Source: Betaproteobacteria bacterium (lineage in GTDB: Bacteria > Pseudomonadota > Gammaproteobacteria > Burkholderiales > SG8-39). From it: DNA of 36,941 nt. The notes beneath the pieces are model-generated. The model did no database searches and was not told the origin of the DNA. It saw only the letters and a program-made list of their open reading frames with translations. This document shows positions 1 through 36,941 of this stretch, piece after piece (within the stretch, counting starts at the first letter, position 1; each line of letters begins with the position of its first letter). The stretch is from the NCBI GenBank assembly GCA_029863065.1, contig JAOTWE010000003.1, positions 1-36,941 on the forward strand. Direction: 5' to 3'. The position numbers and the translations under genes are program-made.

Positions 1-412
1 GCCACTTGGCGAAGCGCGCCCCGAGCTTGAAGTATTCGGCCAGGCGCTCGCGCAGGCCGTCCAGCCCCTCGGTCACCTTCTCGCCGGGGCACAGCGCGAG
101 ATCCATCGCCCCCTTGTCCACCTTGATGCCGGGAAGAATGCCCTTGCCTGCCAGGTAGGCGGGAAACGGCACGCCATCGTTCGTCTTCTGGCGGATGGTT
201 TCGTCGAACAGGATCACGCCCGAAACGTATTGCTCGACGCCGGGCGTGGTGAAAAGCAGCCCGCGATAGGCGCGGCGATTCTCCTCGGTGCACTCGGCGT
301 TGATCGACTTGAAGCGCTTCTCGCAGGTGCCGCTCGACTCGTCGGCGGCGAGCACGCCTTTGCCACGCGCGACCATCGCCGCGGCGGTCTTGGATAGCAG
401 GGTCTTGTCCAT
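1..412 (-). CDS. fba: Fructose-bisphosphate aldolase class I, N-terminal part (runs off the window edge)
   Basis: Manual translation from ATG at 412: MDKTLLSKTAAAMVARGKGVLAADES...VILFDETIRQ...GIKVDKG...VTEGLDGL...GARFAKW, all class I aldolase signatures; absent from the ORF track because it is incomplete. Confidence 0.93.
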   Translation of the reverse strand, partial: MDKTLLSKTAAAMVARGKGVLAADESSGTCEKRFKSINAECTEENRRAYRGLLFTTPGVEQYVSGVILFDETIRQKTNDGVPFPAYLAGKGILPGIKVDKGAMDLALCPGEKVTEGLDGLRERLAEYFKLGARFAKW

Positions 413-432
413 CAGGGGCTCTCTCGTTCGGT

Positions 433-921
433 TCAGAATTCGATGTCGTCGCGGATTGCCGCGATACCCGCCGCCGCACAGGCGTCGTCCTCCTTGCCGC
501 CGGGCGCGCCCGAGACGCCGATGGCGCCGAGAATCGAGCCCCCAGCTTCGATCAGCAGCCCGCCGCCCACGGCGGCCACGCCGGGCAGGTGGCGGATGCC
601 GCTCTGCGGGCGTCCCGCCTGCGTCGCCTCCGCCAGGTCCGTCGTATTGGTGCGGAAGCTCACCGCGCTGTAGGCCTTCGCCTGCGCCGTGTCCACCGTG
701 TGCGGCCCGGCGTAGCGATCGCGCAGCAGCACCTGCGTCACGCCCATGCGGTCCACCACGGCGATCGTCGCCTGGAAGCCGGCGTCGCGGCACTTCTTCA
801 GCGCCGCCTGCGCCGCCTTGAGCGCGGTATCGGGCGTGAGGAGCCTGATCGCGTGCGTACCTCCAGCAGAGGCGGTGACAGGAAGGGTTGCGAGACACAG
901 GAACAGCAGGGCGGCTTTCAT
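433..921 (-). CDS. GlcG/HbpS family heme-binding protein with signal peptide
   Basis: MKAALLFLCLATLPVTASA signal-like N-terminus; IAVVDxxG, AxAKAYSA and GGGLLI...GAIGVSGAPGG motifs; true start lies inside ORF 433..1902. Confidence 0.85.
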   Translation of the reverse strand: MKAALLFLCLATLPVTASAGGTHAIRLLTPDTALKAAQAALKKCRDAGFQATIAVVDRMGVTQVLLRDRYAGPHTVDTAQAKAYSAVSFRTNTTDLAEATQAGRPQSGIRHLPGVAAVGGGLLIEAGGSILGAIGVSGAPGGKEDDACAAAGIAAIRDDIEF

Positions 922-947
922 GTGCCCTATTTTACGATTCCGGAGCG

Positions 948-2060
948 TCAGCCGCCCATGCGCCAGTATTGATACTTCATGGTCAGGGCGGAGCCGGCAA
1001 TGATCGCGCCGAGGGCGAGGAACGAGCCCAGGGCCAGCGTCGAGATGCCGGTGATGCCCTGGCCGATGGTGCAGCCCAGCGCCGTGATGCCGCCGAAGCC
1101 CATGAGGATGCCGCCGACGACGTGGTTCGCGGTGTCCTCGGCGTCGCGAAAGCCCTCCCACCGGAAGGTGCGCGTGGCAAGAGCGTAGGCGGCCGAGCCC
1201 GCGATCACCCCCAGGCCGGAGGCGATGCCGTAGGTGACGATCTTCGACTTGTCGGTCCAGAACATGAGGTATTCGAGCGTGAAGGCCATCGGCGCGACGA
1301 AGGAGAAGGACTCCATGCGCCCGGTGTTGGTGGCGATGAAGGCTTCCTGCAGCGACTCCGGATGCTCGGCGACATATCCGACGACGCCGCTCACAACCCA
1401 TCCGCCCACCACCACCAGCCCGGTCACCACGCCGCCCAGCGTGTAGTCGAAGCTCGCGCGGAAGTCCCTGCTGGCGTACGCGAAGGCAATGAGTCCGCCG
1501 CCGATCACGGCGGCGAGCAGCGCGGTCCAGGTGGCCTTCGCCACGCCGGTTGCGGCCGCGAGCAGCGAGGGCAGGTCCTGGCCCGAGGCGAGCGTGGCCG
1601 AGGCCTTCTCCAGAACGCCCACGCGCAACGCGCCGAACAAGCCTCTCAGGGTCATGTACGCCGCGATGCCGAGGAATACGAACACGACGAGCGACTTCAG
1701 GCTGCCGCCGCCGATGCGGATCAGGGTCTTGGAGCCGCAGCCCGAACCGAGCGTCATGCCGACGCCGAACAGAAAACCGCCGACGATGTACGAAAGCCAC
1801 GTGAACCTGGGACCCGGGTAGATCGACTTGGAGAAATCCACCACGCCGGCGAGCTGCAGCGCGCTCGCGCCGAGCAGCGCCACCGCGATGGCGAGCAGCC
1901 ACATGCGCATGCGACTCGTGTCGCCCATGTTCACCCAGTCGGACACCGCGCCCATGGTGCAGAAATTGGTCTTGTTGCCGACGGCGCCGAAGATGAACGC
2001 GAGGACGAACGCGCCGCCGGCGACGTAGAGGGCGAGTTGCGCGATATCGGGTTCATTCAT
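948..2060 (-). CDS. yeeE: YeeE/YedE (TsuA/SoxT-like) sulfur-compound transporter
   Basis: Polytopic membrane protein with NFCTMG, GMTLGSGCGS and GCTIGQG conserved Cys motifs. Confidence 0.88.
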   Translation of the reverse strand: MNEPDIAQLALYVAGGAFVLAFIFGAVGNKTNFCTMGAVSDWVNMGDTSRMRMWLLAIAVALLGASALQLAGVVDFSKSIYPGPRFTWLSYIVGGFLFGVGMTLGSGCGSKTLIRIGGGSLKSLVVFVFLGIAAYMTLRGLFGALRVGVLEKASATLASGQDLPSLLAAATGVAKATWTALLAAVIGGGLIAFAYASRDFRASFDYTLGGVVTGLVVVGGWVVSGVVGYVAEHPESLQEAFIATNTGRMESFSFVAPMAFTLEYLMFWTDKSKIVTYGIASGLGVIAGSAAYALATRTFRWEGFRDAEDTANHVVGGILMGFGGITALGCTIGQGITGISTLALGSFLALGAIIAGSALTMKYQYWRMGG

Positions 2061-3136
2061 CGCAGATGCTCCATGGCTTTACCGTGGTCGAGCACGCCGC
2101 GCACGGCGGCGGCGGCGTCTTTCAGTGAGGCGTGGCGCCCGAGATGCCACAGGCACAGCGCGGCGCCGTAAACCAGACAGTCGCGCGTCGGGCCGCGCGC
2201 CCCGGCGAGCGCCGCCCCGCCGGCCTCGGCGGCCGCCTTCGCGACGGTGCCGGGATCGATCGGCGCTTCGCTGCCTTCCTCGTCGCTCGCGCCGGGGATG
2301 CGCGGCGCGCGCACGGACTGCTCGAAGCCCAGCTCGGCCGGCTTGAATTCCGCGGACGTCTCCTCGTCGGTGCCGTGATAGCGGAACACCTTGCCGGTCT
2401 GCGTGAGGCCGGGAATCACGCCGCCTTCGACGCCGCGCACGATGAGCGCGGAGTCGAATCCGGCGTGGCGCGCGAGCAGCGCATAAACGCGCGCATAGGG
2501 CTTGTGCACATAGCCGGTGACCAGATGCGTCTTCAGGCGGCCGCGCACCGGCCCGGCGAGTACCTCGGCGGTGGTAATGGCAGGCCGCTTGACGATGAGC
2601 GTGCGCAAGTCCGCGAGCGCGTAGAGCTTTGGGCAGAACGCCTTCTGATCGACATAGGCCCAGCCGATTGCGGGATCGCCCAGGCGCGCGGCAGCATCCT
2701 CCGGGCTCAGGTCCACCGGCAGGCCCGCGGCGCGCAGGACCTGCCGGTGCGTGACGCCGTACTTGGGACCCATGGTCTCGACGCCATGCGAGACCGCCGC
2801 GACGCCGCAGGCCGCGAGCACCGGCGGCAGGAACGGCGCGGCCGGCAGCGTGCGGTTGTAGCCGTCGTAGGGATCGCCGATGTCGAGCACTTCGTCCACC
2901 GGCGCCGTGGCACGGTGCGTCGCCTCGCGGATCGCTTCGAGCATGCCGCGATTCTCGTCGTCCGTCTCGCGCTTCATGCGCAGCGCGATGAGGAACACCG
3001 CGGCCTGCACCGGATCGACCTGCCCGTCGAGCACCAGGCGCATCCCGGCGCAGGCCTCTTCGCGCGAGATGTCCTTGCTCAACTCCGGGCCGGTGGCGAT
3101 GCGCTTGAGGATGGAATTCATCAGGGCCGCGCTCAT
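2057..3136 (-). CDS. Anthranilate phosphoribosyltransferase-like (glycosyltransferase family 3, YbiB-like) protein
   Basis: ISREEA...QAAVFLIALRMKRET N-terminal helical domain, SHG and GVEGG motifs; start at MSAALMNS (3136), overlapping the Rieske gene stop. Confidence 0.75.
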   Translation of the reverse strand: MSAALMNSILKRIATGPELSKDISREEACAGMRLVLDGQVDPVQAAVFLIALRMKRETDDENRGMLEAIREATHRATAPVDEVLDIGDPYDGYNRTLPAAPFLPPVLAACGVAAVSHGVETMGPKYGVTHRQVLRAAGLPVDLSPEDAAARLGDPAIGWAYVDQKAFCPKLYALADLRTLIVKRPAITTAEVLAGPVRGRLKTHLVTGYVHKPYARVYALLARHAGFDSALIVRGVEGGVIPGLTQTGKVFRYHGTDEETSAEFKPAELGFEQSVRAPRIPGASDEEGSEAPIDPGTVAKAAAEAGGAALAGARGPTRDCLVYGAALCLWHLGRHASLKDAAAAVRGVLDHGKAMEHLR

Positions 3137-3468
3137 GGCGTCCCCTTGTCGTCCAAGCCGACCAGGATGCGCCCGCCTTCCAGCCGCACCGGATAGGTTT
3201 TCAGGTTCTCTTCGGCCGGCTCCTCCAGCGCCTCGCCGGTGCAGACGTTGAAGCGGCTGCCGTGCAGCGGGCACTTGACCAGTTCGCCCTTGAGCACGCC
3301 CGTCGCGAGCGACGCTTCTTCGTGGGTGCAGGTATCGTCCACGGCGCAGTAGCGCCCCGCCACGTTGGCGAGCAGGATGCGCCGGCCGCGGAGATCGACG
3401 CGCTTCATGGCACCGGGCGCAAGCTCGCCCGCCTTTCCTGCGGCGACGAATTCCTGGGTCATTGACAT
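3133..3468 (-). CDS. Rieske [2Fe-2S] ferredoxin
   Basis: CTH...CPLHGSRF Rieske ligand motifs in a 111 aa protein. Confidence 0.92.
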   Translation of the reverse strand: MSMTQEFVAAGKAGELAPGAMKRVDLRGRRILLANVAGRYCAVDDTCTHEEASLATGVLKGELVKCPLHGSRFNVCTGEALEEPAEENLKTYPVRLEGGRILVGLDDKGTP

Positions 3469-3469
3469 C

Positions 3470-4855
3470 TCACGCCACGGGTTCGAACCATTTTAGGCGG
3501 TCACGCAGCTTGACGACTTCGCCGATGATGATGAGCGTCGGCGCCTTGACGTCGCTCCGGCGCACGATGCCCGGCAGCGAGTCCAGGGTGCCGGTCAGCA
3601 CGCGCTGGTGCGGCGTCGTGCCCTCCTGGACCAGCGCGGCCGGCGTGCTGGCCGGCAGGCCATGCGCGGCGAGCTGGCGGCAAAGCTGATCGATGCCAAG
3701 CAGTCCCATGTAGCAGACGATGGTCTGGCGCGGCTGCGCCAGCGCCGACCAGTTCAGGTCCATGCCGCCGTCGCGCAGATGGCCGGTGACGAATACCACC
3801 GACTGCGCGTAATCGCGGTGCGTGAGTGGAATGCCGGCGTACGACGCGCAGCCTGCCGCTGCGGTGACGCCCGGCACCACCTGGAAGGGGATGCCTTCGG
3901 CGGCGAGCGAATCGATTTCCTCGCCGCCGCGCCCGAAGATGAACGGATCGCCGCCCTTGAGGCGCACCACGCGCTTGCCCTGCTTCGCGAGGCGCACCAG
4001 CAGCTGATTGATATCCTCCTGAGGCAGTGTGTGCATTGCGCGTTCCTTGCCGGCGTAGATGCGTTCGGCCTCGAGCCGCGCCAGATCCAGGATCGGCTGC
4101 GACACGAGCCGGTCGTACACGACGACGTCGGCCTGCTGCATGAGGCGCAGCGCGCGGAAGGTGAGCAGGTCCGGATCGCCCGGGCCGGCGCCGACCAGCG
4201 ACACCTCGCCGCCGCTGTAGGTGAGGCGCGTGTCCTCGAGCGTCGCCTGCAGGGCCTTGCGGGCCTCTTCGTCGCGGCCGTTGAACACCAGCTCGGCGAC
4301 CGGGCCCTGCAGCACGCGTTCCCAGAAGCGCCGCCGTTCCTTGGGCTTGATGCGCGCCTTGACCTGGTCGCGGAACGCTCCCGCCAGCGCGGCGAGACGC
4401 CCATAGCCCGCCGGGATGAGCGTTTCCAGGCGCGCGCGCAGCAGCCGCGCGAGCACCGGCGAGGCACCGCCGCTCGACACCGCCACGGTGAGCGGCGCGC
4501 GCTCGATGATCGAGGGCAGGATGAACGAGCACAGCGTGGGTTGGTCGACCACGTTCACCGGGATGCGCCGCGCCGTCGCCGCGGCGGCAACCGCGCGGTT
4601 CACTGCCTCGTCGCTGGTGGCGGCGATCGCCAGCGCATGCCCCTCCAGGTCCGCGTCGCGGAAATGTCCCGCCCGGTGCACGACGCGGCCCGCGGTCGAA
4701 TCGGCGTCGAAGGCCGCGCTCAGCGCCGGCGCGAGCACCGTCACCCGCGCGCCCGCGCGCAGCAGCAGCGCGCACTTGCGCGCGGCGACGTCGCCGCCGC
4801 CCACCACCAGGCAGGGCTGTTCGCGGAGATCGAGGAAGATCGGCAGGAAGTCCAT
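3470..4855 (-). CDS. cysG: Siroheme synthase (precorrin-2 dehydrogenase/chelatase plus uroporphyrinogen-III methyltransferase)
   Basis: N-terminal VVGGGDVA and VNVVD; C-terminal LVGAGPGDPDLLT, RLKGGDPFIFGRGGEE and VPGVTAA. Confidence 0.96.
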   Translation of the reverse strand: MDFLPIFLDLREQPCLVVGGGDVAARKCALLLRAGARVTVLAPALSAAFDADSTAGRVVHRAGHFRDADLEGHALAIAATSDEAVNRAVAAAATARRIPVNVVDQPTLCSFILPSIIERAPLTVAVSSGGASPVLARLLRARLETLIPAGYGRLAALAGAFRDQVKARIKPKERRRFWERVLQGPVAELVFNGRDEEARKALQATLEDTRLTYSGGEVSLVGAGPGDPDLLTFRALRLMQQADVVVYDRLVSQPILDLARLEAERIYAGKERAMHTLPQEDINQLLVRLAKQGKRVVRLKGGDPFIFGRGGEEIDSLAAEGIPFQVVPGVTAAAGCASYAGIPLTHRDYAQSVVFVTGHLRDGGMDLNWSALAQPRQTIVCYMGLLGIDQLCRQLAAHGLPASTPAALVQEGTTPHQRVLTGTLDSLPGIVRRSDVKAPTLIIIGEVVKLRDRLKWFEPVA

Positions 4856-4910
4856 GGTGCTCGGGGGGGTGCGGCGTCGTCGCTATGATAGATTCAAATA
4901 CGGAAGGCGC

Positions 4911-6359
4911 ATGCCTCGGCTACTGACATTGTCCCGTGCGGCGCGCCTGGTCGGCGTCAGACGCGGCGCCCTGCAGAGCAGGATCCGCAGCGGCGAGCTG
5001 GCCGCGTTCGAAGGCATGGTGTCGGTGGATGATCTGCTGCGCGCCTATCCGCAGGCCAGGATGGAGGACAATGCCGGCCTGGAGCACTTCGAGGCGATCA
5101 AGCAGGACGCCTTCGCACGGCGCATGCGCGAGCGCCTGCTGCCCAGCACCGAAGCCCTGGTCGCGCGCCTGGCCGAATTGAGCGCGGAGCGGGCGCAGGC
5201 CCAGGCGCAGACCGAGCATTACCGGGGAATCGTCGAGCAGCTGCAGGCGAAGCTGCGCGACCAGGGCGACGCGGGACTGCTCGCCTGGCTGCAGCAGCGC
5301 CTGGCGCCCGCCGCGCAAGTCGGCCAGCCGCTGCTGGCACAGGAGAGTCTTCTGAGGATCATGAGCGCGCACGTCGAGGTCAAGCCGAGCGGCCGCGAGT
5401 TCTTCGTCGACGGCAACGACAGCCTGCTCGAGGCGGCGCTGCGCTCGGGGCTGTCGCTCGACTACGGCTGCAGCATCGGCAGCTGCGGCAAGTGCAAGGC
5501 GAGGGTCGTCTCAGGCCAAGTTTACAGAACGCGCCATGCCGATTACGGCCTCACCGCGGCCGAGAAGACTGCCGGGGTCGTGCTCATGTGCTGCCATACC
5601 GCGCTCACTGACCTCGTGATCGAGGCGCGCGAGGCGCTCGGCGCGCGCGACATGCCGCTGCAGACCATCGATGCCCGCATCAAGTCCGTGAGCCCGCTCG
5701 GCGACGAGGTGCGGCTGCTGCATCTGCAGACGCCGCGCAGCAACCGCCTGCGCTTCCTTGCCGGACAGTCGGCGACGCTTTGCCTGGCCGACGGCGTCGG
5801 CGCCTCCTTGCCGGTGGCGAGCTGTCCCTGCGACGACCGCAACCTGCAGTTCCACGTGCGGCGCGACGCGGGCGATGGCTTCGCCGCGCGCGTGTTCGGC
5901 GGGCTGAAGGGCGTGGAGACGGTACGCATCGAGGGACCGCGCGGGGAATTCGTGCTCGACGAAGCCTCGCCTCGCCCCCTCGTCTTCATCGCCGGCGAAT
6001 CCGGTTTTGCGCCCATCAAGAGCCTGATCGAGCACGCCATGGCGCTCGATGCGGCGGAAACGCTCCACCTGTACTGGATCGCCCACGGGACCGGCGGCCA
6101 CTATCTCGACAATCTGTGCCGCTCCTGGAGCGACGCTCTGGACAACTTTCGCTACGAGCCGATCGCAGCGCAGCGCGCATTGCCGGACGATGAGGCCCTG
6201 CAGGCGGCGCTGCGGCAGGTGCTGCGGGACCATCCGCGGCTGGGCGACAGCGACGTCTATGTCGCGGGGCCCGCGCCGTGGGCGAGCGCGGCCGAGTTCC
6301 AGCTGCTCGAGCACGGGTTGCCGCGCGCGCAACTGTACGTCAGTCCGCTGGCGCCCTGA
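4911..6359 (+). CDS. Fusion of an N-terminal HTH, a plant-type [2Fe-2S] ferredoxin and an FNR-like FAD/NAD(P) oxidoreductase
   Basis: LLTLSRAARLVGV HTH-like start; CSIGSCGKC...LMCC ferredoxin; FLAGQ, EGPRGEF, FIAGESGFAPIKS and YVAGP; ATG at 4911 follows GGAAGG. Confidence 0.85.
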   Translation: MPRLLTLSRAARLVGVRRGALQSRIRSGELAAFEGMVSVDDLLRAYPQARMEDNAGLEHFEAIKQDAFARRMRERLLPSTEALVARLAELSAERAQAQAQTEHYRGIVEQLQAKLRDQGDAGLLAWLQQRLAPAAQVGQPLLAQESLLRIMSAHVEVKPSGREFFVDGNDSLLEAALRSGLSLDYGCSIGSCGKCKARVVSGQVYRTRHADYGLTAAEKTAGVVLMCCHTALTDLVIEAREALGARDMPLQTIDARIKSVSPLGDEVRLLHLQTPRSNRLRFLAGQSATLCLADGVGASLPVASCPCDDRNLQFHVRRDAGDGFAARVFGGLKGVETVRIEGPRGEFVLDEASPRPLVFIAGESGFAPIKSLIEHAMALDAAETLHLYWIAHGTGGHYLDNLCRSWSDALDNFRYEPIAAQRALPDDEALQAALRQVLRDHPRLGDSDVYVAGPAPWASAAEFQLLEHGLPRAQLYVSPLAP

Positions 6360-7046
6360 TCACTGGGCAGCGCCTTTACGGGTCAGCGCGGCGCCCGTGA
6401 CCGCGCGCGATGCAAATACCAGGAACGCGTGCGCCAGCCTGCCGAACGGCAGCCACACGAGCAGCAGCTCTACGCTCAGCAGGTGCACCGCGACCGGCAG
6501 TGGATCGAGCGGCAGCGCGGCGGCGCTGCGCGTCGCATACGACTGGTCGAGCGTCATCATCCCTGTGAACAGCGGCAGCACCACGACGAACCAACTGAAG
6601 TAGTCGTCGAAGCCGGACAGCAGGCGTCGCACCGGGTCGTTGAGGCGCACGATGAGCGCGACGAACAGCGACACGAAAGTGAGGCCGACGAACGCGTAGA
6701 CCACGGGCTCCGGCAGCGCCGGCCAGGCGAGGCCAAGCAGGCGCTTGACGAAATCAATATGCGGCAGATAGCCGAAGACGATCACGGCCAGTCCTGCGTG
6801 GTAGACGTAGCCGTTCCACGCGGCGAGCGTGATCGTGCGCCGAAACGCCGGGTGCGGCAGCATGCGTGCGAAGGTGGCGCGCAGGGCGCCGGCGATCAGC
6901 CGCGTGCTGCGCGGCTCGGCAAGATCCGGCTTGCCGCCGAGGCGCAGGATGCCGGCAATACGCCACAGGCTGCCCGCGGCAAGCACCCCGAGCGAGACCC
7001 ACAACGCCGGCCCGCGCGCGAATTCGAGGAGCTCCAGTTCCGTCAT
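6360..7046 (-). CDS. NarI/DsrM-like b-type cytochrome membrane subunit (Isp1-like)
   Basis: About five TM helices; YVYH, LPH, VHLLS and PFGRLAH histidines typical of the nitrate reductase gamma family. Confidence 0.8.
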   Translation of the reverse strand: MTELELLEFARGPALWVSLGVLAAGSLWRIAGILRLGGKPDLAEPRSTRLIAGALRATFARMLPHPAFRRTITLAAWNGYVYHAGLAVIVFGYLPHIDFVKRLLGLAWPALPEPVVYAFVGLTFVSLFVALIVRLNDPVRRLLSGFDDYFSWFVVVLPLFTGMMTLDQSYATRSAAALPLDPLPVAVHLLSVELLLVWLPFGRLAHAFLVFASRAVTGAALTRKGAAQ

Positions 7047-8344
7047 CCCGTGCGCGCCTCGGGTTCGAGATACTGCGCCACCAGCTCGGTGAGTCCGAGC
7101 ACCGGCAGCGTCATGCCGTCGTGATCGATCGCCTCTTCAAGCACGTTGCGGCAGTTGGCGCACGCAGTGACCACCGCCTCCGCGCCCGTGGCTTCGATCT
7201 GCTGCTTCTTGCACGCGAACGCGGCGAAGCGCAGGCCTTCGGCGCGGTGGATCGCGCTCACCCCGCCGCCGCCGCCGCAGCAGAAGCTCGCCGCGCCGGC
7301 GCTGGGCATCTCGGCGAAATTCGCACTCACTTCGCGCATGAGCCGGTGCGGCGGCTCGCTCAGCCCACCGCGGCGCACGAGCTGGCAGGGGTCGTGAAAC
7401 GTCAGGCGCCGGGCGTCCTTGCCGCGCAGGCGCAGCCGTCCCTCGCGCACGAACCGGTCCAGCAGCTCGTCGATCTGCACCACGTCGAAGCCGAAGCGAC
7501 GGCCGAGCAGGTTGGGGCCCTCCCAGCGCAAGGCCGAGTAGGCGTGGCCGCACTCGGGACTGACGACACACTTCACCTTCAGCCGCTCGGCCGCCGCGAC
7601 GATGCGCGACACGAGCTCCGCCGCCACCTCGCGCGAACCGATCTGTACCCCGATGTTGGTCGCCTCGAACCCGGCGCTGGGAATCGTCCAGGACGCGCCC
7701 GCGTGCCGGAAGATGCGCGCCAGGGCGCCGATGATCTCGGCAAATCCCATGATCTCGATCGAGGAGAGGATCACCATGTACTCGGCGCCCTCCACGTCAA
7801 CAGGAATCCGCAGCCCCGTCTCCTGTTCCTGGAGCTCGATCTGCCGCTTGAGGGCCGGCCAGCGCACGCCGATTGGGCTGCCGGTGTCGAGCGCGCGCTC
7901 CACGGCCTTGTAGAGATCGGTCGGCGCAAAGCCGCCCGCCGCCATCGCCTCGCGCGCCCGCCGCACGAGGCCCGCGATGTCGATGCCCATGGGGCAAACG
8001 AGCGTACAGCGGCCGCACAGGTTGCACGAGTCATAGAGTAGCGCGGACCACTCTTGCAGCTCCTGAGCGGTGAGCTCGCGCGGCGCGAGGCCGAGCGCCT
8101 TCTTCACCGACGAAAAGGGGGCGGCCTCGCGCTGATAGGCCTTCAGCATCGGCTGCAATTTGTAGATCGGCGTGTACCGCGGGTCGCCGCTTACCAAGTG
8201 GAAATGGCAGGCTTCGGCGCACTGTCCGCAGTGCACGCAGGCCTCGAGCTGGAACGCGGCGTCGCGGCCCGCCTGCGCGACGAACTCGCGCGCCGCCACG
8301 CGCGCATCGGGCGACTTGAACGATCCCAGTGACGTGGTGACCAT
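7043..8344 (-). CDS. HdrD/DsrK-like Fe-S oxidoreductase (Isp2-like)
   Basis: CVHCGQCAEAC and CNLCGRCTLVCP [4Fe-4S] motifs, ECGH, FHDPCQ, CCGGGGG and ACANC (CCG domain). Confidence 0.88.
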   Translation of the reverse strand: MVTTSLGSFKSPDARVAAREFVAQAGRDAAFQLEACVHCGQCAEACHFHLVSGDPRYTPIYKLQPMLKAYQREAAPFSSVKKALGLAPRELTAQELQEWSALLYDSCNLCGRCTLVCPMGIDIAGLVRRAREAMAAGGFAPTDLYKAVERALDTGSPIGVRWPALKRQIELQEQETGLRIPVDVEGAEYMVILSSIEIMGFAEIIGALARIFRHAGASWTIPSAGFEATNIGVQIGSREVAAELVSRIVAAAERLKVKCVVSPECGHAYSALRWEGPNLLGRRFGFDVVQIDELLDRFVREGRLRLRGKDARRLTFHDPCQLVRRGGLSEPPHRLMREVSANFAEMPSAGAASFCCGGGGGVSAIHRAEGLRFAAFACKKQQIEATGAEAVVTACANCRNVLEEAIDHDGMTLPVLGLTELVAQYLEPEARTG

Positions 8345-8385
8345 GCCTGCCTCGAAGCATTGTTGCGGCCCGGCCGGCGCCCGGG

Positions 8386-8399
8386 TTGATCGAGGTCAA
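8386..8399. promoter_or_regulatory. FNR/CRP-family binding box
   Basis: TTGAT-CGAG-GTCAA, one mismatch from TTGAT-N4-ATCAA, centred about 48 bp upstream of the 8344 start, with AACAAT as a -10-like hexamer at 8359-8364 on the minus strand. Confidence 0.6.
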
Positions 8400-9073
8400 T
8401 CGGAACGCGGGGCGGACGCTCTCCTCGCCTTGCCCAGGCCATGCTCGACCGCGGTCACTGCGGCCTCCACACGCGAGCGCAGGCCGAGCTTGCGCAGGAT
8501 CGCCTTGACGTGCAGCTTGACGGTGCCGTCGGTGATCTCCAGGGCGCGCGCGATCATCTTGTTGCTGGAGCCGTCGGCGATGCACCTGAGGATCTCCAGC
8601 TCGCGCGGCGTGAGCTCGGCGAAGGGCGCGGCCTTGCGCTCCGCGCCCGCGGCGGCGGCATCGCCGCGCACCAGGCCTGCCAGCGACCCGACCAGCTCCT
8701 GCGCCACCACGTTGTCGCCCTGCGCCGCCGCCTCGAGCGCCGGCACCAGCTCCTCGGGCTCCATGTCCTTCAGCAGGTAGCCGCGCGCGCCGGCGCGCAG
8801 CGCGGCGCTCAGGTCGGCATCCTCGCGGCTCATGGTCAGCATCACGACCGGCGCGCGCACGCCGCTCGCGCGCAACCGCTTCAGCGTATCGATGCCGCTC
8901 ATGCCCGGCATCTTGACGTCGAGCAGGATCAGGTCGGCGGGCAGCTCGAGCGCGCGCCGCACGCCTTCCTCGCCCGAGCCGACCGCGGCCACGACCTGAA
9001 CGCCGCGGCTCTGCAGCAGTTCCTCGATCCCTTTGCGCACCAGGGCGTGGTCGTCGATGAGCAGCACGCGCAT
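8396..9073 (-). CDS. NarL/LuxR-family response regulator
   Basis: LLIDDHALVRKG, LLDVKMPGMSG and GYLLKD receiver; LTPRELEIL...SNKMIARAL...TVKLHVKAILRKL HTH. Confidence 0.95.
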   Translation of the reverse strand: MRVLLIDDHALVRKGIEELLQSRGVQVVAAVGSGEEGVRRALELPADLILLDVKMPGMSGIDTLKRLRASGVRAPVVMLTMSREDADLSAALRAGARGYLLKDMEPEELVPALEAAAQGDNVVAQELVGSLAGLVRGDAAAAGAERKAAPFAELTPRELEILRCIADGSSNKMIARALEITDGTVKLHVKAILRKLGLRSRVEAAVTAVEHGLGKARRASAPRSD

Positions 9074-9074
9074 G

Positions 9075-10289
9075 TCAGCCTCGCGCCGCCGCGGCCGGCG
9101 CGCCGGCCGGCGGCGCGTTGAACATCAGCACGATGCGCGTGCCCTCGCCGGGCTCGCTCTCGATCACGATCTGGCCGTGCAGCCGCTCGGTGCGCTCGCG
9201 CATGATGGCCAGGCCCGCGTGCGCGCCCGGCGCGCCGTCCTCGCCGGCGCCGGCCATGCCCAGGCCGTCGTCCTCGATCAGCACCGTGTACAGGTCCTCC
9301 TCGTTGTTGAGCAGGACGCGCACGTTATGCGCGCCGCTGTGCTTGCGGATGTTGGTGAGTGCTTCCTGGATGATGAAGAACACCTGGATTTCCTGGGCCG
9401 GCGTGAGCGCGAGCGCGTGGCATTCGTTCTGGAAGAACACGGCGATGCCGGTGTCGCGGCCGAAGCGCTCGACCAGGTTGGCGAGCGTCTGCGCCAGCCC
9501 GGCGTCGTCGATCTTCAGGCGGTAATTGGTCAGCAGCTCCCGCAGGTCCTCGTTCGCCTGCGTCATCGCGCGGCGCAAGCGGCTCGCTTCGTACTGGGCG
9601 CCGCCGATGTCCTTGCGCTCCAGGGACTCGCCCAGCAGCTTCAGCTGCAGGCGCATGCCGACGAGCGACTGCGCCAGCGAATCGTGAAGTTCGTTGCCAA
9701 TGAGATTGCGCTCCTCCAGGATGGCGAGGCGGCGCGCCTCGCTCTCCAGGCGCGATTTCTCGATGGCGAGGCCGAGGTGCCGCCCCACCGTGATCAGCAG
9801 GTCGGGCATGTCCTCGCCCATGGCGGCGAGCGGCCGGTCGAGAAACAGGTTGTAGACGCCGACGATGCGGTCCTGGTACTGCGCCGGAACCGCCACGAAC
9901 TCCGCGCAATCCTGCTCGAGCATCGGCCGGCCGATGAGCGCCGCGCACGGCGCGGTGCCGCGCTGGACGCGCAGCCCCCCCTGGCTCGCGGCCAGACCGC
10001 AGGGGCAGCGTCCCGCCGGCATCAGCCGGTCGCGCTCGACCACCTCCGGAGCCAGACCGCGGCTGGCGACGAGCCGGGTGCCGCCGTCGCCCGTGGCGAG
10101 CCGCACGCTCGCCGCGCGCGCGTCCACCAGCTCGATGAAGGTGTCGAGAAAGCCGTCAAGGAGCTGCTCGAGATTGCCGGGCTGGTTGAGGCTGCTGGCG
10201 ATCGCGTACAGGACGTCGAGCGATTGCGTCTTGCGCGCAAGGCGCACCGCCTGGGACTGCGCCTGCTTCGTGGACGTGGGCTCCGCCAT
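9075..10289 (-). CDS. Cytoplasmic GAF-HisKA_3 sensor histidine kinase (NarX-like core)
   Basis: EERNLIGNELHDSLAQ H-box, QEALTNIRKHS, IEDDGLG, GLAIMRER and GEGT; no TM segments; GAF-like N-terminus. Confidence 0.92.
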   Translation of the reverse strand: MAEPTSTKQAQSQAVRLARKTQSLDVLYAIASSLNQPGNLEQLLDGFLDTFIELVDARAASVRLATGDGGTRLVASRGLAPEVVERDRLMPAGRCPCGLAASQGGLRVQRGTAPCAALIGRPMLEQDCAEFVAVPAQYQDRIVGVYNLFLDRPLAAMGEDMPDLLITVGRHLGLAIEKSRLESEARRLAILEERNLIGNELHDSLAQSLVGMRLQLKLLGESLERKDIGGAQYEASRLRRAMTQANEDLRELLTNYRLKIDDAGLAQTLANLVERFGRDTGIAVFFQNECHALALTPAQEIQVFFIIQEALTNIRKHSGAHNVRVLLNNEEDLYTVLIEDDGLGMAGAGEDGAPGAHAGLAIMRERTERLHGQIVIESEPGEGTRIVLMFNAPPAGAPAAAARG

Positions 10290-10337
10290 GGCGCGAGCCA
10301 GACTAACGCCGCGCCGTTGCCGCGTCCAGCGCGCGAC

Positions 10338-10640
10338 CTAGCGCGCCGCCTTGGGTGCCTTGTGCGACGGGTCGTTCGGATTGATGAAGATGTAGCGCCA
10401 CTCGCCCGGATTGATCTCGACGTAGTCGAGCGTGGCGCCGGTCAGCAGCTCGACGCTGCCGGGCGCGACGAGGACCGTGACGCCGTTCGAGACCGCCTGC
10501 GCATCGCCCTCGGCGCGCTCGTCGAAACCCATGCCGTACTCAATGACGCCCTTGTCATCGAGGCGCGCGGCGAGGCGCAGGCCTGCGCCGTCGGCCGATT
10601 TCAGGATCTGCGCGGCGGCCTGCGGCGTGACGGTGATCAT
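10338..10640 (-). CDS. dsrR: DsrR (IscA-like protein without cysteines)
   Basis: MITVTPQAA...LRLA...YGMGFD...LDYVE...FINPN IscA fold, no Cys at all, downstream of dsrN. Confidence 0.85.
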   Translation of the reverse strand: MITVTPQAAAQILKSADGAGLRLAARLDDKGVIEYGMGFDERAEGDAQAVSNGVTVLVAPGSVELLTGATLDYVEINPGEWRYIFINPNDPSHKAPKAAR

Positions 10641-10954
10641 CAGCCGGTGCTCCAGGCGCGCGGCCGGCGCATGCCGGCGATCTTGCAGGCCTGCTTCACG
10701 TAGCCGTAGGGAAACAGCCGGAACAGGTCATTGCGGTCCTCGCGGCCCGCGCCGCGCCAGGCGGCCAGGTGCTTCATGACATGGCGGGCATCGGGCGCGA
10801 TGTGGTGCTCGTCGTAGTACTGCCGCATGAAGCGCAGCACCACCCAGTGCGTCTCGGTGAGCGCGACGCCCTCCTTGCGCGCCAGTTCCGCGGCGAGCGC
10901 CTCGTTCCAGTCGGCGGGATCGACGAGGTAGCCTTCTTCGTCCAGCGTCGGCAT
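10640..10954 (-). CDS. DsrC/TusE-family paralogue with only the internal Cys
   Basis: LDEEGYLVDPADW...HW...FPYGYVKQACKIAG; C-terminus RPRAWSTG lacks the penultimate Cys. Confidence 0.88.
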   Translation of the reverse strand: MPTLDEEGYLVDPADWNEALAAELARKEGVALTETHWVVLRFMRQYYDEHHIAPDARHVMKHLAAWRGAGREDRNDLFRLFPYGYVKQACKIAGMRRPRAWSTG

Positions 10955-12324
10955 CAGGCGTGGGTCTGGGCGGTCGCGGCGAATTCCACGAAGCGCGCTG
11001 CCCAATGGTTTGCGGCGACGTCGCGCAGGTGCGCGTAGGACGCGAGCAGGTTCTTGTAGATGATGCCGTCATGCCGGCCGTCGATGCCGTAGCCGCGCTC
11101 AACGTCGTAGGCGAACTCCAGGCCGGGCGCGAGGTTCTCGACGCTCGAATAGTGGAACTCGTGCGCGCGGATCACCCCCGCCGGGCGCGCGGGCCACGGC
11201 CCGCAGCCGGTTTCGCGCAAGTGCACGTAGCCGCGGCCTACGGGCCGCGCGTGCATGACGATGTCGGCGGGGAGCACGCCCGCCATCTCGGCGCGGCGCC
11301 CGTTCCATTCGATGCTGCGCGCGAGGTACATCAGGCCGCCGCATTCGGCATAGGCCGGCAGACCGGATTCGATCGCGTTGCGCACCTCGGCGCGCAGCGC
11401 CGCGTTCGCGGCGAGCGCCTCCATGTGCGTCTCGGGGAACCCGCCGCCGATGAACAGGGCGTCGACGCGCGGCAGGCGCTTGTCGCGCAGCGCGTCGAAC
11501 GGCACGAGCTCCGCGCCCGCGGCGCGCAGCGCCTCCAGATCGCCCGGATAGTAAAAGCCGAAGGCGGCATCGCGCGCGACACCGATGCGCACCGGCGGAC
11601 CCCCGGTTGCAGTCCTCGCCGTCTCGGCAGCTCGCAAAGGCGCTGCCTCGCGGGAAATGGCCAGCACCTGCTCCAGATCGACCTGCGCCGCGATGCGCCC
11701 GGCGATCTCCTCCACGTGTGCGCGCGCCGCTTCGGCCTCGTTGCTCGGCACCAGCCCGAGGTGGCGCTCGACGATCGTCAGGCGCTCGTCGTACTGCACG
11801 GCGCCGAGCACCGGAACGCCGGTGTAGTGGGCGATCACGGCGCGCAGCTTCGCCTCGTGGCGCGTGCCACCGAGCTGGTTCAGGATCACGCCGGCGATAC
11901 GGATGTTCGGGTCGAATGCCTGGAAGCCGAGAATCAGCGGCGCGATGCCGCGCGTCATGCCGCGCGCGTCGATCACCAGGACCACCGGGGTGCCGGTCAT
12001 CGCCGCGAGCGCGGCGTTGCTGTTGCTGCCGTCCAGGGCGAGCCCGTCGTACAGGCCCTTGTTGCCCTCGATGATGCCGAGCGAGGCGCCGCGCATGCGC
12101 TCCACGACCTCGGCGCGGATCTCGTCCGCGCTGCTCAGATAGGGATCGAGGTTGTAGCACGGCCGCCCGGCTGCGAGCCCCAGCCACAGCGGATCGATGT
12201 AGTCCGGGCCCTTCTTGAAAGGCTGCACCGCCTCGCCGCGCGCGGCGAGCGCCGCGCACAAGCCGATGCACATCGTGGTCTTGCCCGAGGACTTGTGGGC
12301 GGCGGAGATGAACAGGCGGTTCAT
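10954..12324 (-). CDS. dsrN: DsrN siroheme amidase (CbiA/CobB-like)
   Basis: SSGKTT, FKKGPDYIDP, IEGNKGLYDG, GGGFPE, AECGGLMYL and HEFHYS; start MNRLF at 12324. Confidence 0.92.
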   Translation of the reverse strand: MNRLFISAAHKSSGKTTMCIGLCAALAARGEAVQPFKKGPDYIDPLWLGLAAGRPCYNLDPYLSSADEIRAEVVERMRGASLGIIEGNKGLYDGLALDGSNSNAALAAMTGTPVVLVIDARGMTRGIAPLILGFQAFDPNIRIAGVILNQLGGTRHEAKLRAVIAHYTGVPVLGAVQYDERLTIVERHLGLVPSNEAEAARAHVEEIAGRIAAQVDLEQVLAISREAAPLRAAETARTATGGPPVRIGVARDAAFGFYYPGDLEALRAAGAELVPFDALRDKRLPRVDALFIGGGFPETHMEALAANAALRAEVRNAIESGLPAYAECGGLMYLARSIEWNGRRAEMAGVLPADIVMHARPVGRGYVHLRETGCGPWPARPAGVIRAHEFHYSSVENLAPGLEFAYDVERGYGIDGRHDGIIYKNLLASYAHLRDVAANHWAARFVEFAATAQTHA

Positions 12325-13517
12325 GCCGCTGCGGCAGCGATATCGCCGTCGGCCAGGCTGCGCGGCAGGAACGGCAATACCTTGAGCGCTACGGCGGTGA
12401 GGGCGAGCGCCAGCGCCACGCCGCCCACGCCGAGCGCCACTTCCGGCAGGCTCGGCGCGTAAGACGCGACCACGCCGTCGAAGAAGCTGCTGCGGACTTC
12501 CTTTCCCGGGAACAAGAGCTGCGGGTAGGCCTGGCCGCCGATGATGAGGACGTAGACCTGCGCGAGACCGCCCACGATCACGCCCAGCGCCGCCGCGACG
12601 AGCGCGCGACGCGACGCGGTTCCGTATAGGAGCGCGAGCGGCAGGATGCCGCCGATCAGGATCTGGCCGAGCCAGAAAAGCGCGGTGTAGATGCCGCCCT
12701 CCCACAGGAGGAAGCGCTCGAGCTCGTGCTGGCGCGCGATGTACAGGTTGGTGAGGTGATGCACGGCGACGAAATAGAGCACCGTGGCGACGAACACCCC
12801 GAGCAGGTTCCTGAGCCGGTTGAGCACCACATCGCCCAGCGCACGGCCGGTCCAGCGGCAGCCGGCCATCAGCACCAGCACGAAGATCGCCAGGCCGAAC
12901 GAGAACGACATGACGATGAACAGCGGCGCGAGCAGCGCGCTGTCGTAGGGCTCGCGCGCCACCAGGAAGCCGAAGATCGACCCGGTACCGGTGGTGAGGA
13001 CCAGGCGCCAGACGAACGCGAGCAGGCCCATGCGCGCGCTGTGGCGGTTCATGCGCCGCTCGAACATCGTCCACAGGTACAGCGCGACGATGGCGAAGAA
13101 TCCGGTATAGAGAAAAATGTTCCAGGCGAAGATCGACTTGAAGTTGTAGTGCGTCATCGCCACGATCAGCCGCTCGGGGCGCCCGAGATCGAGCACCAGC
13201 ACCGCCAGGCCGCCGGCGAGCAGGGTGACGGCGAGCAGGCCCGAAAGCCGCGCGAGCGGCTTGTAGAGCTCGCGGCCGAACACCGAGGCGATCGAGGCGA
13301 CGTTGAGCGCGCCCGAGGCGGCGACGATCAGGAACACCGCGAACACGTGCGGGATGCCCCAGACGATGCGGTTGCTCATGCCGGTGATGTGATGGCCGTG
13401 GTGCTCCATGGTCCACGCGGCGGCGAGGCCCGCGATGATCAGCGCCCCGAGCACCGCGAGCAGCGCCGCGTAGCCGCCGCTGCGGCCGTCGATCTCGCGG
13501 TACTGGATGCTCGCCAC
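12321..13517 (-). CDS. dsrP: DsrP (NrfD/PsrC-family membrane protein)
   Basis: HHITGMSNRIVWGIPHVFA, LDLGRPERL and IGGQAYP; GTG start at 13517; position in the operon. Confidence 0.92.
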   Translation of the reverse strand: MASIQYREIDGRSGGYAALLAVLGALIIAGLAAAWTMEHHGHHITGMSNRIVWGIPHVFAVFLIVAASGALNVASIASVFGRELYKPLARLSGLLAVTLLAGGLAVLVLDLGRPERLIVAMTHYNFKSIFAWNIFLYTGFFAIVALYLWTMFERRMNRHSARMGLLAFVWRLVLTTGTGSIFGFLVAREPYDSALLAPLFIVMSFSFGLAIFVLVLMAGCRWTGRALGDVVLNRLRNLLGVFVATVLYFVAVHHLTNLYIARQHELERFLLWEGGIYTALFWLGQILIGGILPLALLYGTASRRALVAAALGVIVGGLAQVYVLIIGGQAYPQLLFPGKEVRSSFFDGVVASYAPSLPEVALGVGGVALALALTAVALKVLPFLPRSLADGDIAAAAA

Positions 13518-13519
13518 GG

Positions 13520-14242
13520 CTACAGGCCCTGGTAGCGCACGCCGGTGTTGAGCGCGAGGTCGGCGCGGATCTGGCTCGAGGGCTCGCTCTTCAGCCGCCG
13601 GTGGATAGCCGACGACGCGTCGTTCAGGTCGCCGAACGCCATTGCGCCGCCGCCGTCGCGGCCGCAGGCCTCGACGCAGGCCGGCGTCGCGCCGCGATCG
13701 ACGCGGTGCACGCACAGCGTGCAGGCCTCCACCGTGCCCTTGCCGCGCGGCACGTCCGCCTTCTGGCCGCTCACCGTCTCGTGGACGAAGGAGCGCGCGG
13801 CGTACGGGCAGGCCATGACGCAGTAGCGGCAGCCGATGCAGGTGTGCTTGTCGACCAGCACGATGCCGTCGGCGCGCTTGAACGAGGCGCCGGTCGGGCA
13901 CACGTCCACGCACGGCGGGTGCTCGCAGTGCTGGCACATGAGCGGCAGCGTCTGCGCGTAGCCGGTGCGCGTGTCGCGCAGGCTCACCTTGCGGATCCAC
14001 TGCGCATCGGTCGCCGGGCGAGCGTTCGAGGTGATGCCGTTTTCTTCGTGGCAGGCGGTGACGCAGGCGTCGCATTCCCCGCACTTCGTGATGTCGATCA
14101 GCAGACCCCAGCGCTGCAGCTTGGAGGCGGCCTCCTGCGGCGAGCGCGCCTGCGCGAGCTCGACCAGGCGCAGGCCCGGCGCGAGCGCCGCCGCCGTCGC
14201 CGCGGCGCCCCAAGCGAGAACCTGTCGGCGGTCCGGATTCAT
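13520..14242 (-). CDS. dsrO: DsrO periplasmic 4Fe-4S protein with Tat signal
   Basis: DRRQVL Tat-like motif; CQHCEHPPCVDVCP, CIGCRYCVMACP and CTLCVHR. Confidence 0.93.
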   Translation of the reverse strand: MNPDRRQVLAWGAAATAAALAPGLRLVELAQARSPQEAASKLQRWGLLIDITKCGECDACVTACHEENGITSNARPATDAQWIRKVSLRDTRTGYAQTLPLMCQHCEHPPCVDVCPTGASFKRADGIVLVDKHTCIGCRYCVMACPYAARSFVHETVSGQKADVPRGKGTVEACTLCVHRVDRGATPACVEACGRDGGGAMAFGDLNDASSAIHRRLKSEPSSQIRADLALNTGVRYQGL

Positions 14243-14622
14243 GGCCTGGCCGCGGCTTGCGCCTGCCGCAGCGGCGAGTGGCACTCGAAGCAGTCGATGC
14301 TCACCGCGGCATAGGCGTGACAGCTCGAGCAAAAGCCATCCTTGCCGAGGACGCTGCCGGTCTTGCGGCTGGCGTGGCAGTCAATGCAGTTCTTCAGGCT
14401 GAAGCGGGGCTCGCGAATGCCCTGGTGCAGGGTCAGGTCGCGCTGCTGCAGCAGCATCTGCATGTGGTCCCGGCGCATCTGCGCGGTCGGCGCCACGCAG
14501 GCCTCGCCTTTTTCGATCTTGATCACGGGCAGCGCGACGCGCCCTGCCGCCCGCCCGGGCGTGTCGGCGGCCCCTGCGACCGCCAGCATGGCGGCGATGA
14601 TTCCGGCGGCGATGCGCGTCAT
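14239..14622 (-). CDS. dsrJ: DsrJ triheme cytochrome c
   Basis: Signal peptide, ACV...MRRDHM, and CIDCH, CSSCH, CFECH. Confidence 0.92.
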   Translation of the reverse strand: MTRIAAGIIAAMLAVAGAADTPGRAAGRVALPVIKIEKGEACVAPTAQMRRDHMQMLLQQRDLTLHQGIREPRFSLKNCIDCHASRKTGSVLGKDGFCSSCHAYAAVSIDCFECHSPLRQAQAAARP

Positions 14623-14638
14623 AGCGGCTCGCCGGCGC

Positions 14639-16639
14639 TCAGTGATCGCCCAGCCCCATCTTGATGTAGCCGGTGGGGCAGACGTCGGCGCAGATGTGGC
14701 AGCCGATGCACAGGTCGTAGTCGGTATAGACGTAGCGGCCCATCGTGGCCTCGGACTTGGGCGTGCGCTTGACCGCGACCTGCGGGCAATAGATCACGCA
14801 GTTGTCGCATTCGAAGCACATGCCGCAGCTCATGCAGCGCTTGGCCTCGTCCACCGCCTGCTTGTCGGTCAGGCCCACCATGCGCTCGGCGAAGTGCCCG
14901 AGCACCTCCTCGGCGGAAGGGCCGATCTCGGTGCGCTTGGTGCGCTCCTGGTAGGGGAAATGGCCGAGGAACAGCTCGTCGGACTTGCAGACCTCCGCGG
15001 CGCCGCGGTCCTCGTAGTTGTGGATGGCGAAGCCCCCCACCCCCTTGCCGGCGAGCGCGGTGCCGCGCAGTCCCTGGTCGATAAGGCGCGGGCCATTGGC
15101 CTCGGAGGATTCGTATTTCCCGGGCTCGAGGTTGACCTCGCGCAGCTTGTCGAGCAGGTTGAAATGGTGCACGTCGACCTTCGGCCGCTTCGCCATCTCC
15201 TTCTTGTTGAGATAGCGATCGATGCTGTCGGCCGCGATCGAGCCCTGGCCGATCACCGTGGTGAGCAGGTGCGGGCGGATGATGTCGCCGCAGGCGAAGA
15301 CGCCGGGGCGGTTCGGCAGCTGGTAGAACTTGTCGGCGGCGATCAGCCCCTTGCCGTTGTCGAGCTCTTCCATGCCGGTCAGGTCGCCTGCCTGTCCGAT
15401 CGCCACGACGATCAGATCGGCCTCGACGTCCATCTCGGTGCCGGGCTTCTCCTTGAAGTTGCCCTTGTCCCACTGCACCTCGATCAGCCGGAGCGCCTTG
15501 GCGCGACCGCTCTTCTCGTCGACGATCACCTTCTTGGGCAGGAGGTTCCCCTGGATCTTCACGCCCTCGCGCTGCGCGTCCTCGATCTCGTGCTTGGCAG
15601 CGTTCATCTCCTCGATCGGCTGCATGGACGTGAGCATCACGTCGGCGCCCTGGCGAGCAGCAAGCGTAGAGACGTCGTGCGCGGTGTGCCCCAGGACCAC
15701 GAATTCGGGCCGCTCGGTCTCCGTAGCGTCCTCGACGTAGCCCAGGCGCCGCGCCACCGACACCACGTCGACCGAGGTGTCGCCGCCGCCGACCACCACC
15801 ACGCGGCCGGCGACCGCCGCCAGGCGCCCCTGATTGAAGGCCTCGAGGAAGGCGACGCCGCTGATGCAGTTGGGCGCGTCGGCGCCCGGCACCTGCATCG
15901 GCTTTCCCGCCTTGCAGCCGAGGGCGAGCAGCACCGCGTCGTAGTCCTTTTCCAGGTCCTTCAGCGCCACGTCCTTGCCGATGCGCGTATTCAGGCGCAG
16001 CTCGACGCCCATGGCGATGATGCGGTTAATCTCGCCGTCGAGGTGCTTGCGCGGCAGGCGGTAGCCGGGCACGCCGTATTTCGCCATGCCGCCGAGTTCC
16101 GCATGATCCTCGAACAGGGTGACCGCGTGCCCCTTGCGGCGCAGTTGATACGCCGCGGACAGCCCCGCCGGGCCCCCGCCGACGATGGCGACGCGCTTGC
16201 CGGTCTCAGGCCCGGCCTGGAACGCAAAGTTCTGCTCCAGCGCGTAGTCGCCGATGTACTGCTCGACGGCGTTGATGCCGACGGTGTCCTCGATCTTGTT
16301 GCGGTTGCAGCCCGTCTGGCACGGCGCCGGGCACACGCGCCCCATCATCGACGGGAACGGATTGGCGTCGGTGGAGCGCCGGAACGCGTACTCCTGCATG
16401 CTCGTGTCCTTGGGCGCTTTTTCGACGCCGCGCACGATGTTGAGCCAGCCGCGGATGTCCTCGCCCGACGGGCAGCTCGCCTGGCACGGCGGCGTCTTGT
16501 GCACGTAGGTCGGGCACTTGTCGGACTCGTCGCCGCTGAAGATGCGCTCCTGCAGCGACTTCCACTCGTGATCGCCGTCCTTGAACTTGCGGAAGGTGTG
16601 CCCGCTCTTCGCTTCGGGCTTGGTCGCTGGCGCTGACAT
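14639..16639 (-). CDS. dsrL: DsrL iron-sulfur flavoprotein
   Basis: PPCQASCP, GRVCPAPC, two Rossmann motifs (GGGPAG, GGGDT), RCMSCGMCFECDNC and CIGCHICADVCP. Confidence 0.95.
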   Translation of the reverse strand: MSAPATKPEAKSGHTFRKFKDGDHEWKSLQERIFSGDESDKCPTYVHKTPPCQASCPSGEDIRGWLNIVRGVEKAPKDTSMQEYAFRRSTDANPFPSMMGRVCPAPCQTGCNRNKIEDTVGINAVEQYIGDYALEQNFAFQAGPETGKRVAIVGGGPAGLSAAYQLRRKGHAVTLFEDHAELGGMAKYGVPGYRLPRKHLDGEINRIIAMGVELRLNTRIGKDVALKDLEKDYDAVLLALGCKAGKPMQVPGADAPNCISGVAFLEAFNQGRLAAVAGRVVVVGGGDTSVDVVSVARRLGYVEDATETERPEFVVLGHTAHDVSTLAARQGADVMLTSMQPIEEMNAAKHEIEDAQREGVKIQGNLLPKKVIVDEKSGRAKALRLIEVQWDKGNFKEKPGTEMDVEADLIVVAIGQAGDLTGMEELDNGKGLIAADKFYQLPNRPGVFACGDIIRPHLLTTVIGQGSIAADSIDRYLNKKEMAKRPKVDVHHFNLLDKLREVNLEPGKYESSEANGPRLIDQGLRGTALAGKGVGGFAIHNYEDRGAAEVCKSDELFLGHFPYQERTKRTEIGPSAEEVLGHFAERMVGLTDKQAVDEAKRCMSCGMCFECDNCVIYCPQVAVKRTPKSEATMGRYVYTDYDLCIGCHICADVCPTGYIKMGLGDH

Positions 16640-16661
16640 GGCTATCTCCGGTTGAACCGCT

Positions 16662-18152
16662 TCATGGCTTCACACCCAGCACGATGGCGTTGCTCACCAG
16701 TCCGTGCACGCTGCCGATCATGTCCATGGGGTGCTTGTAGTAGGGCAGGACCTTGGTGAACTGGCTCTTGCAGATGGCGCAGATCGCAGCGAGGTAGTTG
16801 ACGCCGTGCTCGTCCACGACCTGCTGCAGCGCCTGCATGCGCGGCAGCGCGCCCTTCACGCGCAGCTCCACGAGGTCGTCGGTGAGCAGCCCGCCGCCGC
16901 CGCCGCAGCAGAAGGTGGCTTCGCCGATGCTCTCCGGGGCCATGTCGACGAAGCGCTCGACGCAGGCGCGGATGATGTCGCGCGGCATCGTGAACTGCCC
17001 GCCCGGCTGGTCGCCCATGCGCGAGCCGCGCGACACGTTGCAGGAATCGTGGAAGGTCACCACCTTGTCGGCGTTGGCGCTCTTGTCGAGCGTGAGCGCG
17101 CCGCGGCGGATGAGGTCCCAGGTCACCTCGCAGATGTGCTGCGGCGCCGGGTAGCGCGGGTCGAGGAAGTCGAACGGCCCGATGAGCGTGTTCCAGAAGC
17201 TGTAGGCGACGCGCCAGGCATGCCCGCACTCGCCCACCACGATGCGCTTCACGCCCAGCTCGAGCGCCGCCTCGCGGATGCGCTCGGCCACCTTCTGCAG
17301 ATTGTCGTGGTTGCCGATGAACAGCGAAAAGTTCGCCGCCTCGGAGGCGTGCGACGAGAGCGTCCACGAGATGCCCGCGGCATGAAACACCTTGGCGTAG
17401 CCGATCAGGCCGTCGATGTGCGGCTCGGCAAAAAAGTCGGCGCTCGGCGTGACGAGCAAGACTTCGGCGCCCTTCTCGTCGAGCGGGAAGCGCACGTCCA
17501 CCCCGGTCGCTTCCTTCACGTCTTCTTCCAGGCCGTCGAGCGTGTTGCGTAGCGCCGGCCCCGGCAGGCCGAGGTTGTTGCCGATCTTGTGCACCTTGGC
17601 GATGATCTCGTTCGAGTACTTCTGGCCGAGGCCGACGGCGTCCATGACGTCGCGCGCCGCCATCGTGATCTCGGCGGTGTCGATGCCGTACGGGCAGAAC
17701 ACCGCGCAGCGCCGGCACTCCGAGCACTGGTGGAAGTAGCCGTACCAGTCGTCGAGAACATCCTTGGTCATGTCGCGCGCGCCGACGAGCTTCGGGAAGT
17801 GCTTGCCGGCGAAGGTGTAGTAGCGCCGGTACACCGAGCGCAGCAGGTCCTGGCGCGCCACCGGCATGTTCTTCGGGTCGGCGGTGCCCAGGTAGTAGTG
17901 GCACTTGTCGGTGCAGGCGCCGCACTTGACGCACGCGTCGAGGAACACCTGCAGTGCACGTGACTGCGACACCAGCTCACCCAGCTTCGTCACCGCGACC
18001 TTTTCCCAGTCCGGCATCAGTTCGCCGGGAAAGCCGAGCGGCTTCTGGTGGTCGGGCTTGGCGGTGAACGGCTTGCTGTGCGCCATCGCGCCTTCGCGCA
18101 CGGCCGGAATCACCGGATATTCGCCCAGCGGCGGCGTCTCGAAATCGGCCAT
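16662..18152 (-). CDS. dsrK: DsrK
   Basis: CVKCGACTDKC, CSECRRCAVFCP, GECGH, FHDSCN, CCGGGGG and CAICK. Confidence 0.95.
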   Translation of the reverse strand: MADFETPPLGEYPVIPAVREGAMAHSKPFTAKPDHQKPLGFPGELMPDWEKVAVTKLGELVSQSRALQVFLDACVKCGACTDKCHYYLGTADPKNMPVARQDLLRSVYRRYYTFAGKHFPKLVGARDMTKDVLDDWYGYFHQCSECRRCAVFCPYGIDTAEITMAARDVMDAVGLGQKYSNEIIAKVHKIGNNLGLPGPALRNTLDGLEEDVKEATGVDVRFPLDEKGAEVLLVTPSADFFAEPHIDGLIGYAKVFHAAGISWTLSSHASEAANFSLFIGNHDNLQKVAERIREAALELGVKRIVVGECGHAWRVAYSFWNTLIGPFDFLDPRYPAPQHICEVTWDLIRRGALTLDKSANADKVVTFHDSCNVSRGSRMGDQPGGQFTMPRDIIRACVERFVDMAPESIGEATFCCGGGGGLLTDDLVELRVKGALPRMQALQQVVDEHGVNYLAAICAICKSQFTKVLPYYKHPMDMIGSVHGLVSNAIVLGVKP

Positions 18153-18902
18153 TCAGCCTCCGCGCGCCCGCTCGACGCGCACGATGCGCGTCGACCAGCC
18201 CGCCACGTGCCGCTGCTCGCGCGCGTCGTCGACCTGGTTCAGGCTCGGGCTGAAGAACACCCCCGGCGCGTGCAGGAGCTTCGACACGGGAAAGACGATC
18301 ATCAGCGCCGCGACCAGCACGAGGTGCACGAGCAGCGCCGGGTCGGCGGGAAGCGCCCGCCAGTCGAAGACCATCAGCCCGAGGAAGAACGCCTTCAACG
18401 CGACGATGTCGGTGTGCGCGACGTACTTCATGGCGAGGCCGCTCGCGGCGATGGCGACGAGCAGCGCGAGCATCAGGTGGTCCGACGGGCTGCTGATGTA
18501 GCGCACGCGATCGACCAGAAAGCGCCGCGCCCAAAGTCCCGCGAGGCCGGCGAGCATGGCGAACCCCGCGTACACGCCGAACGGCTGCATCAGGTTGACC
18601 CAGCCCCACACCGGCTCGGTGAAATAGCGCAGGTGGCGCAACAGCACCAGCAGCAGCGCTGCGTGAAACGTCCAGCCGAACAGCCAGATCCACTTGTTGG
18701 ACCGGAACAGGGCGCGGAACAGCGTCACCTCGAGGAACATGCGCAGCACGACGCCGCCGCGCGTCGTCGGCGCCGGCGGGATCGGGATCTTCAGCGGCTG
18801 CGGGGTGCGCGCGTACACCCAGCACCGCCAGCCCACGCCGGCGACGAGCGCCGCCGCCGCGACGTAGAACAGCAGCGCGTAGATGAGGGTCAGCGCGGAC
18901 AC
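18153..18902 (-). CDS. dsrM: DsrM b-type cytochrome
   Basis: PLKIPIPPAP, FH...RHLRYF, RYISSPSD and SKLLHAPGVFFSP. Confidence 0.95.
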   Translation of the reverse strand: MSALTLIYALLFYVAAAALVAGVGWRCWVYARTPQPLKIPIPPAPTTRGGVVLRMFLEVTLFRALFRSNKWIWLFGWTFHAALLLVLLRHLRYFTEPVWGWVNLMQPFGVYAGFAMLAGLAGLWARRFLVDRVRYISSPSDHLMLALLVAIAASGLAMKYVAHTDIVALKAFFLGLMVFDWRALPADPALLVHLVLVAALMIVFPVSKLLHAPGVFFSPSLNQVDDAREQRHVAGWSTRIVRVERARGG

Positions 18903-18918
18903 GGGTCCGCTCCGCCGC

Positions 18919-19251
18919 CTACACGCAGCCGGTCGGCTTGGGCAGCCCCGCGTACTTGCAGGCCTGCTTGGCGGGGCCGTACGGAAACAGCTCGTACAGG
19001 TACTTGCTGTTGCCCTTGTCCGCGCCGAGCTTCTTGCCGATGGCCTTGGTCAGCACGCGCACTGCCGGCGCGATCTGGTACTCGTCGTAGTACTCGCGCA
19101 GGAAGTTGAGCACTTCCCAGTGGTTCTGGGTCAGCTCGCAGCTGTCGAGCCGCGCCATTTCCTTCGCCACGTCCTCGCTCCAGTCGGTGCGGTTCGCGAG
19201 ATAGCCTTCCTCGTCGGTCTCGATGGTCTTGCCGTCCATTTCGATGGGCAT
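18919..19251 (-). CDS. dsrC: DsrC (canonical, two C-terminal cysteines)
   Basis: FPYGPAKQACKYAGLPKPTGCV. Confidence 0.97.
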   Translation of the reverse strand: MPIEMDGKTIETDEEGYLANRTDWSEDVAKEMARLDSCELTQNHWEVLNFLREYYDEYQIAPAVRVLTKAIGKKLGADKGNSKYLYELFPYGPAKQACKYAGLPKPTGCV

Positions 19252-19272
19252 TTCGGAAGTTCCTCTAAAAGG

Positions 19273-19572
19273 TCAAAGCCAGGATTGCACGGCGTTGTGC
19301 TCGGCTACGAGGTCCACGAACCCTCCGTAGTCCACCAGGCGAACGCCGTCCATCACCCGGTTCTGCATGCCCCGCGCCTCGACATCGGGCTTGAGGGCGT
19401 AAATCGTCACGCTGTGCAGAGCTTTCTGCACCTGCGGCGAGACGGCCGTGTCCCGGGCCGCCGCGTACACGCCGTCCTCGATCAGCAGCACCGCGCTGCC
19501 CTGCCGCGCGAACTTCAGGCAGCTCTCCAGCGCCTTGTGCTCGAACGGCGACTTGTTGACGGTATGCAGCAT
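19273..19572 (-). CDS. dsrH: DsrH
   Basis: MLHTVNKSPF...LLIEDGVY...DYGGFVDLV...QSWL. Confidence 0.95.
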   Translation of the reverse strand: MLHTVNKSPFEHKALESCLKFARQGSAVLLIEDGVYAAARDTAVSPQVQKALHSVTIYALKPDVEARGMQNRVMDGVRLVDYGGFVDLVAEHNAVQSWL

Positions 19573-19583
19573 CGCTTGGGTCC

Positions 19584-19967
19584 TCAGAAGCTCAGGATCA
19601 CGTCCTGCGCTTCCATGATCTCGGCCATGCGTTCGGCGTCCACCACCTCGACCGGCACCACGAGGTCGGATTCGCTCAGCCCGCGTGCCTCGAGCGCCTC
19701 CTTCTCCACGTAGAGCTTGGTGACGTCGTAGTCCTCCAGGGCGCGGAACGCAGGCGAGAAGTTCTTCACTTCCAGTGCCTTGGTGTCCTGGCCCTTCGTC
19801 AGCTGGTACACGCCGTCGCCCAGGAACGCGAGGCTCACGTCCTGCTCGAACGCGGCGCCGATCAGCACCACTTCCAGCGACTCGAGCGCATAGAGGGTGC
19901 CGTAGGGCGCCCTGCGGTTCACGTACAGGAAGCGCTTGGCGACGCTGCCTGCGTTTTCCTCAGTCAC
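19584..19967 (-). CDS. dsrF: DsrF
   Basis: RRAPYGTLYALESLE...FLGDGVYQL...QDVILSF; GTG start at 19967. Confidence 0.93.
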   Translation of the reverse strand: MTEENAGSVAKRFLYVNRRAPYGTLYALESLEVVLIGAAFEQDVSLAFLGDGVYQLTKGQDTKALEVKNFSPAFRALEDYDVTKLYVEKEALEARGLSESDLVVPVEVVDAERMAEIMEAQDVILSF

Positions 19968-20352
19968 CGAACACCACCAACCGGTCGGACTGGATGCCGG
20001 CTTCGATGAGCTGTCCCAGGCCCGAGATGCGAAAGCCCGGCGCGATGTTGTCGGCATCCTTGCCGTTGCGCTTGGCCTCGCTCTTGTCCATCAGCCCGCG
20101 GCGCTGCGCGGCGGCGATGCACACCACGAGATCGAGCTTGTGCTCGGCGGCGAGCTCGCTCCAGCGCTTGACGATGTTGCGGTCGTCCTGCGGCGGCACG
20201 GTGAGCCGCGTGCCGTTGTTCACGCCGTCGTGATAGAAGAACACGCGGTAGATCTCGTGCCCCTTCGCCAGCGCGGCCTTGACGAACTGGTAGGCGGTGT
20301 CCGAGGCCTCGTGGGTATAGGGCCCTTCGTTCACGAGGATGCCGAATTTCAT
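19960..20352 (-). CDS. dsrE: DsrE sulfurtransferase
   Basis: GPYTHEASD, VFFYHDGV, CIAAAQRRG and SGLGQL. Confidence 0.96.
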   Translation of the reverse strand: MKFGILVNEGPYTHEASDTAYQFVKAALAKGHEIYRVFFYHDGVNNGTRLTVPPQDDRNIVKRWSELAAEHKLDLVVCIAAAQRRGLMDKSEAKRNGKDADNIAPGFRISGLGQLIEAGIQSDRLVVFGD

Positions 20353-20364
20353 GCCGCCGCGCGC

Positions 20365-21459
20365 CTAGAAGCGGATGTGCGCCGAGGCGTTGAGGCTGTT
20401 CCTCGCGCCGCGCCAATTGTCGATGTGGAACTTGGTGAACGGCAGCCCCGTGAGCTCGAAAAAGCGCGGCCAGCCGATGCGCTCCACCCAGTCGCCGACG
20501 CGCTCCCAGTCGCGCGCATCCTTCTTGTACGTGTAGAGGATCTTCTTCACCACTGCGGCCACCTCGGGCCAGCGCGGCGGGTTGTTGGGCAGCCCGGCCG
20601 CCACCAGCTTCTGGAACATGGGCTTGGAGCGGGCGTTGGAATTCTTGCCGCCGACCCAGATGGCGAGCTTGGAATGCTCCGGGTCGTTGATCTGCATCGG
20701 CGGGCACGGCGGATAGCAGGCGCCGCAGCAGATGCATTTCTTCTCGTCCACCTCCAGCGAGGGCTTGCCGTTGACGATCGCCGGGCGGATCGCCGCCACC
20801 GGGCAGCGCGCCACCACGGAAGGGCGCTCGCACACGTTCGCCACGAGGTCGTGGTTGATCTTGGGGGGCTTGGTGTGCTGCACGTTGATCGCGATGTCGC
20901 CCTGGCCGCCGCAGTTGATCTGGCAGCAGGAGGTTGTGATGTGCACGCGGTTGGGCATCTCCTCCTTGATGAACTCTTCATACAGCTCGTCCATCAGCGA
21001 CTTCACCACGCCCGAGGCATCCGTCCCCGGGATGTCGCAGTGCAGCCAGCCCTGGGTGTGCGAGATCATGGTCACCGAGTTGCCGGTGCCGCCGACCGGG
21101 TAGCCCGCGTCGTTGAAGGCCTGGATCAGCGGGCCGACCTTGTCCCAGCTGGAGACCATCACCTCCAGGTTCGAGCGGATGGTGAATCGGACGAACCCCT
21201 CGCCGTACTTGTCGATGATGTCGCACAGCAGGTTGATCTCGTACGGACCGAGCTGGCGCTGCGTGCCGACGCGCACCGTCCAGATCTCGTCGCCCGAGTA
21301 GGCGACGTGGTGCAGCACGCCCGGGCGCGGTCGGTCGTGGTACTTCCAGTTGCCGAAGTTCTTGATCATCAGCGGATGCATGTACTGCATGCCGTCGGGA
21401 CACCCGCTCTCGATCGGCGCTCGCATCTGCTTCTTCTCGATTACCTGTGCTTGTGCCAC
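20365..21459 (-). CDS. dsrB: Reverse dissimilatory sulfite reductase beta subunit
   Basis: HTQGWLHCDIP, SCCQINCGG, CICCGACYPPCP, NNPPRWPE and C-terminal SAHIRF. Confidence 0.97.
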   Translation of the reverse strand: MAQAQVIEKKQMRAPIESGCPDGMQYMHPLMIKNFGNWKYHDRPRPGVLHHVAYSGDEIWTVRVGTQRQLGPYEINLLCDIIDKYGEGFVRFTIRSNLEVMVSSWDKVGPLIQAFNDAGYPVGGTGNSVTMISHTQGWLHCDIPGTDASGVVKSLMDELYEEFIKEEMPNRVHITTSCCQINCGGQGDIAINVQHTKPPKINHDLVANVCERPSVVARCPVAAIRPAIVNGKPSLEVDEKKCICCGACYPPCPPMQINDPEHSKLAIWVGGKNSNARSKPMFQKLVAAGLPNNPPRWPEVAAVVKKILYTYKKDARDWERVGDWVERIGWPRFFELTGLPFTKFHIDNWRGARNSLNASAHIRF

Positions 21460-21480
21460 TGCGATCTCCTCGGTCCGGTC

Positions 21481-22785
21481 TCAGGCCGCCGACTTCTGCT
21501 GGCGATCGATCCACTTCTGCGCTTCCTTGTCCCAGTCGTCCAGGCGCACGTAGGAGCTGGTGCGCGGGTGCGTGATCATGTTCGGGTCGACCTCGACGCC
21601 GATGCCCTCGAGGAAGCTCGCCAGGCCGATGCGCTCGATCATTTCGCCGCAGCGCTCGTGCTCGAGGCCGTTCTCCGCCCAGAAATCGATCACCGTGGCG
21701 GCGAGCTCGCGCAGTTTCTCGTAGTCCTCGTCGGTCTCCATCTTCATGAACGGCACGATCACCGTGCCCATGGTGTCGCCGATCTTGAGTGTGCGCTTGC
21801 CGCCGATGAGCAGCGTGATGCCGCGGTCCTTGCCGGGCTTCAAGGCCTTGGTCATGACGTTGATGCAGTGCATGCAGCGCACGCAGCTCTTGTTGTCGAC
21901 TTCCAGCGTATCGTCGTCGTTGAGCGAGAGCGCCTTCGTCGGGCAGCGCGCGATCACGTTGTCGATCGTGTACTTGCGGCCGTGGCCCGCGACATATTCC
22001 TTCACGCCCTTCTGGTCGACCTGCATGTCGTCGCGCCAGGTGCCGATGACGGCGAAGTCGGCGCGCTGGATCGAGTTCATGCAGTCGTTGGGGCAGCCCG
22101 AGACCTTGAACTTGAACTTGTAGGGCAGCGCCGGGCGGTGCATGTCGTCGATGAAGTTGTTGACGAGCGTCCGGTGGATGCGGTGCTCGTTGGTGCACGA
22201 CTGCTCGCAGCGCGCCGCGCCGACGCAGGACATCGCGGTGCGCACGCAGGGGCCCGCGCCGCCCAGGTCGAAGCCGTACTCGTTGATCTCGTCGAAGAAA
22301 TGCTGCGTGTTCTCGCTCGTCGAGCCGATGAACATGATGTTGCCGGTCTGGCCGTGGAACGCGATCAGGCCGGAGCCCCACTTGCTCCACGAGCCCGAGA
22401 GCTGGCGCAGGAGCTTGGTCGTGTAGTGGTTGCCCGCCGGCGGCTGCACGCGCAGCGTATGAAATTCCTTGGACTCCGGGAACATGCTCGCCACTTCGGA
22501 AAAGCGCGGGATGATGCCGCCGCCATAGCCGAACACCGAGACGGTGCCGCCCTTCCAGTAGCCGAGGCGCGTCTTGTAGGAATGCTCGAGCTGGCCGAGC
22601 AGGTCGACCATCATGTTGTTGTCGTGCGCGAGGCGCTTCAGGCCGGTGACGAAGCTCGGCCAGGGGCCGCTCTCGAGCTGGTCGAGCATGGGCGTCGGAT
22701 GGAAGGCCTTGCTGGACTTCTTCTCCTTGGGCAAAAACGTGCTGTGCCGCTCAGGATTCTTGGGCGGCGTGCGGGCGTCGGACAT
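21481..22785 (-). CDS. dsrA: Reverse dissimilatory sulfite reductase alpha subunit
   Basis: TPMLDQLESGPWPSFV, WKGG, CVGAARC, KFKFKVSGCPNDC and CVRCMHCIN; AGGAGG RBS upstream. Confidence 0.97.
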   Translation of the reverse strand: MSDARTPPKNPERHSTFLPKEKKSSKAFHPTPMLDQLESGPWPSFVTGLKRLAHDNNMMVDLLGQLEHSYKTRLGYWKGGTVSVFGYGGGIIPRFSEVASMFPESKEFHTLRVQPPAGNHYTTKLLRQLSGSWSKWGSGLIAFHGQTGNIMFIGSTSENTQHFFDEINEYGFDLGGAGPCVRTAMSCVGAARCEQSCTNEHRIHRTLVNNFIDDMHRPALPYKFKFKVSGCPNDCMNSIQRADFAVIGTWRDDMQVDQKGVKEYVAGHGRKYTIDNVIARCPTKALSLNDDDTLEVDNKSCVRCMHCINVMTKALKPGKDRGITLLIGGKRTLKIGDTMGTVIVPFMKMETDEDYEKLRELAATVIDFWAENGLEHERCGEMIERIGLASFLEGIGVEVDPNMITHPRTSSYVRLDDWDKEAQKWIDRQQKSAA

Positions 22786-22939
22786 CGCTTCCCTCCTCAG
22801 GGTGCGGAATCGAACCCTGCAAGTGTAATGAGGACACCTTCCGCGCAGGCCTGAATTTGGGGATAGACCGCAACGGCCACCCTCCCCCTTTGGAGATATA
22901 GGGCTTGCTTATGACCCAAGCGGCGGCAAATGGGGTAGC

Positions 22940-23842
22940 GTGTCACGCGCCTTGATTGCCGTCCTGCAGAAAGAATCTCCTTACGACCTCGACCGGCCGC
23001 AGGCCTACCTGCGCTGGCGCGACGAGAAGCTCGCGCGCTACCCGCGAAGCGCCGAGGCGCTGATTGTGGAGGTACGCGACCCGCGGGCGTTGAGCGACAG
23101 CGAGGCCGCGCACATCCGCCGCGTGTGCGCCGCGGCGAACATGGCGGTCTACGCGAGCCCGCTCGCCGGCGTGGCCGACAAGGACATTCCGCGCCGTCTC
23201 GGCGCGCGGCTGGGCCTCGAGCGCCTTCAGGCCAACCCGCTCGCGGACGAGGACGGCATCAGCTCGCTCGAAGTGACGGCGGAAAAGTCCGGCCGGGGCT
23301 ACGTCCCGTACTCCAACCGGCGGCTGCTCTGGCACACCGACGGCTACTACAACCCGCCCGGGAGCCGCATCCGCGCCTTCCTCCTGCACTGCGTACGCCC
23401 CGCGGCCGCGGGCGGCGAGAACCGCCTGCTCGATCCGGAGATCGCCTACATCCTGTTGCGCGACGCCGATCCGCGATATGTCAGGGCGCTGTCGGCCCCG
23501 GACGCCATGACCGTGCCGGCGAACGAGGAGGATCCGACCTTGCAGCGCGCTGCGCAGACGGGCCCGGTCTTCTCCTTTGAAGACGGAGCGCTGCACATGC
23601 GCTACACCGCGCGCACGCGCAGCATCGAATGGCGACAGGACGCGGCCACGCAGGCCGCGGTGAAGCGCCTGCGCGAGATCCTCGACTCCGACTCGCCGTA
23701 CGTCTTCCGGCTGAGGCTCTCGGGCGGCCAGGGCCTGGTGTGCAACAACGTGCTGCACGATCGCAGCGAATTCACGGACGCGCCGGGCGCGAGCCGGCTG
23801 GTCTACCGCGCCCGTTACGCGGACCGCATCGGCCCGGCATGA
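22940..23842 (+). CDS. TauD/TfdA-like Fe(II)/2-oxoglutarate dioxygenase
   Basis: WHTDGYY...LLHCVRPA..GGEN...NNVLHDR...R (HxD...H facial triad). Confidence 0.82.
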   Translation: MSRALIAVLQKESPYDLDRPQAYLRWRDEKLARYPRSAEALIVEVRDPRALSDSEAAHIRRVCAAANMAVYASPLAGVADKDIPRRLGARLGLERLQANPLADEDGISSLEVTAEKSGRGYVPYSNRRLLWHTDGYYNPPGSRIRAFLLHCVRPAAAGGENRLLDPEIAYILLRDADPRYVRALSAPDAMTVPANEEDPTLQRAAQTGPVFSFEDGALHMRYTARTRSIEWRQDAATQAAVKRLREILDSDSPYVFRLRLSGGQGLVCNNVLHDRSEFTDAPGASRLVYRARYADRIGPA

Positions 23843-24561
23843 GGACCTTCCCGCTCAAGTACATCAAGGAAAGCGCCGCCGTCGGCAACGCCGACGACAG
23901 CAGCGACGCAGCTGAGGAGACCGGGAAGCTCAAGCGCCTGGTGGCCGGCGTGCGCGAGGAGCTCGAGGCGCTCTCCCCCGGCGCCGCGCCGCTGCGGCGC
24001 GCGGACCTTCTGCTGCAGCTCGGCCGCGCGCTCGTGCGGCTCGAGCAGCGCGCCGAGGCCTGGGCCGCCGCGCGCGAGGCGTTCGATTTCTACCTGGCCG
24101 AGCAGGCCTGGGAAGGCGCGGCGCAAGCCTGCGACATCCTGTTCCTCGCCGACCAGCCGCAATCGCTCGCCGCGCTCGGCCAAGGCATCTGGCTCGCGGT
24201 GACCTATCCGGTGGATCCCGAGCTGAGCGTCGCGCTGCTGCAGCACGTGGTGGACGAGACGCCGCCCGATGCCGACGGCGCGGCGGTGGCCGCCGTCACG
24301 GCCTGCTACCTCGTCGACCTGCGCGCGCAGGAGCCGCAGCGCGAACACCTGCTGCTCTACACCAACCAGGTGCTCGCCACGGTGGCGCGACGGCATAGCG
24401 GCGTCGACGGCCAGGATTCTTTCAACCGCTGGATCGAGGACATGGAGCTGAGCGACCCGGCGCTGTTCCTGCCGCGGCTGCGGAACGTGGTCGATGTCCT
24501 GGTGCAGGACGAGTGGTGGTTCGACCGCGATGCCCTGCAGGCGGCGCTGCCCGCGGACTGA
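23839..24561 (+). CDS. TPR-like alpha-helical hypothetical protein
   Basis: ATGA overlap with the upstream gene; LLQLGRALVRLEQRAEAWAAAREA TPR-like repeat; host-like codon usage. Confidence 0.65.
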   Translation: MRTFPLKYIKESAAVGNADDSSDAAEETGKLKRLVAGVREELEALSPGAAPLRRADLLLQLGRALVRLEQRAEAWAAAREAFDFYLAEQAWEGAAQACDILFLADQPQSLAALGQGIWLAVTYPVDPELSVALLQHVVDETPPDADGAAVAAVTACYLVDLRAQEPQREHLLLYTNQVLATVARRHSGVDGQDSFNRWIEDMELSDPALFLPRLRNVVDVLVQDEWWFDRDALQAALPAD

Positions 24562-24562
24562 G

Positions 24563-25213
24563 ATGGACGACGTCGTGGACGCGGTGTTCGCGATCGAGTG
24601 CCGCAGCCTGCCGGTCGATCATGCCTACGCGCTCTCCGCGGCGATCCAGGCGGCGCTGCCGTGGTTCGCGGACGAGCCGCAGGCCGGGCTGCACACCGTG
24701 CACGGCGCGGCTTCGGGCGCGGGCTGGGTGCGGCCCGAGGGCGAGGAGGCGGTGCTGCAGCTTTCCCGGCGCACGAGGCTCGTGCTGCGGCTCCCCGGGC
24801 ATCGCATGGCAGACGCGGCGGCGCTCACCGGGCAGACCCTGGATATCGCCGGCTGTCCGCTGCGCGTGGGCCGGCTGTCTACGCGCCCGCTCCTGCGCAT
24901 CGCGTCGCTCTTCTCGCGCAGCGTGATCTTCGAGGGCGCGGCCGACGAAGCGGCGTTCGTCGCCGCCGCGAACGAAGGACTGTGTGCGCTCGGCGTCTCG
25001 GCCTCGACGATGCTCTGCGGCCGCGAGGTCGCGCTCGCCACGCCGCAAGGTGCCTACCGCACGCGCAGCCTGATGCTGACGGTCGCGACGCCCGCGCAGT
25101 CTTTGCTGCTCCAGCGCCAAGGCCTGGGCGAGGCGCGCAAGCTCGGCTGCGGTGTCTTCATCCCCCACAAGGACGTCGGCGACCTGCGTCCCACGCCGCT
25201 GGAAGCTTTTTGA
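24563..25213 (+). CDS. cas6: Orphan Cas6/Cmx6-like RAMP endoribonuclease homologue
   Basis: N-terminal VDAVFxxxxxxLPVDHAYAL and C-terminal Gly-rich loop QGLGEARKLGCGVFIP, as recalled for type I-MYXAN Cas6; 216 aa. Confidence 0.82.
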   Translation: MDDVVDAVFAIECRSLPVDHAYALSAAIQAALPWFADEPQAGLHTVHGAASGAGWVRPEGEEAVLQLSRRTRLVLRLPGHRMADAAALTGQTLDIAGCPLRVGRLSTRPLLRIASLFSRSVIFEGAADEAAFVAAANEGLCALGVSASTMLCGREVALATPQGAYRTRSLMLTVATPAQSLLLQRQGLGEARKLGCGVFIPHKDVGDLRPTPLEAF

Positions 25214-25250
25214 AGATTCCCATCGTGATCCGGCTTCAGGAGAAAGGACC

Positions 25251-25592
25251 ATGACGTACGAAGTGAACGGCAAGACCCTCGAGGCGACCGAGAACGGCTA
25301 CCTGGTGAACGCCGACGACTGGGACAAGGACGTCGCGCAGGCGATCGCCGCCGCGGAAGGGCTTTCACTCACCCAGGATCACTGGGACGTGATCGAGTAC
25401 CTGCGCGACGCCTGGTTCACCCACAACGGCGAGCAGCCCAACAACCGCGCCATCCTCAAGGCCATGCAGGACAAGTGGTCCGGGCGCAAGGTGGACAACA
25501 AGACGCTGTTCGATCTCTACCCGGGCAATCCATCCAAGCAGGCGGGCAAGGTCGCGGGGCTTCCCGAGAGCCTGCGCAAGGGCGGGTACTGA
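25251..25592 (+). CDS. DsrC/TusE-family paralogue with no cysteine
   Basis: ENGYLVNADDW...LTQDHWDVIEYLR...YPGNPSKQAGKVAGLP; AGGAGAAAGG RBS. Confidence 0.88.
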   Translation: MTYEVNGKTLEATENGYLVNADDWDKDVAQAIAAAEGLSLTQDHWDVIEYLRDAWFTHNGEQPNNRAILKAMQDKWSGRKVDNKTLFDLYPGNPSKQAGKVAGLPESLRKGGY

Positions 25593-25613
25593 CGCGCGCC
25601 GCTCGGAGCGCGA

Positions 25614-26483
25614 TCACCTTTTCGGTCCACCCGGTCCGGATTGCGAGCCGCCTGCTGTCCCCAATCCGATGTCGCGGCGCTGATCGAACACGACGTAGGA
25701 GATGGGCGCCGTCGGCTCGTAGCCGATGCGCTTGCGACGCGATTCGGCGAGCAGGTGATAGCGTACCTGCGCCTCGATCGTCGCCGCGCGAGCAGGCACA
25801 TCAAGTGTGTAGCGTCGCCGCTCGCCCCACGCCAGGCGCGTATCCCAGAGATCCACGATGAACGGCCGCCACAGGATGGTGCGCTCAAGCGTATCGGTCG
25901 TCTCGCGCAACACCCGACCACCGGCATCGAGCGCGCGCAGTCGCACCGTCAGGTGGCGATCCGGGGTCCCTGTGGGAAGGAAATGCGCGGCGCCGGTGTT
26001 CTCCAGCACCAGCGCGGCGATGCGCCCGCCGCCAGAAGCGATTGAATCCGAAAACGAGGCAGTAAGAGCCGAGCGCACCATCTGCGGATCGTGTCCGCCG
26101 CGCCAGGTGTGACGGCGTACCAATCGCGCGCTGCCGCCTTCAACGAGCGGGCGCTCAAGCGCGGGCATGTGGCATTGCACGCAGCCCGCGGCGGCCGGAC
26201 TGCGCACCAGGTACTCCCCGCTGCGGCCTTTGAGGCGACCTTGCCCGACCTCGATCTCGGCAATGGTCCCGCAGGGCGGCAGGCGATAAAAAGTGTCCCA
26301 GCGCTCGCCTTGAACGACGTGGCAGCGCATGCACAAGGCATTGGCATCGGAGAACTTCTCGACCGGGTGCGGTGCGTTCGGGCTGCCCCTCGGCCCCAGA
26401 ATCCTGCCCTCGCGCAGATGGCAGCCGGCACAGGTGACGCCTTCCTGCTTCAGGGCCGGATCGAAATCCGGGTTCGGCGCGAG
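25614..26483 (-). pseudogene. 3' fragment of a multiheme cytochrome c, 5' end cut by the IS3 element
   Basis: EGVTCAGCH, CMRCH, CVQCHMP, HTWRGGHD and AHFLPTG motifs; the frame runs directly into the IS left end; no signal peptide or native start. Confidence 0.8.
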
Positions 26484-26552
26484 TGAACTGACCGGCCTTT
26501 TCTGTACCAGGTTGAGAGTTGTAGAGTTCAACTTGGAAGAAGGATCAGGCAG

Positions 26553-26831
26553 ATGGCACACAAGAAGTTCAGTCCCGAGCAGGTGGTGGCGAAGCTGCGG
26601 CAGATCGAAGTGCGGCAGGCAGGCGGGAAGTCTATTGCACAGGCGTGTAAAGATGCCGGGGTTACGGATGTCACGTACTACCGCTGGCGCAAGGAGTACG
26701 GGGGCCTGAAGGCCAACCAGGCGAAGAAGCTGAAGGATCTGGAGCGGGAGAATCAGAGGCTGAAGAAGCTGGTGGCGGACCTGTCCCTTGAGAAGGCGAT
26801 CCTGAAGGACGTGGCCGAGGGAAACTTCTAA
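26553..26831 (+). CDS. IS3 transposase OrfA (HTH)
   Basis: FSPEQVV...[11 protein letters not shown]...[18 protein letters not shown]. Confidence 0.93.
26819..26825 (+). other. -1 programmed ribosomal frameshift heptamer joining OrfA to OrfB
   Basis: G GGA AAC (X XXY YYZ pattern) in the OrfA frame two codons before its stop. Confidence 0.75.
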
Positions 26832-26854
26832 GCCCCGAGCGGCGGCGCAAGGCC

Positions 26855-27691
26855 GTGGCACATGCTCGGGGCAAATACGGGGTGTCGGAGAGAAAGGCCT
26901 GTGCGGTGCTTGCGCAGCCGCGCGGCACGCAGCGCTATGTACCAACGGTGCGTGCCAACGAGGACCTGCTTACGCAGGCGATTGTGGGTCTTGCCTGCCA
27001 GTACGGGCGCTACGGGTACCGGATGATCACGGGAATGCTCAAGCTGGGCGGCTGGCGCGTGGGCAAGGACCGGGTGAGCCGGATCTGGAGGAAGGAAGGG
27101 CTGAAGGTGCCCAAGAAGCAAAAGCCCCGAGCAAGGCTGTGGTTGAACGACGGCAGTTGCGTGCGGCTACGGGCCGAGCAGGCGAACCACGTTTGGAGCT
27201 ATGACTTCGTGACCACCTGGACCCATGACGGTCGGCCGGTTCGCCTGCTTACGCTGATCGATGAGCATACGCGGGAGTGCCTGGCGATCCTGGTGGCAAG
27301 GAGCATCGGCGCCCAGGAGGTGATTGAGCTCTTGGCCGAGGTCATGCTCACCAGAGGAATCCCCGAGCACATCCGCTCGGACAACGGCCCTGAATTCACC
27401 GCCAAAGCGCTACGCGAGTGGCTGCAGCGGATCGGCGCCAAGACGCTCTACATCGCACCAGGCAGTCCCTGGGAGAATGGCTACTGCGAGAGCTTCAACG
27501 GCACGCTCAGGGACGAACTGCTCAATGGCGAAATCTTCTACAGCCTGAACGAGGCTCGCATCGTGATCGAGCGCTGGCGCAGCGAATACAACCAGATCAG
27601 GCCCCACAGTTCGCTTGGCTACAGGCCGCCGGCACCGGCGGCCTGTAGCCCGCACCCTCTCATGCTCGCGCAGCCGGTGATGGTGCAGTAA
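26855..27691 (+). CDS. IS3 transposase OrfB (DDE integrase core)
   Basis: [36 protein letters not shown] and [12 protein letters not shown]. Confidence 0.95.
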
Positions 27692-27961
27692 AGTAACAAT
27701 GGTCCTGGTACAAAAGAACGGTCAGCTCAAGACGTTGCCAGCAAAGTTAAGTAACTAGGAGACTTTGTTTGGTTTGACGCCACGCGGCCTTTCCATACGC
27801 GCACTCCGACCCCGTCTGCGGGGTGTTACTCGCTTTAGCATTGAGGGGAGAACGACCCATATTTGCTCCGACGGCGGATGGTTAGATAATAGATTGGTAA
27901 CTCTAGTGTTTGGGGGTCTACCCCCGAAAACGCTCGGTAAGAGCCCAAACGGACGTGACCC

Positions 27962-28684
27962 ATGCGTATTGCGATCCTCGAAGACGATCCCGACCAGCTT
28001 GCTCTGCTGAAACGATTTCTCTCCGACCGTGGGCACGACCTGCACGGCTATCTGTGGGGGTGCGAGATCATGCGCGAGGCGGCGCGCGAAAGCTTCGACC
28101 TTTACGTGCTCGACTGGCAGGTCCCCGACGTCTCGGGCATCGACGTATTGCGCTGGATCCGCGGGAACGTCTCGACGACCGTGCCGATCCTATTCGTCAC
28201 GATCCGCGACACGGAAGAGGACATCGTTTTTGCACTCGAAGCCGGTGCCGACGACTACATGATCAAACCCGTGCGCAACCAAGAGCTAAACGCGCGCGTC
28301 AACGCGCTTCAGCGCCGCGCCTACCCGGCGGCCAAAGAGAATCTGATCGCTGCGCCACCATTCGAGATCGACCTGTCGAAAGGGGAGATCCGGCGCGGCG
28401 ATTTGCGGGTCGAACTGACCCCCAAGGAGTTCGACCTCGCGGCCATGCTCTTTCGCAACGTTGGCCGCCTGCTTTCGCGCGGCCATTTGCAGGAGACCGT
28501 CTGGGGGCGAATGGGCGAGCTTGCCACGCGCACCGTCGACACCCACGTCAGCCAGATCCGCAAGAAGCTCGATCTGGACTCGGCGTCGGGCTACAGGATC
28601 GCGCCGATCTACAACTACGGCTATCGTCTCGAGCGTTTGAGCGAATCCGGATCCGGCGCCGCCGTGGGAGTTGCAGCGCGGTAA
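27962..28684 (+). CDS. Orphan OmpR/PhoB-family response regulator
   Basis: ILEDD, LDWQVPDVSG and GADDYMIKP; LTPKEFDL...TRTVDTHVSQIRKKL...YNYGYRL. Confidence 0.92.
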   Translation: MRIAILEDDPDQLALLKRFLSDRGHDLHGYLWGCEIMREAARESFDLYVLDWQVPDVSGIDVLRWIRGNVSTTVPILFVTIRDTEEDIVFALEAGADDYMIKPVRNQELNARVNALQRRAYPAAKENLIAAPPFEIDLSKGEIRRGDLRVELTPKEFDLAAMLFRNVGRLLSRGHLQETVWGRMGELATRTVDTHVSQIRKKLDLDSASGYRIAPIYNYGYRLERLSESGSGAAVGVAAR

Positions 28685-28752
28685 CTGTGGTCTTGCCGGG
28701 GTGACCGCGTCCCGGAAGGCTGAACGACCGCTCCTGGCCGGAAGCAGACGCT

Positions 28753-29073
28753 TCACTCGTAGTGCTTCCGCTCCGCCCGCCTCCTCCCCACCCGCTGCAC
28801 CACACCCCCGCGAATGGTGTAAGGCGGCGTCAGCTCGAAGCTGCCGTACTTGGGATTGAGAGGCTTCAAGAACCGCCGCTCGCCGTCGTACACCAACTGC
28901 CGAAAAAACACATCCCCCGCATACTCCACCACCACGTAACCCCCGTTCTTCGGCGCATACCCCGGATCGACGATGACGACGCAGCCGTCGGCGAACTCCG
29001 GCTCCATGCTGTCCCCGAGCACGCGTAGCGCGTAGGGCTCGAGCGCGCTGCAGCTGCCTTCCACCGTCGCCAC
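28753..29073 (-). CDS. Stand-alone S24-peptidase-like domain protein
   Basis: YALRVLGDSMEPEF.DG.VVIVDP...LKPLNPKY; no HTH; GTG start after GGAGAAG. Confidence 0.78.
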   Translation of the reverse strand: MATVEGSCSALEPYALRVLGDSMEPEFADGCVVIVDPGYAPKNGGYVVVEYAGDVFFRQLVYDGERRFLKPLNPKYGSFELTPPYTIRGGVVQRVGRRRAERKHYE

Positions 29074-29075
29074 GG

Positions 29076-29360
29076 CTACTTCTCCTCCGTAGGCTTGCGC
29101 GGATGCAGCCGCACCACCGACTCCGTACGCGGCTCGTCGACATAGCGCGGCCGCGCCTCCTTCACCCCGCCCGCCGCCTCGGCCAGCTCGCGCTCGCGCG
29201 CGCTGATCAGTGCCAGGCACTGGCGCAGGTCCTCGATGGTCGAGTCCGAAAGCGGATGGCGCATGCCGTGCGGCGTCGCCGTGTCCTTGATCACCGCCGC
29301 GAGCGTCATCTTCACCGCCTGCAGGATGCGCGCCTCGACAGACTGTTGCGGATCGCTCAT
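29076..29360 (-). CDS. Conserved hypothetical small helical protein
   Basis: VIKDTATPHGMRHPLSDSTIEDLRQCLALISARERELAE; tight operon packing. Confidence 0.7.
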   Translation of the reverse strand: MSDPQQSVEARILQAVKMTLAAVIKDTATPHGMRHPLSDSTIEDLRQCLALISARERELAEAAGGVKEARPRYVDEPRTESVVRLHPRKPTEEK

Positions 29361-29367
29361 TAAGGCC

Positions 29368-30042
29368 TCAGATGTCCGACCACATGCGGATCAAATTCAG
29401 GTAAGCCGCGTTCACCTGCGCGGTTTCCTCCGCCTCGGGCGCAGTGGCGAGCAGCTTCTCGCGCGCCAGGTTGAGTCCGTAAAGCAACTCGCGCCGCGCC
29501 GGATCGCGCACCAGGCTCTGCACCCAGGTCACCGCCACCAGCCGCTCGCCCCGCGTCACCGGGCTCACACGATGAATCGTGCTCGCCGGATAGAGCACCG
29601 CGTCGCCCGCCGCGCCCTTCACCTGCTGTTCCCCGGCAACCGTACTCACAACGAGCTCGCCGCCATCGTACTCTTCAGCCGAACTCAGAAACACCGTCAC
29701 CGCGACATCCGACCGGTACAGCACGCCGCCGGTACCCATGATCGGATCGTCGAGATGCTCGCCGTACACCATCCCCGGCCGGTAGCGCGCGTACATCGGG
29801 CTCGCGGCGTGCAAAGGCAGCGCGCCGCCGCGATACGCCGGGTGGCGCGTGAGCGCGCCCATCACCACTCGATCGAGGCGCTCGATCTCCGCCGCGCCGC
29901 GCGCCAGCTCTTCGTTCGCCTTCACGCGCCGCGCGGCGGCGCCGGCCGAAAGCTTGCCGTCTACGAAGGTCGCGTCCGCCAGCAGGCTGCGCGCCAGCTG
30001 CAGCTCGTCGGGCTTGAGGACAGCAGGGATTCTGAGCAGCAT
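29368..30042 (-). CDS. PKHD-type Fe(II)/2OG hydroxylase (PiuC/YbiX-like)
   Basis: FVDGKLSAG..A.RVK.NEE, YGEHLDD, RSD, YDGGEL, YPASTIHRVSPVTRGER and NLIRMW. Confidence 0.9.
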   Translation of the reverse strand: MLLRIPAVLKPDELQLARSLLADATFVDGKLSAGAAARRVKANEELARGAAEIERLDRVVMGALTRHPAYRGGALPLHAASPMYARYRPGMVYGEHLDDPIMGTGGVLYRSDVAVTVFLSSAEEYDGGELVVSTVAGEQQVKGAAGDAVLYPASTIHRVSPVTRGERLVAVTWVQSLVRDPARRELLYGLNLAREKLLATAPEAEETAQVNAAYLNLIRMWSDI

Positions 30043-30048
30043 TCGGCC

Positions 30049-30642
30049 TCAGGCGAAACAGACCCAGGTGGTGGCAATGTACTTGACGCCCTTCTCCAGC
30101 GTGACGCCGCGATGCACGTGGGTCCAGAACGGCGGAAACAAAAGGAGCTTCCCCTGCGCCGGCCGCACCAGAACCTCCTGCAGCGGAAACTCCGTCTCGC
30201 CGCCCGGCCCCGGAACGTCGTTCAGGTACCAGATGGCGACCATCTGCCGCGAGCTGAACTCCCCCGGCCCCGCGTCGACGTGCCAATGGTAGTACTCCCC
30301 CGGCAGGGTGCGCTGCAGGTTGTAGCCGATGTCCTTGAACTTGTTGGCGGCGAAGAAGGGAAACTCCAGCGCGAAGGCATTGAAGCTAGACACGAGCTGC
30401 TGCGAAAGAATCCGGTCGATGTCGCGCCACTCGTCGCGCCCGCTGATGCGCAGGTCGGTCGAGCGCTTGACCTGCGGCGCGATCTCGCCCGCCTGGCCGA
30501 TCCGCCCCGGCGCCTGCTGGTCGACGGAGGCCTCGAAGCGCCGGATCGCCTCCAGGCACACGTCCGCCGGCAGCGCGCGCTCCTTCTCGTAGATGAAGCT
30601 CAAGGGCTTCACCTCGCGAATGCGCGCGTCGGCGAGCGCCAT
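30049..30642 (-). CDS. 2OG-Fe(II) oxygenase (prolyl-4-hydroxylase-like)
   Basis: YHWHVD, YLNDV..GGETEF and FPPFWTHVHRG...KYIATTW. Confidence 0.88.
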   Translation of the reverse strand: MALADARIREVKPLSFIYEKERALPADVCLEAIRRFEASVDQQAPGRIGQAGEIAPQVKRSTDLRISGRDEWRDIDRILSQQLVSSFNAFALEFPFFAANKFKDIGYNLQRTLPGEYYHWHVDAGPGEFSSRQMVAIWYLNDVPGPGGETEFPLQEVLVRPAQGKLLLFPPFWTHVHRGVTLEKGVKYIATTWVCFA

Positions 30643-30645
30643 CGC

Positions 30646-30969
30646 CTAGGCGTAGAGCAGCTCGGTGTTCTGCATCTCGCCGGCGGCGTCGATGTCGACG
30701 CCCACCGCCCCCGGCATGCGCAGCACGATGTAGCCGGCCATCAGCATGGCCGTCGCCTCGTTGCCCGTGGTCAGGCTGCTGAGCAGCCGGTCGGCGACGA
30801 TCTGGCAGCGCTGCAGCCGGTCGGGGCGCTCGACGAACTCGCGGCTCATCTGCCAGCCGCGGTCCATGTCGCGGTCGAGCTTGTCGTGGAACCCGGCCGA
30901 GTCGCGCAGCAGGTCGTCGGGGAGCTCGATGGCGTAGACCTGCTCGCCGATGACGACCTTGAATTGCAT
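30646..30969 (-). CDS. Conserved hypothetical protein
   Basis: KLDRDMDRGWQMSR...RCQIVADRLL; host-like codon usage; first gene of the operon. Confidence 0.7.
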   Translation of the reverse strand: MQFKVVIGEQVYAIELPDDLLRDSAGFHDKLDRDMDRGWQMSREFVERPDRLQRCQIVADRLLSSLTTGNEATAMLMAGYIVLRMPGAVGVDIDAAGEMQNTELLYA

Positions 30970-31004
30970 AATATCGATTCGGCCCAAAGTTTACAGGAGC
31001 ACGC

Positions 31005-31205
31005 ATGACGAACACCCCCTACTACGACGCCATCGACCAGATGCAGAAGAAGCACGTCGACCCCGAGTACATCAACGGCTGGGCGTCGGGCTTCCTGCAC
31101 AACCCCAAGCGCGAGGAGCAGCGCGTCAACGAAGCCTACGAAGCCGGCTACGCGGCCGGCATGGAGAAGAAGAAAGGCGGCTTCGAGGCCTGGATCAGGA
31201 AGTAG
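31005..31205 (+). CDS. Small protein resembling the Alvin_2107-type sulfur-globule oxidation family
   Basis: YYDAIDQM...VDPEYINGWASGFLHNPKREEQRVNEAYEAGY; AGGAG RBS; family assignment from memory. Confidence 0.72.
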   Translation: MTNTPYYDAIDQMQKKHVDPEYINGWASGFLHNPKREEQRVNEAYEAGYAAGMEKKKGGFEAWIRK

Positions 31206-31626
31206 CGCGCTCGGCGAGCGCGCGCCACTTCGCGGCTTCGGCGGCGTCGGCGCCGACCCCGAGGCCCTTCTCGTACATCGTCGCGAGCATCGATTGCGAG
31301 CCGGCGAGCCCCTGCTCGGCGGCCAACCGGAACCAGCGCGCCGCTTCGGCGTGGTCGGCCTTGGTGCATTCGCCCTGGAAGTACATGAAGCCCAGGCCGT
31401 GCTGCGCCGGCCCATGACCCTGCTCGGCGGCGGCGCGCATCCACTTCACCGCGTTCGCGCAGTTCTTCACCACCCCCAGGCCGACCTGCGCCATGATCGC
31501 GACGCGGTACTGCGCCTCGGCGCTGCCGCGTTCGGCGAGCGGCTGCAGCAGCTGCAGGGCGCGCGCGAACTCCTTCGCCTCGAAGGCGGCGACGCCGCTC
31601 GCCATCTCCATATCCAGTCCTGACAT
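31195..31626 (-). CDS. Sel1-like repeat protein
   Basis: AQYRVA...AVKWMRAAAEQG, AQHGLGFMY...WFRLAAEQG and LATMYEKGLGV repeats. Confidence 0.88.
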   Translation of the reverse strand: MSGLDMEMASGVAAFEAKEFARALQLLQPLAERGSAEAQYRVAIMAQVGLGVVKNCANAVKWMRAAAEQGHGPAQHGLGFMYFQGECTKADHAEAARWFRLAAEQGLAGSQSMLATMYEKGLGVGADAAEAAKWRALAERATS

Positions 31627-31655
31627 GATGGGCTCCCGCGTCTATTATCCCCTGC

Positions 31656-32264
31656 ATGGCCATCCTCAGCAGCCGCCCGCAGATTGCGCTGGTCAAAACG
31701 CGCTGGCGCAAGAAGGGCGAGCGCACGCTCGCCGAGCGCGCCGGCGTCATCGGCGCCAACGTCTGGAAGATCGCGCTCGAGATCTTCAGGCACATGGAAA
31801 AGGAAGGCTTCCGCTTCGGCTCGGATCGGATGACGACCGAGGTGATCACCGAGTTCATCGCCTTTCTCGTCCAGCTCGCCGACCGCGCGGTGTACGGCAA
31901 ACTGAGCGAGGCCGAGCGTGCCGCGCTCATCGGCGAGGTGGTCCGGCACCTCGCGGCGACCATGGAGAACAATCAGCGCGACCTCGTCGGGCCCGGGGAA
32001 TACTGCAAGCCCTTCATCGACCGGCTCAACGAGCGCTTCGCGGAGTACGCCGGCTTCGAGTACCGCGGCGCGGAGCCGGGCTATCCCTGCCTGCGCTTTT
32101 TCGCCACCAAAGTCGCCGATGCCATGGCGGGCGGCGACAACAAGTGGGTGGTCGAGCAGATAATGGACATCGAGGCGCCGGAGATGGTGCGCCTCGTCGC
32201 GAAGCTCATCGAGCAGACGGTGGCAGCAGGGACGCCAGTGCCGCCTCGCGCGCAGCCGGGTTGA
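31656..32264 (+). CDS. Conserved hypothetical protein
   Basis: 202 aa ORF with host-like codon bias and a helical, protein-like composition. Confidence 0.7.
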   Translation: MAILSSRPQIALVKTRWRKKGERTLAERAGVIGANVWKIALEIFRHMEKEGFRFGSDRMTTEVITEFIAFLVQLADRAVYGKLSEAERAALIGEVVRHLAATMENNQRDLVGPGEYCKPFIDRLNERFAEYAGFEYRGAEPGYPCLRFFATKVADAMAGGDNKWVVEQIMDIEAPEMVRLVAKLIEQTVAAGTPVPPRAQPG

Positions 32265-33240
32265 GCGCGAGCAGGCCGCGCGCGCACTCCAGCCAGCGCT
32301 CTTTGCCCTCGCCCACGATGTGCCGCAGCCGCTCGAAGGAGCCGCAGCGCACATAATCCTCATAGGCCTCCAGCGCCTGCGGGAACAGCTGGCGGCGTGG
32401 CGCATCGAAGGTGGCGAAGTAGAAGTGCAGCGCCGGCAGGTTGGCGCGCTCGATGAGGCCCGGCAGCGTCGAGAGGCAGTCGGCCAGGAGGTCGCGCACG
32501 GCGCGTGCCACCGGCTCGTGGTGCGTGCGCGATAGCGAGAGCGCCATTTCGCCCCAGGCCTCGCCGAGCATCTCGCCCGCCATCGCCTCCCCGACCTCGT
32601 GCAGGATCATGGTCTCCATCTCGTGGTCGGCCATGCGCGCGAGCGCGCTTTCCGGGTCGGCGATGAAATCGTAGTGCGCCAGGGCGTGCGCCATGGGACC
32701 GCCCTGCTTGCGCCACTGCCACTCCTCGATCCTTTCCCACAGGTAGCGGCGCACCGACTCCAGGCGCACGAAGATGGTCCGCCCCTGCAGCATCGCCGGC
32801 GGCGCGGCGAGCTCGCGCGCGTACTCGCAGGAGGAGATGCGGATCGTGAAGCCGGCGCGCTCCTCTACGCGCAGCAGCTTGCCGAGGAAGAACATCGGCT
32901 TTTGCATGCGCCCGTAGCCCGCGCTGTAGACGCAGCCTTGCGGCAGCAGCTCGCGGTTGGCGGTTTCGGCATCGAACGGGTCGAGCGCGCCTGCGTGAAG
33001 CGGCAGCGGCGCGAATTGCTCGGCCTCGATCCGGTCCCAAGCCTGCTCGCGCGTCTTCAGCCAGTCGCCCAGTTCCTCCTTGGGCAGCGCGCGCGCGAAC
33101 GGCAGCTCGTTCTCCCAGCGGTAGTACTCGCGCATCTTCAGGAGAAAGGTGCACAGGCCATAGTCGCCCGCGTGGCGCGCATCGGAGATGTCGCAATTGC
33201 GCTGCACCACGCTCGCCAGTTGCGGAAGATTGCGCATCAT
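32206..33240 (-). CDS. Hypothetical protein (Sfum_1244-like family)
   Basis: VQRNCDISDA..AG.YGLC..LLKMREYYRWE, SAGYG, ILHEVGE and RAVRDLLADC; family name from memory. Confidence 0.7.
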   Translation of the reverse strand: MMRNLPQLASVVQRNCDISDARHAGDYGLCTFLLKMREYYRWENELPFARALPKEELGDWLKTREQAWDRIEAEQFAPLPLHAGALDPFDAETANRELLPQGCVYSAGYGRMQKPMFFLGKLLRVEERAGFTIRISSCEYARELAAPPAMLQGRTIFVRLESVRRYLWERIEEWQWRKQGGPMAHALAHYDFIADPESALARMADHEMETMILHEVGEAMAGEMLGEAWGEMALSLSRTHHEPVARAVRDLLADCLSTLPGLIERANLPALHFYFATFDAPRRQLFPQALEAYEDYVRCGSFERLRHIVGEGKERWLECARGLLALNPAAREAALASLLPPSAR

Positions 33241-33288
33241 CTTGGGGCGGTTATACTTACTTTAGCATCGCTTCGTTTGCCCGCCGGT

Positions 33289-33777
33289 ATGGCCAAGTCC
33301 ACCCGCCCGAAGGCCCACGTCACGCTCGACATGAAGGGCGCCGCCTGCCCCGGGCCCATGCTCGGCGCGCGCCGAGTGCTCGACGGGTTGCTCGCGGGAG
33401 AAGTGCTGCTGCTGATTTCCGACTGCCCGGCGACCCGCGACGACCTGCATTCCTGGCCCAAGTATGCCGACGTCGAAATCCTGAAGATCGAGAAACGGGC
33501 ACGGGGCGGGACCGCGTATTACATCCGCAAGGGCAAGGCGCGGCGCATCTCGCCCAACGCCGTTCTCGACATGCGCGGCGCCACCTGTCCGGGCCCCGTC
33601 ATCGAGGCGAAGAAGCTGCTCAACGGCCTGCGCAAAGGCGAAGTGCTGCAGCTCGTCAGCGATTGCCCCGGCATCCGCGCGGACGTGCGCAGCTGGGTGA
33701 AGGCGACCGGCCTGGAACTGGCCGATGCGCGCGAGAGCGCGCCGGGCGAGTACGTGTTCCATATCCGCAAGCGCTGA
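33289..33777 (+). CDS. Tandem TusA/SirA-domain sulfurtransferase
   Basis: Two repeats: LDMKGAACPGP...SDCP and LDMRGATCPGP...SDCP. Confidence 0.88.
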   Translation: MAKSTRPKAHVTLDMKGAACPGPMLGARRVLDGLLAGEVLLLISDCPATRDDLHSWPKYADVEILKIEKRARGGTAYYIRKGKARRISPNAVLDMRGATCPGPVIEAKKLLNGLRKGEVLQLVSDCPGIRADVRSWVKATGLELADARESAPGEYVFHIRKR

Positions 33778-33801
33778 CGCGGAATCCTGGAGGATCACGA
33801 C

Positions 33802-34167
33802 ATGACCAGCCTGATGGATGAGCTCATCGGCAAGGGCGACGCCGCAAAGGACCCCCGGTTTCCGCATGCGCCGGCGGGCTGGACGGCGGCGCTCGCCGCG
33901 GAGACCGCGCGGCGCGAAGGCCTCGAGCTCGGCGAGGAGCATTGGGAGGCGCTGCGCGCGCTGCATGAGTACTACGCGAGGCACGAAGCCGCCGCCGTCA
34001 ATCTGCGCGAGCTGCACGATGCCCTGGAGGAGAAGTTCCACCGCCAGGGCGGCATCAAGCGCCTCTATCTGCTCTTTCCCGGCGGCCCCGTGGCGCAAGG
34101 CTGCCGCATCGCGGGGCTCAAGGCGCCGGCGGGCGCCACCGACAAGGGGTTCGGCAGCGTCGCCTAG
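33802..34167 (+). CDS. DsrC/TusE-family paralogue with only the internal Cys
   Basis: EGLELGEEHW...LFPGGPVAQGCRIAGL; ends DKGFGSVA; GGAGG RBS. Confidence 0.85.
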   Translation: MTSLMDELIGKGDAAKDPRFPHAPAGWTAALAAETARREGLELGEEHWEALRALHEYYARHEAAAVNLRELHDALEEKFHRQGGIKRLYLLFPGGPVAQGCRIAGLKAPAGATDKGFGSVA

Positions 34168-34182
34168 CGGCCGCGCAAGCGG

Positions 34183-34410
34183 CTACTTGCGCTTCAGGAA
34201 GAAGACGAATTCCTTTTCCGCCTCGGCCTGCTGCAGCAGGTCGTTGCCGGTCTGCTTGGCGAACGCCTGGAAGTCCTTCACCGACCCGGGGTCGGTGGCG
34301 ACAATCTTGAGCACCTGCCCCGACTGCATGTCGGTGAGCGCCTTCTTCGCGCGCAGGATGGGAAGCGGGCAGTTCAGCCCGCGGGCGTCGAGTTCTTTGT
34401 CGAAGTTCAT
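34183..34410 (-). CDS. tusA: TusA sulfur carrier
   Basis: LDARGLNCPLPILRAKKAL...ATDPGSVKDF. Confidence 0.95.
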   Translation of the reverse strand: MNFDKELDARGLNCPLPILRAKKALTDMQSGQVLKIVATDPGSVKDFQAFAKQTGNDLLQQAEAEKEFVFFLKRK

Positions 34411-34444
34411 GGGCAAATCCTAATCGTTCAGTCCGTCAAAGTCA

Positions 34445-34720
34445 TCAGCCGAAGCGCGCCAGCAGCTCGGCCACTTCCTCGGCGTGCGCGCGGCGCGCCT
34501 TTTCGCCCGAAAACGGCTCCTGCCGGATCATGCAGGACACCATCTCGTAGAAGGCGCGGTCGAGCGCCTTGCGCGCGGCGGCGAGCTGCTGGGCGATGTC
34601 GCCGCAGGGCTCGTCCTCCGCGATCATGCGGCGCACCGCCCGCACCTGGCCCTCGATGCGCGCCAGGCGCACGTCCATCGCCTTCTTGGCTTCCGCGTCG
34701 TGCATGGTCGGCTTGGGCAT
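34445..34720 (-). CDS. CsoR/RcnR-family repressor (CstR-like)
   Basis: RLARIEGQVRAVRRMI...PCGDIAQQLAAARKAL...MVSC. Confidence 0.88.
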   Translation of the reverse strand: MPKPTMHDAEAKKAMDVRLARIEGQVRAVRRMIAEDEPCGDIAQQLAAARKALDRAFYEMVSCMIRQEPFSGEKARRAHAEEVAELLARFG

Positions 34721-34730
34721 GCGCGGCAAT

Positions 34731-34746
34731 ATACACCGCCGGGTAT
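34731..34746. promoter_or_regulatory. CsoR-type operator candidate 1
   Basis: ATAC-ACCGCCGG-GTAT inverted repeat around a GC core, about 10 bp upstream of the repressor start. Confidence 0.6.
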
Positions 34747-34821
34747 GCGGGCGCCTTGCGCCGTATGATGCGCTGCCGCATAAAGGATTTCCTCGCCACC
34801 ATCAGGGGAAATACTTGGCGC

Positions 34822-34838
34822 ATACTCCCACCCAGTAT
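34822..34838. promoter_or_regulatory. CsoR/RcnR-type operator candidate 2
   Basis: ATACT-CCCACCC-AGTAT, resembling the RcnR TACT-G-tract-AGTA architecture, upstream of dsrE2. Confidence 0.68.
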
Positions 34839-34862
34839 TAGTCTGCCGTCAAAGGAGTATCC

Positions 34863-35459
34863 ATGTCCGACGCATCTGATCTCGACCGTCTCATCAACGA
34901 GCGCCTCGACGCGCTGCTGCCGAAGAAGCTCGCCGAGCTGCGCGCGAAGCAGACGCCCTCGATGACCATCATTGCGACGAAGGGCACGCTCGACTGGGCC
35001 TATCCGCCCTTCATTCTCGCCTCCACCGCGTCCGCGCTCGGCTGGAACGTCTCCATGTTCTTCACGTTCTACGGCCTCAACCTGCTGAAGAAGGATCTGG
35101 GCGACCTGAAGGTGAGCCCGCTCGGCAACCCCGGCATGCCGATGAAGATGCCCTTCGGCCCGGAGTGGTTCAAGCACATCAACTGGAACATCCCGAACGC
35201 CGTTCAGGCCATCGTGCCCGGGTTCGAAAGCATGGCGACGACGCTCATGAAGCAGACCATCCACAACAAGGGCGTGGCCGGCGTCGAAGAGTTGCGCAGC
35301 GCCTGCGTCGAGGGCGGCGTGATCCTGATCGGCTGCCAGATGACGGTCGACCTGTTCGGTTATTCGCGCGACGATTTCATGCCGGAAGTGAAGGACTACG
35401 TCGGCGCCGCGACGTTCCTGCCGATGGCGCGCGACGCGGATGTGAGCCTGTTTATCTGA
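34863..35459 (+). CDS. dsrE2: DsrE2-like sulfurtransferase
   Basis: IATKGTLDWAYPPFILASTA, FFTFYGL, GCQMTVDLF and GAATF. Confidence 0.88.
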   Translation: MSDASDLDRLINERLDALLPKKLAELRAKQTPSMTIIATKGTLDWAYPPFILASTASALGWNVSMFFTFYGLNLLKKDLGDLKVSPLGNPGMPMKMPFGPEWFKHINWNIPNAVQAIVPGFESMATTLMKQTIHNKGVAGVEELRSACVEGGVILIGCQMTVDLFGYSRDDFMPEVKDYVGAATFLPMARDADVSLFI

Positions 35460-35470
35460 GAGGGGAAATC

Positions 35471-36799
35471 ATGAGGAAGATCCTGCTCGCCGCGGCCACC
35501 GCCGCGGCACTCGCGCCGTGCGTGGCGCTCGCCACCGATGGCTACTTTTCCCACGGCTACGGCATGAAGGCGAAGGGCCGCGCCGGCGCCTCCACCGCCA
35601 CGACCAGCGACAGCTTCGGCGGCGCGAACAACCCGGCCACCATGGTGTTTGCCGGGAGTCGCACGGACCTGGGCGTCGACTGGTTCCAGCCGGACCGCTC
35701 GGCGAGCCGCGCGGGCAGCACGGGGCTGGGTTTCGGCAACGTTGACGGTGCCGCGGACGGCAATGGCGTCAGCAGCTTTCTCATTCCAGAGTTCGGCTAC
35801 AACCGGATGATTGCGCCCGACATGTCGTTTGGCGTCACGGTGTACGGCAATGGCGGGATGAACACGGAATACTCCGGCGACACGATCCCCGCGGGACGTT
35901 GTGGGCCGGCCGCAGCGAATTTGCTATGTGGCTCTGGCAGCCTTGGCGTGGACCTGACGCAACTCATCATCGCGCCCACCCTCGCGCGCAAGATCGGCGG
36001 CGGCCAGTCATCGCTCGGCATCGCGCCGCTCATCGCCTACCAGCGCTTCAAGGCCTACGGCCTGCAGCCGTTCATGGCGATCTCTTCCGATCCCGCCAAC
36101 CTCACGAACAACGGCTACGACGACTCGTGGGGCTTCGGCGCGCGCTTCGGCTACTACGCGCAGCTCTCGCCGGATGTCTCCTTCGGCGCCGCCTACTCGA
36201 CCAAGATCAACATGCAGGAGTTCGAGAAGTACCGCGGCCTGTTCGCCGAGCACGGTGACTTCGACATCCCGGACAACTACAACCTTGGAGTCGCGTTCAA
36301 GGCCACGCCGAAGCTGACCGTCGCGGCCGACTACCAGCGCATCAACTACAGCAAGGTGGCCTCGGTCGGCAACCCGAGCAACCAGAGCGGCTGTGCGCCG
36401 ACCTTCCCGGCGGGCCCGGGCGTCGGCTCCGGCTGTCTCGGCGCCAGCGGCTCAAGTATCGGCTTTGGCTGGGACGATGTCAGCGTAATCAAGCTGGGCG
36501 TGGAGTACCAGTGGGACAGCAAGCTGCTGCTGCGCGCGGGCTACAACCGCACCGACAACCCGGTGCAGGCACGCGATGTGACCTTCAACATTCTCGCGCC
36601 GGGCGTCGTCACCGACCACCTCACACTTGGCTTCACCTATACGCTGGAACGCGGGTCGGAAATCACTATGGCGTACATGCACGCATTCGAGAATTCGACA
36701 TCGGGGCCCGCGACCAACCCCTACTTCAATGTCGGCGGCACCGAGACCCTAACGATGTCCCAGGACTCCCTCGGCATCTCGTGGGGGTGGAAGTTCTAG
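35471..36799 (+). CDS. FadL/OmpP1-family outer-membrane channel
   Basis: Signal peptide, TDGYFSHGYG...NNPA plug motif, GNGGMNT, LRAGY and C-terminal Phe (WGWKF). Confidence 0.88.
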   Translation: MRKILLAAATAAALAPCVALATDGYFSHGYGMKAKGRAGASTATTSDSFGGANNPATMVFAGSRTDLGVDWFQPDRSASRAGSTGLGFGNVDGAADGNGVSSFLIPEFGYNRMIAPDMSFGVTVYGNGGMNTEYSGDTIPAGRCGPAAANLLCGSGSLGVDLTQLIIAPTLARKIGGGQSSLGIAPLIAYQRFKAYGLQPFMAISSDPANLTNNGYDDSWGFGARFGYYAQLSPDVSFGAAYSTKINMQEFEKYRGLFAEHGDFDIPDNYNLGVAFKATPKLTVAADYQRINYSKVASVGNPSNQSGCAPTFPAGPGVGSGCLGASGSSIGFGWDDVSVIKLGVEYQWDSKLLLRAGYNRTDNPVQARDVTFNILAPGVVTDHLTLGFTYTLERGSEITMAYMHAFENSTSGPATNPYFNVGGTETLTMSQDSLGISWGWKF

Positions 36800-36941
36800 C
36801 CGGGGTCACGAAAGCCGTCCTCCTCGACCTGGACGGCACGCTTCTCGACACCGCGCCGGATCTCGCCGCCGCGGTCAACGCGATGCTCGCCGAGCAGGGG
36901 CTCGATCCCCTGCCCGAGGGCATCGTGCGTGATTTCATCGG
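36787..36941 (+). CDS. gph: Phosphoglycolate phosphatase (HAD), N-terminal part
   Basis: KAVLLDLDGTLLDTAPDLAAAVNAML...VRDFIG; GTG start tentative; runs off the window edge. Confidence 0.82.
   Translation, partial: MEVLAGVTKAVLLDLDGTLLDTAPDLAAAVNAMLAEQGLDPLPEGIVRDFI

Follow-up and report, generated by a model that had tools for sequence, protein, structure and literature searches.

Genes at the locus

The window, by which we mean the whole 36,941-nucleotide stretch of DNA analysed here, contains two sets of genes that diverge from an intergenic region of 154 bp (22786-22939, to which no strand is assigned). On the minus strand, dsrA (21481-22785; TIGR02064, 599.9 bits) is the first gene of an oxidative-type dsrABEF...C...M operon, which includes dsrB (20365-21459), dsrE (19960-20352), dsrF (19584-19958; PF02635), dsrM (18153-18902) and, also on the minus strand, the canonical dsrC (18919-19251), whose product ends in AGLPKPTGCV (C-terminus also given as CKYAGLPKPTGCV).

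On the plus strand lies a run of four genes: a tauD-like gene, a gene for a helical protein, cas6, and a dsrC-like gene whose product lacks cysteine. The tauD-like ORF, known in the literature as dsrQ, begins with GTG and encodes 300 aa (22940-23842; PF02668, 68.5 bits). The helical ORF (23839-24561, plus strand, 240 aa) overlaps its stop by 4 bp (ATGA), and the Cas6 ORF (24563-25213, plus strand, 216 aa) follows after a gap of 1 bp. The DsrC-like ORF (25251-25592, plus strand, 113 aa) matches PF04358 at 112.1 bits and TIGR03342 at 100.9 bits. All of the sequence features listed in the earlier note on this DNA, namely the ORFs, the motifs, the overlap, the gap and the 154-bp intergenic region, are present in the window sequence.

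A divergent clade of Cas6 proteins

That the third gene of this run encodes a true Cas6, as first proposed from the sequence, was borne out by profile searches and by structure prediction. The protein scores 195.1 bits against PF09559 (cut-off 26.7) and 125.5 bits against TIGR02807, cas6_cmx6 (cut-off 98.85), on which the CRISPR-linked Cas6 of locus L121 scores 187.7 bits. LPVDHAYAL lies near its N-terminus and GLGEARKLGCG near its C-terminus. The AlphaFold2 model (pLDDT 92.5) has a RAMP fold; a Foldseek search of the PDB gave as best matches 8fcu_B and 8fcj_B, which are type I-B CAST Cas6 chains (TM 0.79, E 1.6e-16), and the top 10 matches were all Cas6 chains or a Cas6-related protein. A sequence search of the PDB also found 8fcj_B (E 1.7e-12). 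On the strength of these profiles and the model, we assign the product to the Cas6/Cmx6 family, with two predicted ferredoxin/RRM-like halves.

The earlier note had allowed that such proteins might cluster with array-linked Cas6. In our tree the dsr-linked proteins form a clade of their own, and a single branch with an SH-aLRT of 100 divides them from the Cmx6-like proteins. The two clades have in common D19, H20, R76, Q184, G187, G189, R192, G195, C196, G197 and F199, and the Gly-rich loop motif G187-x-G189-x-x-R192-x-x-G195-C-G197 is conserved in the dsr-type proteins. Some Thiobacillus-like members have N, S or Y at the position of His20. About 10 residues that are near-invariant in CRISPR-linked Cmx6 (H36, R47, R49, Y50, K91, R131, R155, K163, R191 and K193) are gone from the dsr clade, which has conserved basic residues of its own (R57, R70, R81 and K203, plus R119 and R168 at 81-84%), a 9-residue insert, and further clade-specific conserved positions (W34, H44, H47, W55, R57, H202 and K203). 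The median net charge is -2 for the dsr-linked proteins versus +5.5 for CRISPR-linked Cmx6, and the median pI is near-neutral (6.5) versus basic (9.4).

The dsr-type gene is under purifying selection, with dN/dS values of 0.29-0.45 against eight relatives. About 30 positions are near-invariant in genomes that range from 32 to 72% GC. There are 107 complete ORFs in loci L013-L124, one of them the CRISPR-type L121, and the sole broken Cas6 ORF comes from a frameshift-ridden assembly. At the same time, the Cas6 gene has the highest dN/dS of the four genes of the run, and its product is 65-86% identical to the window protein where DsrA is 91-97% identical.

Absence of CRISPR partners

The claim that this Cas6 is independent of CRISPR was upheld by searches of the window genome, which is 3.07 Mb in 360 contigs, 94.1% complete, and a draft in which an array could have gone unassembled. 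It contains a single PF09559 match. A k-mer scan, which detects the real array of L121 as a positive control, found no array on the window contig and only three 3-copy regions in the whole genome, all of them on other contigs. Profile searches of the same genome returned no Cas1, no DevR/Cas7 and no Cmx8 (for which a positive control worked), and no Cas3 core above the cut-off, the only matches being three weak ones to helicases (20-38 bits). The set of genes that marks type I-MYXAN (cmx8, cas7/devR, cas5/devS, cas3, cas4-cas1-cas2 and an array) was thus not found with cas6 in the window genome.

The analysis also covered other genomes. Among the fetched loci, some from draft genomes in which arrays may be unassembled, the scan turned up neither an array nor any repeat-like sequence next to a dsr-type Cas6 gene; its only match in a dsr-type locus was in L095, where a run of three copies lies at a distance of about 7 kb from Cas6. 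Cmx8 was present in 2 of 400 genomes drawn from the class (G061 and G348), both of which have PF09559 without DsrA and without the dsr-type gene, and the L121 locus of G061 is a full type I-MYXAN locus with a 21-repeat array. Cas1 is encoded somewhere in four of five small complete genomes that carry the dsr-type gene, at a distance of 85 to about 850 kb, and one 1.1-Mb genome (G227) has the dsr-type gene with neither Cas1 nor Cmx8.

Linkage and co-occurrence with dsr

For co-occurrence we relied on an even draw of 400 genomes from the class of the window genome, with G000 left out and DsrA called at E <= 1e-30. PF09559 was found in 124 of the 400 genomes. Both proteins were present in 119 genomes, Cas6 only in 5, DsrA only in 7 and neither in 269, a table that overstates the statistical strength of the association in that related genomes are not independent. 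When the two true type I-MYXAN loci, which have Cmx8 and no DsrA, are set aside, DsrA is found in 119 of 122 PF09559 genomes; conversely, 119 of the 126 DsrA-bearing genomes have PF09559. Within the window's own genus, 11 genomes have both, 12 have neither, none has DsrA only, and one, which is 61% complete, has Cas6 only; for genus and order together the corresponding numbers are 11, 28, 0 and 1 (the same 61% completeness applying to the last). Outside the class, in a draw from the phylum, the Cas6 protein is absent from 53 of 54 DsrA genomes, two of which nevertheless have dsrABE with a divergent dsrQ.

A conserved linkage to dsr, on which the earlier note had made its proposal depend, was also found. 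Counting only loci with room to see the neighbour, a divergent dsrA is no more than 4.5 kb away in 52 of 53 of the first locus set and in 27 of 34 of the class draw. The dsrA-linked pair of Cas6 followed by the DsrC-like gene recurs from 32% to 72% GC, and is also present in a 1.1-Mb, 34%-GC genome (L117). The two also co-occur where they are unlinked, lying tens to hundreds of kb apart (L111, L115, L118 and L119), and in one low-GC lineage the Cas6 gene is back to back with rnc-era. Between them, metatranscriptome contigs from four runs cover all four genes, and one joins Cas6 with the DsrC-like gene; being contigs, they do not prove transcripts. The dsr-type Cas6 is a class-wide paralogous clade that tracks DsrA inside the class and not beyond it. 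The description of the gene as an orphan understates the case in suggesting a one-off.

Companion genes

The DsrC-like protein contains no cysteine and ends in AGLPESLRKGGY (RKGGY). It is 42% identical to the operon DsrC up to AGLP, and its last four residues, K110, G111, G112 and Y113, do not vary among 75 sequences. We considered and rejected its assignment as a sulfur-carrying DsrC, since the two C-terminal cysteines of the ...C-x10-C-V arm are missing, and filed it with the RspA type. Among loci with room to see it, the gene lies directly downstream of Cas6 in 57 of 60 of the first locus set, and it does so in 31 of 39 of the class draw and 7 of 8 in the genus.

The other two companions are less constant. 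The helical protein has no Pfam or NCBIfam match. Its AlphaFold2 model (pLDDT 90.8) is all-alpha with 11 helices, for which Foldseek found nothing in the PDB at E <= 0.001, the weak matches (E >= 0.011) being TPR, 14-3-3 and NASP-type solenoids; named neighbours in the ESM Atlas are TPR clusters at 0.83-0.84, which we take as a lead only. It belongs to no named family and, going by the model, may be called loosely TPR-like. Its gene, where the locus has room to see it, is just upstream of Cas6 in 43 of 58 loci (first locus set) and 17 of 38 (class draw). The tauD-like product has the features expected of a TauD/TfdA Fe(II)/2-oxoglutarate dioxygenase, with a predicted H-x-D...H triad and 2-oxoglutarate arginine; all of 44 orthologues have H132, D134, H273, R286 and R290. 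Of the loci with room, 15 of 54 (first locus set) and 9 of 38 (class draw) lack its gene upstream of cas6.

Search for an RNA target

No conserved RNA target for the dsr-type Cas6 was found by Rfam, in upstream motifs, in the gaps between genes or by a repeat scan. The Rfam search returned nothing. The dsrA leader in the window clade is short, extending about 30 nt beyond a TACACT box. Counted from the dsrA ATG, direct repeats of the TATCYCC type stand at -113 and -80 in the 22786-22939 region, and their positions are kept only within the window's own clade. The one enriched upstream motif is likewise restricted to that clade. A consensus scan of the intergenic region gave no sigma-70-like site. 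The gaps between Cas6 and the DsrC-like gene have other genes or a promoter-like box inside, and a scan of 2.0 Mb of loci gave no sequence resembling the I-MYXAN repeat, with up to 9 of its 36 positions allowed to differ. With no such target, about ten Cmx6 residues lost and a protein that is no longer basic, the role of RNA-processing regulator that the earlier note had given to this Cas6 did not gain support.

Interpretation

We consider it very probable that the dsr-type Cas6 is a paralogue of the Cas6 family that has left CRISPR-Cas and now serves the oxidative (reverse) Dsr pathway of this class as a dedicated accessory, with the Cys-free DsrC paralogue as its constant partner and with DsrQ and the helical protein as frequent, dispensable ones. 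How it acts is much less certain, and the mechanism that we favour, like the full account that joins it to the accessory role, is put forward tentatively, at somewhat less than even odds. The protein may still bind a specific RNA by means of the Cas6 core that it conserves (His20, Arg76, and a Gly-rich loop that includes Arg192), through a recognition surface that would have been rebuilt for a new target. Together with the DsrC-like protein, Cas6 would then set the level or the processing of dsr transcripts post-transcriptionally, with binding a likelier mode of action than efficient cleavage. The residues shared by both clades, the basic residues that the dsr clade conserves as its own and the back-to-back arrangement with rnc-era speak for an RNA role, as do, weakly, the metatranscriptome contigs. 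The loss of Cmx6-conserved residues and of basic charge counts against it, as do the negative searches for an RNA target and the replacement of His20 in some members. Reduced genomes tend to lose regulators, and the retention of the gene in a genome of 1.1 Mb therefore also speaks against an RNA regulator. Dsr evidently works without the Cas6 protein in some genomes, given the 7 class-draw and 53 phylum-draw DsrA genomes that lack it. A bolder version, which we regard as unlikely, is a CRISPR-derived ribonucleoprotein switch in which Cas6 would bind, and perhaps cut, a dsr transcript while the K-G-G-Y DsrC paralogue reports the state of the sulfur relay. If it were true, a former immune RNase would control a core energy pathway in most of the reverse-Dsr oxidisers of the class, reduced-genome symbionts included.

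The same recruitment to Dsr could have taken place without RNA, the Cas6 fold serving as a platform for protein or small anions that acts on the Dsr machinery as an assembly factor, chaperone or allosteric modulator of rDsrAB, DsrEFH or DsrMK; we hold this to be a serious possibility, if one that we would sooner bet against. For example, Cas6 might hold or present the Cys-free DsrC paralogue, whose K-G-G-Y arm would stand in for the Cys-bearing one by which DsrC reaches into its partner proteins. Such a platform shares all of the linkage and phyletic evidence with the RNA-binding account, and is consistent with the constant presence of a partner from a family that, in the available text of PMC8477390, is known for protein-protein sulfur relay. 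It would fit the disappearance of the basic Cmx6 surface residues and of the net positive charge, and a new ligand is suggested by the clade-specific residues and the 9-residue insert. The neighbouring gene is often that of the helical, scaffold-like protein, and Cas6 is retained at 1.1 Mb. DsrD, with its winged-helix fold resembling that of nucleic-acid binders, sets a precedent within Dsr itself as a reported allosteric activator of DsrAB. However, it is easier to understand why the Gly-rich loop and its Arg192 are retained, like His20 and Arg76, if binding of nucleic acid or phosphate persists, and the absence of the module from 7 DsrA genomes inside the class and 53 outside it indicates that it is no core subunit, which likewise tells against a platform of this kind.

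Two further explanations deny the protein any part in Dsr. One is that it is an ordinary crRNA-processing Cas6 that serves an array or effector elsewhere in the genome, its dsr neighbourhood being incidental. The profile scores above the curated Cas6/Cmx6 cut-offs, the Cas1 genes in four of the five small complete genomes, and the state of the window genome (94% complete in 360 contigs, when arrays often fail to assemble) would agree with this. We nevertheless regard it as largely refuted and give it scarcely any weight: Cmx8 is confined to two of 400 genomes, both with the CRISPR-linked kind of Cas6; the gene follows DsrA even within one genus; G227 lacks Cas1 and Cmx8, and the window genome these and Cas7; and the protein sits in a clade of its own, from which Cmx6-conserved residues have disappeared, with no array beside its genes in the fetched loci. 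It is also very improbable, though a shade less so, that the gene is left over from an old CRISPR locus, decaying or neutral, and is carried along by a mobile dsr block as a passenger that does nothing there. Its faster evolution relative to its neighbours and the gain and loss of dsr within a genus, as for a transferable block, are what one would then expect. Against this stand the intact ORFs, the dN/dS of 0.29-0.45, the near-invariant positions kept at widely different GC contents, the persistence of the gene in a 1.1-Mb genome, and its co-occurrence with dsrA even where the two are far apart.

Returning to the recruitment of Cas6 to Dsr, the dsr-type protein is probably an unrecognised helper of the Dsr sulfur-oxidation pathway. 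Reverse Dsr is among the main microbial routes of sulfur oxidation, in chemosynthetic symbioses as well as in sediments, groundwater and oxygen-minimum zones. In the class-wide sample, 119 of 126 DsrA-bearing genomes have the gene pair alongside dsrAB, and it is kept at 1.1 Mb; the pair may be a missing part of the working pathway and offers a testable target. Here a Cas protein would clearly have been recruited to a non-defence, metabolic role, and the clade could mark oxidative-type Dsr within the class. Where close relatives of the window protein have a source name, it reads "CRISPR-associated protein Cas6" or "type I-MYXAN ... Cas6/Cmx6". With such labels, and with the TIGR02807 cut-off cleared, CRISPR surveys may count the clade among orphan cas genes while metabolic surveys overlook it.

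Comparison with known systems

The suggestion that the locus is an undescribed system holds for two of its genes: parts of it already have names, whereas the Cas6-family gene and the helical gene at dsr receive no mention in the searchable text of the literature. The tauD-like gene upstream of dsrA has been named dsrQ, citing Lenk 2012 (PMC7596348; also PMC9371685, each in its available text), and the same sources treat its function, sulfite release from sulfonates, as unclear or speculative. The window gene shares its family, position and orientation. As far as the searchable accounts go, dsrQ occurs alone or with a DsrC-like gene; the window adds the Cas6-family and helical genes in between.

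Cys-free DsrC paralogues have likewise been named RspA in the accessible text of PMC8477390 and PMC9371685, the latter proposing a regulatory role for them. Like the window protein, they match PF04358 and TIGR03342 and have no cysteine. The window subgroup differs in its invariant K-G-G-Y in place of G-C-V and in its fixed place after a Cas6-family gene, and we found no description of either feature in the searchable literature.

DsrD of sulfate and sulfite reducers provides an analogy and is not a relative. It too is small, is encoded with dsrAB and marks one direction of the pathway, and it is reported, in the available text of PMC8794893, as an allosteric activator of DsrAB. It differs in having an unrelated fold and in belonging to the reductive-type pathway.

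The nearest known relative is Cas6/Cmx6 of type I-MYXAN, which is type I-B-like. By curated profiles the two are of the same family, and the model predicts the same two-RRM fold (TM 0.79). L121 has an array, Cmx8, Cas7, Cas5, Cas3 and Cas1, whereas the dsr-type Cas6 has none of these beside it. The window protein is 28% identical to the Cas6 of L121 and falls in a separate clade, and the dsr-type proteins are set apart from CRISPR-linked Cmx6 by their insert of nine residues and by new conserved W, H, R and K positions.

A Cas6 paralogue in a four-gene run divergent from dsrA

The Cas6-family gene of the window lies third in a run of four plus-strand genes that is divergent from dsrA (21481-22785, minus strand). 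The run opens with a gene for a TauD/TfdA-family dioxygenase, dsrQ (22940-23842; 300 aa; PF02668, E 1.1e-18), which overlaps by 4 bp the gene for a 240-aa protein that is all helix and falls in no named family (23839-24561). After a 1-bp gap comes the Cas6-family gene (24563-25213; 216 aa), and then a gene for a DsrC/TusE-family protein of 113 aa (25251-25592) that has no cysteine and whose C-terminal end is AGLPESLRKGGY. On the minus strand, beyond dsrA, lie dsrB, dsrE and dsrF and, further on, dsrC and dsrM. The operon's own DsrC (18919-19251, minus strand) ends in KPTGCV, with both cysteines present, and is 42% identical to the DsrC-like protein up to AGLP. When coordinates, overlap, gap and the cysteine-free DsrC-like gene were re-derived, all the sequence details listed in the earlier note proved correct.

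An IS3-type element (26553-27691, plus strand), with an HTH_Tnp_1 ORF and an rve ORF, stands directly 3' of this module. A minus-strand ORF with CXXCH motifs (25614-26945; weak match to PF09699) extends into the element and may be a multihaem cytochrome gene that the element has broken. Further on are genes for an OmpR-type response regulator (27962-28684, plus strand) and an S24 (LexA/UmuD-like) peptidase (28753-29220, minus strand), for which no link to the module was seen.

The assignment to Cas6, also made in the earlier note, is held both by profiles and by the predicted fold. The protein scored 195.1 bits with PF09559 and 125.5 bits (cut-off 98.85) with TIGR02807, the NCBIfam equivalog for the type I-MYXAN Cas6, Cmx6. 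An AlphaFold2 model, preceded by an alignment of 75 relatives, had a mean pLDDT of 92.5. Its top Foldseek matches in the PDB were the Cas6 subunit of the type I-B CAST Cascade (8fcu_B and 8fcj_B; TM 0.79, E about 2e-16); the third to tenth came from other subtypes, each being a Cas6 chain or a Cas6-related protein, and Cas6e, Cse3 and some Cmr3 chains ranked lower. The sole PDB match by sequence was again 8fcj_B (E 1.7e-12).

Linkage to dsr across the class

In the window's genus, the run adjoins dsrA in all eight fetched loci (8/8); the assembly behind one of them is full of frameshifts. When one genome per species was scanned with a pattern, 64 loci came from Burkholderiales/Casimicrobiaceae-like, Thiobacillus, Sulfuricella, Hydrogenophilales, Chromatiaceae, Thiohalomonas, Lamprocystis and Halorhodospira records, and in 62 of them the Cas6 match was usable; our synteny counts take in only those loci with room to show the given feature. 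The DsrC-like gene directly followed the Cas6 gene in 57/60 of these loci, and a divergent dsrA lay no more than 4.5 kb away in 52/53. The gene for the helical protein was upstream in 43/58 and dsrQ in 39/54, dsrQ being present somewhere in the locus in 47. The arrangement recurred when 400 more genomes were drawn evenly from the window's class; of the 40 loci of 32-72% GC taken from them, 39 were kept after one CRISPR-type locus was set aside: the DsrC-like gene was next in 31/39, and dsrA was divergent in 27/34 with room. Among the loci with this arrangement was one from a 1.1-Mb genome of 34% GC. The linkage to dsr seen in the window is conserved across the class. Where the Cas6 gene stood apart from dsrA (L111, L115, L118, L119 and others), dsrA was still found elsewhere in the genome.

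Several loci depart from the common plan. In L085 (genome G409), dsrE is directly upstream of the Cas6 gene and dsrAB is not between them; because the dsrA of this genome sits on another contig, we consider the locus rearranged. In three low-GC loci, far from dsrA, rnc (RNase III) and era stand back to back with the dsr-type Cas6 gene (L069:9249-10621, L118:8184-9623 and L119:9046-10431), and L118 and L119 come from the same family (f168). This adjacency appears to be that of a single low-GC lineage, and would be only a hint toward an RNA role.

Companion genes

The DsrC-like protein is acidic (pI about 5), and its K-G-G-Y end is invariant in 75 sequences. The window has one copy of the gene; L013, L014 and L026 each have two K-G-G-Y copies, the second 1-2 kb further downstream. 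The iron triad and the 2-oxoglutarate arginines of DsrQ are kept in 44 sequences. Its gene is absent from several Chromatiaceae- and Lamprocystis-type loci, and in the Thiobacillus-type arrangement it is found 1.6-2 kb downstream. The helical protein has a confidently predicted fold of 11 helices, with weak structural neighbours that are TPR-like.

Other sequences intervene between the Cas6 and DsrC-like genes in some lineages. In one sub-clade (L021-L032; for example L021:10670-11136) there is a conserved opposite-strand ORF, about 130 aa long and beginning MFDPITLPFGAKMLFNTVKLKPG. A tandem TusA-like ORF with two CPxP motifs is present at L084:10589-11130, so that in one lineage the module includes a sulfurtransferase gene. 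Eleven Chromatiaceae-type loci (L048-L052, L056, L057, L059, L061, L062 and L083) share a box of the type TCACAAAATCATAAAATTCCCAAGCTTTGAT before the DsrC-like gene, which resembles a promoter of its own, so that the Cas6 and DsrC-like genes may not always form one transcript.

Co-occurrence with DsrA

Among the 400 genomes of the class draw, PF09559 was found in 124 and DsrA (E <= 1e-30) in 126. Both were present in 119 genomes and neither in 269, while 5 held the Cas6 gene only and 7, of 55-99% completeness, DsrA only. Cmx8 occurred in 2/400, G061 and the unpublished G348, both among the five genomes with Cas6 only; with these two set aside as CRISPR-type, DsrA is present in 119/122 holders of the dsr-type gene. 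The dsr-type neighbourhood is also seen in the remaining three (G172, G207 and G298), where the contigs are short or cut. G207 is 100% complete and gave no DsrA above E 1e-13; its run of dsrQ, cas6 and the DsrC-like gene ends at the contig end (L113). In 24 other members of the window's genus, both genes were present in 11, neither in 12, DsrA alone in 0 and Cas6 alone in 1 (61% complete). In the order, 16/16 other sampled families were without either gene. We give these results as counts and not as a statistical test because kin are not independent.

We also drew 250 genomes from the phylum, a sample that differs in composition from the class draw. DsrA was above the profile cut-off in 53 and at E <= 1e-30 in 54, and PF09559 was found in 1. 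Twelve DsrA loci were fetched, of which two are clearly oxidative-type (dsrABE and a divergent dsrQ), and neither has a Cas6 gene or a K-G-G-Y DsrC-like gene nearby. The other ten (L127-L136) have more distant dsrAB genes (51-56% identity), with no adjacent dsrE, and may be oxidative or reductive. Many such genomes, from the same phylum and a different class, have dsrAB in one or two copies and no PF09559 gene. Because seven DsrA genomes of the class, as well as DsrA genomes of the phylum draw, are without the Cas6 gene, the module is an accessory restricted to this class, not a component that every rDsr system has.

Independence from CRISPR systems

The genome of the window (3.07 Mb in 360 contigs; 94.1% complete) has a single PF09559 match. 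Searches of this genome for Cas1, DevR/Cas7 and Cmx8 found none, nor was there a Cas3 core above the cut-off. A k-mer scan of the same genome for arrays returned no array-like repeats except three 3-copy regions on other contigs. Both the Cmx8 search and the array scanner were validated on a positive control, L121, a CRISPR-linked Cmx6 locus in G061. The earlier note had called the gene an orphan independent of CRISPR; the independence is borne out, but "orphan" says too little of a class-wide paralogue that tracks dsr.

A quick IQ-TREE search, with SH-aLRT support only, compared 75 proteins linked to dsr with 40 that are related to the L121 protein, the latter labelled as CRISPR-linked by their likeness to that protein and their source names, with genomic context checked for L121 only. 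One branch (SH-aLRT 100) divides the two sets in this unrooted tree, which does not imply a direction of descent. Both sets keep D19, H20, R76, Q184, G187, G189, R192, G195, C196, G197 and F199; in some Thiobacillus-like members, N, S or Y takes the place of His20. Near-invariant in the CRISPR-linked set and lost in the dsr set are H36, R47, R49, Y50, K91, R131, R155, K163, R191 and K193, whereas W34, H44, H47, A49, S51, R70, R81, E129, H202 and K203 are conserved in the dsr set only. The dsr set further has a 9-residue insert containing W55 and R57, and many dsr-type members outside the window's own clade are extended at the N-terminus by an acidic stretch of the form M-Y/F-W-x-E/D-D. Median pI is 6.5 in the dsr set versus 9.4 in the CRISPR-linked set, and median net charge -2 versus +5.5. 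We read the changes in the dsr clade as a probable rebuilding of the binding surface on a conserved core, and not as decay.

Searches for RNA targets and regulatory elements

Rfam gave no matches in the window at the gathering threshold. A scan of 22500-26200 found no promoter-like site and one terminator-like site, on the minus strand inside the helical gene, a number below the shuffle mean. Across 88 loci, enrichment of 7-mers in the 300 nt preceding dsrA brought out CTATCCC and TATCTCCAAAGGG motifs, which are at fixed positions (-113 and -80) only in the window's own clade; the motif count of 27/80 is mostly made up of relatives, through lax dereplication. The region between dsrA and dsrQ holds a TTTGGRGATAG-like word in three direct copies (22856-22866, 22888-22905 and 22929-22939). 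On the dsrA strand the word is CTATCYCCAAA, and two of the copies are those at -113 and -80 from the dsrA ATG. Their arrangement resembles an operator.

The gaps of 40-320 nt between the Cas6 and DsrC-like genes shared no hairpin across 53 loci, and the 36-nt repeat of L121, with up to 9 substitutions allowed, was not found in 2.0 Mb of other loci. RNA sequencing runs with matches had small word shares (0.08-0.13). Metatranscriptome contigs of relatives cover all four genes, which may be expressed in these organisms; such contigs show neither transcripts nor their ends or levels, and DNA is possible in the libraries.

Possible roles of the Cas6 paralogue

What the Cas6 paralogue binds we can only infer. 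We tentatively suggest that it would retain RNA binding, aimed at a new target, and that together with the DsrC-like protein it would act on dsr expression. We favour this RNA reading because the core residues of the family are still in place, His20, Arg76 and the Arg192-bearing Gly loop foremost among them. The earlier note had proposed a regulator of dsr transcripts, for which Rfam, leader motifs, gaps and the repeat scan yielded no conserved RNA element; this role stays a proposal. The same result also speaks for a protein-level role in the Dsr machinery, a possibility that we hold nearly as likely. It is further favoured by the loss of the basic surface, the family to which the partner belongs (that of DsrC), the scaffold-like neighbour gene and the retention of the Cas6 gene in a reduced genome.

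Two further explanations are poorly supported. The Cas6 gene might be a neutral hitch-hiker with the dsr block, which we think very improbable: its dN/dS of 0.29-0.45 in 8 pairs indicates purifying selection, if less tight than that on its neighbours (0.16-0.31). That the dsr-type protein still serves a distant CRISPR array is more improbable yet, with no Cas1, Cas7, Cmx8 or array found in the window's genome.

Comparison with described systems

Two of the four genes have been named before, which weakens the view of the earlier note that the run is an undescribed system; the part that stands is the link between Cas6 and dsr, which we did not find in the searchable literature. The tauD-like gene upstream of dsrA was named dsrQ by Lenk et al. 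2012, according to PMC7596348, where it is suggested that dsrQ may release sulfite from sulfonates. In PMC9371685, MHY1_00078 is given as TauD/DsrQ and MHY1_00075 as a DsrC-like "regulatory sulfur-related protein", adjoining dsrAB (00079-80); 00076 and 00077 go unmentioned in its main text, and its supplementary gene tables may name them. The DsrC/TusE/RspA family is named in PMC8477390. In the searchable text of these three papers and of PMC10504309, the words Cas6 and CRISPR are absent. No searchable text connects a Cas6-family gene with dsr, and in genome papers that have both, Cas6 appears in separate CRISPR sections. What has gained in strength over the earlier note is the finding of a class-wide Cas6 paralogue that tracks dsr.

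The closest known system for comparison is that of L121, whose PF09559 protein is just 28% identical to that of the window. L121:1-14572 encodes a full type I-MYXAN system: an array of 21 repeats, each 36 nt long, and genes for Cas3, Cmx8, Cas7, Cas5, Cas4-Cas1 and Cas2. Whereas no array and no gene for Cmx8, Cas7, Cas5, Cas3 or Cas1 lies beside the Cas6 gene of the window, the Cmx6 gene of L121 has the array, Cmx8 and the cas genes adjoining it.
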